From an uncultured archaeon (GTDB lineage: Archaea; Asgardarchaeota; Heimdallarchaeia; Heimdallarchaeales; Heimdallarchaeaceae), in the NCBI GenBank assembly GCA_964534625.1, contig CAZHRF010000007.1, forward strand, positions 32,120 to 96,119: a stretch of DNA of 64,000 nucleotides, written 5' to 3'. Position numbers and translations under genes: made by a program. This document shows, one piece after another, positions 1 to 64,000 of this stretch (position 1 is its first letter; each line of letters opens with the position of its first letter). Under the pieces are notes generated by a model. The model had not been told where the DNA came from, did not search any database, and was given only the letters and a program-made list of their open reading frames with translations.

Positions 1-313
1 CAGCCCAGTCAAAACATTCTTTCCCCGTAAAAGACGCAGCGTTACCATTTTTGTCAACAATACCAACTTGGCGGTGTTCTTTTCCCGAATCATGGTCAGT
101 AAGAATTTTGATTACTTCTTCGGCCGCAAAATCTTGTTCTAACAAATTCAAACCTCTTGGACCATAGCTAGTATTAGCATACGCTTGGGATGCAATAGCT
201 CCAACATTAGATTTGGCGAAAGGAACAATAGAACCAACAGCTATAAATTTAGATTGGACACCAACGCCCCATTCGTTATTTTTAGGATCATAAGCTACAA
301 TTGAGAATGTCAT
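1..313 (-). CDS. DUF1028 family Ntn-hydrolase-like protein (N-terminal part, runs off window)
   Basis: Manual translation from ATG at 313: MTFSIVAYDPKNNEWGVGVQSKFIAVGSIVPFAKSNVGAIASQAYAN...RQVGIVD...FTGKECFDWAG, the typical DUF1028 N-terminus. Confidence 0.85.
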   Translation of the reverse strand, partial: MTFSIVAYDPKNNEWGVGVQSKFIAVGSIVPFAKSNVGAIASQAYANTSYGPRGLNLLEQDFAAEEVIKILTDHDSGKEHRQVGIVDKNGNAASFTGKECFDWA

Positions 314-553
314 ACAAGATTATATTGACAGATGATGTTATTTAATCTTATCCTAAACATGACATCAACAAAAAATTAATCCTAGATGAACAGAGAATCT
401 TCGAAAGCTGTAATGTCAATAGACTTAGGTAGTAAATGAAGTCTTTCTGGTATTGGCTCATCCTTTATTAGCTCTTTATATTATTGGATCTTTAATGCAT
501 CAAAAAGCAACCGATAAATTTACAATATCAAAAAGAAAGAAGACTTAGATATT

Positions 554-1471
554 ATGTTAACAATAACTTCTATTGACCGAGATAAATGCATTAAATGTGA
601 GCGATGTATTAGGGTATGCCCCGTTAAACTTTTTTCAGTTGAACGAGAAGATGTCAATAAGCACATAATCTTTGATGATCCCCATGGACTTTGTATAAAA
701 TGTGGGCATTGTGTAAGTATCTGCCCTACTCAGGCTGTGAAATTTGAAGGAGAATCTCCCGTATATTTTGAAGAATCCAAGCATCCAGAGAAATTAATCT
801 CTTATGATACTTTAATGAAATTTCTCAGAGCTAGACGGTCAGTAAGGATGTACAAAGATGAGAAAGTTCCGAAACAAGAAATAGAAAAAATTCTCCGCGC
901 AATGAAATATGCTCCCACTGCAAGCAATAAACAAAAAAGAGAGTTTATAATTATAACCGATGAAAAGGAAATCGCGTCATTAGCTGCTGAGGTACGAAAG
1001 ATGATGTACAAAGCCAAAAAACTGCTCAAATGGGGACGTTTTATTGCTCCTTTTGTACCCGGAGAACTCAAAAAATTATTAAGAAGTGAGAGGACAAGGC
1101 ATAATCTCAAAATATTTTTAGAAAGGACAGAACAAGGAGAAGATTTGATTTTTTTCCATGCACCATGTGTGATAATTTTACATAGTCCAAAATACGCTCA
1201 TATGGCCGGAAATGATGCTGGGTTGGCTTTTACTCATGGTATGTTAGCTGCTCAGTCATTAGGACTAGGTACATGTTGGATCGGATATGCACAAGAGTAT
1301 ATTTGGAGAACACCTTCATTAAAGAAAGAACTAGGAATACCTAAAAAACATGAAGTATATGGGGTAATGATTGTAGGGTATCCAGAATATTCATTTCACG
1401 CAGTACCCCCAAGAAGACCTCTTAAAGTTAAGTGGATAGACGAGGAAGAAAAAAGGAATCAATCTATTTGA
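554..1471 (+). CDS. Nitroreductase family protein with N-terminal 2x[4Fe-4S] ferredoxin domain
   Basis: Two CxxCxxCxxxCP motifs; RRSVR, APTASN and LGLGTCWIG nitroreductase motifs. Confidence 0.92.
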   Translation: MLTITSIDRDKCIKCERCIRVCPVKLFSVEREDVNKHIIFDDPHGLCIKCGHCVSICPTQAVKFEGESPVYFEESKHPEKLISYDTLMKFLRARRSVRMYKDEKVPKQEIEKILRAMKYAPTASNKQKREFIIITDEKEIASLAAEVRKMMYKAKKLLKWGRFIAPFVPGELKKLLRSERTRHNLKIFLERTEQGEDLIFFHAPCVIILHSPKYAHMAGNDAGLAFTHGMLAAQSLGLGTCWIGYAQEYIWRTPSLKKELGIPKKHEVYGVMIVGYPEYSFHAVPPRRPLKVKWIDEEEKRNQSI

Positions 1472-1486
1472 TTTGAGAATGATTCT

Positions 1487-2857
1487 TTAATAATCAGATT
1501 CTTGGTTATGATCCCTTTTCTTTTTTAGAGGTGTAACTAATAAAGTACCCGCTTTTTCTAAGTTGCGGATAGAAATTATTTTGAAAATTTTACCTAATGG
1601 GCGGAGAATTGTTCCCCCTATTATTGGCTCTTTTACAAAGATAAATAGTATTGTTCCTAATAATCTTATTATTCCACTGATAATAAACATTATAATAAAT
1701 AGTTCAGCAGTAAATTGCAATATTAATCCTCCTAAAATCGGCCCTAAAAATGATGCCATTGAACTAACTGCATTAATAATTGCAAGTTGTAATGTACGTC
1801 GCCGAGGATGAATAATATCAATAATCAAGCCGGTTAAGGCACCATTGATGAAACCCCAGGCTGCACCATTAATAATCCAAAGAGTAAGTAAAAAGTAAAA
1901 TACTTCATTAATAGGGAAAAAATAAGGCAATACATAAATTAAAGGAAAAAATGACGTAAAGCTGGAACTAATAATCAAAAGTTCTTTTTTCCTTATTCTA
2001 TGGATAAATCTTGCAGTTAACAATGAGGTTAACATTTGGGGAAATAATCCAACAGCTGAAATCAAAGAAATCCTAAAGATATCTAAGTTATAGAACAGCC
2101 CATTATAAATGATATAAAAGGGAGCTGAAAGATGCACTCCAAAAACAAAAATAAAACTTACTGCAGTCAAGATTCCAAAGTTCTTGTCTGTTTTCATTAT
2201 TGCAAAGATATTATCTAAACTTATGTCAACCTCTTCTATTTCCGCCCATTGTTTTTTTTTCTGTAATTTTTCTTGAGAAGGAACAGCTAGATAAAACAAG
2301 ATTGCTGATATAATAGATAGAGTGCCCGCTAATAAAAAAAGGATTTTAAATCCTATTTCTTCAACAAAATATGTGAGTATAAGTCCAGCAGAGAGAATAC
2401 CTATTAAAGCACCAAAAACCATGAAAAATTGTCCGAGACTGTTCCAGAATGCATAATCCTTTCTTTTGGTTCTTCCTACAAGAAGAGCTGAAGAGGTAGG
2501 TATTGATCCTGAGGTAAAAAGACTCTGACTTGCCCGAAGCGCAATAAAAACTCCAACACGTTGTGTAAGTAAATAAATATAATAGAAAATAGAGGAGATA
2601 AAATTAGTAAAAATAGCAATTATTCTAATTTTATGATACTTTTCTGCTATTTTAGCCCAAAAGATTTGTACAATATTTAATAGACTGGATATTGATACTA
2701 AAAAACCTATTAGAGTACTATTGGCACCTAGGTAAGTTGCATATAATGGAATAAATGGTGAGATCATGGATTCAGCTGTTGCTTTAGTTGCAGTTGAACT
2801 GAACCAGCTGAAAGGTTTAATATTGCTCGCTTTGTTCTTCTTTTCTTGAACAGCCAT
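1487..2857 (-). CDS. MFS transporter
   Basis: About 12 hydrophobic segments in two halves; PFIPLYATYLGA and GPILGGLI MFS-like motifs. Confidence 0.85.
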   Translation of the reverse strand: MAVQEKKNKASNIKPFSWFSSTATKATAESMISPFIPLYATYLGANSTLIGFLVSISSLLNIVQIFWAKIAEKYHKIRIIAIFTNFISSIFYYIYLLTQRVGVFIALRASQSLFTSGSIPTSSALLVGRTKRKDYAFWNSLGQFFMVFGALIGILSAGLILTYFVEEIGFKILFLLAGTLSIISAILFYLAVPSQEKLQKKKQWAEIEEVDISLDNIFAIMKTDKNFGILTAVSFIFVFGVHLSAPFYIIYNGLFYNLDIFRISLISAVGLFPQMLTSLLTARFIHRIRKKELLIISSSFTSFFPLIYVLPYFFPINEVFYFLLTLWIINGAAWGFINGALTGLIIDIIHPRRRTLQLAIINAVSSMASFLGPILGGLILQFTAELFIIMFIISGIIRLLGTILFIFVKEPIIGGTILRPLGKIFKIISIRNLEKAGTLLVTPLKKKRDHNQESDY

Positions 2858-3052
2858 ACTATCAAATCCTTGGGATTAATTACTTCTATATGCGATTTAT
2901 GTTTTAATTCTTAAACTTTTATAATGAGTAGAAGGTTTTATGTTTGGTTTTCATTAGATATCAATGCCAAAAATAGAGAGATCGATGATAAATTTTTGAT
3001 ACAACATAGTTTTTTAAAGTTTGAAAAAAGAAGTTTCAATGGAATGGTTAGA

Positions 3053-3751
3053 ATGTCTGATAATTTAACAATAGCAGCTGTTTTTGCTCATCCTGATGAT
3101 GAACTTGGCGTAGTTGGAACATTAAGCAATCATGTGGAGGCTGGAGATAAAGCATATGTGATATTATTAACCAAAGGAGAAAATGCCTCCACTTTATGCT
3201 GTTCTCCTGATGAGATCGTAGAGACAAGAAAGAGTCATGCAAAAGAAATAGAGCAGATATTAGGTGTGGAATATCGTTTTTTAGATATACCGGATTCAGC
3301 TGTTTCTCCAACAGTTGAAAATGCAAAAAAGCTAGCTTCATTATTTAAGGAAATCAAGCCACAAGTAGTAATAACTTGGGACAAATCACCTCAAATGGGT
3401 CATGGGCATCCAGATCATAGATACACATATGATGTTTGTTTGGATGCTTTATCGTATATGCGATATAAAAATAATGATGACAAATATGAACCATATAGAG
3501 AAAAAGTTAGTTTTTACACTTTGGCCCATTCGTTGGGGCTAAATAATCAAGGAGTAACATTTGTTGATGTTAGTTCTCAGGTAGATAACATTAAAAAATT
3601 CATAAATGTGTATCAAAAAGCGTATGGAAACTGGGATGTATGGGGGTTCAAACAATCACTGATGAAAATGTTTGGAAGATTAGCAGGCACAAGTTATGCT
3701 GAAGGATTCAAAAAAATTATCTGGAGAAAGCCTAGAATGTTACTGGATTAA
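3053..3751 (+). CDS. PIG-L/LmbE family N-acetylhexosamine deacetylase
   Basis: AHPDDE, LTKGE and GHPDH motifs; start moved to MSDNL (ORF track starts at 2924). Confidence 0.9.
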   Translation: MSDNLTIAAVFAHPDDELGVVGTLSNHVEAGDKAYVILLTKGENASTLCCSPDEIVETRKSHAKEIEQILGVEYRFLDIPDSAVSPTVENAKKLASLFKEIKPQVVITWDKSPQMGHGHPDHRYTYDVCLDALSYMRYKNNDDKYEPYREKVSFYTLAHSLGLNNQGVTFVDVSSQVDNIKKFINVYQKAYGNWDVWGFKQSLMKMFGRLAGTSYAEGFKKIIWRKPRMLLD

Positions 3752-3772
3752 TCTTTCCTTTTTTTTCCTTTG

Positions 3773-6115
3773 TTATTTGTCGAAAATAATGTAATTGACT
3801 TTGTCTTTTCCTAAAAAGTTTAGTTTACCTATATTGACAAATTGTTTTTTCTTTCCTTCTCTTTCTAATTTTATGTGCCATGTATTAGCATTTTGTTTTT
3901 GTGCTTTTATCTTGATATATTCATATTCACCTTTCTCAAAAGCTTTAGACTGACCATCATCCAGATATATTTCACCTTCAGCATAGTTTTTCCCCACTAT
4001 AAGCAAATCAATTTCTGAGTTTAACATTTCTTCAGTATTTTGTATTTCTTTAGTTATCATGGGAATTATAGATCCTTCTTTAATGAAAATTGGGATTACA
4101 CTAAGAGGTGCTTGTATGGTATGCACTTGTTTTCCTTCATATATTCGCTCGTTAAACATATGCCAAGTTCCTTCGGGGAGATAGATCTCTCTTTCTTCTG
4201 CTCCTTTTTCCATAATAGGAGCAACTATAATTTGATTACCTAGTACATATTCCGTCTCTGCCCACTGTTGTTTATGTGCTTCTCTATCAATAATTGAGTT
4301 ATACCATAGGGGTCTCATTGCAGGAATACCTGATAGGCATGTTTCTCTAATTACAGTATAAATGTAAGGTAAGAATTTATACCGTAGTTGAATAGTTTCA
4401 CGAATCACCTTCTCATGCTCTTCCCCATATAACCAAGGTTCCTGAGAACAATTTTTTATTGTATGGTTACGATAAAAAGGGAACAAGATGGCAGCTTGAT
4501 ACCATCGGGCAAGTAATTCACCAGAAGGTTTCCCTACAAAACCCCCGATATCCGGACCGATTATTACTTGACCGCTTAAAGACATATTTAGAAGCATTGG
4601 AATACATAATCGCAAATGGTTCCATTCAGAAATATTATCTCCTGTCCAACTTCCTGCGTATTTTTGTGTAGATAAAAATGCTGAACGAGTAAGGATAAAA
4701 ATACGTTTATTCGGTAAAAGTTTTGTCAATCCTTGGTAGACAGATTTTGCCATTAGATGCCCATATAAGTTGTGGATATCTTTATGTTGTAGATTCTTTC
4801 CTTCAGCAGGATGGATAGCATCATCGGGAATTGTACCTGAGGAATTGAATAGGCTTGGATCATTCATATCTATCCAAAAAGCTCTAACACCAACTTCAGT
4901 TAATTTGTTAAAATGACTACCAAACCAATCTCTTGTTTTTGATTGGACAAAATCAGGAAAATGGCAGGGACCTGGCCAAACCTTTCCCACATAAGGCTTT
5001 CCATCTTGATCCAGAATAAAGTGGTTGTCTTTTATTCCTTCTGCATACAACTCATATTCTGGTTCTATTTTAATTCCAGGATCAGTCATGGCCATAATAT
5101 GAAATCCTTGTGAATTAAGATCTGAAATCATTTTTGGTGGAGTAGGAAATTTTTCTCTATCCCATGTGAAGATCTTATAATTGTCCATATAATCGATATC
5201 TAAATGGATAAAATCACAAGGTATCTTTTTTGTTCTAAACGTGTTCGCGAGATTTCTTACATCTTCTTCTGGATAATAACTCCATTTACTTTGATGATTA
5301 CCCAATACCGATATGGGCGGTAAAGGGGATTTACCTAATACATCTGCCAATTTTTGATACAATATGTTGATATCGGGGGCAACAACGAGTAATAGATCAG
5401 CGTTGTTAGATTCTATGAAGTATTGTATTTGTATTGTATCTTCTTTTTTTTCTGTTTTTATTTGACTTCTTTGAGGATTATCATAAATAATTGAATAACA
5501 GAGATTATTTCCTATTCCAATCAAAATAGGTTGAGATTGATAAAGATGGTCAAATTTTCTACTATACGCAATGCTATCTGTGTTCCAAAAAGAAGTGGTT
5601 GTATTTGTTTTTTCTAAAGAACTGGTATTTTCGCCTAAACCATAGATAAGATTATTTGGATCAACTTCTATTTGTATTTGCATCCATTTTTCTGTATTTT
5701 TTAATGTCAGATCGGAGATGAATGTGTTTTCTCTGCATATCACAGAAAACCTACGTTCATCTATTTGAAATTCTGTTTCATTATCTTTTGAAACAAGTTT
5801 ATCCTTCTTTAAATTCATCTTGTTTAAATCATCATTTTTAATCAAAGACCAAAACTTGGGAGAGGATCTTTTTTTGCTGGTAAAAGTTAATTTATAGATA
5901 AAATTATCTTGTATGGCATTAATTGATAGAAGATAATCATCAAAAGCTATTTCATGCCATTCTTCTTTTTCTATCATCTGTCCTTGTATGCTTTGAATAT
6001 TCCATTCTGTTGGAGGATTAACCGCATTATACTTGTTTATACTCCTCCTAAAAGCCTTTAATCCCAATTTAACAAGAAAAAGAGGTAACTTTCCTATAAT
6101 CTCTACACTAACCAT
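3773..6115 (-). CDS. Glycoside hydrolase family 31 alpha-glucosidase
   Basis: HLDIDY, WIDMNDP (nucleophile Asp), WTGDN (acid/base), GPDIGGF and FYRNH motifs. Confidence 0.93.
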   Translation of the reverse strand: MVSVEIIGKLPLFLVKLGLKAFRRSINKYNAVNPPTEWNIQSIQGQMIEKEEWHEIAFDDYLLSINAIQDNFIYKLTFTSKKRSSPKFWSLIKNDDLNKMNLKKDKLVSKDNETEFQIDERRFSVICRENTFISDLTLKNTEKWMQIQIEVDPNNLIYGLGENTSSLEKTNTTTSFWNTDSIAYSRKFDHLYQSQPILIGIGNNLCYSIIYDNPQRSQIKTEKKEDTIQIQYFIESNNADLLLVVAPDINILYQKLADVLGKSPLPPISVLGNHQSKWSYYPEEDVRNLANTFRTKKIPCDFIHLDIDYMDNYKIFTWDREKFPTPPKMISDLNSQGFHIMAMTDPGIKIEPEYELYAEGIKDNHFILDQDGKPYVGKVWPGPCHFPDFVQSKTRDWFGSHFNKLTEVGVRAFWIDMNDPSLFNSSGTIPDDAIHPAEGKNLQHKDIHNLYGHLMAKSVYQGLTKLLPNKRIFILTRSAFLSTQKYAGSWTGDNISEWNHLRLCIPMLLNMSLSGQVIIGPDIGGFVGKPSGELLARWYQAAILFPFYRNHTIKNCSQEPWLYGEEHEKVIRETIQLRYKFLPYIYTVIRETCLSGIPAMRPLWYNSIIDREAHKQQWAETEYVLGNQIIVAPIMEKGAEEREIYLPEGTWHMFNERIYEGKQVHTIQAPLSVIPIFIKEGSIIPMITKEIQNTEEMLNSEIDLLIVGKNYAEGEIYLDDGQSKAFEKGEYEYIKIKAQKQNANTWHIKLEREGKKKQFVNIGKLNFLGKDKVNYIIFDK

Positions 6116-6179
6116 AATTAAACATAAACAAAGTATTAAAAAAACCTTTTTGCCTTATTTGCGTGCTAAGTTTCTAACT

Positions 6180-6704
6180 TTAAAATCCTACATAAATTTG
6201 AAAGATTAATGCACCTAAAAAAGATATCAAAGAGATAGTTGCAGCAGAGAATGAGTTAACAGGAAGTACTTTCAATTCAATCGTAAATTTATTATTGAAA
6301 GGAGCAAGTGGTTTCATTTTTCCTGACAGTAAATCAATAACAAAATGAGCTAGAAAGCAACTTATGGCAAGTATCATTAATTCCGGGTAAAATCCTGTAA
6401 GCACAAAAATCAAATAACTGAATACACTCACTAGTAGTATGCCAAACGGCTCATGCATAAATGTATGATAACAATGTCTGTCCTTGTCATCTTCAAGGGT
6501 TCTAAAGTAGAGCTTAATTAATTGCGGAATATTCCATATTTGTGCTTCTGGGAACCTTTTTTTGTAATGGTACACATGATCATAATCTATAAGAACACCG
6601 AAAACGAATATAACGAGAATGAGTAAGGGGAGAGGGACAAAATAAAATTGATTAAAGATAAGACCAATTAACACACTGATACTCCCATGGGTAACAGAAT
6701 CCAT
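6180..6704 (-). CDS. Membrane-bound metal-dependent hydrolase (YdjM-like)
   Basis: TH, DYDH, HTFMHE and HFVID motifs between TM helices. Confidence 0.7.
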   Translation of the reverse strand: MDSVTHGSISVLIGLIFNQFYFVPLPLLILVIFVFGVLIDYDHVYHYKKRFPEAQIWNIPQLIKLYFRTLEDDKDRHCYHTFMHEPFGILLVSVFSYLIFVLTGFYPELMILAISCFLAHFVIDLLSGKMKPLAPFNNKFTIELKVLPVNSFSAATISLISFLGALIFQIYVGF

Positions 6705-6781
6705 TGTTTTTAGGTTTCTTAAGATTGTTATAAAATTTCTGCTTCAACTAAATCACAAAAGGAAGAATTTTATGATATAAA

Positions 6782-7252
6782 ATGTGTATGTTCTTTATGC
6801 CTTCCTGTGGTGATTTTGATAAGATCATTTCCAATCCTCAAGAGGGAATGAAAAAAAGAAAACTAGCCTTGCAAAAACTAATTGAAATGGGGTGTTTATC
6901 TTCATTGTATAAACATACTGATTCTTATGCTAGGATTAGATGGATTCGTTATTATTCGCTTATTGCTTTAGTACGTTTTGCAAGTATTAATTTAGATGCT
7001 GAAGAGGTAGCTATTGTGATTAATAAGGATGAAATTCTTCTTAAATCCCAAGAAGATAGATTGAAATTACGTAAACAAGCAGCAAGGTACTTATTCATTT
7101 TTTGTGTCAAAAAGAACAAACCTTCAAAAATGAAGATTCAAGCAATTAATGGGTTAGTAAATGGCAATCATAGGGAATATTTAGATGAATTACTCCAATC
7201 AGCTGATGTAGAAGAGTCAGTAAAAAGCAAAATCAAAAAATATACGAATTAA
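6782..7252 (+). CDS. Hypothetical alpha-helical (HEAT-like) protein
   Basis: 156-aa ORF with genome-like codon use and repeated R/K-x2-A-L/I helices. Confidence 0.55.
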   Translation: MCMFFMPSCGDFDKIISNPQEGMKKRKLALQKLIEMGCLSSLYKHTDSYARIRWIRYYSLIALVRFASINLDAEEVAIVINKDEILLKSQEDRLKLRKQAARYLFIFCVKKNKPSKMKIQAINGLVNGNHREYLDELLQSADVEESVKSKIKKYTN

Positions 7253-7353
7253 AACGCTATTTATTGCACTCATGAACATTTTTCTCAATCTACAACAGTC
7301 CTTATTTCACTTGATGTCAAAAATTTAAAAAACATTACCTCTCATTGTTTCAT

Positions 7354-7911
7354 ATGACGTATTATTTTGAAAAAGCTGGAGATCATACAACTAAAGTGTT
7401 TGAATTAGTACAAAAACGAATAGAACAAGGGGATATACACCATTTAGTGTTGGCAACAACAAGAGGTGAGACAGCTCTAAAAGCGTCTGAATTCTTCAAA
7501 GATTTATCTATCCCTATCATTGCTGTTACCCATCAAGCTGGTTTTAGAGAGCCAGGAGGTATGGAAATATCTACAGAGGTTATTAATACTTTAGAAGAAC
7601 GGGGAATTACTGTTCTCACCACCACTCATGCCTTAGCTGGAGTTGGTCGGGCTATACGAAAAAAACATGGAACATGGCAAATCTCCGAACTTATCGCTGA
7701 TAGTCTAAGAATTTTTGGTCAAGGTACAAAAGTCTGTGTAGAAATTATTTTAATGGCTGCTGATGCAGGATTAATAGATATAAAAGACACTATTGCTATT
7801 GGTGGAACAGGATGGGCTGCTGACACAGCTTGGGTAATAACACCCGCACATACTAATAATTTCTTTGATATGAAAATAAAAGAACTTATATGTAAACCAA
7901 AGAGTTTCTGA
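7354..7911 (+). CDS. Pyruvate kinase alpha/beta-domain protein (MTH1675/DUF1867-like)
   Basis: VLATTRGETA, VTHQAGF, FGQGTKVCVEIILMAADAG, AIGGTGWAADTA and ELICKP motifs. Confidence 0.88.
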   Translation: MTYYFEKAGDHTTKVFELVQKRIEQGDIHHLVLATTRGETALKASEFFKDLSIPIIAVTHQAGFREPGGMEISTEVINTLEERGITVLTTTHALAGVGRAIRKKHGTWQISELIADSLRIFGQGTKVCVEIILMAADAGLIDIKDTIAIGGTGWAADTAWVITPAHTNNFFDMKIKELICKPKSF

Positions 7912-7972
7912 ATCCCTTTGTATATTAAACGATACTCTAATAATTGTTCATAAGTAAAACAAAGGTGTAAAA

Positions 7973-8677
7973 GTGATATTTGATCCAACGACAGTTAATT
8001 GGCTATTTGTAATTGTTGGAAATATCATAATCTACAGCTTATTCTTTTTGAATATGTACTTGTCGGAAAAAATACCTGTCTGGATAACAAGGAAAATAGG
8101 TCATATTAGCTTGCACTTCTTTTTAGCTTTTTTCCCCTATTTTTTTGTTAATCTTTTTGATTTCATTATTTTCCTCGCACTTTTAATTTTTATGGGTTTT
8201 TTTTTATCTTTCACCACTAAATTTTGGTTCATATCCAAGATTATATTCTGTAATACAAGAAACATGAATGGAGAGACGTCTAGAGAATTTGCTTTAAATG
8301 CCTTTTTAACATCTTTAGGCGCCATAATTATATTTCTATTATTCCATAATCAGTTATATATTTACACAGCATCTCTTCTGAGTTTGAGTTTGGGAGATGG
8401 TTTTGGCGAGCTAATAGGAAGGCCATTTGGAACAATAAAGTTTACAATACTATCTGAGAAAAGTTTGATAGGGACAGTTGCGGTGTTTTTAGGGATATTT
8501 CTGAGTTTGATTATTGCATTCGTCATTAATACTCTTTTTTCATTTTCTATCATTTACAAACTATTTATTATAGCTTTAGTAGGTACAACTGCTGAATTAT
8601 TCAATTATAAGTATCTGGATAATCTTTTTGTACCCTTTTCTGTCGCAGGTTCACTCTTTTTGCTTTTTGAAGTATAG
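7973..8677 (+). CDS. Polyprenol (dolichol/phytol) kinase-like CTP-dependent membrane protein
   Basis: RKIGH, GDGFGELIGRPFG, KSLIGT, AE and DNLFVP motifs; multi-TM. Confidence 0.85.
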   Translation: MIFDPTTVNWLFVIVGNIIIYSLFFLNMYLSEKIPVWITRKIGHISLHFFLAFFPYFFVNLFDFIIFLALLIFMGFFLSFTTKFWFISKIIFCNTRNMNGETSREFALNAFLTSLGAIIIFLLFHNQLYIYTASLLSLSLGDGFGELIGRPFGTIKFTILSEKSLIGTVAVFLGIFLSLIIAFVINTLFSFSIIYKLFIIALVGTTAELFNYKYLDNLFVPFSVAGSLFLLFEV

Positions 8678-8754
8678 TACATAGAATAGCATGGAAAAGA
8701 GCAGAGGAAGGTAAGTTTTGTTTCGACAAAGTTTCAATATCTTGATTAAATCAT

Positions 8755-9312
8755 TTATTTTATCGCAATCAAAACATATGAACCTTCAGTGTCTTCAAAA
8801 GATGACGTTCGAAATTTTTTTTCTTGTAATAATTTATCAATCTCTTCGTTTTTAAAAAATTTACAGCCAAAGAATACTGATTCTATAAAGACTATTATCT
8901 TGTTTTGCAACTTAGCTGGATTGACATCTCTAATAATTAGGATCCCCTCTTTTTGTACTATCCTATATAGTTCTGATAATAAGTGAGAAACATTGTCAAC
9001 ATGATGTAAAGTATTGTTCAATATTATCTGATTGAATGAGCGATCCTTAAGTGGAAGCAAACACCCATCTCCATTCAGTAATAATAATTTTTTAGTCTTT
9101 TTCTTAGCTTGTTCAAGCATGCTTAACGAGCTATCCAATACTAAGCATTCGTTTGTGTACTCAGATAATGCTATAGAAACCCTTCCTGTTCCTCCGCCCA
9201 GATCTATAATTAATGAATCTTTATCTAAAGGTAATATGTCTAATAACTGTTCTATTTTAGAACTAGGGATGATTTTATCATAGAATCTGGCGATTAGAGA
9301 GAATATATTCAA
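8755..9312 (-). CDS. Class I SAM-dependent methyltransferase (UbiE-like)
   Basis: IDLGGGTG, LDSSLSML, LPLKDRSF and LHHV motifs. Confidence 0.88.
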   Translation of the reverse strand: MNIFSLIARFYDKIIPSSKIEQLLDILPLDKDSLIIDLGGGTGRVSIALSEYTNECLVLDSSLSMLEQAKKKTKKLLLLNGDGCLLPLKDRSFNQIILNNTLHHVDNVSHLLSELYRIVQKEGILIIRDVNPAKLQNKIIVFIESVFFGCKFFKNEEIDKLLQEKKFRTSSFEDTEGSYVLIAIK

Positions 9313-9397
9313 AGTAATCCTAGACTGGGTATTCTTGTAATACTATTTATTTTTTTGCTTTGTTATATTTTCGTTAAAAACTAATAATTTATAATAA

Positions 9398-10771
9398 TTA
9401 ATTTTTATCTAAAATTAGTGTTTTTTCTAAATAATCTTTTATAATTATCAACGCTTTGCAATCGTCTGAATTGTATGAAATGGCTCTTTCCAGCGATTTC
9501 TTGTCTTTGTTATAGAACCATTTTTCAAATAGAAGAATGCTTGACGCTCCATCCATTAGCGATTCATCCCATTCAAATCCTAAATGATTGGCAACATTTT
9601 TCAAGGTATACGATGCTACTGGTAGTATAATATGACTTTTAAAGAGCTTAAATAAATCAACTGAGTTATCCAATATTTTTTGTATCTTCTCTTTAGGTAT
9701 GTTATACTTTTGTGCCATTTTTTTCAAAAAATGCCTTTCTACTGGAGACCAGTGGTAAAGCACAAAATTATTGCCATTTTTGAATAAATGTTTGATAAAC
9801 TTGTGATACATACTTTTTTCATCAGAGAGTTTATTGGCAATAAATGGGTGATAAACTGTTTTTTGTTGATCTCTTGAAAAACAGCCTATTAACCACGTGA
9901 ATTCATGGTTGGGTGATAATTCCATATCTACAAAATGTTCTTGTTGGACTCGTGGGAACTTAAATGGTTTTTGTATAATCGTTTTATTATCTTCTAAGGA
10001 CTGGGCTTGCAAAATAAAGTATTTTATGTCCTTTTTTGATACATAGTTAGATGTCAAAACTTGTTCATTCATTTGACTCAAGTCACGGGTGTTTTTAATC
10101 CCTTTCTCAAAAAATTCTTTTTTTACTCTTTTTCCTATTCCTGAAATAGTTGTTAAATCATCAATTTCAAAAGCTAGTTTTTTACAATATTTTTTCCACT
10201 CACAAATTTTGCAGTCTCGTGTATAAATAGGACTAGGACTTTTTTTTCCTGTTTTAATAGCAATAATTTGTTGTAAATCTTCCTTAAGTTGGTTAATTGT
10301 ATCTTCCACAAGTATTTCTTTCTCTTGATCTTTGGCTGAAATAACGAAAAAATCTATTTTTTGATCTAAAACTAAACAAGTTATATATACATTAAATGTG
10401 CCTTCCATTATCATATTTCTACTCATTTTAATTTTATTTCTCTGGAAATAGGGGATGTATGTATAATTCCCATATTTGCATTTTCCCTCTTTTTTTACAA
10501 GCTTATTGATTTTTGTTATAAACTGCTTATACATAAGAATAGCTTGATAAATTTCTTGTTTCCCTTGTTTAACCTGAGAGAGAACATACTTGAAATTCTG
10601 ATGATATTGAGACATTTTCTTGTCTTGGAATTTTCTTACTCTTCTTGATTTGCTTTTTCTAATAATAGGATGTACACGAATTTCTTCAAATGGACCATGA
10701 TATGTAAGATAAAGCAATAAAGGGCAATCATAATAAAGACGTACATCGTGGTGCGAGACCAATTCTAACAT
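9398..10771 (-). CDS. TM0106-like protein: Cas4/RecB-type Fe-S cysteines + HhH + DnaQ-like (RNase_H_2) exonuclease domain
   Basis: N-terminal CP plus CKICEWKKYC; ISGIG HhH; FVDME, YHWS, YTLKNVA and YNSDDC motifs. Confidence 0.8.
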   Translation of the reverse strand: MLELVSHHDVRLYYDCPLLLYLTYHGPFEEIRVHPIIRKSKSRRVRKFQDKKMSQYHQNFKYVLSQVKQGKQEIYQAILMYKQFITKINKLVKKEGKCKYGNYTYIPYFQRNKIKMSRNMIMEGTFNVYITCLVLDQKIDFFVISAKDQEKEILVEDTINQLKEDLQQIIAIKTGKKSPSPIYTRDCKICEWKKYCKKLAFEIDDLTTISGIGKRVKKEFFEKGIKNTRDLSQMNEQVLTSNYVSKKDIKYFILQAQSLEDNKTIIQKPFKFPRVQQEHFVDMELSPNHEFTWLIGCFSRDQQKTVYHPFIANKLSDEKSMYHKFIKHLFKNGNNFVLYHWSPVERHFLKKMAQKYNIPKEKIQKILDNSVDLFKLFKSHIILPVASYTLKNVANHLGFEWDESLMDGASSILLFEKWFYNKDKKSLERAISYNSDDCKALIIIKDYLEKTLILDKN

Positions 10772-10988
10772 AATCTATTCTACTCTTTAATTAGTGCTTA
10801 TTTATTCTTTTAAAAAAATAGTGAAAGAAGTATAAATTAACTCTATTCTACTATTATTGCGATTTGTTGTGCTCTCTGCAATGAATATGACTACTTCATC
10901 AATTAGACTAGATTTTTATTAGACGAAATGGCAAAATATTTAAACACAAGTGTGAAGAAACCACAAAATAATAGAGTGAAGAAAAATT

Positions 10989-11216
10989 ATGACGTACACA
11001 GCATATGATGGATTGATAACCAGTAGTGGATGGTTAACTTTTTGGCTTGTTTTGTTTTCTATATTAACTATAGCTGCATTAACCTGGTTCTTTCTTTACG
11101 TTGAGCAGTCTCAAAATAAAAGCAAAAAAACTACGACCTTAATTATAGTAATTAATGCCTTAATAATAGCATTCGAATTACAACTCATCTTCCTACGTAT
11201 TAATGTAATTTATTAG
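10989..11216 (+). CDS. Small 2-TM protein resembling oligosaccharyltransferase subunit OST5/TMEM258
   Basis: 75 aa, two TM helices with a basic loop; WFFLY and the C-terminal aliphatic/aromatic end match the TMEM258 pattern as recalled. Confidence 0.65.
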   Translation: MTYTAYDGLITSSGWLTFWLVLFSILTIAALTWFFLYVEQSQNKSKKTTTLIIVINALIIAFELQLIFLRINVIY

Positions 11217-11391
11217 TCTATACTGAGTTTTTGAATATGCTTGATACGATAAGGTTAAACCACTTTTACCTCTTTTATCACCTTTTATTGTACCTTATCT
11301 CTTTTGAAGATGTTATAAGAAATTCTTAGATAGAGTAACTTTATACATAATTACAGAAACATTAAAAACGAAGAAACTAAAAAGTGTTTTA

Positions 11392-12249
11392 ATGGACATC
11401 TCTCAATACCTTCAATATTTAACCGTTGATGATATCCTTTCTTATTTTCCTCGTGCTTATGATACAGAGGCTATTGGGTCGGAGATTTCAGCTGAAGCTC
11501 TTGTCAAATTGAATGAACTTGCAAAAGACGATAATTTTTCTTCCACAAAGCTAAGGCGTATCTGGGTACATGCCATTCGAGAGATGTTTTTTCAAGAGTT
11601 TCAGAAAATATTCATATTCAAACCCACTAAAAAATTTGAAAGTACAAATGGTATAAAATCCGCAATCACTTCAAGTTTGAATGAATTGAAAACAGAAATC
11701 ATAACCATGGCGCCTAAAATATATGTTTCAAAAATTGAGGATAAACCATTACGTTTTACAGCTGCTATATGTCTGGAAGAAGTAAAAGATTTTGATGAAT
11801 TCTTAACAGTTGATATAAAAGACTTACTTATTTTAACTATTTTCCCTAAGATAGGTGTCTCTACATTACTTTCATCATGTACAAAACTTGAGCAAAAAGT
11901 GGTTTTGAAATTATTAATGCTGATCTTCAAAGACGTAAAAGAATTAAGACTCAATTCTTTGTTGCTGAGAAAATATTCTGTTTCTGAACCTATCCAAAAA
12001 TTAACTATATCTACTCCTCCTGATATTGCTGGATTTAAAGGCATAAATATGATGCAATTCATGGGGGAAAATGTAATGGAAGGATTAACAGGTTTAAAAC
12101 GCAGGCATGATGCAGATGTTGAGAAGATAACGCGAGTTGGCCCATATACAGAAATTATTTCCAACAACCTTCATTTACTAATAGGTACTGGAATTAAAAT
12201 TCTCAAGTATGATGGCATTGATCCTTTATTGCAAATATCTAAAAAATAA
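11392..12249 (+). CDS. Hypothetical protein, putative CENP-N/Chl4-like
   Basis: 285-aa ORF with TATA-like upstream sequence; by-eye similarity to CENP-N (see findings). Confidence 0.55.
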   Translation: MDISQYLQYLTVDDILSYFPRAYDTEAIGSEISAEALVKLNELAKDDNFSSTKLRRIWVHAIREMFFQEFQKIFIFKPTKKFESTNGIKSAITSSLNELKTEIITMAPKIYVSKIEDKPLRFTAAICLEEVKDFDEFLTVDIKDLLILTIFPKIGVSTLLSSCTKLEQKVVLKLLMLIFKDVKELRLNSLLLRKYSVSEPIQKLTISTPPDIAGFKGINMMQFMGENVMEGLTGLKRRHDADVEKITRVGPYTEIISNNLHLLIGTGIKILKYDGIDPLLQISKK

Positions 12250-12462
12250 TTCAAATACTTGTAATTCTTCTTTTTAATGGAATGAAAAGATGGTTGGTAG
12301 AGTATAGATTATTGTTAAACATTTTTTATCATGCTAATTTTTTTCACCAAGTGTTTTCTAAACGTCTCGGGGTACTACTCTTTGATATTTCTCTACACGA
12401 GGTTATATAGAAACAATTATAATACGAGATATCTCCATAGTCTCAGTTAAAAGGTGGAATAA

Positions 12463-13020
12463 TTGATAGAATTATTGCAAATTAGTCGAGGCGGAACGGG
12501 AGGTGTCACAGGAGCTAAAATTCTTGCAGAAGCTGCTTTATATGAAGGCATGGATAGTCAAGCTATTCCAAAATATGGTGCAGAAAGAAGAGGAGCTGCT
12601 GTTGAAGCCTACGTAAGGTTTGATGATAAACCTATCCGCATACACAGTCCGGTATACATCGCTGATCATGCTATGATTTTAGAAAAATCATTAATTGATA
12701 AACTTGATTTAGATAAAGTAAAAGATGACGGTATTATAATAGTTAATACGAAGGAATTACCCGAGAAATTGAAGAACTGTGGCAAAAAAATTGCTTACGT
12801 CAATGCCACTAAAATCGCTCAAGACTTTGGTCTTGTTGCGGGTGGTATGACTCTAGTAAGTGGAACAATTTTAGGAGCATATGCAAAAGCCACAGGGCTC
12901 GTTTCTCTTGAGAACGTTGAAAAAGCTATTATTAATTTCTTAGGCGAACGTCGCGGTAGAAAAAATGTTGAAGCTGCCAAAAAAGCATATGAAGAAACGG
13001 AGGTAATTGAAGTTGAATAA
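12463..13020 (+). CDS. porC: 2-oxoacid:ferredoxin oxidoreductase gamma subunit
   Basis: RGGxG, YGAERRGA and NATKIA motifs; AGGTGG RBS; first gene of operon. Confidence 0.9.
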   Translation: MIELLQISRGGTGGVTGAKILAEAALYEGMDSQAIPKYGAERRGAAVEAYVRFDDKPIRIHSPVYIADHAMILEKSLIDKLDLDKVKDDGIIIVNTKELPEKLKNCGKKIAYVNATKIAQDFGLVAGGMTLVSGTILGAYAKATGLVSLENVEKAIINFLGERRGRKNVEAAKKAYEETEVIEVE

Positions 13021-13300
13021 AAGTTTACAATGTCCAGAGGATAGCCCAAGTATGCCTATCCTTAAACCAATTAAAGGTACAGCTGGAAGAACTGGTGACT
13101 GGCGAACTCATCGTCCCGTTCTTGATCCAGATAAATGTATTAAGTGTAATATCTGTTGGATGTATTGCCCTGATTTAACAATAAATCCTGCAGACAAAGA
13201 TAAAGATCAAGTAATAAGTTTTGATTATGAATATTGTAAAGGATGTGGCATCTGTGCTAATGAGTGTCCTAAAGATGCCATTACAATGGTGGAGGAATAG
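13007..13300 (+). CDS. porD: 2-oxoacid:ferredoxin oxidoreductase delta subunit
   Basis: TGDWRTHRP, CIKCNICWMYCP and YCKGCGICANECP. Confidence 0.93.
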   Translation: MKLNKSLQCPEDSPSMPILKPIKGTAGRTGDWRTHRPVLDPDKCIKCNICWMYCPDLTINPADKDKDQVISFDYEYCKGCGICANECPKDAITMVEE

Positions 13301-13306
13301 ATTGCA

Positions 13307-14437
13307 ATGACAAGTACAACAAAAATGTTAACTGGAAATTTTGCTGCAGCTCAAGCTGCTGCTGACGCAAAACCCCAAGTCATAGCTGCCTACCCTATAA
13401 CCCCTCAAACCGAGCAAATTGAATATATTAGCAAATTAGTTGATGGAGGACAATTGAATTCCAAATTTATGAGGGTAGAATCTGAACATTCAGCTTTAGC
13501 AGCTGTTGCTGGTGCTGCTTGGGCTGGAGCAAGAGTGTTTACTGCAACATCAAGTCAAGGATTGTTATATATGGGCGAATGGGTTTATTGGACTGGTTAT
13601 GGTCGATTACCCGTTGTTATGCCCGTTGTGAATCGATGTTTAGCACCTGGTTGGTCAATTTGGGTGGACTTGCAAGATAGTATGGGTTTTAGAGACGCAG
13701 GATGGCTACAATATTATACAAAGAACAACCAAGAGGTATATGATACAACTCTTCAATCGTTCAAGATCTCAGAAGATAAATGTATTGCTCTGCCAAGTAT
13801 GCCCTGTTTAGATGGTTTTGTATTAAGTCATACTGCAGCTAAGGTAGAATTACCTGATCCAGAAGAAGCCTATGCTTTTGTTGGTGATTATTCTGAACCA
13901 GTTATAGAAGTTGATCCAGAGAACCCTTGGACATTCGGTTCAATTGTTATGCCCGATAAATTCAACAAAGATAGAAGGGATTTAATGGAGGCTATGGAAC
14001 GCGCTAAAACCAAAATTAAAGAAGTAAATAGAGAATTCGAGGAAACTTTTGGTAGATCTTATGGAAATGGTTTAGTTGAAAAGTATGGTGCAGAAGAAGC
14101 TGATTTAACTATTGTTGCCCTTGGTACAATGGCAGATGAAGCCCAAGAATCTATTGACAAATTAGAAGAAGAAGGAAAAAGTGTAAATTTAGTTAGAATT
14201 AGAACTTTCAGACCATTCCCAACAGAAGATATTGTAGAAATAGCTAAAAATAACCATAAATTATTGGTGTTCGATAGATCCTTATCATTTGGGCATGAGG
14301 GACATGCAAGAATCGAAATTGAATCTACATTGAAAAGAAATAATGTTGATACACCAGTCTTAGGAAAAATTTTGGGGCTTGGTGGAGAAGACGTTCCTTA
14401 TACACGAATTATGAAAATAGCGAAGGAGCACCTCTAA
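13307..14437 (+). CDS. porA: 2-oxoacid:ferredoxin oxidoreductase alpha subunit
   Basis: AYPITPQT, ESEHSA, TATSSQGL, DGFVLSH and FRPFP motifs. Confidence 0.95.
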   Translation: MTSTTKMLTGNFAAAQAAADAKPQVIAAYPITPQTEQIEYISKLVDGGQLNSKFMRVESEHSALAAVAGAAWAGARVFTATSSQGLLYMGEWVYWTGYGRLPVVMPVVNRCLAPGWSIWVDLQDSMGFRDAGWLQYYTKNNQEVYDTTLQSFKISEDKCIALPSMPCLDGFVLSHTAAKVELPDPEEAYAFVGDYSEPVIEVDPENPWTFGSIVMPDKFNKDRRDLMEAMERAKTKIKEVNREFEETFGRSYGNGLVEKYGAEEADLTIVALGTMADEAQESIDKLEEEGKSVNLVRIRTFRPFPTEDIVEIAKNNHKLLVFDRSLSFGHEGHARIEIESTLKRNNVDTPVLGKILGLGGEDVPYTRIMKIAKEHL

Positions 14438-14449
14438 GGAGTGATAAAG

Positions 14450-15346
14450 ATGACAACAAGAAATGATTTAATGAAAAACCCAAAAGAAGCTCTATTAAAA
14501 GGACATTTTGCTTGTGCCGGATGTGGAAGTGCTTTGGCGTTTAGACATGCCATGGGCGCGATAGCCGATAAGGCAGTTGTAGTTATACCTGCCTGTTGTA
14601 CATCTGTATATCAAGGATTCGGAAAAGGTGTTGCTTTTGATGTTCCAACAATTAATGTGGCATTTGCTTCATCTGACGCTGTTGCAGCAGGGATAAAGAA
14701 TGCTATGGATATGAAAGGTAAAGAAGCTCATGTAGTTGCTTGGGCAGGAGATGGTGGAACAGCAGACATTGGTATAGCCACACTTATAGGAGCTTGTGAT
14801 AGACAAGAAGATATATTGCACGTTATGTATTCTAATAATGTTTATAGTAATACAGGTGGACAACGATCCGGTGACACCCCTATTGGGGCAAAGACAACGA
14901 CTACTCCTTTTGGAAATACAACGCCTAGAAAGATGGTTCCATATATTATGATGGCCAATAACGCTAGATATGTTGCAACAGCAAGTTCTGCCTATCCTAC
15001 TGATTTAGTCGAGAAGATAAAGAAGGCTGTCTCACTAAAAGGTTTCAAATTTATACAGATAGATGCTCCATGTCCTCCTGCTTGGAAAATTGATTCCAGC
15101 AAGTCAATCACTGTTTCTAAATTAGCTATAGAAACTGGTATTTGGCCAATGTTTGAATGGGATAGTGCAACAAGTAAAGCTGTATTATCTCCAAGAGGTA
15201 AAAAATATTCAGACAAAGAGAACAGAAAACCTGTTGAGGAATGGCTCAATTTACAAGGACGTTTTAAAGGTATAACTGAAGAAAAATTAAAAGCCCTTAA
15301 AGCTGACATGGATAGACAATGGGACTTCCTTAAAAAATTCCTTTAA
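14450..15346 (+). CDS. porB: 2-oxoacid:ferredoxin oxidoreductase beta subunit (TPP-binding)
   Basis: ACAGCG, GDGGTADIG, NTGGQRS and APCP motifs; GGAGTGA RBS. Confidence 0.95.
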   Translation: MTTRNDLMKNPKEALLKGHFACAGCGSALAFRHAMGAIADKAVVVIPACCTSVYQGFGKGVAFDVPTINVAFASSDAVAAGIKNAMDMKGKEAHVVAWAGDGGTADIGIATLIGACDRQEDILHVMYSNNVYSNTGGQRSGDTPIGAKTTTTPFGNTTPRKMVPYIMMANNARYVATASSAYPTDLVEKIKKAVSLKGFKFIQIDAPCPPAWKIDSSKSITVSKLAIETGIWPMFEWDSATSKAVLSPRGKKYSDKENRKPVEEWLNLQGRFKGITEEKLKALKADMDRQWDFLKKFL

Positions 15347-15445
15347 TTTTTAAATATTATTTTTGCTTTTCTTATTTTTTTGTTTTTAATCATCATTTGA
15401 GTTACCTCCATCGATGGTCTTTAATACCCGGATAATCACATTTGA

Positions 15446-16099
15446 TTGATAGCTGTGAATGATGGAGAAGAAGCTAAAGAGATTTATAGTCTATTACTTG
15501 GTTTTATACAAAGCGCTATTAAATTGAAGAGTTTACCTAGACAGGGCTGGATAAGAGTTGGGGTACCTCTCTCTGATGTAGAAAGTGTTGCAGATCACTC
15601 TTATAATGTAGCTATGCTTTCGCTCCTTTTGACTGATTTAAACAATGTATTATATCCAGAAAGACAACTAGATTCTAATATTGTTATGCGCATAGCTATA
15701 ATTCATGATTTACCAGAATGTCAATACCAAGATTTTGATCATAGATTAAAGATACTTTTAGGGCAAGATACTTATCAGACAGTTAAAACGAAAATTTTGA
15801 CATCTGCAAGTAATGAGCTTCTCTCACTAATATTAAATGAAGATGTGCAAAAACAGTGGCGGACTATGTTTGATGATTTAAGAGAAAAAAATACAGAAGA
15901 AGCACAATTTGTATCCTTTGTTGATAAATTAGAAGTCATGGTACAGGCATTATCTTATGAAAGCTTAGGTTATGATTACAAATTATTTGATGACTTTTGG
16001 ATATCATCACAAGAATACTTGGAATCATGTCCTTATGAAGTAATTAACGATCTGGTTCTAATTTTGATACGTGAAAGAGATAATATGAAACAGAATTAG
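15446..16099 (+). CDS. HD-domain 5'-deoxynucleotidase (HDDC2/YfbR-like)
   Basis: LKxLPRQGW, ESVADHSY, IHDLPE and DKLE motifs. Confidence 0.88.
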   Translation: MIAVNDGEEAKEIYSLLLGFIQSAIKLKSLPRQGWIRVGVPLSDVESVADHSYNVAMLSLLLTDLNNVLYPERQLDSNIVMRIAIIHDLPECQYQDFDHRLKILLGQDTYQTVKTKILTSASNELLSLILNEDVQKQWRTMFDDLREKNTEEAQFVSFVDKLEVMVQALSYESLGYDYKLFDDFWISSQEYLESCPYEVINDLVLILIRERDNMKQN

Positions 16100-16226
16100 A
16101 TGTAATATACATACTATTAAATAAAAAATAATATCAAATAATAAAAACAATTAATTAGTTGTATGATATAAGCACAAACTATTAATAATTTAACGCACTA
16201 GCAAAGATTAATATTGAGGTCCATGT

Positions 16227-17405
16227 ATGAACCAAGAAAAATATCATGAGTTGAATATTTCCCCCTTTTATATACCCTTTTTAAGAGATTTGGGTATAAA
16301 AGTTGTGGCTATCATAATATTTGATCTTATGTATGGACCGATATGTTATATTAAATCATTAGCACGTTCAAATTATGGTTCTAAATTACAAGAAATTGAT
16401 TCCTTAGCTGAAATTTATGCGGGGTTTGCACGAACTTCAGTCGATGTGGTCACAGGGATGGATGAAAAAATTATCCTTGGGAGATATGTTCAGATGGATA
16501 AGGAATCAGAAAATACATCAATCCTGTTGTTTGTGACATTAGAAGATGTTGATACACAAAAATTATCCAATTATGCCCGTTCTCTGGTTGAAAGATCACG
16601 AGGGCAACCTAGTTTGTTTAATCAATCTTTAGGTTCATTGATAGAAGCGGAAAAGAAATCAGCACAAAAACTCATAATATCTAGTTCTGATAACTTTCTA
16701 AAAGGTTTAGAATTAGATGATAAATCAGTAGTGAGTGGAACGGAATTTAATAATGTTTATGGATTCTTGTTTTTAATGTACAGTAGATCAGCGATAGACG
16801 GGCGATTTTTACCTAAAATGATTTCAGGAAAAAAAGTGGACTTGGTACAACTCTCTAAATTCATTGATACACAGAAAAATGAAGTAGATTTTACCGATTC
16901 AGATCTAATAAGTTTATACTACAAGGGTTCTGAGTTATTAATTTTTCAACAAAAAATAGGCGATTTGATGATTGGTTTGAAGAAACCAAAAAGCAGAATA
17001 AATTATAATTACTTGATAGATTGGTTTCAAGCCTTTTACACCAGTTTTTTAGCCATAAAGAGTGAAACAAATCCAGAATCTGTTGTGAAAACCTTACAAT
17101 ATATGGATGAAATGTTTTCTAGTAAATCACCCAAATATATAGCAGCCGAATTTTTTGATTTGATGCTAAATAGTAAAATAGATCATCCGGAATTGCAGGT
17201 ACAAGCAATCACTCTCCAAAAGAAAGGCTGGATAACATTGAGAAATGAATTTAAGCTATTTTATACAAACTTGAAATACTTTAAAGGTGATTTTTCAATA
17301 GATCAAATTAGTCAACATCTCTCAGTACCGATTGCTGACGTAGCTAAATTTATAATCTTTTTGAAATCCCGTGATTTTATTTCCGTTTATAGAAAAAAGA
17401 GATGA
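16227..17405 (+). CDS. Longin/uDENN-domain protein with C-terminal winged helix (NPRL2/NPRL3-like)
   Basis: N-terminal IIIFDLMYGP longin signature; C-terminal YFKGDFSIDQISQHLSV...FLKSRDFI wHTH. Confidence 0.6.
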   Translation: MNQEKYHELNISPFYIPFLRDLGIKVVAIIIFDLMYGPICYIKSLARSNYGSKLQEIDSLAEIYAGFARTSVDVVTGMDEKIILGRYVQMDKESENTSILLFVTLEDVDTQKLSNYARSLVERSRGQPSLFNQSLGSLIEAEKKSAQKLIISSSDNFLKGLELDDKSVVSGTEFNNVYGFLFLMYSRSAIDGRFLPKMISGKKVDLVQLSKFIDTQKNEVDFTDSDLISLYYKGSELLIFQQKIGDLMIGLKKPKSRINYNYLIDWFQAFYTSFLAIKSETNPESVVKTLQYMDEMFSSKSPKYIAAEFFDLMLNSKIDHPELQVQAITLQKKGWITLRNEFKLFYTNLKYFKGDFSIDQISQHLSVPIADVAKFIIFLKSRDFISVYRKKR

Positions 17406-17479
17406 TTATTTACAATAAATATGCGAATCGTAATAATGCTTAAAAAGTAAACCAGAAGTTAATAATATACGTTTAGTTT

Positions 17480-18496
17480 ATGGAGTCTATATGTATGGTG
17501 AAGTTTGAAATAACAAAGCTCGACATTGAATACAATTATCTAAATAAATTATTGACAGATATGAGAAAACTTGCATCCTTACATATAGATGTCTTTTTTG
17601 AAGAAATGGGGATATACGAGATATTAACCCGTCCTAGGATGCCAGAAGAAATATTTCATTTGCTGAATTTTTCTACCTTAAATCAAGAATTTAATGTAAT
17701 GTTTGAGTTGCTTGCAAAAGATCATTTTATTCGTAAACAAGGAGAGTTTTACGTAGAAAATAAAATGATTAATCAGTTCCGCGAACGCACAAAACGTGAA
17801 CTAGAAAGAGAAGACGATATATTAGAACCGCTGGATCATTTTTTCGAATATTCGTTAAGATCATTTAAAGCCATATTAAATGGAGACCAAGGAAAATTAA
17901 ACGATAAAAAACTCAGATTAACTCTTGATTCACTATATGGAACAAAACTCTTTTTTCTTATTAGGCAATATCTATTCAAACAAATGAAATCACAACTCTC
18001 CGTTTTTAAAACAAAATCCAATTTGAATTTGTTGAATTGGGGTATAGGTTCGGGATATGAAGCACTACATATGGCTGATTACTATGGAGACAAAGTGTCT
18101 ATTATTAGTGTAGAACCAAATGAGGGTTTAAGACCATGTAGAGTGTTACAAGACATTTATGGAATATATAATGTGCATTTCGAAGAAAGTAAAGACCTTA
18201 CAAAAACTTTATTGAAAGACAGTGTAGACTTTTTTATTGGCAATGCAATCTTGAATATTGGAACCTTAAAAGACAATATAAAAAAGATAAAAGACATGCT
18301 AGTAGAAACAGGCTCTCTAGTAATAATAATGGACGAAAATTACACTAAATCCATAGACTGGGCACTCAGTATCCATAAAGATTACGTCATGTATCAAAGT
18401 AAAGAGGAAACCATACAAAAACTAAAACACTATGGTTTTTCAAAAGTAACTTACTTGGATTCAAATAAAGGGTTTATAGTTATAACAAAGAGTTAG
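17480..18496 (+). CDS. wHTH + class I SAM-dependent methyltransferase-like protein
   Basis: LLNWGIGSG motif I, ISVEPN, DSVDFFI and MLVETGSLVI; N-terminal wHTH-like helices. Confidence 0.6.
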   Translation: MESICMVKFEITKLDIEYNYLNKLLTDMRKLASLHIDVFFEEMGIYEILTRPRMPEEIFHLLNFSTLNQEFNVMFELLAKDHFIRKQGEFYVENKMINQFRERTKRELEREDDILEPLDHFFEYSLRSFKAILNGDQGKLNDKKLRLTLDSLYGTKLFFLIRQYLFKQMKSQLSVFKTKSNLNLLNWGIGSGYEALHMADYYGDKVSIISVEPNEGLRPCRVLQDIYGIYNVHFEESKDLTKTLLKDSVDFFIGNAILNIGTLKDNIKKIKDMLVETGSLVIIMDENYTKSIDWALSIHKDYVMYQSKEETIQKLKHYGFSKVTYLDSNKGFIVITKS

Positions 18497-18500
18497 AAAA

Positions 18501-18534
18501 ATGAACTACTCCACCCCAAGTGATGGGCATTCTG
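18501..18534 (-). mobile_element. Solo IS200/IS605 right-end relic
   Basis: Minus strand reads AGAATGCCCATCACTTGGGGTGGAGTAGTTCAT, similar to the right end of the element at 29991-30024 (AAGAAACCCCCTCCTTTAGGGTGGGATAGTTCAT). Confidence 0.6.
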
Positions 18535-18651
18535 GCTAGCTTAGGTAAAATGCTCTTTAATTAAGAATCATAAAGAAATTAAATCACTATTTTTGAATGA
18601 AATAGACATACTAAAATAATCGATATGATAGAAATTAGCTGATAATGAAAG

Positions 18652-20100
18652 ATGTATTCTCATTACCAAAACGCGTTTGAATATTGCGTGAAAGAGTTAA
18701 AGAAACATGATATATCCTATGTGATATATGAAATTAACAGTGAATTACTTGAAAAAGTGAACTTTTTTATATGGAAAAAAATGGATTTCATTTATAAATT
18801 TGCAGAAAAAACGAACTGTCATTTAGCTATTGTAGGTGGTTTTGTTCGTGATATACTTATGGAGAATCCTTCAAATGATGTGGATATTGTTCTTTTTAGT
18901 GGAAATATAGATGAATTTACATCCGATATAGCAAAAAGAATGGATGCAAAAATAGGAAAAATGAACAATAAAACTTTAACTACCCAAATTAGATTTAAGG
19001 ATGGACTAGTATTTGAATTTAACCAAATTAGAAAAGAGAAATATGACGAATTTCCATCAAGACAACCTAAAGTTGAAGAAGGCACTATTGTTGAAGATTT
19101 GAAAAGAAGAGATTTTACAATAAATACTTTTCTTATGTTTGGTACTCAATACATTGACATTTTTGGAGGAAAGGAAGATCTAGAAAAAAAAATAATAGAC
19201 ACGACACGTACGCCAGTTATTGTGTTTAAAGAAGACTACCTAAGAATGTTTAGAGCAGTAAGATTCGCTTGTAAACTGGATTTTATGATAGCAAAGAGAG
19301 TTAAAGACGGAATAAAAAAGAATGCGAAGAATCTCAAAAAGGTTCCTCATGAAAGAATAGTGGAAGAACTTAAAGAATCAGTTAGATTTAACTCAAAAAA
19401 AATGTTTAATCTACTAGTACAATTGGAGATAGTAAAAGTTCTGATCCCTGAGCTGAAAAATAAGCAATTAAATCCAAATTTGTACGTTACTAGAAAATTA
19501 TATGATAAGATAGAAAAAAAATTGCACTATATTGATAAAAGAAGCAAAAAAATAGAAGATATAATATTGATGAAGTTAACCCCTATTTTCATGGAAATAG
19601 GGCGAAAGGCAATTAATATAAAAAATGATTTGTGTCAACCCCCCAATTTAGATGCAGTTTCAAAAGTATTAAGGCGGTTTAAGTTTTCCAATGAAGAGAT
19701 TTATCAAATTTCATTACTGTCAAGAAATACATCGAGCTTCTTCTATTTTGTTACTCATGACTGCTCTTTGCTAGAAAAAAGAAAGTTTTTACTGAAAGTT
19801 GGGATCCATTTAGAAGCAATTATTACGCTTGCCAAATCAGAGAATAGATTGTTATGTGACCCCTTAGAATTAAGCCCATTAATTTCAGAGTTAAAAGATT
19901 TGAACAAAGATAGATCATTAATTGATGTAGAACCAGCATTAGACGGATTCCAAATACAAGAAATATTTAATTTCGAAGGAAAAGAAATAGGACAAGCAAA
20001 AGAATTGTTGGTTGATGCTATAATGGCAGAAAAAATTGTTAATAATGAAAAAGAGTGTATTGATTATATAAAGAAAAATGAAAAAGAGATTAAAAATTAA
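18652..20100 (+). CDS. cca: Class II tRNA nucleotidyltransferase (CCA-adding enzyme)/poly(A) polymerase family
   Basis: GGFVRD...DVD (motif A), RRDFTIN (B), EDYLRMFRAVRF (D) and ERIVEEL (E). Confidence 0.88.
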   Translation: MYSHYQNAFEYCVKELKKHDISYVIYEINSELLEKVNFFIWKKMDFIYKFAEKTNCHLAIVGGFVRDILMENPSNDVDIVLFSGNIDEFTSDIAKRMDAKIGKMNNKTLTTQIRFKDGLVFEFNQIRKEKYDEFPSRQPKVEEGTIVEDLKRRDFTINTFLMFGTQYIDIFGGKEDLEKKIIDTTRTPVIVFKEDYLRMFRAVRFACKLDFMIAKRVKDGIKKNAKNLKKVPHERIVEELKESVRFNSKKMFNLLVQLEIVKVLIPELKNKQLNPNLYVTRKLYDKIEKKLHYIDKRSKKIEDIILMKLTPIFMEIGRKAINIKNDLCQPPNLDAVSKVLRRFKFSNEEIYQISLLSRNTSSFFYFVTHDCSLLEKRKFLLKVGIHLEAIITLAKSENRLLCDPLELSPLISELKDLNKDRSLIDVEPALDGFQIQEIFNFEGKEIGQAKELLVDAIMAEKIVNNEKECIDYIKKNEKEIKN

Positions 20101-21542
20101 TGATTATGGTTGTGCTTTAGCATGTGTTGATAATCTTCAACTCTCATAAGAGAAAAGAATGCTCTTTGAACAACTTCACTCAAAGCGGGATGAATATGCA
20201 TACCTCTTTGAATTGGGGCCATTGTTCTATCTTCAGTATACATCAGATTGATAATTTCTTGGATTAAAACAGAAGCTTGAGGACCAACAATATGTGCCCC
20301 TAGGATCTCTCTATTCTTAGCTTTAAAGATGATTTTGACAAAATAGTCTTTAACGTGCATAGCTTCTCCTTTAGCTGTATGCTCGTATTTTTGAAAGCCT
20401 ATTAGAATCTCATCTTTACCATGTTTTTCTATTGCTTCTTGCTCTTTCATACCTACTGAAGCAACTTCTGGGTGGCTGAAAACTGCATGAGGAACAGCGT
20501 GATAGTCAACAGGAACCTTTTTTTTGCCTATAGCATTATAATAGACAATTTGGCTTTCATAATTACCAACGTGTTTTAAAAGATGTTGTCCATTAGCGTC
20601 ACCCATAGCCCAAATATTTGATTTGGATGTTTCTAAATATTCGTTAACCTTAATCCAGCCTTTTTTGTCAAATTCAATATCCGATTTTTCAGGTTCTAAA
20701 ATATCTGAATTGGAAGCTCTTCCTGCTGCTATTAAAACAGATGAACTTTTTTTGTGGATTTTTTCGTTGGTAGCACGATTATTAGCTATGATAACCTTTT
20801 GCCCATTTTCTTCTTTAATTTCCACAACTTCATGGTTGGTTAAGATTTCCAAGTGTTTAGAAAGTTTTTTTTGTGCAACAGCTGAGATTTCTGGTTCTTC
20901 ATCAGGTAAAAACTGTGGATTACGACCTATAATAGTAATCTTGCTCCCCATAGCGGAAAAGAAATGGCCATATTCAGCAGCAATATATCCTCCACCTACA
21001 ATTACTAAACTTTCTGGGAGCTCTGTAAGATCTAAGATTGTTTGACTTGTGTGATACTTCACGTTATCAATATTTTTAATAGGAGGAATATAAGGTTTAG
21101 AACCCGTACAAAGAAAAATCATATCAGATTTAATATATTTTCCATTAACTTCCAAAGTATACGGAGCAATAAATTTAGCTATATACGGATAATAATCAAT
21201 ATTTTCAGCATGGGATAATCCTTGGCGGATGTTTTCGATATCAGAATTAATGATGCTACGCATTCTTTCCATTATGCTGGGAAAGTCAACATGATCAATC
21301 TTGGTTTTGATATGGAGTTCATTAGCTTTTTCAGTAAGTCTTATCAAATCAGCAGGATAGATAAGAAGTTTGGAGGGAATGCATCCCCGTGTTAAACAAA
21401 TACCTCCTGGTTCATCTTTATCAATAACAGCAACTTTTCTATGCTTATTTTGATTTAAAAATGGTTCAACTAAATTCATAGCAGAGCCAGTACCAATAAT
21501 AATGAGATCATATTCTTTGATGTCTTTAGTAGAATTATTCAT
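20097..21542 (-). CDS. Dihydrolipoamide dehydrogenase/mycothione reductase-like flavoprotein disulfide reductase
   Basis: GGICLTRGCIPSK redox-active CxxxxC, VGGGYIAAE, GDANG and HIHPALSE. Confidence 0.92.
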   Translation of the reverse strand: MNNSTKDIKEYDLIIIGTGSAMNLVEPFLNQNKHRKVAVIDKDEPGGICLTRGCIPSKLLIYPADLIRLTEKANELHIKTKIDHVDFPSIMERMRSIINSDIENIRQGLSHAENIDYYPYIAKFIAPYTLEVNGKYIKSDMIFLCTGSKPYIPPIKNIDNVKYHTSQTILDLTELPESLVIVGGGYIAAEYGHFFSAMGSKITIIGRNPQFLPDEEPEISAVAQKKLSKHLEILTNHEVVEIKEENGQKVIIANNRATNEKIHKKSSSVLIAAGRASNSDILEPEKSDIEFDKKGWIKVNEYLETSKSNIWAMGDANGQHLLKHVGNYESQIVYYNAIGKKKVPVDYHAVPHAVFSHPEVASVGMKEQEAIEKHGKDEILIGFQKYEHTAKGEAMHVKDYFVKIIFKAKNREILGAHIVGPQASVLIQEIINLMYTEDRTMAPIQRGMHIHPALSEVVQRAFFSLMRVEDYQHMLKHNHNH

Positions 21543-21643
21543 ATAATAAGAATTTTTTACTAAGTGTTAAATGTTGGTAAGTGTCAACAAAGATATAGAA
21601 TAAAAGGGAAACATTGAATAATGCACAAAATAAATGGTAATCT

Positions 21644-23515
21644 ATGACAAGTGATGATGATTTGTTTAAACGTTATCTGTCAGTAGAGACTGCTGGTGGA
21701 GGGAGATGGCATCCAGATGGAGATAAAATTGTTTTTATTTATGATGGATCTGGTAACTTCCAAGTATATGAAACCCAATGTATACAAGATTTACAAATTT
21801 GGCCAGATAGAAAAACATATTCTGAGGATAGATCAACATGCGCACGATATTTAGATGATGGGACAATTATTTTTACGCGGGACAAAGGCGGAAATGAAAA
21901 TTTTCAACTCTTTGTAATTGATAAAAATGGAAAAGAAAAATGTTTATCCTCTGATGATCAAGCAAAACATTTAATCTATTTTCATAATAAAACTTTTGTC
22001 TATTTTACTGCCAATATAGAAGATAAAACTCGATTTGATGTGTATAGATATCAAATACCTGTTACAGAAAATTCTCCAGAAATGGTCTTTAAACCAAAGA
22101 AACAAGGACTTTATGCACCCCAAATTGTATCAGAAGACAACAAAAGGCTAATCGTATCAGAATATAAAAGCAATAGATCTCAAGAGTTGTTGTTAGTAAA
22201 TACAAAAAACAACGAAGTAAAAAATATAACAAAACCAATAACTGGAGAACAAGAAACAAGATGGGCTGCTGTTAGGTGGATAGATGCTGAACATGTTTTA
22301 GTGCAAACTGACTTTGATAGTGATTTATATAGGCTAGCAATCATTGATCTGGAAGGAAATTTCTATAAAATTGAACAATTAGAGAACTTTAAACAGTATG
22401 AAGTAGAGAAAACTACTTGGTCAACGAACACCCCTTATACCTTCTTTGAATATAATGAGGGTGGCTACAGTTCATTATTTAGAGCAATATTTACCCCTGA
22501 AGGTATAGAAAATATAGAAGAAATATCTTTACCTAAGAAAGGCTTGATTGTTAGTGGCGATGCAAGATCATTTACAACAGGAATGAATTTATCACCTGAT
22601 GGAACTAAATTGATAATAACATTCAGTTCTTCTGAATTACCGACTAATGTTTGGGTAATCGATCTTGAAACTAATGATTATTGGCAAGTTACAAAAACTG
22701 ACACTGCGGGGCTAGATTCAAAAGACTTTGCTGATTCAAAATTAGAAAGTTTTAAGAGTTTTGATGGTATTGAAGTGCCTTACTTTAAATATCTACCAAA
22801 AACTGAAAAAATACAAAATGGCTATCCAACCATATTTGTTGTTCATGGTGGACCAGAATCACAGTATAAACCTGCTTTTTCACCACAAGTGCAATTTTTC
22901 ATTCAAGCAGGATTTGCCATAATAGCTCCTAATATTAGGGGGAGCGCAGGTTACGGAACAACTTATTTAGATCTAGATAATGTTGAAAAAAGGCTAGATT
23001 CAATAAAAGATATTAAATATCTCGCGTTACACTTAAAAGAAAACGATTCGGATGTAAATCCGGAAAAATTCTGTGTCTTTGGCGGTTCTTATGGTGGTTT
23101 TGCTGTGTTATCAGCGATGACTGAACATCCTGAACTCTGGGCAGCTGGAGTAGATATAGTAGGAATATCTAATTTTGTAACTTTCCTAGAAAATACTGCT
23201 TCATGGAGAAGAAAATTACGTGAAGAAGAATATGGCAATCTAGATGAGGATAGAACGATCCTTGAAAGGATAAGTCCGATCAATCAACAGGCAAATATTT
23301 CTGCCCCATTGTTTATTATCCACGGTGATAATGATGAAAGAGTACCTGTATCTGAAACGATTCAGATGTATGAGAAGTTGAAAGAAAAAGGACTTGACGT
23401 TAAGATGTTACGTTTTGATGATGAAGGGCATGGTATAACAAAACTGAGCAATAAAATTAAAGCTTATTCTGAAGTTCTAGACTGGTTAAAGAATATTGTC
23501 AAGGTTAATGAATAA
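21644..23515 (+). CDS. S9 family prolyl oligopeptidase/acylaminoacyl peptidase
   Basis: HGGPE, GGSYGG (Ser), NDERV (Asp) and EGHG (His); beta-propeller-like N-terminus. Confidence 0.93.
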   Translation: MTSDDDLFKRYLSVETAGGGRWHPDGDKIVFIYDGSGNFQVYETQCIQDLQIWPDRKTYSEDRSTCARYLDDGTIIFTRDKGGNENFQLFVIDKNGKEKCLSSDDQAKHLIYFHNKTFVYFTANIEDKTRFDVYRYQIPVTENSPEMVFKPKKQGLYAPQIVSEDNKRLIVSEYKSNRSQELLLVNTKNNEVKNITKPITGEQETRWAAVRWIDAEHVLVQTDFDSDLYRLAIIDLEGNFYKIEQLENFKQYEVEKTTWSTNTPYTFFEYNEGGYSSLFRAIFTPEGIENIEEISLPKKGLIVSGDARSFTTGMNLSPDGTKLIITFSSSELPTNVWVIDLETNDYWQVTKTDTAGLDSKDFADSKLESFKSFDGIEVPYFKYLPKTEKIQNGYPTIFVVHGGPESQYKPAFSPQVQFFIQAGFAIIAPNIRGSAGYGTTYLDLDNVEKRLDSIKDIKYLALHLKENDSDVNPEKFCVFGGSYGGFAVLSAMTEHPELWAAGVDIVGISNFVTFLENTASWRRKLREEEYGNLDEDRTILERISPINQQANISAPLFIIHGDNDERVPVSETIQMYEKLKEKGLDVKMLRFDDEGHGITKLSNKIKAYSEVLDWLKNIVKVNE

Positions 23516-23551
23516 AATCAATACTAAACTAAAAATAGTAATAGATAAACG

Positions 23552-23579
23552 CTTCTTTTCTTTTCTTTTTTTCTTTTTC
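23552..23579 (+). terminator. Oligo-T archaeal terminator after the S9 peptidase gene
   Basis: CTTCTTTTCTTTTCTTTTTTTCTTTTTC pyrimidine tract. Confidence 0.5.
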
Positions 23580-23826
23580 AAGAATATTTTATTACATAGA
23601 ATTACCGACATTAATCCTTTAGTTTATTTTTCGTATCGTTAACTATATATGCAACATCCCATCAAAACATTTAAATGTTATTCGATATATTTATATAGTC
23701 GATAGTGCTTCCCTAAATAGATATGTAGGGTGCATACTGACAGATTGTAAAGGTCTAAATACGGGATACTTTAATTATAAATGTTATTTTCAATCTGTTT
23801 TATGTTATCAAATAGAGTGGTAGTGT

Positions 23827-24765
23827 ATGAGCGGTAATTCAAGGGAATATGGGCAAGAAGAGAAAATTATTTGTCCTGAGTGTGGATCGGAAGATGTAAT
23901 TCAAGATGTGCATAAAGGCGATAAGATATGTAGAAATTGTGGAACAATAGTCGATGATAAAATGATTGACGATGGACCAGAATGGAGGGCGTTTACTTCG
24001 GAAGAGAGGAGTAAAAGGAGCAGGGTGGGAAGTCCAACTTCTATAACAATTCATGACAAGGGATTATCAACACAGATAGGCTGGGAAGATAGGGACGTAT
24101 ATGGGAAAAAGCTTTCTCCCAAGCGTAGGGCACAAATTTATCGATTACGTAAATGGCAAATTCGTACTCGAGTTCACAGTTCGATAGATAGAAATCTAGC
24201 CTATGCAATGTCAGAATTAGATAGGTTATCATCACAATTAGGTCTTCCAAGAAGTGTGAATGAAACCGCAGCTAATATATATCGGAAAGCAATCGAAGAG
24301 CGCCTTATTCGTGGTCGTTCCATTGAAGCTATGATTGGTGCTGTAGCCTATGCGGGAGCTAGAATTCGTCGTGTTCCTCGGACTTTGGATGAAATAGCTC
24401 GTCATTCTCGTATTTCAAAAAAAGAGTTAGGTCGATGTTATAGATTAATTGTTCGAGATCTTAATATAAAAATACCCCTAGCTAATCCAAATGAGTATAT
24501 CGTCCGTTTTGCTGCAGAATTGCGTTTAAGTGGAAAAACAGCACGAAAAGCAGTTGACCTTTTGGATCGAGCTAAAGAACACAATTTAACAGCGGGAAAA
24601 GATCCTACTGGATTAGCTGCAGCTTCTATTTATATAGCAGGTATTACTGAAGGTGAGCGTAGGACACAACGAGAAATAGCTGAAACGGCAACAGTGACAG
24701 AAGTGACGGTAAGAAATCGATACAAAGAATTAGTCAAAAAGTTGGAGATAGAAGTAACGATATAA
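23827..24765 (+). CDS. tfb: Transcription initiation factor IIB
   Basis: CPECG...CRNCG Zn ribbon, GPEWRAF, HDKGLST, two cyclin repeats, VTEVTVRNRYKEL. Confidence 0.98.
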   Translation: MSGNSREYGQEEKIICPECGSEDVIQDVHKGDKICRNCGTIVDDKMIDDGPEWRAFTSEERSKRSRVGSPTSITIHDKGLSTQIGWEDRDVYGKKLSPKRRAQIYRLRKWQIRTRVHSSIDRNLAYAMSELDRLSSQLGLPRSVNETAANIYRKAIEERLIRGRSIEAMIGAVAYAGARIRRVPRTLDEIARHSRISKKELGRCYRLIVRDLNIKIPLANPNEYIVRFAAELRLSGKTARKAVDLLDRAKEHNLTAGKDPTGLAAASIYIAGITEGERRTQREIAETATVTEVTVRNRYKELVKKLEIEVTI

Positions 24766-24916
24766 TTTTTGTGAGAGTGTATAACCCGCTCTTATCTGTT
24801 CTTTGTTTCTTTTTTAAACATTAATCCTCTATCTTAATCTTATTTTCTGTAGTGTTTTAAGTTGACTTTTTTCAAAGAATTTAATAAAGACTATCTCTTT
24901 TTTTTCTTGATGGAAA

Positions 24917-26446
24917 TTGACTGAAGAAAGATTAGTAGATAAACTTGTTGAGGTTTGTCTTAGACGTGGATTTATCAATCCTACTGCGGAAATATATGGT
25001 GGTTTATCTGGTTTTTATGATTATGGACCACTCGGAACTCTAATGAGACAAAAGATTGAAGATTTATGGAGGCAACTTTTTGTTCTTGATGAAGATAACA
25101 TATTTGAGATAAAAGGTTCCCTTATCCTACCTGAAAAGGTTTTTGCCGCTTCTGGACATTTGGATGCTTTTAATGATCCCTTAGTGCAATGTAAGAAATG
25201 TAAATCTATGCATAGGGCTGATACACTTGTTAAAGAGGCATTAAATAAAAATGTTGAAGGATTGTCTTTAGAGGAACAAGATTCAATAATTGCAGAAAAT
25301 GATGTGAAATGTCCAAATTGTAAGGGAGATCTTGAAAAAGCAAGATATTTTAATTTAATGTTTAAAACAGAAGTAGGTCCTACTGAAGGCAATCCAGGAT
25401 ATTTACGACCTGAAACAGCTCAAAACATATTTATCAATTTCAAGCGAATTGTACGGTTTATGCGGAACAAATTACCTTTTGGAATAGCTCAAGTGGGTAG
25501 TTCGTTTAGAAATGAAATCTCTCCTCGAAATTTTGTTATTAGAGTAAGAGAATTCGAACAAATGGAATTAGAGATGTTTTTTAACCCAGAAAAAGCCAAT
25601 GAGAAAGAAAATTTCTACCAAATTGAAGATTTAACAATAAACGTTGTAACAAGAGAAATGCAAGATAAAGGATGGGATAAACCCAAAGAGTTAACGATAA
25701 AAGAAGCAGTAGAATCACAATTTCTTCCTAATCAATATATGGCGTATTATTTAGCCTTAGAATCTGAAATGTTTCAGAGTATGGGGATACCAAAAGAGAA
25801 GTTTTGGTTTAGGCATATGTTACCAAGTGAAACTCCTCACTATAGTGGAGGAAATTATGATTTAGAAGTGGATTTATCAGCAGGACATGTGGAAGTGGTA
25901 GGTAATGCATATAGGCGCGATTATGATTTGTTGAAACACGCCAAGGGGTCTAATTCTTCTTTTGAAGTACCAACACCTAATGGAAAAGTTTTACCCCATG
26001 TAGTAGAACCTTCAATGGGTATAGGGAGAATTCTCTATACAATACTGGAACTGTGTTATCGAGAAGATGAAGGGCGAGACTGGTCGTGGTTCCAATTTCC
26101 ATCAAGCATAGCTCCTATAGAAGTAGCAGTATTTCCATTAATGAAAAAAGATGGTCTAAAAGAAATAGCACAAGATATCCATGTAGAACTTAAGGATGCT
26201 GGATATCTATCTTTCTATGATGAATCTGGAAATATAGGAAGACGGTATGCAAGATCTGATGAAGTGGGTATCCCATATTGCATAACCATCGATTATGATA
26301 CAAAAGAAGAAGAAACTGTTACAATACGAGATAGAGATTCAATGAATCAAATAAGAATATTCGTGGAAGATTTGGAAGTTATCTTGGGTGATCTGATGGA
26401 TGGAACAGTTGCTTTCGAAGAATTAATGGAAGAATATGGGATTTAA
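24917..26446 (+). CDS. glyS: Glycine--tRNA ligase (alpha2, archaeal/eukaryotic type)
   Basis: YDYGPLG, LRPETAQ, FRNEISP, VVEPSMGIGR and IGRRYARSDE. Confidence 0.97.
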   Translation: MTEERLVDKLVEVCLRRGFINPTAEIYGGLSGFYDYGPLGTLMRQKIEDLWRQLFVLDEDNIFEIKGSLILPEKVFAASGHLDAFNDPLVQCKKCKSMHRADTLVKEALNKNVEGLSLEEQDSIIAENDVKCPNCKGDLEKARYFNLMFKTEVGPTEGNPGYLRPETAQNIFINFKRIVRFMRNKLPFGIAQVGSSFRNEISPRNFVIRVREFEQMELEMFFNPEKANEKENFYQIEDLTINVVTREMQDKGWDKPKELTIKEAVESQFLPNQYMAYYLALESEMFQSMGIPKEKFWFRHMLPSETPHYSGGNYDLEVDLSAGHVEVVGNAYRRDYDLLKHAKGSNSSFEVPTPNGKVLPHVVEPSMGIGRILYTILELCYREDEGRDWSWFQFPSSIAPIEVAVFPLMKKDGLKEIAQDIHVELKDAGYLSFYDESGNIGRRYARSDEVGIPYCITIDYDTKEEETVTIRDRDSMNQIRIFVEDLEVILGDLMDGTVAFEELMEEYGI

Positions 26447-26545
26447 TACCCATTCTCAAACTTTTTTCACATTTATCTGCAATTTTGAAAAATAAATCAC
26501 GTAGCAATAGTAAAAATTAATAAGATAAAAACGAGAGTAACAAAC

Positions 26546-26692
26546 ATGACAAAATATATGTGCCAACGATGTAAAAAAGAGATTACCCCAAGTGAATTGA
26601 GATTGTTACCTGGAGTGAAATGTCCAAAGTGCAGTCACAGAATTCTGATTAAGCAAAGATCGCTCATCGCTAAACCAGTAAAAGCAAGATAA
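26546..26692 (+). CDS. rpoP: DNA-directed RNA polymerase subunit P (Rpo12); not in ORF track
   Basis: MTKYMCQRCKKEITPSELRLLPGVKCPKCSHRILIKQRSLIAKPVKAR*, 48 aa, canonical CxxC...CPxC-x-RILxK...AR. Confidence 0.93.
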   Translation: MTKYMCQRCKKEITPSELRLLPGVKCPKCSHRILIKQRSLIAKPVKAR

Positions 26693-26766
26693 CTACTTCG
26701 ATTATATTTCCTTTATTTTAGAGGGAAGCAAGGAGAGGTTTATTGATTAAAAACAAAACATCTCCT

Positions 26767-28353
26767 TTATTTCACAATTTTTCCCAAGACTAGTTTATCA
26801 CTGATAATGTTCACTATTTCTATTTTTAATACTTTTTCACGTAAATCTGTTGAACTTTCGATACTTACAGCTGGACCACCGAAAAGAGGATAAGCGATAT
26901 AAGTATTATCTCGTACTCTATCTTTCTCAGCAACTACCGTGTAAAATTGTTTTCCTACTAATTCCCCTTTCTTTTTCTTGTTAAAAGCAATAATAGTATT
27001 TTTTAATTTACCTCGCTCTTTTTCCATTAAATATCTATCTGAAGGAGAAGGAACATTCAACTTAGTGAAAGGTGAATTAGGAAGAGGAAGATACTTGTAA
27101 ACAGTAATTTTATCTGCTATTGAAGGAAGTTTGTGCTCTATTACCTCCCTTGTTCGACGAAGAGATCTTACAGTCTCACCTGGAAGTGAATGAATAAGAT
27201 AAATTTGAGGTTTTAATTCTGCATTGGATAATAAGCTGGCAGCTCTAATAACAGATTTAGGGTCATCCGGTCTTCCTAAATCTCGACTATGTTTTTGATC
27301 AAAAGTTTCACAACCAACGCTGATAGGAGTGTTAGCTAGATATTTCCCTAGAATTTGTGCTGCTTCAGGAGTAACAAGTGAAGGTTTGACATTTTCTATA
27401 GCAATAGAACATTTGTGTGACTGAGAATCACGAATTTTTGCAAGTGTTGCAAGCAGTTTTTCAATAGCAGAAAGATTGGGTGAAGGAACAGTAGGAGAAT
27501 ATATGGTTTTGTTATCGCCTCGTTTATAATCTAAGAAACCTGGAGCGGAGAGAACTATACGTTTCACTCCTTGAGAAAACAATGATTCAACTTCATCTAG
27601 AATCAATTTGAGAGGACGACTTCTAGGCGGACCAAAAAGTGTAGGGACAGAACAAAATCCACAACCACTAGGTATATCTTCTGGGCATTCATCTGTAGAT
27701 ACGGTTTCAGGACTTTCGCAGTTACCACATTCACTACATCCACCAATTGATTTCACGATATCTCCACGAAAATGATTTGAACACCCTCTAACTACCTCAA
27801 CATAAACTCTAGAAAACCAGTAATCAGGATAATCTCGTATACCAGCTGTATCCGGGAAAAAATGTTCTAAAGGATCAGCAGTAGAGGGATTTTTGATAGA
27901 TGAAAACAAAAATTTATTCTTTATGCGTCGAGTTGTATAATATTCTGTATTAGATAATGAAGCAAAATTAAGTTGTTTTGATAATAAATCTTGAAGAATC
28001 CACTCACCTTCACCTATAACGCCTGCATTAATATCTAAAGAGAAAAGAAGAGAAGAATCTGCAAGAATAGGACCACCAAGAATTATAGGAGCAGAAAAAG
28101 AGCGTAAGATAGCAATAACTTTTTTTACAGCGACTAAATCCACAGACATTGCACTAATTAAAAACCCATCAAAGGAAGATAAAGTGTGACTATGAGAACT
28201 ATTTAATAAATCTTCAACTCGTACAATTATGGGATAGGATTGTGAGGTTTTAACTATACCGGCTAAAAGCTTGGGTCCAGCTCCAATAACATCCCGGGTA
28301 AACAGACGATGACCATCGTTAGCAGCAAGTGCATCAATAATAAGGATATTCAC
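26767..28353 (-). CDS. B12-binding-like radical SAM protein with C-terminal TRAM-like domain
   Basis: ILGGP and GEGE, VEVVRGCSN...GCGFC, SRP and SVGCET motifs. Confidence 0.85.
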   Translation of the reverse strand: MNILIIDALAANDGHRLFTRDVIGAGPKLLAGIVKTSQSYPIIVRVEDLLNSSHSHTLSSFDGFLISAMSVDLVAVKKVIAILRSFSAPIILGGPILADSSLLFSLDINAGVIGEGEWILQDLLSKQLNFASLSNTEYYTTRRIKNKFLFSSIKNPSTADPLEHFFPDTAGIRDYPDYWFSRVYVEVVRGCSNHFRGDIVKSIGGCSECGNCESPETVSTDECPEDIPSGCGFCSVPTLFGPPRSRPLKLILDEVESLFSQGVKRIVLSAPGFLDYKRGDNKTIYSPTVPSPNLSAIEKLLATLAKIRDSQSHKCSIAIENVKPSLVTPEAAQILGKYLANTPISVGCETFDQKHSRDLGRPDDPKSVIRAASLLSNAELKPQIYLIHSLPGETVRSLRRTREVIEHKLPSIADKITVYKYLPLPNSPFTKLNVPSPSDRYLMEKERGKLKNTIIAFNKKKKGELVGKQFYTVVAEKDRVRDNTYIAYPLFGGPAVSIESSTDLREKVLKIEIVNIISDKLVLGKIVK

Positions 28354-28535
28354 AAGAAAAAAAAGAAAACACAGAATAAAAAGATTGGTTTTATCAGTTC
28401 TGTTAAAGTCAGAAAGAAAATAAAACAGCCTAAAATGAAAAAAATGAAATTATGTAAAATATAAAAATAAGAAAAGGATAAAATTAACCCTCAAGAAGGA
28501 AAAATATAAATATCATTAATCGAAGGTTAAAATGA

Positions 28536-28856
28536 ATGGAAGAAGATATTTGTCCTGTATGTACATTACCACGCGATCTTTGTATTTGTCAGGAAATTGC
28601 GAAAGAAGAACAAACAATTTCTGTCAAAATGGAAAAACGCCGTTATGGCAAAGAATATACTGTTATCACTGGGATCGACCCTAAAGATGTTGATTTACGT
28701 ACAACCGCTCGTAAGCTTAAATCTAGACTTGCTTGTGGTGGTACTGCAAAAGAAGGTCGGATTGAGTTGCAAGGAGATCATCGATTTAAAATAAAAGATT
28801 TGCTTGTTAGCATGGGCTTTCCCGAGAATAATATAGAAGTAGAAAGGCCATATTGA
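28536..28856 (+). CDS. sui1: Translation initiation factor SUI1/aIF1 (YciH)
   Basis: [26 protein letters not shown] and IELQGDHR. Confidence 0.96.
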
Positions 28857-29031
28857 TGACGTGATCACATTTTCATACTAAATTTATTGTTTATTATTTC
28901 TCTTTTTTATTTTTTATTTGAATGTCTTCTTGAAAACCCCGTCCTTGAGGGCGGGGATGAAAAGAAGAAAAAACAATACACGTTTTAGCATACAAACATT
29001 TTTGAATAAAAAAAACTAAAACAAGGATGAG

Positions 29032-30019
29032 ATGAAGGTCAACAGAGCATATAAAGTAAGGATATACCCTACTAAAGAACAAGAACAGATGCTCATAAAG
29101 ACCTTCGGGTGTTGTAGGTTCCTCTGGAATAACATGCTAGCGGAACGAAAAGAGATATACGAAAAACTAAAAGACAACAAAGAAGAACTGTACGAGTACA
29201 CCTATAAAACAGAAAAGGAGTATAAACAAGCGTATACGTTCCTGAAAGACGTGGGGAGTAGGGCGTTACAAGAAGAACGAATACACCTAGAACGGGCGTT
29301 CAAAGAGTTTTTCAAAGGAACACGGGGATACCCCAATTTTAAGTCCAAGAAACACCCTCGTCAAAGTTTTACGACCTACAATGTTAACAACAACGTAAAG
29401 ATAGATTTTAAGAAAAAGAAGATTAAAGAACAAGGATAAAGCAAGAATAAGGTTAGCCAGAAAATATGAACGAATAAATAATAAACGGAAGGATTATCTA
29501 CACAAACTCACTACCTGGGTAGCCACCACCTATGATGTCGTTATCATTGAAGACCTCAACCTTACAGGTATACAACAATTTAATGGTGGGATAAGTAAGT
29601 CCATTACGTTAGACTTTTCGTGGGGAGAGTTTGTCCGTTTACTTGCGTATAAACTTGAAGAACGGGGAAAGTATCTTATAAAGGTAGACCGTTTCTTTCC
29701 TTCCAGTAAGCAGTGTTCAACGTGTGGATATATCCACAAACGCTTACGTTTATCTGACCGCACCTGGGTTTGTCCTTCTTGTTCTACTACCCATGATAGG
29801 GATACTAATGCTAGTTATAATTTGTTTGTTGAAGGTTGTCGCCTTCTTACTACTCATCATCATTGTACCGTAGGTACTACGGGAACGTACGCTTGTGGAG
29901 AAGTTGTCATTCCTCTGCGTTTTCTCTATTACCATTTGTTTGGTCATAGTATTCGCTATTCTTTTTCTTTTGAGGTTGCTTCTATGAAACAAGAAACCCC
30001 CTCCTTTAGGGTGGGATAG
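29032..30019 (+). pseudogene. tnpB: TnpB RNA-guided endonuclease pseudogene (deletion + frameshift near 29426)
   Basis: 5' part has HTH_OrfB-like RAYKVRIYPT...FGCCRFLWN and GYPNFKSK. The +1 frame from 29426 gives KNKDKARIRLARKYERINNKRKDYLHKL...IIEDL...SSKQCSTCG...CPSC...DRDTNASYNL. The RuvC-I segment is absent. Confidence 0.9.
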
Positions 30020-30024
30020 TTCAT
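29865..30024 (+). ncRNA. Putative TnpB omega/reRNA scaffold overlapping the tnpB 3' end
   Basis: TACCGTAGGTACTACGGGAA...GCTTGTGGAGA...TCTATGAAACAAGAAACCCC...GTTCA pattern typical of IS605-group right ends. Confidence 0.6.
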
Positions 30025-30068
30025 CTATGCCATTATTTATTAAGTTCCTACTCATTTGTCCTTAGATT

Positions 30069-30329
30069 ATGTCAGATGATAATTATTCGTCTTCGGATCT
30101 CTCAACAGATGATTTAAAAATCAAAATTACTCGTAGGAAAGAATCTGAAATTATTCGTATTTGTCCCAAATGTTTACAACCAGTTAAAGTAGTTGGTTCT
30201 TTTTACGAATTACAAAACAAATACCAATGTACCAATCCAAGTTGTAACTGGGTGGGTTCTGTTATCCTAGAAGTTGATCGGGAAAATTACAAAAAATATT
30301 TAACAGAGTACGAAGAATCAAAGGAATAA
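30069..30329 (+). CDS. Small Zn-ribbon protein
   Basis: CPKC...CTNPSCNWVG. Confidence 0.7.
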   Translation: MSDDNYSSSDLSTDDLKIKITRRKESEIIRICPKCLQPVKVVGSFYELQNKYQCTNPSCNWVGSVILEVDRENYKKYLTEYEESKE

Positions 30330-30368
30330 CAAATCCAAAGCTTTAATATACCAGATTTATTAAAAGAG

Positions 30369-31214
30369 ATGAACTCAATGGAAGCTGCAATAGTTATTGA
30401 TACAAGTAGAGAAATCCCCCCTAAACTTTATGATGTCTATGACATCTATCCTGTTGGATATATTGTTGAAGATTCAAAAGGTAAAATCTATAAAGAAAGA
30501 TTAAACATCCGTTCTCTACAAACGGAAAAGCTTCTTTCAATTTTAGATAAGGATAAGAAATCTCAACTGTATTCTCCTCCTATAAAAGATTTTGTTGAAT
30601 TATACACTTATTTGACCGAAGATTATGATATGATTATTAGTATACATTCATCTAGTATAACACCCGCCGTTTTTGAAAATGCCATCATAGCTAAAAAGTT
30701 AGTTTCGGGAGCGCAAATAGATATCGTAGATACACCCAGTTTTGGCTCATCTTCAGCAATAGCTACTGAGATGCTGGCTAATAAAGTAATACAAGCTGAT
30801 AGTATAAATGATGTAAGGAAAGAGGGGTTTAGTATTAACAAGCAGTTACAATCACTTGTTATCTCCAAGAATGATGATTTAACTAAAGTCGGTATAAGAA
30901 AATCTTCATGGTGGTCAGGATTTACTATGTCTCTTCGACCATTTTTACTTTATAGACTTTTACATGGACAATGGAATGAAATAAAGAAAGCTAGAAGTGT
31001 TGATTCACTTGTTAATGAATTAAAAGAGACCATTCATCTTATTACTCAAGCCAAAGAGATAAAAAACATTTATGCTGGCGCATTTGGAGAGATTAGCAAA
31101 TTTTCTAAAATTATTGAAGACAATGTAGGGGATTGTGATGTTAAAAACACTCAAAAATCGCTAGTAACCCATCTTCTTTTAGGTAAAACGTATTTGACAA
31201 TAGGATTCCTTTGA
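30369..31214 (+). CDS. Divergent DegV family protein
   Basis: IVIDTS, YDMIISIHSSS and IDIVDT DegV-like blocks; canonical TSQP, GGR and HTGP motifs altered. Confidence 0.7.
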   Translation: MNSMEAAIVIDTSREIPPKLYDVYDIYPVGYIVEDSKGKIYKERLNIRSLQTEKLLSILDKDKKSQLYSPPIKDFVELYTYLTEDYDMIISIHSSSITPAVFENAIIAKKLVSGAQIDIVDTPSFGSSSAIATEMLANKVIQADSINDVRKEGFSINKQLQSLVISKNDDLTKVGIRKSSWWSGFTMSLRPFLLYRLLHGQWNEIKKARSVDSLVNELKETIHLITQAKEIKNIYAGAFGEISKFSKIIEDNVGDCDVKNTQKSLVTHLLLGKTYLTIGFL

Positions 31215-31244
31215 TAGTCTTTGATTCAGAAGTACTTTAGTCTA

Positions 31245-32033
31245 TTATTTAATCCCATACAATTTTTTAACATTTTCTGTAGTTTTATGTGCCAATTCTG
31301 TATAATCTATATTGATGAGTTGAGATGCCTTCTTACATAGAATAGGTATACTAGAAGGATCATTTTTCTTTCCTTTTTCGAGGGAGTGATACGGACTATC
31401 AGTCTCAAAAAGTAGGAAGTCTGGAGGAATCAGCTCAAGATTTTTCTGATAATTTTTTCTGTAGACTGCGCTAGTTGGAACAGAGATGTACCATCCTTCA
31501 TTTATAATTTCTTTGATCTGTTGTTCACTACCATCAAAACAGTGCATGTGAACTCTTTTTGCCTCTTCCTCTTTAAGAATGGCTATAACCTCCCGTTCAG
31601 CCGCCCTAGAGTGTATAACCAATGGCTTATTTTCTTTTTTTGCAAACGTGATAAGTTTTCTAAAATATTGCTTTTGTTGTCCTCTTTTTTCTTCTTCTTT
31701 TACCCAGTGAAAATCTAATCCTACCTCACCTATTGCAATAATATCTCTTGAATTTCGTTTAAAGAAAGATAAAAATGTATCATAACTTTCCTTTGAAACA
31801 ATAGTTGGTTGTAACCCCACAGATAAATAATAACTGGGATATTCTAGACTCTTTAGTCCGTATTCGAATGTGTCAGGTTCGACAACATTGTTGATAATTA
31901 TTGTAACCCCTTTTTGAATTGACTTATTTGCTATCTCTTTGAATTCTGAAATTTCAAAATAAGGAGGGTGGATATGACAATGTGAATCAGCTAGTATTAA
32001 CTGTATATCATATCCATTCTCTTTTTCTAGCAT
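31245..32033 (-). CDS. tatD: TatD family DNase
   Basis: DSHCH, IGEVGLD, IHSR, HCF and ETDSPY. Confidence 0.95.
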   Translation of the reverse strand: MLEKENGYDIQLILADSHCHIHPPYFEISEFKEIANKSIQKGVTIIINNVVEPDTFEYGLKSLEYPSYYLSVGLQPTIVSKESYDTFLSFFKRNSRDIIAIGEVGLDFHWVKEEEKRGQQKQYFRKLITFAKKENKPLVIHSRAAEREVIAILKEEEAKRVHMHCFDGSEQQIKEIINEGWYISVPTSAVYRKNYQKNLELIPPDFLLFETDSPYHSLEKGKKNDPSSIPILCKKASQLINIDYTELAHKTTENVKKLYGIK

Positions 32034-32037
32034 TAAA

Positions 32038-33027
32038 TCACTTCTTTTCTTTGAATAATATATCTGATAAGTCTTTTATAACATCGATTCCTCGTATTTC
32101 TCTATCAAATTCTTCTACTTTTGTGATTTCCTTATCATAAAAAACCGTTTTAAGATACTCAATATTTTTCATATGCTCTTCGTGCCTTTTGCTGCAATAA
32201 GAACAATTTTCATTATTGGGATTGATTTGATTTATAATTATATGTGTATTAGGGATTTTATGCTCTTGTAATTCTTCATTCAATCTTTCTGATTCAAAAA
32301 TCCCCATTAAAGTAGGAATGGTTACAATAATAAATTGGGTCAAATTAGGATCCATAAGCTGATCACGAGCGATTACGATTTTTTCTTTCATCGCTTCTAA
32401 CATCTCCACCGTACGATCTTTCTCTCCTTGACTTCCAAACATGCTCTTTAGCATAGTCATTGTATTTGAAATAAAAGTTTTCATTTTCAGCATTCTTCCT
32501 AAAAATGAATCGAGAAATTCTGGCATATTCAATAACCGTAATGTATGTCCAGTAGGTGCAGTATCCAAAATAACCGTATCATAATCATCGCTCTCTGCAT
32601 ATTCCAGTATTTTAGCAAATGACAACGCCTCGTCCATACCAGGTGGGGGAATCTGTTTCATATCCTCACCGAAACCTTCCATACCATCTAATCCTGACAT
32701 AGAAAACATCTGAGAAAATTGTGTCGTATCTACTGGTTGTTTAAGAAGTTTAGATAATTCATCACCAGCTTTATCTGGTTTAATCTCTAAGGCATATAAA
32801 TCTCCTTCTGCTTGTTTAACACGTACAATTTCTCCAGTTGAGAAATCTAAGTCGAACGAATCACTAAGACTGTGAGCAGGATCTGTTGATATAATCAAGA
32901 CTTTTCTTCCAGCCTTTGCTAAACGAGTGCCAATAGCTGAAGCAACACTAGTTTTACCAACTCCACCTTTACCACCAACTAATATAAACTTCTGGTGAAG
33001 ATGGAGAAATTCTTCTAGAGTCATCAT
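32038..33027 (-). CDS. get3: Get3/TRC40/ArsA family ATPase (Get3-type)
   Basis: GGKGGVGKT, STDPAHSL and DTAPTGHT; Met-rich helical insert; C-terminal CSYC. Confidence 0.9.
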   Translation of the reverse strand: MMTLEEFLHLHQKFILVGGKGGVGKTSVASAIGTRLAKAGRKVLIISTDPAHSLSDSFDLDFSTGEIVRVKQAEGDLYALEIKPDKAGDELSKLLKQPVDTTQFSQMFSMSGLDGMEGFGEDMKQIPPPGMDEALSFAKILEYAESDDYDTVILDTAPTGHTLRLLNMPEFLDSFLGRMLKMKTFISNTMTMLKSMFGSQGEKDRTVEMLEAMKEKIVIARDQLMDPNLTQFIIVTIPTLMGIFESERLNEELQEHKIPNTHIIINQINPNNENCSYCSKRHEEHMKNIEYLKTVFYDKEITKVEEFDREIRGIDVIKDLSDILFKEKK

Positions 33028-33117
33028 TAGAAGTAATAAAATTGGATATTTAAATTCTTATGATGATTGAGAGAATAATAAAGAAAAAGAAGATAAAAAA
33101 GATCATATTAGCAATAA

Positions 33118-33876
33118 CTATTTTTTACGTTTTTCTATTTTTCTTTTTTTCTTTGCTTCACTTATCTTTCTTGCTGGTTCTTTACTCTTTTTACTCTTTT
33201 TACTTTTACCTTCTTGGATTTTTTCGTAAATATATTGAGTAGTTATAATTATGATGAAGAAACCGCCGATAGCTAAACTATACCAAAGAACATTTAACCA
33301 GAGGTCAGCTTCAATAATTTCAACTTTTTCTGGTAAAATGGATGTCAATTCAAATCTTTGAGAATATGCAGAGTATTCATGACCTTTATTATTTTGATAT
33401 TCAATTGTAGTTGATTCTATGGCAAACTTGCCTTCTTTTACAATTAACAAGTAATAATCGAAATAGATTGTTGCATTAATATCAACTTCAACAAAATTAC
33501 GAGAATAATAGTCAATTGTTTTTGAAACTAAACTAGGAAGGAGCGGTTCTGTTATGGTAAGATTATAGGCTGTCCTATTTCCTATATTCTTTATTACTAT
33601 TGTGACTTTTAGCCATTGATTTGGTTCAGTTTTGTATGTTTTATCATCAATAGTGGCATTAATAGATTTCCTAATGGATAGTATAGGACGACTAGGGAGT
33701 GTATCATTAGTTTCTTGAAGAATTGATTTATCAGAATGATTACTGGTTTCAGATTTCATACAATTTATCCTTTGATCTATTGTATTAGCATTCCCATAGA
33801 CATTAAATATAGAGGATCCTATAAACATAAGACAAATGAAAAGTATTAAGGTAAAAGTAAAGTGTTTTTTTTGCAT
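33118..33876 (-). CDS. Type I membrane protein with Ig-like domain, TRAP-beta (SSR2)/BatD-like
   Basis: Signal peptide; LSIRKS...VTIVIKNIGNRTAYNLTITE...EGKFAIESTTIEY; one TM; Lys-rich tail. Confidence 0.7.
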   Translation of the reverse strand: MQKKHFTFTLILFICLMFIGSSIFNVYGNANTIDQRINCMKSETSNHSDKSILQETNDTLPSRPILSIRKSINATIDDKTYKTEPNQWLKVTIVIKNIGNRTAYNLTITEPLLPSLVSKTIDYYSRNFVEVDINATIYFDYYLLIVKEGKFAIESTTIEYQNNKGHEYSAYSQRFELTSILPEKVEIIEADLWLNVLWYSLAIGGFFIIIITTQYIYEKIQEGKSKKSKKSKEPARKISEAKKKRKIEKRKK

Positions 33877-34021
33877 ATTTTTCCCGTATCCTATTATGTT
33901 CTAAATACTAAAAAATAACTTTTCTTTATATATTTTCCTCTCCTAGATAATGAATGTGGGTAACAGAAAAAGCACCAAAAAAATGAATAACATTTAAATG
34001 TAACTAATTATGCTTTAATGC

Positions 34022-34915
34022 ATGAAAAACGTAAAAATACTCTGTGATACATCTGCAGATCTTAATTTAGAGCAAGATGTGACGTTATATGATAAATACA
34101 ATATAAGTACGTTCCCTATGCAAATCATATTCGATGAGAAAGCATATAAAGAACTTGAAGAATTAACTCCCTCAAAATTTTACAAGTTGCTAGAATCAGG
34201 GGAATTAGGAAGACCAAGAACCTCTCAACCAGCTCAGTATGATATATTAACCAAATTCGAGAAATATGGACAAGAATATGATGATATCCTGTCAATACAT
34301 ATTTCGAGTGAACTAAGTGGGTCTTATTCTAATGGAAAGATGGCAAAGAAACTCTATCAAAGAAAAACTGATCCAAGTTCTAATATAGTTGTGTATGATT
34401 CGAAACTGGCTAGTTCTGCAATGGGTTTACTAGTTATAAAAGCAGCCAAACTTGCAGAAGCAGGCTGGGCTATTGATGATATTGTGAAAGAATTAGATCG
34501 ATGGAAAAATGAAGATTTCCATGTAGTATTTACAGTAAGCAATTTACAATGGCTCTTTGAAGGTGGGAGATTAAGTAAGGCAAAATATTATATCGCGAAT
34601 TTGTTAAACAAAAAACCCATATTGGGCTTTGATGAGGGTAATTTATCCGTTTTCAAGAGTGTCACCAGTATTGAAAAAACCATTAGTACAATGAAAAAAA
34701 TGTTGTTAGAGTACTTTGGTAACTCAAAACAAGACTTAATGTGTCATATTGTCCATGCTGATTACAAAGATCAAGCGGAAAAAGTTATGACTGATATACT
34801 TAAAGAACATGATAATATAAAAGAAGGTAAAATCTTTGTACTAGGTGGAACAATAGGTAGCCATACTGGACCAGAAACATTAGGCATATTGATGACAAGA
34901 AATTTTGAATATTAA
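34022..34915 (+). CDS. DegV family fatty-acid-binding protein
   Basis: DTSADL, RTSQP, ISSELSGSY, GGRLS, KPIL and SHTGP. Confidence 0.93.
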   Translation: MKNVKILCDTSADLNLEQDVTLYDKYNISTFPMQIIFDEKAYKELEELTPSKFYKLLESGELGRPRTSQPAQYDILTKFEKYGQEYDDILSIHISSELSGSYSNGKMAKKLYQRKTDPSSNIVVYDSKLASSAMGLLVIKAAKLAEAGWAIDDIVKELDRWKNEDFHVVFTVSNLQWLFEGGRLSKAKYYIANLLNKKPILGFDEGNLSVFKSVTSIEKTISTMKKMLLEYFGNSKQDLMCHIVHADYKDQAEKVMTDILKEHDNIKEGKIFVLGGTIGSHTGPETLGILMTRNFEY

Positions 34916-35051
34916 TTAGACTTTTGTTACCCAAAAATATTTTTCTTTTTAGATTTTTATAAATGTTAATTGTTTTTCCTTTAAAATTGCAATTATTAAA
35001 TAAAGTTTAAAAATAACTAACTACTCTTTATTATCAACAATTGGTGTTAAT

Positions 35052-35930
35052 ATGAAAATTAAAGTAATGACAGATTCTGCTGCAGATATACCTGAAAGGA
35101 TTAAAGAAAAGTATGATTTGAGTTTTGTTCCGACAGTTATCAGGTTTGATGACGATGTGTATTATGAAGGGGTGAGTTTAACCTTAGATGAATTTTACAA
35201 AATATTAGAAAAAGGAGAAAAGCATCCAAGCACCGCCAATCCAACGCTACATCACGATTATGAACTTTTTGAAGAACTTGGAAAAGAAGCAGATCACGTA
35301 ATTAATGTTGTAATATCCTCACGCATTTCTGGATCGTTGAATACGGCCACTAAAGCCAAACAGCTATACGAAAAAAGGGTGAAGAATCCTGCTACAATTC
35401 ATTTACATGATTCTTGGTGTGCTTCTTATGGTATAGGTATACAAGCTTTGCATGCAGCAAATTTGGTTGAAGAAGGTAAAGGAGTTAAAGAGATTTTAGA
35501 AAGACTTCAAGAACATAGAAAAAGTATCTCGGTAGGTTTTACAGTTGATGATCTAAAGTTCTTAGAGCGAGGCGGAAGGTTATCCAAAGGTAAATATGTT
35601 TTAGCTAATCTTGTAGGAATGAAACCTATACTTGAAATGATTGACGGAAAAATGATGGCTGAAAAAAAAGTTAGACATCATGATGTAGCTGTAAAAGAAA
35701 CATTCGAATCAGCATATGAAAGATTAGGGAAACCAGCCAAGTTTAATGCTTATATCCATCATGGAAGAAATCTTGAATCAGCAAAAATGCTTAAAGAGTA
35801 CATTGAAGCAAACTATGGAGACAAAGAAATAAACATTGGAATAATAGAGATAGGTATGACAATAGTTTCTCACACCGGACCAGGAACTATAGGTGTAGTC
35901 TTAGACTCATACTATGATTATATTCTATAA
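35052..35930 (+). CDS. DegV family fatty-acid-binding protein
   Basis: TDSAAD, STANP, ISSRISGS, GGRLS, KPIL and SHTGPG. Confidence 0.93.
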   Translation: MKIKVMTDSAADIPERIKEKYDLSFVPTVIRFDDDVYYEGVSLTLDEFYKILEKGEKHPSTANPTLHHDYELFEELGKEADHVINVVISSRISGSLNTATKAKQLYEKRVKNPATIHLHDSWCASYGIGIQALHAANLVEEGKGVKEILERLQEHRKSISVGFTVDDLKFLERGGRLSKGKYVLANLVGMKPILEMIDGKMMAEKKVRHHDVAVKETFESAYERLGKPAKFNAYIHHGRNLESAKMLKEYIEANYGDKEINIGIIEIGMTIVSHTGPGTIGVVLDSYYDYIL

Positions 35931-36084
35931 AAATTGATAAAAAAATCGACTCATAATTAATTTATTTGTGTTTCTCTGAACAATTAATCCCCTCTATTTT
36001 ATTTTTTAGCTAAAATTTGGTTAATCTAACAAAAATATGATTAAGAGCCATAAATTATTAATAGTAACTAAACGAAATTAAAAT

Positions 36085-36828
36085 GTGCATGATATGAAGT
36101 ATAAGGCCTTTTTATTTGACTTGGATGGAACCTTAATAGATTTTGATCCAAACGTTTTCATTAAGCAATATCTAGCTGTAGCTAGCAAGTATTTCCTAAA
36201 AGTAGGTTTAATAGACAATAAACAATTTTTCATAAAAACGCTCCTAGATGCAACTTATACCATGGAAATAAATGATACCACAAATATAGTCCTCAACGAT
36301 TTTTTGGATGCGTTTTGTCCCAAACTTAGTTTAGATAGAAAAGAAACGATGCAAATTTTTAATGATTTCTATAAGAGTAAATTTGATGTTGTCAAACCAT
36401 TAATAAAACCAGCTAAAGGTGCATCAAAATTATTATCTTATCTTAAAATTAATAGAAATGAAATTAAAAGGGCAATTGCCACTAATCCTGTTTTCCCTAT
36501 GGTTGCAATCACCCGTAGAATGAAGTGGGGAAATCTTGGTCAAGAGGATTTTGACTTGATCACTACAGGAGAAAAGATGACATATGCAAAACTTAATCCT
36601 AAATACTGGAGTCAAACAGCTGAATTTTTGGAATGTGATCCGTCTGAATGCTTAGTGGTTGGTAATGACGCAATACGTGACATTATTAATGCAAAAAAGG
36701 CTGGGTGTGATACTTTTCTTATTCAAGAAGCTCTAGAAAATGGTCAAAATCTTGATTTCAAAAATGATGTCGATTATGAAGGCTCTTTATTGAGTTTACT
36801 CGATCTAGTTAAAACTGATTTTGAGTAA
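36085..36828 (+). CDS. HAD-superfamily hydrolase
   Basis: FDLDGTL, IATNP, AK and VGND..D motifs. Confidence 0.9.
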   Translation: MHDMKYKAFLFDLDGTLIDFDPNVFIKQYLAVASKYFLKVGLIDNKQFFIKTLLDATYTMEINDTTNIVLNDFLDAFCPKLSLDRKETMQIFNDFYKSKFDVVKPLIKPAKGASKLLSYLKINRNEIKRAIATNPVFPMVAITRRMKWGNLGQEDFDLITTGEKMTYAKLNPKYWSQTAEFLECDPSECLVVGNDAIRDIINAKKAGCDTFLIQEALENGQNLDFKNDVDYEGSLLSLLDLVKTDFE

Positions 36829-36885
36829 TATTATCACCCTATTTAATGCCCTCGAAATTTTTGGTAAAAATTTTTTCATCTATAG

Positions 36886-36967
36886 TGAAGTACCGCTCAT
36901 CCCGCCTGTCGATAATCATCTTCCGCAACGAATCATTCGACCGTTGTGTAATCATTGAGGTACTTCA
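36886..36967 (-). ncRNA. Box C/D guide sRNA (double guide)
   Basis: Minus strand: UGAAGUACC-UCA-[C AUGAUUA]-CACAACGGUCGA-[D' AUGA]-UUC-loop-GAA-G-[C' AUGAUUA]-UCGACAGGCGGG-[D AUGA]-GC-GGUACUUCA. It has a 9-bp terminal stem, two 12-nt guides and two K-turns, and forms a GC-rich island in AT-rich intergenic DNA. Confidence 0.8.
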
Positions 36968-37096
36968 AGAAATAGAAATTCTTTATCTACATAAAATTTG
37001 GGATTGTAGTATTTTAACTATTTACTTATACTTTTCAGAAGAAGTACTGCTCTTGAATAACCACCAGTTATTAATTAGCAATATAGCCAAATTCAT

Positions 37097-38329
37097 TTAG
37101 ATCATCATATCTTTTGTCATTGAAAGATACCCTTCTATCTCACTTTTGGCTCTTCTGACAAATGCTGTCAATTGTTCGATATTTCCTTCTACTGCGAGAT
37201 TTTGTGTTTTATCAAGTTTTTTCATCGCATCATTAAAATTTTCTAATGCTTCTTTGTATTGATCATTATCAAATGCAGCTATTCCTTTAGTTTGTAGGGC
37301 CAAAGCGTCATAGTATGCCCTTTGAGCTGTCATACTTGTAATAAGTGTCTCACTCTCAATTGTGGCGAGCATACCAATAGCAAAATCGACTATTTTTTGG
37401 GCTTCTTGAAAAATTTCACTAGCTTCATCTGGTCTATCTAGCCGACGATATAATTCATTAGCTTGTGATTCAAGTTGGCTGGCTCGAGTTATTTTAGATA
37501 AGGCTAAATATAATCTTTGTTCCATAAAACTTGAACAAATTTCGCTTGCTCGATTATAATACAAAGAAGCAATATTGAATGTTCTTATGGCTTGCTTGAA
37601 CCTACTCTCTTGAATTAAAACTGATCCTTGGCTCCAAAAACGCTCAGCTTTAGCAACAATACGTTCTTTAAGCATATTATCGATCATGTCTCTAAGTTTA
37701 TCTTTTTCTTTATGATATTTATTGAAAATAAAGTCAGCTTTTTGTAAAGATGAACGAGAACGTAACAAATATTTAAGTTTGCGTTCAGAATTTTGTTCAA
37801 TTTGAGATTTATAAAGATAATATAAATAATGTACATGAGCAAATCGTGCTTTGGCAATAGTCCCATCAACAGCGTTTTCATCTTCTTTCAATTTGTTGAA
37901 TTCTTCAAAAAGATTGAAAGATTGTTCTAATTCATTAATCTTAGACTCAAACTTTTCTACAATGTAGCTCCGAGCGACGTGAGACATAGCCTCGGAATAA
38001 TTGGTCCATTTGATCATCTCATGATAAATAGTATCTCCTTCTATGCCTCGAGATGCTCTGGATCTAACGATGAGTTTATTACCTTCATTATACTGTATAT
38101 AAGCTTGATTGTACTTTTTATCAGCTAAAAATTGATCGGCTTCGATTATATGCATCATACCTTCATAAAAATAGGATAAAACACGGGCAGTAACATTATC
38201 ATCACCGCTTTTTCTAAAAGCGTCATAAACAGATTTGAAATCGTAATAGCTTTTGGTTAAATTTGAATATGATGGCTCATAATGAATAAATATGAATGTC
38301 GGAATATTCTGCATAGATTGGGGACTCAA
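37097..38329 (-). CDS. All-alpha TPR-like solenoid protein
   Basis: Repeated A/G-x4-6-Y/F-x2-A-x3-F/Y-x2-A helical pairs; no catalytic motif. Confidence 0.65.
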   Translation of the reverse strand: MSPQSMQNIPTFIFIHYEPSYSNLTKSYYDFKSVYDAFRKSGDDNVTARVLSYFYEGMMHIIEADQFLADKKYNQAYIQYNEGNKLIVRSRASRGIEGDTIYHEMIKWTNYSEAMSHVARSYIVEKFESKINELEQSFNLFEEFNKLKEDENAVDGTIAKARFAHVHYLYYLYKSQIEQNSERKLKYLLRSRSSLQKADFIFNKYHKEKDKLRDMIDNMLKERIVAKAERFWSQGSVLIQESRFKQAIRTFNIASLYYNRASEICSSFMEQRLYLALSKITRASQLESQANELYRRLDRPDEASEIFQEAQKIVDFAIGMLATIESETLITSMTAQRAYYDALALQTKGIAAFDNDQYKEALENFNDAMKKLDKTQNLAVEGNIEQLTAFVRRAKSEIEGYLSMTKDMMI

Positions 38330-38514
38330 ATCACATCAAATAGGAATTAAAATAATAAAATAAAAAACCACCGATATTCTCAGATCAAAAAAAACCATTT
38401 TAAAAAAGAAGAACTCAGAAGAGATTATTGTTATTCAAACATTCTATGCATTCTGGACTTAAATTCATTTGAAAAGAATTATAATATGTATCTTTTATAG
38501 AAACAAGAAGGTAT

Positions 38515-39162
38515 ATGAGTAATTATCTGCTAATATTTGATTTGGATGGTACATTAGTTAATTCAAAAATAGAGTATAATGAACTGAAAGCTGATTTAAG
38601 AGCATTAATACATGAGATGGTTTCAGAGAAAGAGTATGAACTCATAACTGGTGTTTCAAGATCAATTTTGGAACTGGTTGAATTAATAGCTAAAAAAGAT
38701 CTAAATGGTCAAAAAACAAAAAAGGCATGGGAAATAGTTGAGGATTATGAGTTGAGGGGTTATGAAAATGTAGAAATAGATCCAGATGTTATTCCAACTC
38801 TCGAAAAAATCAAATCGAATGGACATATAATTGCCATTCTCACTAATAATTCCAAAAAATTGACTCGAATAGCAATGAAAAAGTATGAATTTGATAAATA
38901 TATTACCGAAGTAATTACCAGAGACGATGTTAAGAGAACAAAACCAGATCCAGAAGGGATAAAGAAATTAATGACTAAATTTGATAAAAACGCAGACAAG
39001 ACTATTTTCATTGGTGATTCTTGGCTTGATGCTCAAGCAGCAGAAAATGCCGGTGTACAATTTATTTATTTTAGGGATAAAGCATTTACAAGGGATAAAA
39101 AGAAAAAACCAACAGACATAAAATTAATAGATACAATAAACGAAATTTTAGAGTTTATTTAA
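38515..39162 (+). CDS. HAD-superfamily hydrolase (phosphoglycolate phosphatase-like)
   Basis: FDLDGTL, LTNN, KPDPEG and IGDSWLD. Confidence 0.92.
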   Translation: MSNYLLIFDLDGTLVNSKIEYNELKADLRALIHEMVSEKEYELITGVSRSILELVELIAKKDLNGQKTKKAWEIVEDYELRGYENVEIDPDVIPTLEKIKSNGHIIAILTNNSKKLTRIAMKKYEFDKYITEVITRDDVKRTKPDPEGIKKLMTKFDKNADKTIFIGDSWLDAQAAENAGVQFIYFRDKAFTRDKKKKPTDIKLIDTINEILEFI

Positions 39163-39222
39163 AAATAACATGATTTAAATACTGTTGATAGGAAGTACAT
39201 AACAACATCTATAAAAAAGTGA

Positions 39223-41055
39223 GTGAATATGGTAAAATTAAGATTGTATTTTAGAGGATTACTGACTTTGTCCTCGTTGTGGGGCATGGTATTCGCCTTA
39301 ATAATTGGTATAAATCTCATTATTATGTTTTTTGGAGATCCTGAAATGGCACCAATGGCATTACTTACATGGGTGCCTGTATTATTAGCATTGGGAATTG
39401 TGTTTTTTCAATTCCTTATAGGACCATTTATTATGGATTTAATGCTACGATTTGTCTACAATATGACTTGGATTGAAGTTGAACAGTTACCTCCTCATTT
39501 AAAACAATTTGTTGAACAAAAATCGCAAGAACATGGTATATCGATAAAAAAAATAGGCATGATTCATGATCAGAATCCAGAAGCCTTTACATATGGGCAT
39601 TTCAAAAAGAATGCAAGAATAGTTCTTTCGGATGGTATTCTTACATTATTAAATCCCGACGAACAAATAGCAGTAGTAGCACATGAGATGGGACATATCG
39701 CAAATAGAGATTTCTTATTCATGACAATGGCTAGTGCAGTCCCAATACTATTTTACGTTATATATTCAAGTAGTAGAGGAATAATGAGGTTTTCTAGATT
39801 TACTTCATCTAGTAGTAGCAAAGGTAAAGATAATAGTGCAGCTATAATTGTTGCAACAATGTTAATGATAATGGTTGTGTCGTATATTTTTTATTTTATC
39901 AGCCAGTTTGTGGTTCTATTCTTAAGTCGAGTGAGAGAATATTATGCAGATAATTTTTCTGGGAAAAATACTGGAAAACCCGCTTCTCTTGCAAATGCAC
40001 TGGTAAAAATTGCGTATGGATTAGTACGCACAGAATCTCATTATAGTGAACAGATTGAAAATGATAAGGTGGACAGTCGAACAAGAGTTAGTATGAATAG
40101 AAGGAGAGGATTCAGCCATGCTATTCGTTCCCTCAATATTTCCGAAGTTGGAACATCAAAAGGTTTTGTACAAACAGCATATGGAACTTCAGATATGACT
40201 GCACAACAAACAGTTCAAAAACAAGCCCCCTCAATTAATCCTGAAATTGTAGCAAAAGCTGGCGCATGGGATTTAGAGAGCCCTTGGGCTACTGTAATTG
40301 AGTTACAGTCAACTCATCCTCTAATAGCTAAAAGAATACTTGCTCTAGAAGACCAAGCAGAAGACATGAATCAACAAAGATCTTTTCCGGGGTTGGGTAC
40401 TATACAAATTAAAGGTGATTTATGGGGTAAATTTTTCGTGGATTTATTCTTAAACTATTTTGCTCCGACACTTCTTATAGCAATACCTGTTATAAGCGTA
40501 ATAGTCTCACTTATTGTTGGATACCACTTTTTATTGGGGTTAGGCATAGGTTTGATTTTATCTGGTCTCTTATGGGTTTGGCGAATATATGTAAGATTTC
40601 CAAAAGTTAAAGATCCAAAATTAATTACGGTAGAAGGTGCTATTACAGATATTACTGCCAAAGGTTTTGCGGGTGCTTCACCTATTAGAGGTAAACCAAT
40701 TAAGCTTCAGGGGATGATAATAGGCAGAGGACAAGCAGGCTATTATTTAAGCGGTGATACTGTTATAAGGGATCGCACGGGTATAATGAGATTACTTTAT
40801 AATCCAATAATTGGCTTGCTAAGACTATTTGCAGCTCTAACTAAAGTGGACAAATTAATTGGCTCTCAAGCAACAGCAATAGGTTGGTATAGACGAGCTA
40901 ATAGTCCTTATGTTGAAATAAAAAGGATTGAATCAATTGAAGGAAGAAAAATGCGTTCTTTCAGAGACACACTAAATTGGGTTTTGGTGTGGGTATTATT
41001 TGGCGTAGGATTAATCTGTATTATAAGGGTCGCTGGTATCGCTCTTGGTTTTTAA
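39223..41055 (+). CDS. htpX: M48 (HtpX-like) membrane zinc metalloprotease, long form with C-terminal OB-like domain
   Basis: PEAF, AHEMGH, SRVREYYAD and STHP; multiple TMs. Confidence 0.88.
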   Translation: MNMVKLRLYFRGLLTLSSLWGMVFALIIGINLIIMFFGDPEMAPMALLTWVPVLLALGIVFFQFLIGPFIMDLMLRFVYNMTWIEVEQLPPHLKQFVEQKSQEHGISIKKIGMIHDQNPEAFTYGHFKKNARIVLSDGILTLLNPDEQIAVVAHEMGHIANRDFLFMTMASAVPILFYVIYSSSRGIMRFSRFTSSSSSKGKDNSAAIIVATMLMIMVVSYIFYFISQFVVLFLSRVREYYADNFSGKNTGKPASLANALVKIAYGLVRTESHYSEQIENDKVDSRTRVSMNRRRGFSHAIRSLNISEVGTSKGFVQTAYGTSDMTAQQTVQKQAPSINPEIVAKAGAWDLESPWATVIELQSTHPLIAKRILALEDQAEDMNQQRSFPGLGTIQIKGDLWGKFFVDLFLNYFAPTLLIAIPVISVIVSLIVGYHFLLGLGIGLILSGLLWVWRIYVRFPKVKDPKLITVEGAITDITAKGFAGASPIRGKPIKLQGMIIGRGQAGYYLSGDTVIRDRTGIMRLLYNPIIGLLRLFAALTKVDKLIGSQATAIGWYRRANSPYVEIKRIESIEGRKMRSFRDTLNWVLVWVLFGVGLICIIRVAGIALGF

Positions 41056-41220
41056 TCTCTTTGTGCTTTAACCTTACAAATCCTTTTTTTCTCTTTTTCA
41101 AGTTAAATTTAGAGAGTAACTATTCTTCTATTTTTTTTATGTTAAACAATAAAGAAGTGCTAATACTCAATATTTAAATATAGACCATAGAACTTTTGTT
41201 TGTTATTAGGTGAAATATAT

Positions 41221-42174
41221 ATGAGTGAAGATGAAAAGTCTGATGTTCATTCAGAGGAAGTTACAGAAGAAGAAACTAAAGAAGAAACAATTTTAGAAAA
41301 ATATCAGAAGGCAGGAAATGTAGCCAAAAATATTCTTCAATCATTGAAAGAAATGGCTAAACCTGGCGTTAAGGTAATGGATTTATGTAAAAAAGCTGAT
41401 GATATGATTGCGGAAGCAAACATGAAACCAGCATTTCCTCTAAATGTGTCAATCAACAATCATTGTGCCCATTATACAGCTGCATGGAAAGATGAGTTGG
41501 TGCTTAAAGAAGAAGATATAGTTAAATTAGATTGTGGGGTTCATTATGATGGATACATTGCAGATACAGCTCTCACAATAGCTTTTGATGACGTTCATAA
41601 CGATTTAATAAAAGCTTCCCAAGAAGCAACTAATACTGCTGTAAAGTTCATCAGAGCAGGAGGTTACACAGGTAAATTAGGCGATTTGATTGAAAATATC
41701 ATCGAAGGAGCTGGTTTTACAAGTGTTAAAGATCTCTCTGGTCATCTATTAATGCAATATACTTTACATGGGCCAAAACAAGTACCCTGTGTTTCAGGAC
41801 GTCAAGGAGACCTGATTCTCCAAGATGAAGCATATGCAATAGAAACATTTGCTTCAACAGGTGCAGGACAATCACATGCTGATAAAACCAAAATGTACAT
41901 AGTTCAATTAGCTGAAGGAAGATTTCCATTAAGAACCAGAGCAGCAAAGGATGTACTTAATCTAATGGATAGAGAATATCATCGATTACCAGTTGCAACA
42001 AGATGGATATATAAAGAATTAGGCGCTGCAAAAGCAAAAATGGGTATAAGAGAATTAGAAATGAAAGGTGCGTTATACAGACACTATGTTTTATGTGATA
42101 CAAAAGAAGCTATGGTATCGCAGCATGAGCATACTGTCTATATAAGTGAAGAAGGACCGATACAAACAACATAA
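41221..42174 (+). CDS. map: Methionine aminopeptidase type II
   Basis: AFP, CAHY, DCGVHYDGYIADTA, GH, AIETF and QHEHT; AGGTGA RBS before ATG 41221. Confidence 0.95.
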   Translation: MSEDEKSDVHSEEVTEEETKEETILEKYQKAGNVAKNILQSLKEMAKPGVKVMDLCKKADDMIAEANMKPAFPLNVSINNHCAHYTAAWKDELVLKEEDIVKLDCGVHYDGYIADTALTIAFDDVHNDLIKASQEATNTAVKFIRAGGYTGKLGDLIENIIEGAGFTSVKDLSGHLLMQYTLHGPKQVPCVSGRQGDLILQDEAYAIETFASTGAGQSHADKTKMYIVQLAEGRFPLRTRAAKDVLNLMDREYHRLPVATRWIYKELGAAKAKMGIRELEMKGALYRHYVLCDTKEAMVSQHEHTVYISEEGPIQTT

Positions 42175-42300
42175 AAACACTTTTTTTTTCTCAATTATTA
42201 TTTCGATTCAATTTCTGTGCGATTGTCTCTAGTTTTCAATTTTTTTTTCGAGAGTAAAATCTTATAAGCATTAGACGAACTAAAGGATATTCGATGTTTA

Positions 42301-43473
42301 TTGATGAGTATAATGATAGAAGTGTACAGATTAGCTTATTTCGTTTTAATTCTGATATGTTGGATCTATTTTCTCTATCTATTAAAAACAAATATTCCAT
42401 TCAACAATAAGATAGAAAATTTACCACCTGTTTCAATTATTGTTCCCACGTTAAATGAAGAAAAAAATATCGAAAGATGCCTTAAAAGTTTAACTCACTT
42501 GGATTACCCTAATAAAGAAATCATAGTTGTTGATGGTGGGTCAATTGATAATACAGTTCAACTAAGTGAGTGTCTCGCAGATATTGTTATACTAGATGAA
42601 GAGTTACCAAATGATTGGGTAGGCAAAAACCACAGTTGTTATTTAGGCTATCAAGCAAGTAAGGGGGACTATTTACTTTTCACAGATGCAGATACGCATC
42701 ATGAATCTGAGTCTCTGAAAAAAACTATAGGGTTATTAATGAACTCTGAAGCCATATTATTGTCTATGCTACCTTTTCAAAAAGCTGAAAAATGGTATGA
42801 ATATCTTATTAGTTATTTCTTTTTCCTTAGCTGGTTGGTGGGGGGATCGTTAGGACAAATAAATAAAAAAGAAAACAAACACTCCTTTATGGCTATAGGA
42901 CAGTATATGCTTTTCAAGAGAGAAGGATATGAGAGAATAGGTGGTCATTTTGCTATTTCATCTATAATATTAGAAGACGTGGCTTTTGCACGATTAGTAA
43001 AAGACAAAGGTGAGGGGTTATTATTCATCAATTCAGATCAATTAGTCTCTTGTAGAATGTATCCTGAAGGGTTTAAGTCATTTTATCAAGGATTCCACAA
43101 AGGTATTTGGGGTGGCATGACCACACTGCCTGTGAAAAGAAAAATATTTTCGTTTTTATGGGTTTTATACGGTTTATTCGCGCCAATTGTTTTGATTATA
43201 GATATGATTAATTTGAGAACAAGAGAATCAATAGTAATTTTGATTATCACTATTCTGCTTTATTTTACATTTGGTTTTGCTTTTTGGTTGAATTGGAAGG
43301 ATAGAGGTGATCAACATTTGTTGCAGTATATTTTGTATCCTATCGGATTGCTTGTAATTGTTATCATTATCGCTAAATCCTTTTTTGATGCTATAACTGG
43401 GCAAGATGTGGTCTGGAAAGGTAGAGCATATGATTCGGGTTTTCTCAAATACAAAATGAAAAATGAAAAATGA
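42301..43473 (+). CDS. GT2 family membrane glycosyltransferase
   Basis: VSIIVP..NEE, VVDGGS, WVGK, FTDAD, GQY, ED, CRMY and WKGR. Confidence 0.9.
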   Translation: MMSIMIEVYRLAYFVLILICWIYFLYLLKTNIPFNNKIENLPPVSIIVPTLNEEKNIERCLKSLTHLDYPNKEIIVVDGGSIDNTVQLSECLADIVILDEELPNDWVGKNHSCYLGYQASKGDYLLFTDADTHHESESLKKTIGLLMNSEAILLSMLPFQKAEKWYEYLISYFFFLSWLVGGSLGQINKKENKHSFMAIGQYMLFKREGYERIGGHFAISSIILEDVAFARLVKDKGEGLLFINSDQLVSCRMYPEGFKSFYQGFHKGIWGGMTTLPVKRKIFSFLWVLYGLFAPIVLIIDMINLRTRESIVILIITILLYFTFGFAFWLNWKDRGDQHLLQYILYPIGLLVIVIIIAKSFFDAITGQDVVWKGRAYDSGFLKYKMKNEK

Positions 43474-43574
43474 ATAATGAATAATATATACACTTGTGTT
43501 TTATTTTAAAATGAGAGCAAAATAATATAAACAACCATATTTAATAAATATATTATACGAAACTAAATTAAACG

Positions 43575-44786
43575 GTGAATAAAATGGATGTAGCCCTATT
43601 AATAGCCCTTAATACTATCTATGGTATTTTAGCTGCTATCTCTTTTGTTTACCTAGGGTACCTTCTATATAGAAATAAAGCTGGTAACTATCCTCTTTTA
43701 GAGGATGAACAACTGCCTTTTGTTTCTATAATTGTTCCCACATATTATGAAGAAGATAATATTGAAAGATGCCTTGAAAGTTTATCTAAACTCGACTATC
43801 CAAAAAATGAGATTATAGTTGTAGATGGAGGAAGCAAAGACCGTACAGTCAGTAGGGCTATGAGATATGCTGATACAATAATAGTTGATTCTACGTTACC
43901 TGAAGGATGGATAGGAAAAAGTTATGGTTGCCATTTAGGGTATCAAGTCGCTAAAGGTGATTTGTTTTTATTTACTGATGCTGACACATATCATGAACCA
44001 GAATCACTTAAACACGCTGTTTCTACTTTAAAAGGTTCAAATTCTATGATGTTGACATTGTTGCCCTATCAAAAAGCAGAACGATGGTATGAATATCTAT
44101 TAGGGTATTACTTTTTCCTTTCATGGCTTGTTGCTGGCGCAATAGAAGAAATTAATGATGTCAATAATCCAAATGCATTTTTAGCAATAGGTCAGTATTT
44201 ACTCTTTGAAAAAGAATGCTATGAAGGATTAAATGGTCATGTGTCAATATATACTTCAATAGTTGAAGATTTAGCTCTTGCAAAAAGATGTAAGAAAATG
44301 GGCTATAAGATGCACTTTATGAAGTCTAGAAAATTAGTTAAATGTAGAATGCATCCAGGGGGAATACAAAGTTTATTAGAAGGCTTCAATAAGTCTATAA
44401 TTGGGGGATTTCAGACACTTAGTAAACGTAGAGTAATGTATGCTACTTTTTGGATAATCAATGGCATATCTGCACCAGTATTTGTAGCTCTAGCTGTTCT
44501 CTATCGACCATATAAACCAATAGGCATTACATTTAATGTGGTTCTCTATTTAGTCTATGCTGTTACTCTAACTTTTTATTGGATACATAAAGGTGATTCA
44601 AATCCTGTTTTTTCTTTACTTTATCCTATTGGGTTACTGGTGGTTATTATATCAGCCATAGTTGCTTTAGTCTATCTTATAACGGGTACTGCTATTAAAT
44701 GGAAAAATAGAACCTATGCTATAAAAAAAGATAAGAAAACCAAAAAATCAGAAAAAGAACAAGATAAAGTTGACTTACAAACATAG
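43575..44786 (+). CDS. GT2 family membrane glycosyltransferase (tandem paralogue)
   Basis: Same motif set as the upstream gene; shared PxQKAExWYEYL..YxFFLSWLV. Confidence 0.9.
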   Translation: MNKMDVALLIALNTIYGILAAISFVYLGYLLYRNKAGNYPLLEDEQLPFVSIIVPTYYEEDNIERCLESLSKLDYPKNEIIVVDGGSKDRTVSRAMRYADTIIVDSTLPEGWIGKSYGCHLGYQVAKGDLFLFTDADTYHEPESLKHAVSTLKGSNSMMLTLLPYQKAERWYEYLLGYYFFLSWLVAGAIEEINDVNNPNAFLAIGQYLLFEKECYEGLNGHVSIYTSIVEDLALAKRCKKMGYKMHFMKSRKLVKCRMHPGGIQSLLEGFNKSIIGGFQTLSKRRVMYATFWIINGISAPVFVALAVLYRPYKPIGITFNVVLYLVYAVTLTFYWIHKGDSNPVFSLLYPIGLLVVIISAIVALVYLITGTAIKWKNRTYAIKKDKKTKKSEKEQDKVDLQT

Positions 44787-44920
44787 TAAATAGCAAGGAA
44801 AATGAGATGTTCATGATTTTCTTTTCTTTTCTTTTGAAAGTCTTGAACAAACACACATATTAACCAATAAAAACCAATAAAATGAAATAAAAGTTAAAAA
44901 GTGTGTGCCCAAGTCAATGT

Positions 44921-46411
44921 ATGAAATATATTTTGTCTATTGATCAAGGGACTACAGGTACTCGAGCTATGCTGTTTGATAAAAGCGGTAAAGAAATTGC
45001 TAAAGCATACGAGGAGCACGAACAGATTTATCCAAAACCTGGATGGGTGGAACACTCACCATTAGAAATTTGGCAAAAAACCCTTTCAGTCATAAAAGAG
45101 GCAGTAAAAGAAGCTAATATAGATTATAATTCCATAGAGAGTATAGGAATAACTAATCAGCGTGAAACGGTTATAGCATGGGACAAAAAGAGCGACGAAC
45201 CTTTACATAATGCAATTGTATGGCAATGTAGAAGAACATCAAAAATGTGTTCAGAATTAAAACAACAAGGCTATGAAAAATTAGTCCAATCTAAAACAGG
45301 GCTCGTTTTGGATCCTTACTTTTCAGGCACAAAAATAAAATGGCTATTGGATCATAGTAAGAAAATTAACAAATGTCTGGAAAAAGGCGATTTGGCAGTA
45401 GGTACAATTGATTCATGGTTAATATGGAAGTTAACAGGTAAACACATTACTGAACATTCTAATGCCTCAAGAACGCTTCTCTATAATATTCATAATTGTT
45501 CGTGGGATGATGATCTCCTTGAGATGTTAGGTGTTCCTAGATCTATTTTACCTGAAATACGTCCTTCAAGTGATCCGAATTATTATGGATTTACAAAAAA
45601 AGAGTTATTTGGAATTGAGATACCTGTCAGTGGATGTGCAGGGGATCAACAAGCGGCACTATTTGGGCAGAATTGTTTCAAAGAAGGCGAAGTCAAAAAC
45701 ACATATGGAACTGGTAACTTTCTATTAATGAATACTGGAAAAGAAGCTGTTTCGTCAGACAGCGGATTATTGACAACTGTTGCATGGAATATAGACAATG
45801 AAACTTACTATGCTCTAGAAGGGAGTATATTTAATACTGGTTCTGTTATTCAATGGCTTGAAAAAGGATTAAGAGTGTTAGAAAATAAGGAAACACTTGT
45901 AGAGGTGATGAACACTTATCCAGATACAAAAGATGTGTATTTTGTTCCCGCATTTGCTGGATTGGGGGCTCCTTATTGGGATCCATATGCAAGAGGTACA
46001 TTAATGGGAATTACTGGTGGTACTAGCAGAGAACATGTTATCCGCGCTGCGTTAGAATCCATAGTTTATCAATCACAAGCTGTTTTTGATGCAATGGAAA
46101 AAGATTCTAATATCTCGATTAAATTATTAAGAGTTGATGGTGGAGTAACAAATTGTGAGCCGGTATTACAATTTCAAGCTGATATCTCAAATGTAACAGT
46201 GCAAAAACCAGTGGTAAGTGAAACTACAGCTTTAGGTGCTGCATATTTGGCTGGGTTGGCTACTGGTTATTGGGCGAGTTTAGATGATATTAAAAAGAAC
46301 TTTTTAATTGAATGTGAATACTCACCAAAAATGGATAAAGATGAGGTTGAAACAAGGTTGAGTAGATGGAAACAAGCGGTAGAAAGAGCAAAGCAATGGG
46401 CAAAGGATTGA
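44921..46411 (+). CDS. glpK: Glycerol kinase
   Basis: IDQGTT, TNQRET, WQCRR, YFSGTK, GDQQAALFG, KNTYGTG and VDGG. Confidence 0.97.
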   Translation: MKYILSIDQGTTGTRAMLFDKSGKEIAKAYEEHEQIYPKPGWVEHSPLEIWQKTLSVIKEAVKEANIDYNSIESIGITNQRETVIAWDKKSDEPLHNAIVWQCRRTSKMCSELKQQGYEKLVQSKTGLVLDPYFSGTKIKWLLDHSKKINKCLEKGDLAVGTIDSWLIWKLTGKHITEHSNASRTLLYNIHNCSWDDDLLEMLGVPRSILPEIRPSSDPNYYGFTKKELFGIEIPVSGCAGDQQAALFGQNCFKEGEVKNTYGTGNFLLMNTGKEAVSSDSGLLTTVAWNIDNETYYALEGSIFNTGSVIQWLEKGLRVLENKETLVEVMNTYPDTKDVYFVPAFAGLGAPYWDPYARGTLMGITGGTSREHVIRAALESIVYQSQAVFDAMEKDSNISIKLLRVDGGVTNCEPVLQFQADISNVTVQKPVVSETTALGAAYLAGLATGYWASLDDIKKNFLIECEYSPKMDKDEVETRLSRWKQAVERAKQWAKD

Positions 46412-46538
46412 AAAATGAATCATATTTAAAATAGATTAACCTTTGATTTATTTTTTTTATTTGTCGTACTACAAAACCTTTTTTTTATGAGAAACAAACT
46501 ACTATTAGAGCAAGTGAAATTCAAAAAGAGAGGTAAAT

Positions 46539-46913
46539 ATGAATTTAAATCAATATTTTGACCCAGATTGGGAGAAAAAAATTAAGCAAAGAATTAAAGA
46601 CGAGAAAGAGCGCGATAGAAAATTACATGAATCGGTAGCAAAAATGAGAAAGCAAGAGGTGAACTTTCCGGGCTTTGATGGGAAGATGGAAGAGCTAATA
46701 GATGGTATAAGAACCATCCCTAATTACCAGTTAGTAAAGGGTTTTATAAGAGAAAAAATTTTACCTAATAAGCCTAGCATTACTTATCGTGAACTAGCTT
46801 TAAACGCAAATGTTCATCCTGGGGTGGCATTAGTTATTATGTATGATTTATACAACGATAAGTTGGAACAAGAACTAAAAGAAATGGAAGAAGATCAAGC
46901 TGTTTCTCATTAA
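46539..46913 (+). CDS. Hypothetical protein with putative winged-helix motif
   Basis: GAGGT RBS; ITYRELALNANVHPGVALVIMYDL HTH-like segment. Confidence 0.6.
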   Translation: MNLNQYFDPDWEKKIKQRIKDEKERDRKLHESVAKMRKQEVNFPGFDGKMEELIDGIRTIPNYQLVKGFIREKILPNKPSITYRELALNANVHPGVALVIMYDLYNDKLEQELKEMEEDQAVSH

Positions 46914-46948
46914 AAGACTAAAAGCCATTTGAAGAAATTGAAATAGAC

Positions 46949-47674
46949 TTACAATCCCTTCTTTAATCTTTCAACTAATGAGAAGGGAAGATCCAATCTT
47001 TTCATCTTTTTTTCAAGGGGATCAAGATTATAATTTAAATGAATTAATTCTGCCTTAAAGTTATTAAAGTCAAGGATACCATAAAAAGCACCAGAAACGC
47101 CATGGCGAGGTTGACCAACTGATCCAGGGTTCATAAACAATTGGGAACCTTCATTTAATTTTGCCGTTACTGGAGAATGTGTGTGACCAACCAGTAAAAT
47201 ATCTGTTTTTGCCACATTAAAACAATTCACTAAGTCTGTTGTTTGATATTTATTCTCAATTTTATATGCAGTATAAGGAAGCAGATAGTCAAACGGATTA
47301 TTTGGTTTGCCATGGACAAGATAGACTGATTTATCATTGTATTCTATTGTTTTTTCATAGGATAGTGAAGAGAGCCACTCTAAATTTTCATTGGATAGTT
47401 GTGATTTAGTCCAATGAATCATTTGCTTTGCTGTGGGAGTGAAATAGTTTATATCTAACTTTTCTATTACTCCTGCATCATGATTACCCATGATGCTTAT
47501 TGAGCAGTTTTCTTTAACCAACTCTATACATTCATTAGGCCATGCATAATAGCCTACGATATCTCCAAGACAAATGATCTCTTCTATGTTGTTCCTGTTT
47601 TTAATATCAGATAAAACTTTTTTCAAAGCTGGAAGATTCGAGTGAATATCTGAAATCACAGCTATTTTTGTCAT
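46949..47674 (-). CDS. Calcineurin-like metallophosphoesterase
   Basis: SDIHSN, LGDIVGY, GNHD, VHG, GHTH and NPGSVGQPR; start at MTKIA (47674). Confidence 0.92.
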   Translation of the reverse strand: MTKIAVISDIHSNLPALKKVLSDIKNRNNIEEIICLGDIVGYYAWPNECIELVKENCSISIMGNHDAGVIEKLDINYFTPTAKQMIHWTKSQLSNENLEWLSSLSYEKTIEYNDKSVYLVHGKPNNPFDYLLPYTAYKIENKYQTTDLVNCFNVAKTDILLVGHTHSPVTAKLNEGSQLFMNPGSVGQPRHGVSGAFYGILDFNNFKAELIHLNYNLDPLEKKMKRLDLPFSLVERLKKGL

Positions 47675-47724
47675 ATTAACTAAAGACTGAAAAACTTTTA
47701 TTTTATATCTTCTCATAGCAATCA

Positions 47725-48645
47725 ATGAAATTTAAGACAAAAGTGGGGTCAATAGAATTAAGAAACCCATTAATTCTATCTTCTGGTGTGTTAGGAAGTT
47801 CTTATTCTTCTTTAGAAAAAATGTATAATGATGGAATGGGTGCTGTTATAACTAAAAGTATTGGACCAAGATCAAGAGAAGGTAACCCTAACCCTAGTGT
47901 TTTTGCATTAAGTAATATAAAAAGCATGGTGAATTCAGTTGGATTGGCAAATCCTGGGTATAAAGAATATTCGCATGATTTGGAAAAATTGATGAAAAAA
48001 AATGTTCCTACAATAGTTTCAATATTTGGTAGTAATTTGGAAGAGTTTAGCGAGGTATTGGAAGGGATGAAAAATATGCCTACACTAGGTTTTGAACTCA
48101 ATTTGAGCTGTCCTAATACAGAAAAAGAAGGCATGTCGCTTGGAACAGATCCTGATATTGTTTATGAAATAACTTCTGAATTAAGAAAAAGGACTAAAAA
48201 GCCACTTTGGATTAAACTCACCCCAAATGTAACCGATATGATTGAAATAGCGGAAGCAGGTGTTAAAGGGGGGTGTGATGCTATAGTTGCAATTAACACT
48301 TTGAAAGCAATGGTTATTGATATCCATACAGCAAAACCCGTATTAGGTTTTAAAAGAGGAGGCTTATCTGGTTCTGCTATTAAGCCTGTAGGAGTACGAT
48401 ATGTATATGATCTATATGAACGTTTTAAAGATCAAGTACCAATAATTGGCGTTGGAGGAATAACAGATTACAAGGATGTAATTGAGTATATTTTAGCTGG
48501 AGCACAAGCTGTAGAAATAGGTACTGCACTAGGCGTGGCATATCCTGGCAATAAAATTAGATTATGGTTACAAAAAATAGGCCAATTTTTAGAAGAAAGA
48601 GAAATGAAATCGATAGAAGAGCTAGTAGGAGGTGCTCATGAATGA
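47725..48645 (+). CDS. pyrD: Dihydroorotate dehydrogenase (family 1B catalytic subunit)
   Basis: ITKS, NSVGLANPG, ELNLSCPN, KLTPN, INT and GGLSG. Confidence 0.95.
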   Translation: MKFKTKVGSIELRNPLILSSGVLGSSYSSLEKMYNDGMGAVITKSIGPRSREGNPNPSVFALSNIKSMVNSVGLANPGYKEYSHDLEKLMKKNVPTIVSIFGSNLEEFSEVLEGMKNMPTLGFELNLSCPNTEKEGMSLGTDPDIVYEITSELRKRTKKPLWIKLTPNVTDMIEIAEAGVKGGCDAIVAINTLKAMVIDIHTAKPVLGFKRGGLSGSAIKPVGVRYVYDLYERFKDQVPIIGVGGITDYKDVIEYILAGAQAVEIGTALGVAYPGNKIRLWLQKIGQFLEEREMKSIEELVGGAHE

Positions 48646-49490
48646 AATTGGGGCAGTTTGGTGGACAGCCTGTAATTTGTAAAATACAAAAGATAAGAAA
48701 TGAATGTAATGACACTAAAGTATTCTATTTAGAAACTCCGTTTAAAATTGAAAACGTTATTCCAGGCCAATTTGTAATGCTTTGGGTTCCTGGTGTAGAT
48801 GAATATCCCCTAGGCGTGGCTGGATACAAGCAGAATGTCTTAGAAATCGGGGTGGCGAGAGTGGGAGAAGGAACTGAAGCTCTATTTGCTATGAAAGAAG
48901 GAGAAAAAGTGGGAATAAGAGGTTTTTTTGGAAAGGGTTTTAAACCAACTAAAAATGTTGCACGCGTAATTATTGGTGGTGGATTTGGTATGCCACCACT
49001 AAAGTTTCTTTTATGTGATCTTCTTAAGAGAAATGAAAATGAACCTATTCATGTATTTCAAGGGGCAAAAACAAAATCTAAATTGATGTACATAGATTTG
49101 ATGGAAAAATTGCATGATGATAAAATTATTGTTTTTCATGGATGTACAGATGATGGTTCATATGGATACCAGGGTTTTCCTACTCTAGATTTTGTAAAAT
49201 TTCTAGAAGACTATGATGAACCAGTAGAGTTGTATGTTGCTGGACCAGAAAAGATGATGAAAGCAATATTTGATTTGGGTAAGAAATATCCTCAAGTAGT
49301 AGATATGCAAATGAGTTTAGCAGATCGTCATATGCGATGTGGTTATGGTGTTTGTGGTGCGTGTGTTGTAGATCCAACAGGGGATAGAATATGTATAGAC
49401 GGACCTGTGTTTAATACCAAACAATTGGAGAAAATAACTGATTTCGGTAAATATGCAAGAAAAGCAAGTGGTGAAAAGGAGCCAATATAA
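48642..49490 (+). CDS. pyrK: Dihydroorotate dehydrogenase electron transfer subunit
   Basis: PGQFVMLW, GGGFG and MRCGYGVCGAC...CIDGPVF; ATGA overlap with pyrD. Confidence 0.93.
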   Translation: MKLGQFGGQPVICKIQKIRNECNDTKVFYLETPFKIENVIPGQFVMLWVPGVDEYPLGVAGYKQNVLEIGVARVGEGTEALFAMKEGEKVGIRGFFGKGFKPTKNVARVIIGGGFGMPPLKFLLCDLLKRNENEPIHVFQGAKTKSKLMYIDLMEKLHDDKIIVFHGCTDDGSYGYQGFPTLDFVKFLEDYDEPVELYVAGPEKMMKAIFDLGKKYPQVVDMQMSLADRHMRCGYGVCGACVVDPTGDRICIDGPVFNTKQLEKITDFGKYARKASGEKEPI

Positions 49491-50707
49491 TGTGGAGTTT
49501 AGAAAATCTTCAGGTGTGGGATATAGAAGCAAAAAAATTCACCCTGAAAACTATCTCTATTCAAGAAAAAGATACTGAGAAAAAGAAAACAATAGATTGC
49601 AAAGGATTATTGGGTATACCTGTTGGAATGGATATCCACGTGCATTTTCGAGAACCGGGTTATCCCCATAAAGAAGATTTTACATCGGGAGCTAAAGCAG
49701 CAACACATGGGGGTTTATCAGCTGTTTTAGATATGCCCAATACTTTACCTGTTACTGATAGGGTAGAAGCTCTAATTAAAAAAAGAGAATTAGCAAAAAA
49801 ACAACAGTTAGTGGATGTATTTCTAGCAGCAGCTATCACAGATAAAAATCTCAATATGATAGAACAAATGTATGATTATTGTGATGCATTCAAGGTTTTT
49901 ATGTCCGAATCGTTCGGTAGTCTCTCTATTACACAAAAAAATATAGAAAAAGCTCTATCGATATTAGCAAAAAAAGGGTTGAAAGATAAACCAATTTATT
50001 TTCATGCAGAAGACCCAGAAATCCTAAAAAGAAATTCAACAAAAAAAGATCATTATGAACAAAGACCTCCAGAAGCTGAAGCACTAGCTGTTCAACAAAT
50101 AGTAAAGTGGGCAGAAAAATATCCTACCCTACATTTGCATATAACACATGTGAGTAGCTCGCTAGCTGTTAAAACAATAAAAACAAAAAAGATTATGAAC
50201 ATAACTACAGATACATGCGCAAGATATCTCTATTTGAATAAAAATAGTGATTTAGATTATTGTAAGAAAAAAGTGAATCCACCATTAAGGGAAGAGAAAG
50301 ATTCTCAAGCGTTAATAAACGCATTATCTCAAGGGATAATTGATATGATAAGTTCAGATCATTCTCCACACACCATTGACGAGAAGAAAGATCAAGCGAC
50401 TTGTCCAAGTGGAATGCCTGGTGTACAAGAATTATTGCCAAGTTTGATTAATCTGGTTAAAAAAGAAGCAATAGAATGGAAAAGGGCAATAGAAGCGTAC
50501 TATATTTATCCCAATAGATTGTTTGGAAAAAATGTTAAAGGGTTGAAGTGTTATGAAGAAGGAAATATAGTTATCATAGATATAAATGAACCCTATAGTA
50601 TAACTAAAGACTGGATCCAATCTAAATGCGGCTGGTCTCCATTTGAAGGAAGAACATTTTATGGAAAATTTAAACATGTTTTTGTAAAGGGTATAAAAGT
50701 AATTTAA
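49490..50707 (+). CDS. pyrC: Dihydroorotase
   Basis: DIHVHFREPG, DMPNT, HAE, HVS, KVNPPLR and SDHSPH; TAATG overlap with pyrK. Confidence 0.93.
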   Translation: MWSLENLQVWDIEAKKFTLKTISIQEKDTEKKKTIDCKGLLGIPVGMDIHVHFREPGYPHKEDFTSGAKAATHGGLSAVLDMPNTLPVTDRVEALIKKRELAKKQQLVDVFLAAAITDKNLNMIEQMYDYCDAFKVFMSESFGSLSITQKNIEKALSILAKKGLKDKPIYFHAEDPEILKRNSTKKDHYEQRPPEAEALAVQQIVKWAEKYPTLHLHITHVSSSLAVKTIKTKKIMNITTDTCARYLYLNKNSDLDYCKKKVNPPLREEKDSQALINALSQGIIDMISSDHSPHTIDEKKDQATCPSGMPGVQELLPSLINLVKKEAIEWKRAIEAYYIYPNRLFGKNVKGLKCYEEGNIVIIDINEPYSITKDWIQSKCGWSPFEGRTFYGKFKHVFVKGIKVI

Positions 50708-50742
50708 CAACTAAAAATAAATTAGTAAAAGAGAGTGAAAAA

Positions 50743-51522
50743 ATGAATTTTGTTAAAAAATATCTCAAAGCAGTAGAAGAAAAAAACAGTGTATTGTGCG
50801 TGGGATTAGATCCTGCAATTAAAGGACAAAGAGAAAAAAATGTTATGAAAGATACAAATCGAGTTAAATTTATGAGAAATATAATTGATCTTGTATCAGA
50901 ACATACGAGTGTTGTTAAGATTAATAGGCAATACATACTTGGTTTAACTACAAAAGAAATACAAGAGATTAATGAGCACATTCATAGTAAAGGAATGCTT
51001 TCAGTTATAGATCATAAACTTGGCGATATCGGAAGCACAAATGATTCTGCTCTATATTGGTTTAGAGAAGAAGGTTTTGACGCATTTACCTTTTCACCTT
51101 TTGCAGGAAATATTGAGGAAGCGACACAAAAGGCTCATGCATTAGATATGGGAATAATAGTTTTAGCATTAATGTCAAATCCTGAGGCTATATATCAAAA
51201 AGAAGCAAAAATAGAAAAACAGCCTCTATATGAATATATAGCAAAAAAGATAGGTGAATATAATGCGGATGGATGTGTAATAGGAGCTACAGGACATGTT
51301 AAAAAAGAAGATATAAAGAAAATAAGAAATGCGGTGGGAGATAATGTTATTGCGTTAGTGCCTGGGGTAGGTGCTCAAGGTGGAAGCGCGGCATTGTTAC
51401 TAAAAGAGTTTGGAGATAAGACCATGGTCAATGTAGGTAGGGGAGTAATATACGCAGAAAATCCCGAAGAAAAAGCAAAATACTATAAACAATTGTTTAA
51501 TAATCAAAGAAAAAAACAATAG
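50743..51522 (+). CDS. pyrF: Orotidine 5'-phosphate decarboxylase
   Basis: CVGLDP, DHKLGDIGST, PGVGAQGG and NVGR. Confidence 0.94.
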   Translation: MNFVKKYLKAVEEKNSVLCVGLDPAIKGQREKNVMKDTNRVKFMRNIIDLVSEHTSVVKINRQYILGLTTKEIQEINEHIHSKGMLSVIDHKLGDIGSTNDSALYWFREEGFDAFTFSPFAGNIEEATQKAHALDMGIIVLALMSNPEAIYQKEAKIEKQPLYEYIAKKIGEYNADGCVIGATGHVKKEDIKKIRNAVGDNVIALVPGVGAQGGSAALLLKEFGDKTMVNVGRGVIYAENPEEKAKYYKQLFNNQRKKQ

Positions 51523-51558
51523 AAAAACCAAGGGCGATTTTATCTCTAAAAAATGCCC

Positions 51559-52170
51559 TTATTCACAATTTTCTTTTATGAGTTGCTTAATATCTTGCGA
51601 GATAACATCATCAGGAAGTTTTAGACAAATAGACCAAATTTCTGCAATAGTTACTGTAGAATGGATTTTTACGCCTAGATCAGTTAAGTCAGAGGTATTA
51701 CCTTCACTACGATCTATAAGTACAACAATATCGTCTACTATCAAATTCATTTCTCTTAATGCTTCTATACCAGGAACCTTACTTCCACCAGTAGTTATAA
51801 GATCATCAACCAAAATAACTTTGGCTTGATCATGAATAGAGCCTTCTACAAGTTTTTTCAAACCATGACCCTTAGCCTCTGGACGAACAATTAGAGCGGG
51901 AATATGCATAGTATAGCCTAAAACAGCAGAAAAAGGAACACCCGCAACAGCTACACCTGCAACAGCATCATAATCCCCAATATCAATAATTGTGTCTTGA
52001 TAGCAGTCTATAACATGTTTGAAAACCTTAGGAAATGAAGGTATTAAACGTAAATCAATATAAAACCAAGATTTAGCGCCAGATTTTAAAGTAAATTCTC
52101 CAAATTTGATAATATTTTTTTCGACTAAAAGTTGAATTAATTTAGTTTTTTTATTTGTAGGACTATTCAT
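51559..52170 (-). CDS. pyrE: Orotate phosphoribosyltransferase
   Basis: FGEFTLKSG..S.FYIDLR, KGHG and LVDDLITTGGS. Confidence 0.95.
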   Translation of the reverse strand: MNSPTNKKTKLIQLLVEKNIIKFGEFTLKSGAKSWFYIDLRLIPSFPKVFKHVIDCYQDTIIDIGDYDAVAGVAVAGVPFSAVLGYTMHIPALIVRPEAKGHGLKKLVEGSIHDQAKVILVDDLITTGGSKVPGIEALREMNLIVDDIVVLIDRSEGNTSDLTDLGVKIHSTVTIAEIWSICLKLPDDVISQDIKQLIKENCE

Positions 52171-52191
52171 ATTTCTTTCAGCTCATTAATA

Positions 52192-52773
52192 TTAGTTCGA
52201 TGTAAAAACTATCTCATCTTCATTTAATGTGAGTAGCCCAGAACTTAAATCAGGCCTATTTATCTCAGCCTTGCAAATTGGGCAAACATTTTTGTGTTGT
52301 AACCATGTAGTAAAATGATCTCTATGGGCAGCATAGTTACAATTAGGGCAAAGTAAAACATTTATAGACGTAACATTGGTAAAACTAAACTCTTGAAGGC
52401 AGACAATGCATTTATTGCCAGAAATAGATTCTTCAATGAGATTTGCCCATGCTTGGTATTCTCTTACTTTCTGAGAATCATTTTCCTGTTGTATTTTATC
52501 AATTAAAGAGTCCAATGTTGTAGAAATTTTTGCCCTGTTAACGAAGGAAGGAACCTTCTCAGAAGAATTCATGGCGTTCTTAACTTGTTTGAGAAAATCA
52601 GCGGTTTCTTCTTTTATCTTAGGAACAGCTTTACGGAAATTAGTCTCAATCTCAGCGGTAAACTTTCTTACTCTTGTTGTAATCCCTTTGTTAATGGGAT
52701 ATGTTTTACCGCAATAAGGACAATAAATGCTGTTTTTTGGTATGGCTCTGTAACAGTATCTGCAATTAGTTAT
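52192..52773 (-). CDS. Zn-ribbon + coiled helices + RING-type finger protein (putative E3 ligase); probable ATA start
   Basis: The frame is open 67 codons upstream of ATG 52572, up to TAA at 52777-52779, and encodes CRYC..CPYC. The C-terminus has CIVC-x16-CPNC-x4-H-x2-H-x3-W-x6-CPIC. AGGTG RBS lies 6 nt before ATA. Confidence 0.75.
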   Translation of the reverse strand: MTNCRYCYRAIPKNSIYCPYCGKTYPINKGITTRVRKFTAEIETNFRKAVPKIKEETADFLKQVKNAMNSSEKVPSFVNRAKISTTLDSLIDKIQQENDSQKVREYQAWANLIEESISGNKCIVCLQEFSFTNVTSINVLLCPNCNYAAHRDHFTTWLQHKNVCPICKAEINRPDLSSGLLTLNEDEIVFTSN

Positions 52774-52923
52774 TTTTTACACCTACTTTAGTCACTTTCA
52801 CTGATGATAGAATAAAAGAGAACGGGTATTTAAATCTATTATTTCTAGATTATAATTTTAACAAAGAGAAGTGAGTTATCTGTTAAGGTCTGTCTAGGAA
52901 AGATAAAAACTAAAAATTTTATT

Positions 52924-53820
52924 TTACTTTTTTTCCTTTTCCTCTGTGTAATCTACATCCGTTACTATTGGTTTTGTGTTTTCACACTGCGGACAATAGA
53001 AATAACTACCGCCCGATGGAGGGTAATACCTTTCCATACCAAGTCCACAGTATTCACACACTTCAGCTATATCCTCAAATTCAAGACTGATTTTAAGGAA
53101 ATCGTGCGTTTCAAAGAAATATCTTGCATGTTTGATAGATTCGAGCATCTGTTCTTTATCTGTTAACTCAATAAGGGCACTGTGAATTTTATGCTGGGAA
53201 ATATATTCGAATGCAGGGCGAGGTTGAATTTTACCATTAGCTAAGGGATTAGCCCCAATATATAGTTTATTGGTGGAGTTGACAATCATCTCAGCGAGAG
53301 AACGATTTTGTAAGCCTAGTCCCCTCATATTAAAGGGAATAAGATAAATATCTAGATCTGCAATTGCATTTACAAAAATTGAAACAGTACCGATAGGCTC
53401 TCGTGAAAAACCTCCGAAATAATTAGTGTTTTTTCTAAGAGTTTTGAGATATTTGTTGATAAGATTCGTGTCACGCCTATCTGTAAGGGTATAATCTAAA
53501 ATTAAAGCTATGGGCTTGAAATTTAATTGACCGAGAAGGGATGTGAGGGTCTCAAACGTATCATACTTTACAATAAGAAGAAATTCTGCAGTAGGAACCT
53601 TTTTGTGTATATCGTTTAGAAGAGTAACCATCTTGTTATTGTTATAGAGGTAAAAAAGGAAAGACGTAGCCCCAGCATCATTTAGACGTTGCATGAGTTC
53701 AGGTAAAATATCTGGTTGTTTTAAATAATGGTCATCAGGAATTTGCTCGAATGTTGTATATCTAATAGACCCTACAATTACTCGGCAAATTTTGTTAAAC
53801 AATTCGTTGGTGTCAGACAT
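52924..53820 (-). CDS. Degenerate aldo-keto-reductase-like TIM barrel with C-terminal Zn ribbon
   Basis: YLIPFNMRG and IGANPLANGKI motifs; CEYC...CPQC. Confidence 0.55.
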   Translation of the reverse strand: MSDTNELFNKICRVIVGSIRYTTFEQIPDDHYLKQPDILPELMQRLNDAGATSFLFYLYNNNKMVTLLNDIHKKVPTAEFLLIVKYDTFETLTSLLGQLNFKPIALILDYTLTDRRDTNLINKYLKTLRKNTNYFGGFSREPIGTVSIFVNAIADLDIYLIPFNMRGLGLQNRSLAEMIVNSTNKLYIGANPLANGKIQPRPAFEYISQHKIHSALIELTDKEQMLESIKHARYFFETHDFLKISLEFEDIAEVCEYCGLGMERYYPPSGGSYFYCPQCENTKPIVTDVDYTEEKEKK

Positions 53821-53977
53821 AGCTCTGATAAATAGTTTTAATATAATGTTATAAATTTATTGTGCAAAAAAAGCAAAAATTTGTTTTATAAGTAAACATA
53901 CTTAGGATTAGAAAAGGAGAGGGCTATTTAACTAGTAAGGTTTAAATAAATAAGTAAAATATCAATACTAGATTCTA

Positions 53978-55036
53978 ATGCAAATAAAACGAAAAGAAAT
54001 AATCCAAACACAGAAAGAATTAAGTGAACTGATTGGTGTCCCTGGACATGAGCAAGAAGTATCTGATTATTTGTTATCACAGCTTGATACTTTGTTACCT
54101 AACGCTTGGACTGACCCTATTGGCAATATATTAGGTGTCAGAGAAGGAAATGATCCAAATGGGCTAAAGATATTACTAGATGCTCATATGGATGAGGTTG
54201 GCTTTATGATCAATCATATAGATAAAGATGGTTTCATCAGAGTAGATACTCTTGGAGGCATAGATAAAAGAGTACTTTTGGGGAGTCAAATTGTTTTACA
54301 AACAGAAAAAAATGAAAGAGTAATGGGTATATTTGGATCTGCACCTCCTCATATTACAAGTGGAGAAGAAAGGGAAAAAGTTCCAGAAGTAAAAGATATG
54401 TTTGTTGATATTGGCTGTTCCTCTTATGAAGAAGTTAGAGAAAAAGGATTAGACATAGGCTCAGTTGGTACATTTCACACACAATTTAGACAATTAGATG
54501 ATGAAACACTAACAGGAAAGGCATTTGATGATCGAACAGCATGTAATGTTATTTTGCAAGTATTAAAATCTTTAAGCGATGAAGCAATTGATAATACAAT
54601 CATGGTGAATTTTGCAGTACAAGAAGAAGTAGGAACAAGAGGGGCGAGAGTAGGTGCTTATACTCTTGAACCTAATATTGCTCTAGCATTAGAGAACACT
54701 ATTGCAAGTGATGTACCAGGAGTTAAAGATTACAAGGTCGTAACTGCATTGGGAAAAGGTCCTGCTTTAACAGTAGCTGACAGATCAGTTATTGTTCCGA
54801 GAAAAATAATTCATAGGTTAAAACAAGCAGCAAAAGAATGTGGTGTGGAATATCAGTATAAAAAACCCACTTATGGAGGATGTGACGCGGGAGCAATTAT
54901 GCTAACAAGACATGGTGTTCCTAGTGGCGTCGTTTCAGTGCCCTGTCGTTATATTCATGGACCTGTGGGTTTACTAAAAATTCAAGATATTGAAAATACA
55001 ATTAAACTCGTTAAAACATTTTGTAAAATACTTTAA
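53978..55036 (+). CDS. M42 family (TET) aminopeptidase
   Basis: AHMDEVG, KAFDDR, QEEVG, GGCDAG and RYIH. Confidence 0.95.
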   Translation: MQIKRKEIIQTQKELSELIGVPGHEQEVSDYLLSQLDTLLPNAWTDPIGNILGVREGNDPNGLKILLDAHMDEVGFMINHIDKDGFIRVDTLGGIDKRVLLGSQIVLQTEKNERVMGIFGSAPPHITSGEEREKVPEVKDMFVDIGCSSYEEVREKGLDIGSVGTFHTQFRQLDDETLTGKAFDDRTACNVILQVLKSLSDEAIDNTIMVNFAVQEEVGTRGARVGAYTLEPNIALALENTIASDVPGVKDYKVVTALGKGPALTVADRSVIVPRKIIHRLKQAAKECGVEYQYKKPTYGGCDAGAIMLTRHGVPSGVVSVPCRYIHGPVGLLKIQDIENTIKLVKTFCKIL

Positions 55037-55086
55037 TTAATTTTTTTTTCTCGCTTAATTTACTTGCCATTTTTTACTCTTTTTTA
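55036..55086. terminator. T-tract terminator between convergent M42 peptidase and GTPase genes
   Basis: T9 immediately after the stop, plus further T6-T7 runs. Confidence 0.45.
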
Positions 55087-55106
55087 AATGAAATGAATTA
55101 TATTTG

Positions 55107-55604
55107 CTATTTGTTCTTTTTCTGAGCATTTCTGATAACCTCAATAAATGCTTTTTCAAGACTTTTCTCATTAATGGCAGATACAATTTTGTAATTGATG
55201 TTAAATTTATCAGCAATGTTTTTTATTTCTTCTAGACTTATCTCATGATAATCGTGCATATCTTGTTTAGTCCCAAATAGAATTAAATGAGGAATATAAT
55301 TTAGTGTCTCTGCAACTTCTCGTACCCATTTAGCTAAACCGGTAAAAGTAGACCTACGAGTAAGATCAAAAACAATAAAAATAACACTAGCTCCTTGATA
55401 AAATGTTTTACGGAGAGTTTGGAAACGCTGTTGAGCTGGTAAATCCCAGAGGGTAATTTTATATTCTTCTAAGTCAACTTGAAGCGTGATACTAGCAATA
55501 TTTTGTCCATATTCTTCAGTTGTAATTGTATCACAAAGTGTTTCAAGGATGCGAGTTTTACCTGTTCCAGCATCTCCAATAAAGACGAATTTAAGGTTTT
55601 GCAC
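55107..55604 (-). CDS. Rab-like small GTPase (atypical G2/G3)
   Basis: GDAGTGKT, WDLPAQQRF, FYQGA, FDLT, GTKQD and VSA. Confidence 0.88.
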   Translation of the reverse strand: MQNLKFVFIGDAGTGKTRILETLCDTITTEEYGQNIASITLQVDLEEYKITLWDLPAQQRFQTLRKTFYQGASVIFIVFDLTRRSTFTGLAKWVREVAETLNYIPHLILFGTKQDMHDYHEISLEEIKNIADKFNINYKIVSAINEKSLEKAFIEVIRNAQKKNK

Positions 55605-55783
55605 AAGAAGTATCTATCCTAGCTAATAAAAAACTTTCTCAATAATTTTCACATCAATAATAAGAACAAAAAATGAGGAAGTAAGTTAAATGAATTAATA
55701 CAAGATTCTATCTTATACTCTTGAATATTTGTTGAATATTTGTTTTTGTAGATAAAAATGGTCTAAGTGAAAACGAAACTTTC

Positions 55784-56434
55784 TTACTTATTAACTCCAG
55801 TTAAAAATATTTTCAGTTGATCTTCCATTAGCTGGAGAATTTCTTCTTCTGAAGGTTCGGTATCTAATTCATATTCCAAAAAGCCTATCTCCCCTAATAT
55901 GGCTTTTGTGATATTAAAAAAGGTGTAAGCCATACTAGATGGTCTTACATCCTCTCTAATTACTTGCTTGTCTTGAGCTTTCTTGAATAATTGTTCAACT
56001 ATTCTAACGCCATAAAGATATTCATCTTGTTTTTGTAAGATTGGTTTTAAATGTGGATCTGTATACTCTTTTTGAAGTAATAAAAAGAATTTTCGTGATT
56101 TTATTACTACTTCTAATACTTCTTGTAAAATCCATTTAAGACCCGATTTGAAATCTTCAAGAATTGTTGGACTTTTTTCAGCTATTCTATCCCATAATGA
56201 ATGATTGATTTGCATACCAATTTCTGACAGTTTTTCAAAGATTTCCCTTTTGTTTCTGAAATACTTATAGACACCTGCCTCTGAGATCCCTTCTCTCTCT
56301 GCAATATCTTTCATTGTAGTACGGGCCACACCGTTCTCTAAAAAGACATCAATTGCTGAGGATAAAATTGATAATTGCCGGTCTTCAGCTGACTTCCATT
56401 CTGTTTTCTTGTTCTTCTTTTTATCTTTCATCAA
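55784..56434 (-). CDS. TetR/AcrR family transcriptional regulator
   Basis: ILSSAIDVFLENG...TTMKDIAEREGISEAGVYKYFRNK. Confidence 0.93.
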   Translation of the reverse strand: MMKDKKKNKKTEWKSAEDRQLSILSSAIDVFLENGVARTTMKDIAEREGISEAGVYKYFRNKREIFEKLSEIGMQINHSLWDRIAEKSPTILEDFKSGLKWILQEVLEVVIKSRKFFLLLQKEYTDPHLKPILQKQDEYLYGVRIVEQLFKKAQDKQVIREDVRPSSMAYTFFNITKAILGEIGFLEYELDTEPSEEEILQLMEDQLKIFLTGVNK

Positions 56435-56439
56435 ATCAC

Positions 56440-56463
56440 AAAAGTGAGTAATTACTAACTTTT
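56440..56463. promoter_or_regulatory. Putative TetR operator (24-bp palindrome) abutting TATA box TTTATAAA (56461-56468)
   Basis: AAAAGTgAGTAATTACTaACTTTT, one mismatched pair, between divergent tetR and ABC operon. Confidence 0.7.
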
Positions 56464-56543
56464 ATAAAGCTGAATAGTATATTAATGTTATTAATGTTAA
56501 TTGGTGTTGTTACTAAAAAGATTAACTCCTTGAGGAATATATC

Positions 56544-59500
56544 ATGCGTTACATTCTAAATTTGGTAAATAAAACTTTTAGACGCCGTTTAGGCAAAAAT
56601 ATTGGTACATTGATTGGAATTGCTCTTTCAGTTAGTCTAATGGTCGGTGTACAAATAACAATAAACTCTTTTGCTGATGAAGCAGTTGGATATTTCGTTG
56701 AATCTATTGGTGAGAAGGACATTGTTATTAGTGGAACTAACTATCCAATAAATAATTACACAAACGTCATAGAAAATATTGAACAATCTGATCTTGAGTA
56801 TGCTGGGCTAAATGTGCGGGTTACCCAAAATGTTGCAGTATACAATCTAAAAACTGGTGATCTTAGAAAGAGGGTTAATTTTAATGGCATCAAACCAGAT
56901 GAAAATCCCCTTTTTGGTTATTTTTATGATGAAAATGGTACAAAATTCACCCCTGAAGTGTTTTCTAATTTACTAGTTAATAATCGTTCTGTATTGGTGG
57001 GTTATGGTCTACGAGATAGGTTGAATTTATCAATTAATGATACAGTAACAATTAGAATAGGTCAACTTGACTTGTCGTCTTTCAGCTATAACTATGTTAC
57101 CTATGATTTTTTTGTTGTAGGAATTGTTGCCGATCAAGGTAAAGGAAAAGAATATGGGGGTCGTGCACTTTGGACATCCATTGATAATCTCCGCTCCTTT
57201 ATGGGTTACAATGAAAGTCAAGTCTCAGAAATTAACATAGCATTAACCGCAGACCGTGACAAAAACCCTGTTTCAAGTGAGGAAGCTAAAAATGCTGAGG
57301 CTAAATTACAAAGAATTCTGAGAACGGATGAAACGGGGTATTTTGTGATTGCATTCAGAGCTCTGGTTCTAGATACTGCAGATACAATTATATCTGATGT
57401 ATTGTTGACATTTAATATCTTTGGCGCTTTAATCATCTTTTCTGGTGTACTATTACTTGTTAATATCCAACTTATTCAAGTAGAAGACAGAGTTCAGCAA
57501 TTGGGCATTATGCGTGCAATAGGCTCAAGAAAAAGTGAAATCATTAGCATGTTTTTCATTGAATCAATCATTTTGGGTTTTTTTGGGTCACTGCTAGGTT
57601 TGCTGGGAGGATATGGAATGTCTGTTTTTCTTGTTTGGCAGATTGGACAAACCTTTTTTGAAGGTGCAATAATCATTAGACCTGTTGTAACACTGAGCGC
57701 ACTTATTTATTCTGTTGTAATTGGACTTGTATTAGCAATAGGGGCAGGGGTTTTACCAGCGATCAAAGCAAGTAGAATCGATGTTATTGAAGTTATTAGA
57801 GGAATTAAGAAGTCGAAACCAAAAACAACCAATTCAGCTATTTTGGGTGTAGGATTGACTTTAATAGCTGCTGGATTAAGCATATTTTTCATTAGAAATT
57901 CAGTTTCCTCTTACTTTATAAGAGCGGGGTGGAGTACAGCTATTGGTCAATGGTTCTTTATGGGGGCAACTGTGGGTGTGTTAATCGGATTGTGTACGAT
58001 ATTAGGGTATTTATATTCAAAAAAAGTAATGGGTACTTCTATGGCATTGTCTCTTATCTTTGTCTCAATATTAATGATGCTCTTCGCTTTACCTGAATTA
58101 AAAGATGTGGTAGAGAATAATAAAATGTTGATAACCTGTATTGTAGTTTTAGCGTTAGGGTCAATAATACTTGTAGGAGTTAATTTGGTGAGCGTTACAA
58201 CGATCATACAAAATATTCTCTACAAAACCCGAATAAAAAAAGGTGTATCATTAATATCAAGTAGATATATGACATCAAAGGGTATCAGAAGCACATTGAC
58301 CTTTGGTATTTTTGTCCTAGTATTAACCATGCAAATCTTTGCTAGTATATATCAAACGACTTATGCGTATAACACACTAGATTCAATTGAATTTAATGCA
58401 GGAGGGGCTCCTATTTATATACAGTTGGATACTCCAGTACAAAATGAATCTTTAGTGAATGTTGAACAAGATTTACTGGAACTTGATTCTTCCATTAGCT
58501 ATGTACAAGGCATTAATTCCACTCTGACATTTATACGAACTGATCAAGAAGTACAAGAACTAGAAATTCCAGCTGATATATTTCCAGCACGAATAGACCT
58601 AATATATAATGAAACGATGAAAAATGAGACAGGATATAAATTTGAGTTCATTTTTGGACAATCTATAGGAAAATTTAATGATAAATATAAACCTGCAGCT
58701 TCAGAAGAATATCAAAAAGACTATTCGCTTGAACTTTGGGATCTCTTTTTGAATAGGACAAAATTTGATAATCAAGGTAATATAGATAATGAAAACGGTT
58801 TACCGACAGTAATATCAACCTCCTCAATTTTCAAACCTGGGGATATTTTCAATATTACAGGTCTGAATAGATATGGCTTCCCAGTAAACACTACAGTGAC
58901 TGTATTAGGCGTACTTAAACAATACCCGTTTTCATTATCGGGGGGAATACCTAATTTACTAGTAACTGAGGAATTTGTTTTTAATTTGTGGTTTAACTTT
59001 AATTTATATCCAAAGTATACGAGATATCTTGTAAAAACAAATGAAGATTTTCAAGAGGGAAGAAATCCAGAAATCGTTAATAAAATTGAAAGATTCTTTA
59101 ATGCTAATGATTCAGATTTAGTCAAAAACAATGATTATGTTGCTGCTTCTGTAACCAATGTTTGGGATCAAATGTTAGACATCATTGATTTTGAAATACG
59201 AACCTTTGATTTTCTTCAATATTTTATTGGATTTGGCTTAATAGTTGGTGCATTAGGCATGGTTGTCATAGCTATTAGAAATGTTTCGGAAAGAAAACGA
59301 GAAATAGGTATGATGCGAGCAATAGGCTATAAGAGGAGCCAAATAATAGGAACAATAATGCTTGAATTGTTCATTTTAGCTGGATTGGGGCTGTTTATGG
59401 GGATACTTAACAGTCTTATTATTGGATTTGCTTATGCGCGAGTATACGATTGGCTATTAATCATTCCACTATTGAGGGTGCTTATGTATTCTGGAATAAT

Positions 59501-59588
59501 GATAGGAATTGCATTAATAGCATCAATTATACCCGGAATGAAAGCAAGTCAAATAACGCCTGCAGAGGCATTGAGGTATGTAGGGTGA
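56544..59588 (+). CDS. MacB/FtsX/LolC-like ABC permease (duplicated, type VII)
   Basis: Two FtsX-like modules (DRVQQLGIMRAIG; ERKREIGMMRAIG...PAEALRY), each with a large extracellular domain. Confidence 0.9.
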   Translation: MRYILNLVNKTFRRRLGKNIGTLIGIALSVSLMVGVQITINSFADEAVGYFVESIGEKDIVISGTNYPINNYTNVIENIEQSDLEYAGLNVRVTQNVAVYNLKTGDLRKRVNFNGIKPDENPLFGYFYDENGTKFTPEVFSNLLVNNRSVLVGYGLRDRLNLSINDTVTIRIGQLDLSSFSYNYVTYDFFVVGIVADQGKGKEYGGRALWTSIDNLRSFMGYNESQVSEINIALTADRDKNPVSSEEAKNAEAKLQRILRTDETGYFVIAFRALVLDTADTIISDVLLTFNIFGALIIFSGVLLLVNIQLIQVEDRVQQLGIMRAIGSRKSEIISMFFIESIILGFFGSLLGLLGGYGMSVFLVWQIGQTFFEGAIIIRPVVTLSALIYSVVIGLVLAIGAGVLPAIKASRIDVIEVIRGIKKSKPKTTNSAILGVGLTLIAAGLSIFFIRNSVSSYFIRAGWSTAIGQWFFMGATVGVLIGLCTILGYLYSKKVMGTSMALSLIFVSILMMLFALPELKDVVENNKMLITCIVVLALGSIILVGVNLVSVTTIIQNILYKTRIKKGVSLISSRYMTSKGIRSTLTFGIFVLVLTMQIFASIYQTTYAYNTLDSIEFNAGGAPIYIQLDTPVQNESLVNVEQDLLELDSSISYVQGINSTLTFIRTDQEVQELEIPADIFPARIDLIYNETMKNETGYKFEFIFGQSIGKFNDKYKPAASEEYQKDYSLELWDLFLNRTKFDNQGNIDNENGLPTVISTSSIFKPGDIFNITGLNRYGFPVNTTVTVLGVLKQYPFSLSGGIPNLLVTEEFVFNLWFNFNLYPKYTRYLVKTNEDFQEGRNPEIVNKIERFFNANDSDLVKNNDYVAASVTNVWDQMLDIIDFEIRTFDFLQYFIGFGLIVGALGMVVIAIRNVSERKREIGMMRAIGYKRSQIIGTIMLELFILAGLGLFMGILNSLIIGFAYARVYDWLLIIPLLRVLMYSGIMIGIALIASIIPGMKASQITPAEALRYVG

Positions 59589-59592
59589 TAAA

Positions 59593-60303
59593 ATGGTAGT
59601 CCAAGAGTATGTATTAGAAACAAGGAATTTGCATAAAATTTATGCTGAAGGAACATCAATGGAAGTGCATGCCCTAAAAGGGATAAATTTGCAAATTATG
59701 AAGGGTGAGATGGTTGCGATAATGGGTCCAAGTGGCTGCGGGAAAACCACGCTTCTTAATTTAATAGGGGGAATAGATTTCCCCTCGGAAGGCGAGATAC
59801 TAATTGATGGAAAGCAAATAAACAAATTATCAGATGAAGAAATGACGAAATTCCGTTTATTTAACATAGGGTATATTTTTCAATTGTTTAATTTATTTGA
59901 GTTTTTGACTGCACTAGAAAATAGTGTTCTGCCTTTATTACTCACAGAAACTAGCCGTTTTGAAGCTGAAGAAGAAGCAAAAATGATGTTAAGACAGTTA
60001 GGTTTAGGAGACAAAATAGATCATTTACCAAGTGAATTAAGTGGAGGAGAACAACAAAGAGTAGCTGTTTCAAGAGCATTGTTAATGAACCCAGCAATAA
60101 TTTTGGGTGATGAACCAACAGGTGATCTTGACAGAGATACAGCTACTGATATAATGAACCTCTTTATATCAATAAACGAAAATTACGATCAAACGATAAT
60201 ATGCGTGACACATAGCGAATACATTGCTAGCTTCTGCCATAGAATTGTACGAATACAAGATGGAATGATAATAGATCATGGATGGAGGAAGGATAAGCAA
60301 TGA
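59593..60303 (+). CDS. ABC transporter ATP-binding protein (LolD/MacB-like)
   Basis: [26 protein letters not shown] and VTH. Confidence 0.95.
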   Translation: MVVQEYVLETRNLHKIYAEGTSMEVHALKGINLQIMKGEMVAIMGPSGCGKTTLLNLIGGIDFPSEGEILIDGKQINKLSDEEMTKFRLFNIGYIFQLFNLFEFLTALENSVLPLLLTETSRFEAEEEAKMMLRQLGLGDKIDHLPSELSGGEQQRVAVSRALLMNPAIILGDEPTGDLDRDTATDIMNLFISINENYDQTIICVTHSEYIASFCHRIVRIQDGMIIDHGWRKDKQ

Positions 60304-62159
60304 GCAAAAAATATATAGATCCACACAAAATGCAAAATGCAACGCTTACAGTCAATGTTTTCATAAATAAATTAGAAAGAGAACGTCTAAATCGTTTTAA
60401 GAGAAATTTGAAAAAGCTGATACAAAAGGAATTGTCTGCTGTATCTGTGGAGATAAGTGAAATTAATACTTTCTTATTCGTAAGGTGTGAATTTCCATTC
60501 TTGGAAGCGTTTGACAAAGAAATACGATTAAATGCAGAAAAAAAGATCAAACAGTTAATCCTAGAATACAATAAGCAGGAAATAGATTTATACATCAAGA
60601 AAATTAGCAACAATATAGAAATTAAGGATATTAATAAAATCGTGTTATCAGTGATAGATACTGCAACCATTCCTGAATCAAAAATGTTACGAGAAGAAAT
60701 ACAAGGTAAGAGTGAACATATTGAAAACAGAGTAATTGAACATGTAAGCAATATTTTAAACAAAACGTTTGTTTTTACTTGGGATTTTACTGAATATCCT
60801 TCTATTGTAGTTTTACCCGGTTTATTTATTAAAAATGAAATAGATAAAGATTATCTTAATCTTAACTTGTTGACAGAGAACTTGGCGGTAGTTCAATTCG
60901 GATATGTGTGGAGAAAAGAAATGCTCAAAATGCTAAACACATTAAGTTTTGCTATTGAAAATCTTTCTATCATGTTTGCAAATGAAAAGATGTTAACGTT
61001 TTTAGAGAAGAACATGAATAAGGAGTTATGGAAAACACTAAGAGTAACTTTTGGGTTATTATCTGCAACTCAACAAACACTTGCTGATTTATTAAAAATT
61101 GTTACTAGAGTACAAGAATTATATCAAGAGCTGGTAGAAAAAGTAAAAAGTATCAATTTTGAACCGCTATATAAGTATCTCATTGAAATAGAATTACAAG
61201 AATGTTGTGAGAGCGATCAACAAATAATAGAGAAGATAAGACAGAATGTAAAGAATACAGATAAAATGATTCTTGATTTAATTAATAAATTTAGAGAGTT
61301 CGATAAAGAAAAAACAGGAGATATAACCTCGTTAATTCATGCATTTTCTTATGCTTTAGCAGAAATACAAGTAATTAAATTTTTTACCCAGCGATTTAGA
61401 GACATAGCGTTTTTTGAATCTCTCCCCCCTTCCGTTCTATTAGCTAACAATAAAACACTCGAAATGAATGAAAATGAGATAATTAAAGGTGTAGCGCTTT
61501 TCCGTTCCTATAAACTATTTGGATCAATAGTTTACGCTCTCAGAGGGGTGAATATGACAATACGGAAAGGAGAAATGGTGGCAATACTAGGGGCATCAGG
61601 ATCGGGAAAAACAACTCTGCTCAATCTTCTTTCCGGTCTAGATACTCCAGACAAGGGCGGTGTGTTCTTTAAAGGGGAGAATATTCACAAATTAAGCGAT
61701 AATGAAATCTCTCAAATAAGAAGAAAAGATGTAGGATTCATATTTCAGTATTATAATTTAATCCCGCAACTAACTGTAGTAGAAAATGTTATGTTACCTG
61801 GATTAATGATTGGAAGACAACAAAGAGAATTAAAGAGACATGCAATGAAACTTTTGAAGGATGTGGGTATAGCACGATTTGCGAATCAATTCCCCCTTAA
61901 ATTATCTGGAGGACAGATGCAACGAGTAACAATAGCAAGGGCTATGATTAATGATCCTGAACTACTATTTGCTGATGAACCAACGGGGGATTTAGATTCT
62001 ACGACAGGAACTGTTGTTGTAAAATTAATCAAAAAATTAAGCAAAGAAAAGAACATGGGTGTAGCATTTGTAACTCATGATATGAATATGGCGGAGATCT
62101 GTGACAGGATTGTATACCTACGAGATGGTAAAATTATAGAGAGAGAAAATCTGAAATGA
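60300..62159 (+). CDS. LolD-like ABC ATPase fused to a ~390-aa N-terminal domain of unknown function
   Basis: C-terminal [26 protein letters not shown] and VTHD; ATGA overlap with the upstream ATPase. Confidence 0.85.
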
Positions 62160-62377
62160 GCTGTTTTAAACTTCAATAAAAATAGAAAAAAGGAAGAAAA
62201 AAATAAAGGTTAATATTTTCTCTTATAGAGTGGGAGAAGAGAGAAAACTAACGGCGAGAGAAGAGGAAAGAGTAAGTTCGGGTACATACAGAACCAACAG
62301 TTACCGTAACTATAGAGTAAGGGAGTTTGTTATTTGATTACCAACAGATTTCTGGATCAAATTGCTTGGTATGGATA

Positions 62378-63910
62378 TCAAAGAAACCTAAACTCATAAT
62401 AAATATCGCTGCTCATACCACGTTTCTTTAGTTCCCTTTCTACGTCTAGTTTATCTTTGAGATGAAGATAAACTTTAGGAAAATTCCTTGTTTGTAAACT
62501 TATGCTTTTTAGATCTTTACATTTGTATAGATCGTCTTTAGAAATAAAGGTAATAAAATTATTCCCTAGTCCTAGATGCGATAAGTTAGTACATTTCCAT
62601 ACGTCTTTGGGAAAAACACTAAATAAATTATTTTTTATATATAAATGTGTTATAGTATCATTTTCTTCTAGACCTTGGAGGTCGTGTAAATGATTCCCAT
62701 CAAGATTAATTTTTTTTAATTTTGGAAAGTCGTGTAGTTTTTTGGGAAAAGAAGTAAAAAAATTCCCTCTGAGATCTAATTCAGTAAGGTTAGGCCATTT
62801 TTCAGGGGTTAGCGGTAATTGAGTTAAATGCATCTTTGGTAACCGTACACCTGCAAAATCAGCATACCAATTTACGTCGAACACTGTATTTTCCGTAAAA
62901 TAATAGATATCATGTTCGTTTAACCATCCACTCAAATTATGTCCTGGTTCGTCTTGTTTTTCAGTGGTCAATTTAAATTCTACGTTGGGATGATAATTGT
63001 TATACCCCCCTACACGAGAAAACCACGTATCATAATAATTTACATCGGTCGAGAGATAAAGATATTTTGTGTCTTCCTGTTTAGCCAGCAGTGTATGGGC
63101 TTGACTATATACTTTCCCATATTCTTTAATCAGTACAAATATGACAGATCCCTCTTTTTTATTATTCTCATTGGTGTCTTTATGGAATACGATATTCTTT
63201 AATTTATTTATGTCATGATTATAAATGTTCACTCCATATAACCTCGTATCCATCAGATTTAAAATCAAATCTACGGTATCATAGGTGCCAAATTTGCATA
63301 AATCCACCTGCAACGAATAGTTACAAAATAGTTCATTTTCCCATGTTTCCCTTGCATCTTGAAATTCAAATACACGATTGTCTTTATCTAACGGAATAAG
63401 TTCAATATTCTTATCCGTTGTCTTTAAAATTTCTGTATAAAGTGCATCAATAGGCGGGTTATCAATACTCTCATAGCTATCGGAATGAGAAATATAAAAA
63501 TCAAAGAACCTTTTCATGAGCCCCACATAAAAAAGCACATTATTAGTTCTTGAAAATATACTCGACCACTCTCGGTGGGAATCAATATAGTTCTTAACAC
63601 ACTCAATTATTTTTTCTTTACATAGCCGTACATCCGTTATTAATGAATCTTTGGGAAAGGTAAACAATAACCCGTATTTACTGGTCAAGGTAAATTTGTT
63701 TCCTGCGAGAAGCATATCCTCTATCTTATTGTCACACATGTAATGAATATCTATCTTATACTGGTCAAACAGTTCTTTAAGTGTATAGCGTATGTATCCT
63801 TTAAACATGTACAAGAACGTTTTACAATAATAGTGTAAGGGGATAAAAAATTCATATGTATCGTTTTTCTTATTCTTCCTAATCACTGCGTCTTTTCTTA
63901 TCCAACTCAT
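62378..63910 (-). CDS. Protein with C-terminal leucine-rich repeats
   Basis: LTELDLRGN, LKKINLDGN, ITHLYIKNN and LSHLGLGNN; likely start MSWIRK with GGTGA RBS (ORF track 63991). Confidence 0.82.
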   Translation of the reverse strand: MSWIRKDAVIRKNKKNDTYEFFIPLHYYCKTFLYMFKGYIRYTLKELFDQYKIDIHYMCDNKIEDMLLAGNKFTLTSKYGLLFTFPKDSLITDVRLCKEKIIECVKNYIDSHREWSSIFSRTNNVLFYVGLMKRFFDFYISHSDSYESIDNPPIDALYTEILKTTDKNIELIPLDKDNRVFEFQDARETWENELFCNYSLQVDLCKFGTYDTVDLILNLMDTRLYGVNIYNHDINKLKNIVFHKDTNENNKKEGSVIFVLIKEYGKVYSQAHTLLAKQEDTKYLYLSTDVNYYDTWFSRVGGYNNYHPNVEFKLTTEKQDEPGHNLSGWLNEHDIYYFTENTVFDVNWYADFAGVRLPKMHLTQLPLTPEKWPNLTELDLRGNFFTSFPKKLHDFPKLKKINLDGNHLHDLQGLEENDTITHLYIKNNLFSVFPKDVWKCTNLSHLGLGNNFITFISKDDLYKCKDLKSISLQTRNFPKVYLHLKDKLDVERELKKRGMSSDIYYEFRFL

Positions 63911-63914
63911 TTTT

Positions 63915-64000
63915 TCACCATATATATTTTTTACCTTGTTCTTCTTTTTCTGTTTCATTCCACCAATCATAATGTAATAACGAATACCCAATACCTGATA
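63915..64000 (-). CDS. C-terminal end of an upstream gene (partial)
   Basis: Open frame from the window edge, ...SGIGYSLLHYDWWNETEKEEQGKKYIW*, whose TGA sits inside the RBS of the LRR gene. Confidence 0.45.
   Translation of the reverse strand, partial: SGIGYSLLHYDWWNETEKEEQGKKYIW

Follow-up and report, generated by a model that had tools for sequence, protein, structure and literature searches.

Computational analysis of the window, a stretch of 64,000 nucleotides of archaeal DNA, established the gene, family, single-copy state, fold, domain order and predicted self-pairing of an Asgard protein that, judged by its fold, very probably belongs to the RdgC / CENP-LN superfamily. The model reads as a mosaic, with the head of CENP-N and the domain order of CENP-L, and by the defining tests of those two families the protein is outside both CENP-N and CENP-L proper. 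We consider it rather probable that the protein acts as a self-pairing clamp on bare double-stranded DNA (dsDNA), a two-fold arch around one duplex like the CENP-LN vault and RdgC, and the gene is called the clamp gene below.

The gene begins with ATG and encodes a 285-residue product (Table 1), the translation of which contains the segments cited in the original prediction. That prediction had described an orphan protein with no recognisable prokaryotic motif. Searches of Pfam, PHROG, NCBIfam and PADLOC gave no match; a sequence search of PDB was also empty. The protein is not an orphan: 46 and then 73 close relatives were found, and a profile run exhaustively against 1.84 billion representatives returned 79 matching clusters, in which the full-length proteins have about 250–380 residues. 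The protein itself is weakly basic (net charge +2, pI 8.3), and the family is basic overall (median pI 9.3; 80% of members above 8.5), with few well-conserved basic positions besides R238 in the family alignment.

Table 1. Features of the clamp gene, its predicted domains and its surroundings in the window.
Feature	Position	Strand	Basis or remark
CENP-L/N- and RdgC-like protein (clamp) gene	11392..12249	+	ORF, conserved full-length family, fold model
N-terminal five-helix domain, aa 1-68	11392..11595	+	DSSP, CENP-N superposition
TBP-like curved sheet (CENP-L/N homology domain), aa 69-186	11596..11949	+	structural superpositions
Inserted dimerisation module, aa 189-263	11956..12180	+	conservation, homodimer model
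Return strand and helix completing the first domain, aa 265-285	12184..12246	+	aligned ranges
457-aa RNase_H_2 / HhH / Cas4-like nuclease	9398..10771	-	
75-aa two-helix membrane microprotein	10989..11216	+	conserved upstream neighbour in the family; no Pfam match
Pyruvate/2-oxoacid:ferredoxin oxidoreductase (por) operon	12463..15346	+	Pfam POR, POR_N; downstream of the clamp gene
392-aa protein, possible C-terminal HTH	16227..17405	+	weak NPRL3 match, E 0.058
338-aa protein, weakly methyltransferase-like	17480..18496	+	
Class II (bacterial-type) poly(A) polymerase / CCA-adding nucleotidyltransferase	18652..20100	+	PF01743, PF12627

The fold was modelled with AlphaFold2 (pLDDT 88, pTM 0.85). 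The curved sheet at aa 69–186 includes two helices in this model, and structure searches found the span to be common to CENP-L/N, RdgC, YejK, TBP and AdoMetDC. When PDB was searched with Foldseek, rows 1 to 23 were exclusively CENP-N, CENP-L, Chl4 and Iml3 (best 7pkn_N, E 1.1e-6, TM 0.50), and RdgC followed at row 24 (E 4e-3). A Foldseek-independent structural aligner, run over 48,161 chains, gave Z 11.1 for CENP-N (rmsd 4.2, 187 pairs), 10.4 for CENP-L (rmsd 4.8, 201 pairs), 10.2 for Chl4, 8.5 for Iml3, 7.5 for YejK and 7.2 for RdgC. The two methods support the predicted kinship to CENP-N and to the TBP-like CENP-L/N fold, with superpositions of the CENP-L/N type at rmsd 4–5 Å and about 10% identity. 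The N-terminal helical domain also proved CENP-N-like, since superposition starts at residue 1 of the model and residue 7 of CENP-N; the same domain is SAP-like as well (PIAS1 SAP, Z 6.6, rmsd 2.5, 61 pairs).

The protein had been said to parallel CENP-N over its whole length, which held for the N-terminal and homology domains but not beyond them. CENP-N (6EQT) 7–213 superposes on model residues 1–284 (Z 11.0, rmsd 4.4, 188 pairs), and the sequential superposition stops at CENP-N residue 207–213 even in full-length chains, at about 187 pairs; Foldseek can thread the model along full-length CENP-N, but with rmsd 7–8. A second superposition of CENP-L 57–341 on model residues 56–285 is collinear (Z 11.5, rmsd 5.0, 205 pairs), and Iml3 1–242 also superposes on the model (Z 8.5). 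Ranges and pair counts suggest that both the Asgard protein and CENP-L carry the dimer module as an insertion, while CENP-N has it at the C-terminal end; the Asgard protein is therefore not collinear with CENP-N throughout. Residues 265–285 appear to match CENP-N about 193–210 and the C-terminus of CENP-L, the residue-level match being taken from range ends. A specific assignment to CENP-N was not supported, as CENP-L scores equally well and shares its domain order with the Asgard protein, and there is one gene with a predicted homodimer.

Unnamed phage and bacterial clusters among predicted structures matched the model at TM 0.60 and 0.59, against 0.55 for CENP-L and 0.49 for CENP-N, and another member of the clamp family matched such a cluster at TM 0.75 over 278 of 298 residues. 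GAPS4b_N is found in 11–21% of the members of some matching clusters. A BFVD search gave one match to an uncharacterised phage protein (E 5.7e-5, TM 0.26), with RdgC rows lower. The helical domain and TBP-like sheet that the original prediction expected are thus present, but its expected structural preference for CENP-N over phage proteins is partly contradicted by these clusters, which among predicted structures outscore both CENP-N and CENP-L. Because the full-length architecture also occurs in phage and bacterial clusters, its range is wider than Asgard archaea plus eukaryotes, and the top rank in PDB is no proof of ancestry.

The near-invariant residues of the family (G214, G217, G225, G231, R238 and G250) all lie within aa 189–263, and the first five are kept in more than 90% of 123 members. 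In the predicted homodimer these five, the most conserved of the family, are located in the self-interface, aa 208–249, where strand 217–225 pairs antiparallel. The prediction scored 0.55, the best of three controls 0.00, and the high value may stem from the predictor's memory of similar solved complexes; in calibration, 20 of 30 solved homodimers attained the homodimer mark, as did 1 of 23 single chains. The runs share at least 93% of contacts, with pLDDT of at least 85. Self-pairing is predicted to take place through this conserved module. Segment 208–249 of the homodimer resembles the Iml3-binding part of Chl4. The C-terminal likeness to this piece of Chl4, claimed originally, gains support from the motif likeness to Chl4 403–427 and from the homodimer model.

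The eukaryotic sequences on which the original comparison was based proved almost exact: CENP-N 46–86 with one E/D slip, CENP-N 187–198, and Chl4 403–427 with one R/N slip, the latter within the Iml3-binding fragment 4JE3_B. All three blocks had been picked by eye, after the fact, and were compared pairwise with 5000 shuffles. Neither of the CENP-N blocks exceeded chance as a sequence pair (11/41 identical, P = 0.07, and 3/12 identical, P = 0.13, respectively). The Chl4 block was the best of 261 windows, with 6/25 identical residues and none of the 5000 shuffles as good; on the family PSSM, the motif had its top score at the expected position, yet with P 0.31. The alignment of the family HMM with human CENP-N 10–125 keeps the register of the structures (9.4 bits; reached by 11 of 5000 shuffles), but with pig CENP-N it had P = 0.05 only, and hhalign gave a non-significant E of 0.11 against a CENP-N profile that is shallow and mammal-only (Neff 1.4). 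The CENP-N Pfam model (PF05238) produced nine weak matches in 301 genomes, none above the cut-off; one fell on the dimer motif of a clamp orthologue (E 0.055, 13.2 bits with the cut-off at 25, model positions 333–395), and the 285-aa protein itself was not matched. One of two weak matches of the RdgC model (PF04381) in 151 genomes was on a clamp orthologue, below the cut-off (E 0.035, 13.9 bits against 25). The CENP-L model (PF13092) gave nothing above its cut-off, and had no match on family members in 301 genomes at E 0.1. At the level of sequence, kinship to CENP-N is weakly suggested, in register, by signals none of which is significant alone.

The close relatives, at 34–46% identity, are named Heimdallarchaeota or Heimdallarchaeaceae; Ca. 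Heimdallarchaeum aukensis and endolithica, whose genomes are complete, are among them. All named matches of the exhaustive search are Asgard (Hodarchaeales, Njordarchaeia, Odinarchaeia, Promethearchaeota). A wider profile matched 105 of 301 Asgard genomes, of which three weak cases (G014, G099 and G202) were taken as chance, leaving 102 carriers. The clamp gene was found in 26 of the 28 other genomes of its own family and in 73/77 other genomes of its class, essentially always once; it is near-universal and single-copy in Heimdallarchaeia, including Hodarchaeales, and is also carried by Njord- and Odin-group members. At the class level its distribution across Asgard genomes is patchy. The two largest families sampled, which going by their size would be the Loki- and Thor-group, were without it by the wider profile (0/76, and 1/68, that one spurious), so there it is either dispensable or too diverged; no diverged copy was found beside the Cren7-like gene described below in lineages lacking a profile match. 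In a gene tree of 59 sequences, each multi-row family was monophyletic and the 15 changes were the minimum, a family-congruent pattern that fits vertical descent. The source genome (89.8% complete) contains no paralogue, the next HMM match having E 0.011, and with the gene single-copy across carriers no CENP-L-type heterodimer partner was found. One genome (G184) has a full copy (C87:267-1115) and a partial one (C37:3-440), both at contig ends, and the second is probably an assembly duplicate. Among the papers found, including the main texts of two Asgard structure surveys, none describes the clamp family, and those main texts do not mention CENP or kinetochore.

Gene neighbourhoods were surveyed by clustering 61 loci; the genomes are related and kin are not independent, so associations between neighbours are leads. 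Across the order, 36 of 40 genomes have a gene for a Cren7-like/winged-helix protein that is co-oriented with the clamp gene and lies less than 500 bases upstream of it. It is just upstream in 24/27 genomes of the family, 12/13 of the rest of the order and 1/36 elsewhere. The 130-aa product (for example that of L081:5545-5937) has a zinc-binding, CxxC-bearing N-terminal half followed by a winged helix and occurs in about 89 of 301 Asgard genomes. The Cren7 Pfam model misses it, and its likeness to Cren7 comes from weak Foldseek rows (3KXT, E 0.096, probability 0.97); we regard it as a candidate chromatin protein. In the source genome and its closest relative this gene has been relocated to another locus (own copy at G000 C33:32360-32758, L146:4361-4759). 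The position that it has in relatives is occupied here by the 457-aa nuclease of Table 1, which marks a rearrangement in this sub-lineage. The 75-aa microprotein is conserved in the order but is not adjacent to the clamp gene in several related families, and no evidence links it functionally to the clamp. The por operon, whose synteny downstream of the clamp gene is confined to the family, is outside the clamp system. After it and an HD hydrolase come two unannotated genes (392 and 338 aa) that are syntenic family-wide; further downstream, a bacterial-type nucleotidyltransferase is encoded in this archaeal genome. The original prediction had also raised a role in a segregation system. The gene is surrounded by no segregation operon, and ParA/ParB, SMC and histone clusters were not found among the annotated conserved neighbours of the 61 loci.

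[quoted passage not shown] The superposition of the two N-terminal domains agrees with this model, and in Bacillus and Halobacteria, histones share operons with RdgC-like proteins that have an additional N-terminal domain (PMC11390915). The histone complement of the carriers points both ways. A nucleosomal histone model matched 22/22 and 12/12 genomes of two other families of the same class, and another family of the class, clamp carriers included, has 2–12 such genes per genome; it matched only 3/28 other genomes of the clamp gene's own family and 2/12 of the next family, and found nothing in this genome or in either complete Ca. Heimdallarchaeum genome. With a custom Asgard histone profile, three histones of 56–59 aa that stop directly past the RxTxxxxD motif were detected in this genome. 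These alpha3-truncated (face-to-face type) histones are encoded outside the window (G000 C5:56743-56913, C45:19913-20092 and C39:16427-16606); the type was described in PMC11390915, and a Kariarchaeaceae genome is reported to have the same histone state (2026 preprint 10.64898/2026.07.02.735847). The CENP-N residues that read the CENP-A L1 loop are E3, E7 and R11 (PMC9235857). The archaeal chain sets in at about CENP-N residue 7 and so lacks an equivalent of E3; in 123 members the equivalents of E7 and R11 are unconserved and columns 1–5 variable. By analogy with the published complex, a closed homodimer would accommodate one DNA duplex but not two gyres (PMC9235857). The clamp gene has been retained in genomes that appear to lack canonical nucleosomes, and its product does not preserve the residues that read CENP-A, which makes such a reader very unlikely.

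In the explanation that we favour, the clamp, the protein would be a vertically inherited, single-copy Asgard member of the RdgC / CENP-L/N superfamily. Two copies would join at the strand around aa 217–225 into one continuous sheet, with helices 228–249 packing on it, and the homodimer would close on bare dsDNA independently of sequence. It would most likely serve to organise chromosomes or to repair DNA, perhaps together with the Cren7-like/winged-helix product of the gene found nearby in the order. DNA binding, arch geometry and cellular role are what we infer for the Asgard protein; known relatives that share the CENP-LN/RdgC fold enclose dsDNA in a dimeric ring or vault (PMC9235857, PMC11229321), and human CENP-LN by itself shows minimal DNA binding (PMC9235857). 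It is unlikely, if still worth weighing, that an RdgC/RexA/GAPS4b-type clamp serving as a mobile-element or defence sensor was acquired early and then domesticated. The protein would then function in DNA-damage sensing or recombination control, and its kinship to CENP-L/N would be at superfamily level only. The closest predicted-structure matches, phage and bacterial clusters of which some carry GAPS4b_N, would be expected from such an origin, as would the patchy class-level distribution, and a DNA ring is also predicted for GAPS4b, part of a defence system triggered by DNA damage (PMC13748975). The gene is nevertheless single-copy, its neighbourhoods are housekeeping with no conserved effector in the 61 loci, its tree is family-congruent, and no sequence relatives were found in viral contigs, phage or plasmid records, PHROGs or PADLOC.

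The arch may instead be a scaffold that binds a protein partner and not DNA, for example an adjacent Rab-like GTPase, although this seems quite unlikely to us. About 16 of the 61 loci, spread over six families and all in other lineages, have a Ras/Rab-family gene as the direct neighbour of the clamp gene; its orientation varies (co-oriented or divergent), there is no such neighbour in the clamp gene's own order, and Rab-like genes are numerous in Asgard genomes. The pseudo-GTPase CENP-M binds CENP-LN at the apex of the dimer (PMC9235857). In Odin-like genomes, an E2F/DP-family winged-helix gene (PF02319, E 4.6e-10) stands beside the Rab-like GTPase gene, two genes from the clamp gene (L077:4902-5360, L048:3492-3938 and L079:6841-7284). 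At L049:3934-4472, in a single-contig genome, the Rab-like neighbour is split into frames of 83 and 94 aa, which may reflect a frameshift or a sequencing error.

Kinetochore ancestry is compatible with the clamp explanation. CENP-L and CENP-N were proposed to derive from a duplicated homodimeric DNA-binding singleton, whose named relatives are only bacterial RdgC and TBP-like folds (PMC9235857, PMC6601020); PMC6601020 names no archaeal homologue of it. Heimdallarchaeia is the class closest to eukaryotes, and a near-universal single-copy gene in it would be a concrete candidate for the singleton. Whether the Asgard gene is the pro-orthologue of both proteins, inherited and then duplicated in eukaryotes, with CENP-L keeping the domain order and CENP-N keeping the helical domain while its dimer module shifted to the C-terminus, is a question on which we stand slightly on the doubtful side of even. 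The protein unites the N-terminal domain of CENP-N with the topology of CENP-L, its distribution extends to the Njord- and Odin-group with the sampled families monophyletic, the family HMM is in register with human CENP-N, and a homodimeric ancestor of this kind was predicted in PMC9235857, building on PMC6601020. Other observations count against it: the HMM signal declines with pig CENP-N, the CENP-L Pfam model is silent on the family, and RdgC-like proteins with an extra N-terminal domain exist in Bacillus and Halobacteria (PMC11390915). As the fold has still closer matches among unnamed phage and bacterial proteins, descent of CENP-L/N from this Asgard gene is plausible only. We would give a little less than an even chance to the wider scenario in which an unduplicated Asgard homodimeric dsDNA clamp, organising chromatin with or without nucleosomal histones, later became the core of the inner kinetochore. 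Retention of the gene in a lineage largely without nucleosomal histones suggests that DNA clamping preceded the reading of centromeric nucleosomes. If the protein is merely another RdgC-like branch, it would still be a conserved protein of Asgard chromatin or repair that has so far gone undescribed. The contribution of this locus lies in its histone-poor context, in the link to the Cren7-like gene at the level of the order and in the breakage of that link here. The protein is small and soluble, so the questions of ancestry and clamping are open to bench testing.

Among known systems, CENP-L / Iml3 (PF13092; 7XHN_L, 7R5V_L, 7PKN_L, 4IT3) shares with the Asgard protein an insert-and-return topology that consists of the TBP-like domain, the inserted dimer module and the return strand-helix. 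Unlike CENP-L, the Asgard protein is archaeal, is a predicted homodimer, bears a CENP-N-like helical domain and has no PF13092 match; we know of no CCAN partners in Asgard archaea. CENP-N / Chl4 (PF05238; 6EQT, 7PKN_N, 6QLD_N, 4JE3_B) shares the N-terminal helical and TBP-like domains, and the model has the same succession of a pyrin-like helical domain and an L/N homology domain. The Asgard dimer module is internal, whereas that of CENP-N is at the C-terminus, and the Asgard protein is about 55 aa shorter, is without a CENP-A or CENP-L partner and does not keep E3, E7 or R11. The match to the unnamed phage/bacterial RdgC-like clusters spans the whole chain and takes in the N-terminal domain (TM 0.59–0.75). 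As a rule, these clusters, GAPS4b (PF26110) and the proteins of RdgC-histone operons are mobile and occur together with effectors or histones, unlike the single-copy, vertically inherited Asgard family, with which no sequence similarity was found. RdgC (PF04381; 2OWL, 2OWY; Z 8.2, rmsd 5.8, 185 pairs), a homodimeric DNA ring, and YejK (9BE2; Z 7.5, rmsd 3.4, 128 pairs) are of the same fold family; both are bacterial and score below CENP-L/N, and RdgC is without the N-terminal helical domain. The TBP-like curved sheet and strand-pairing dimer module of the RdgC / CENP-LN clamp superfamily are both present in the Asgard model.
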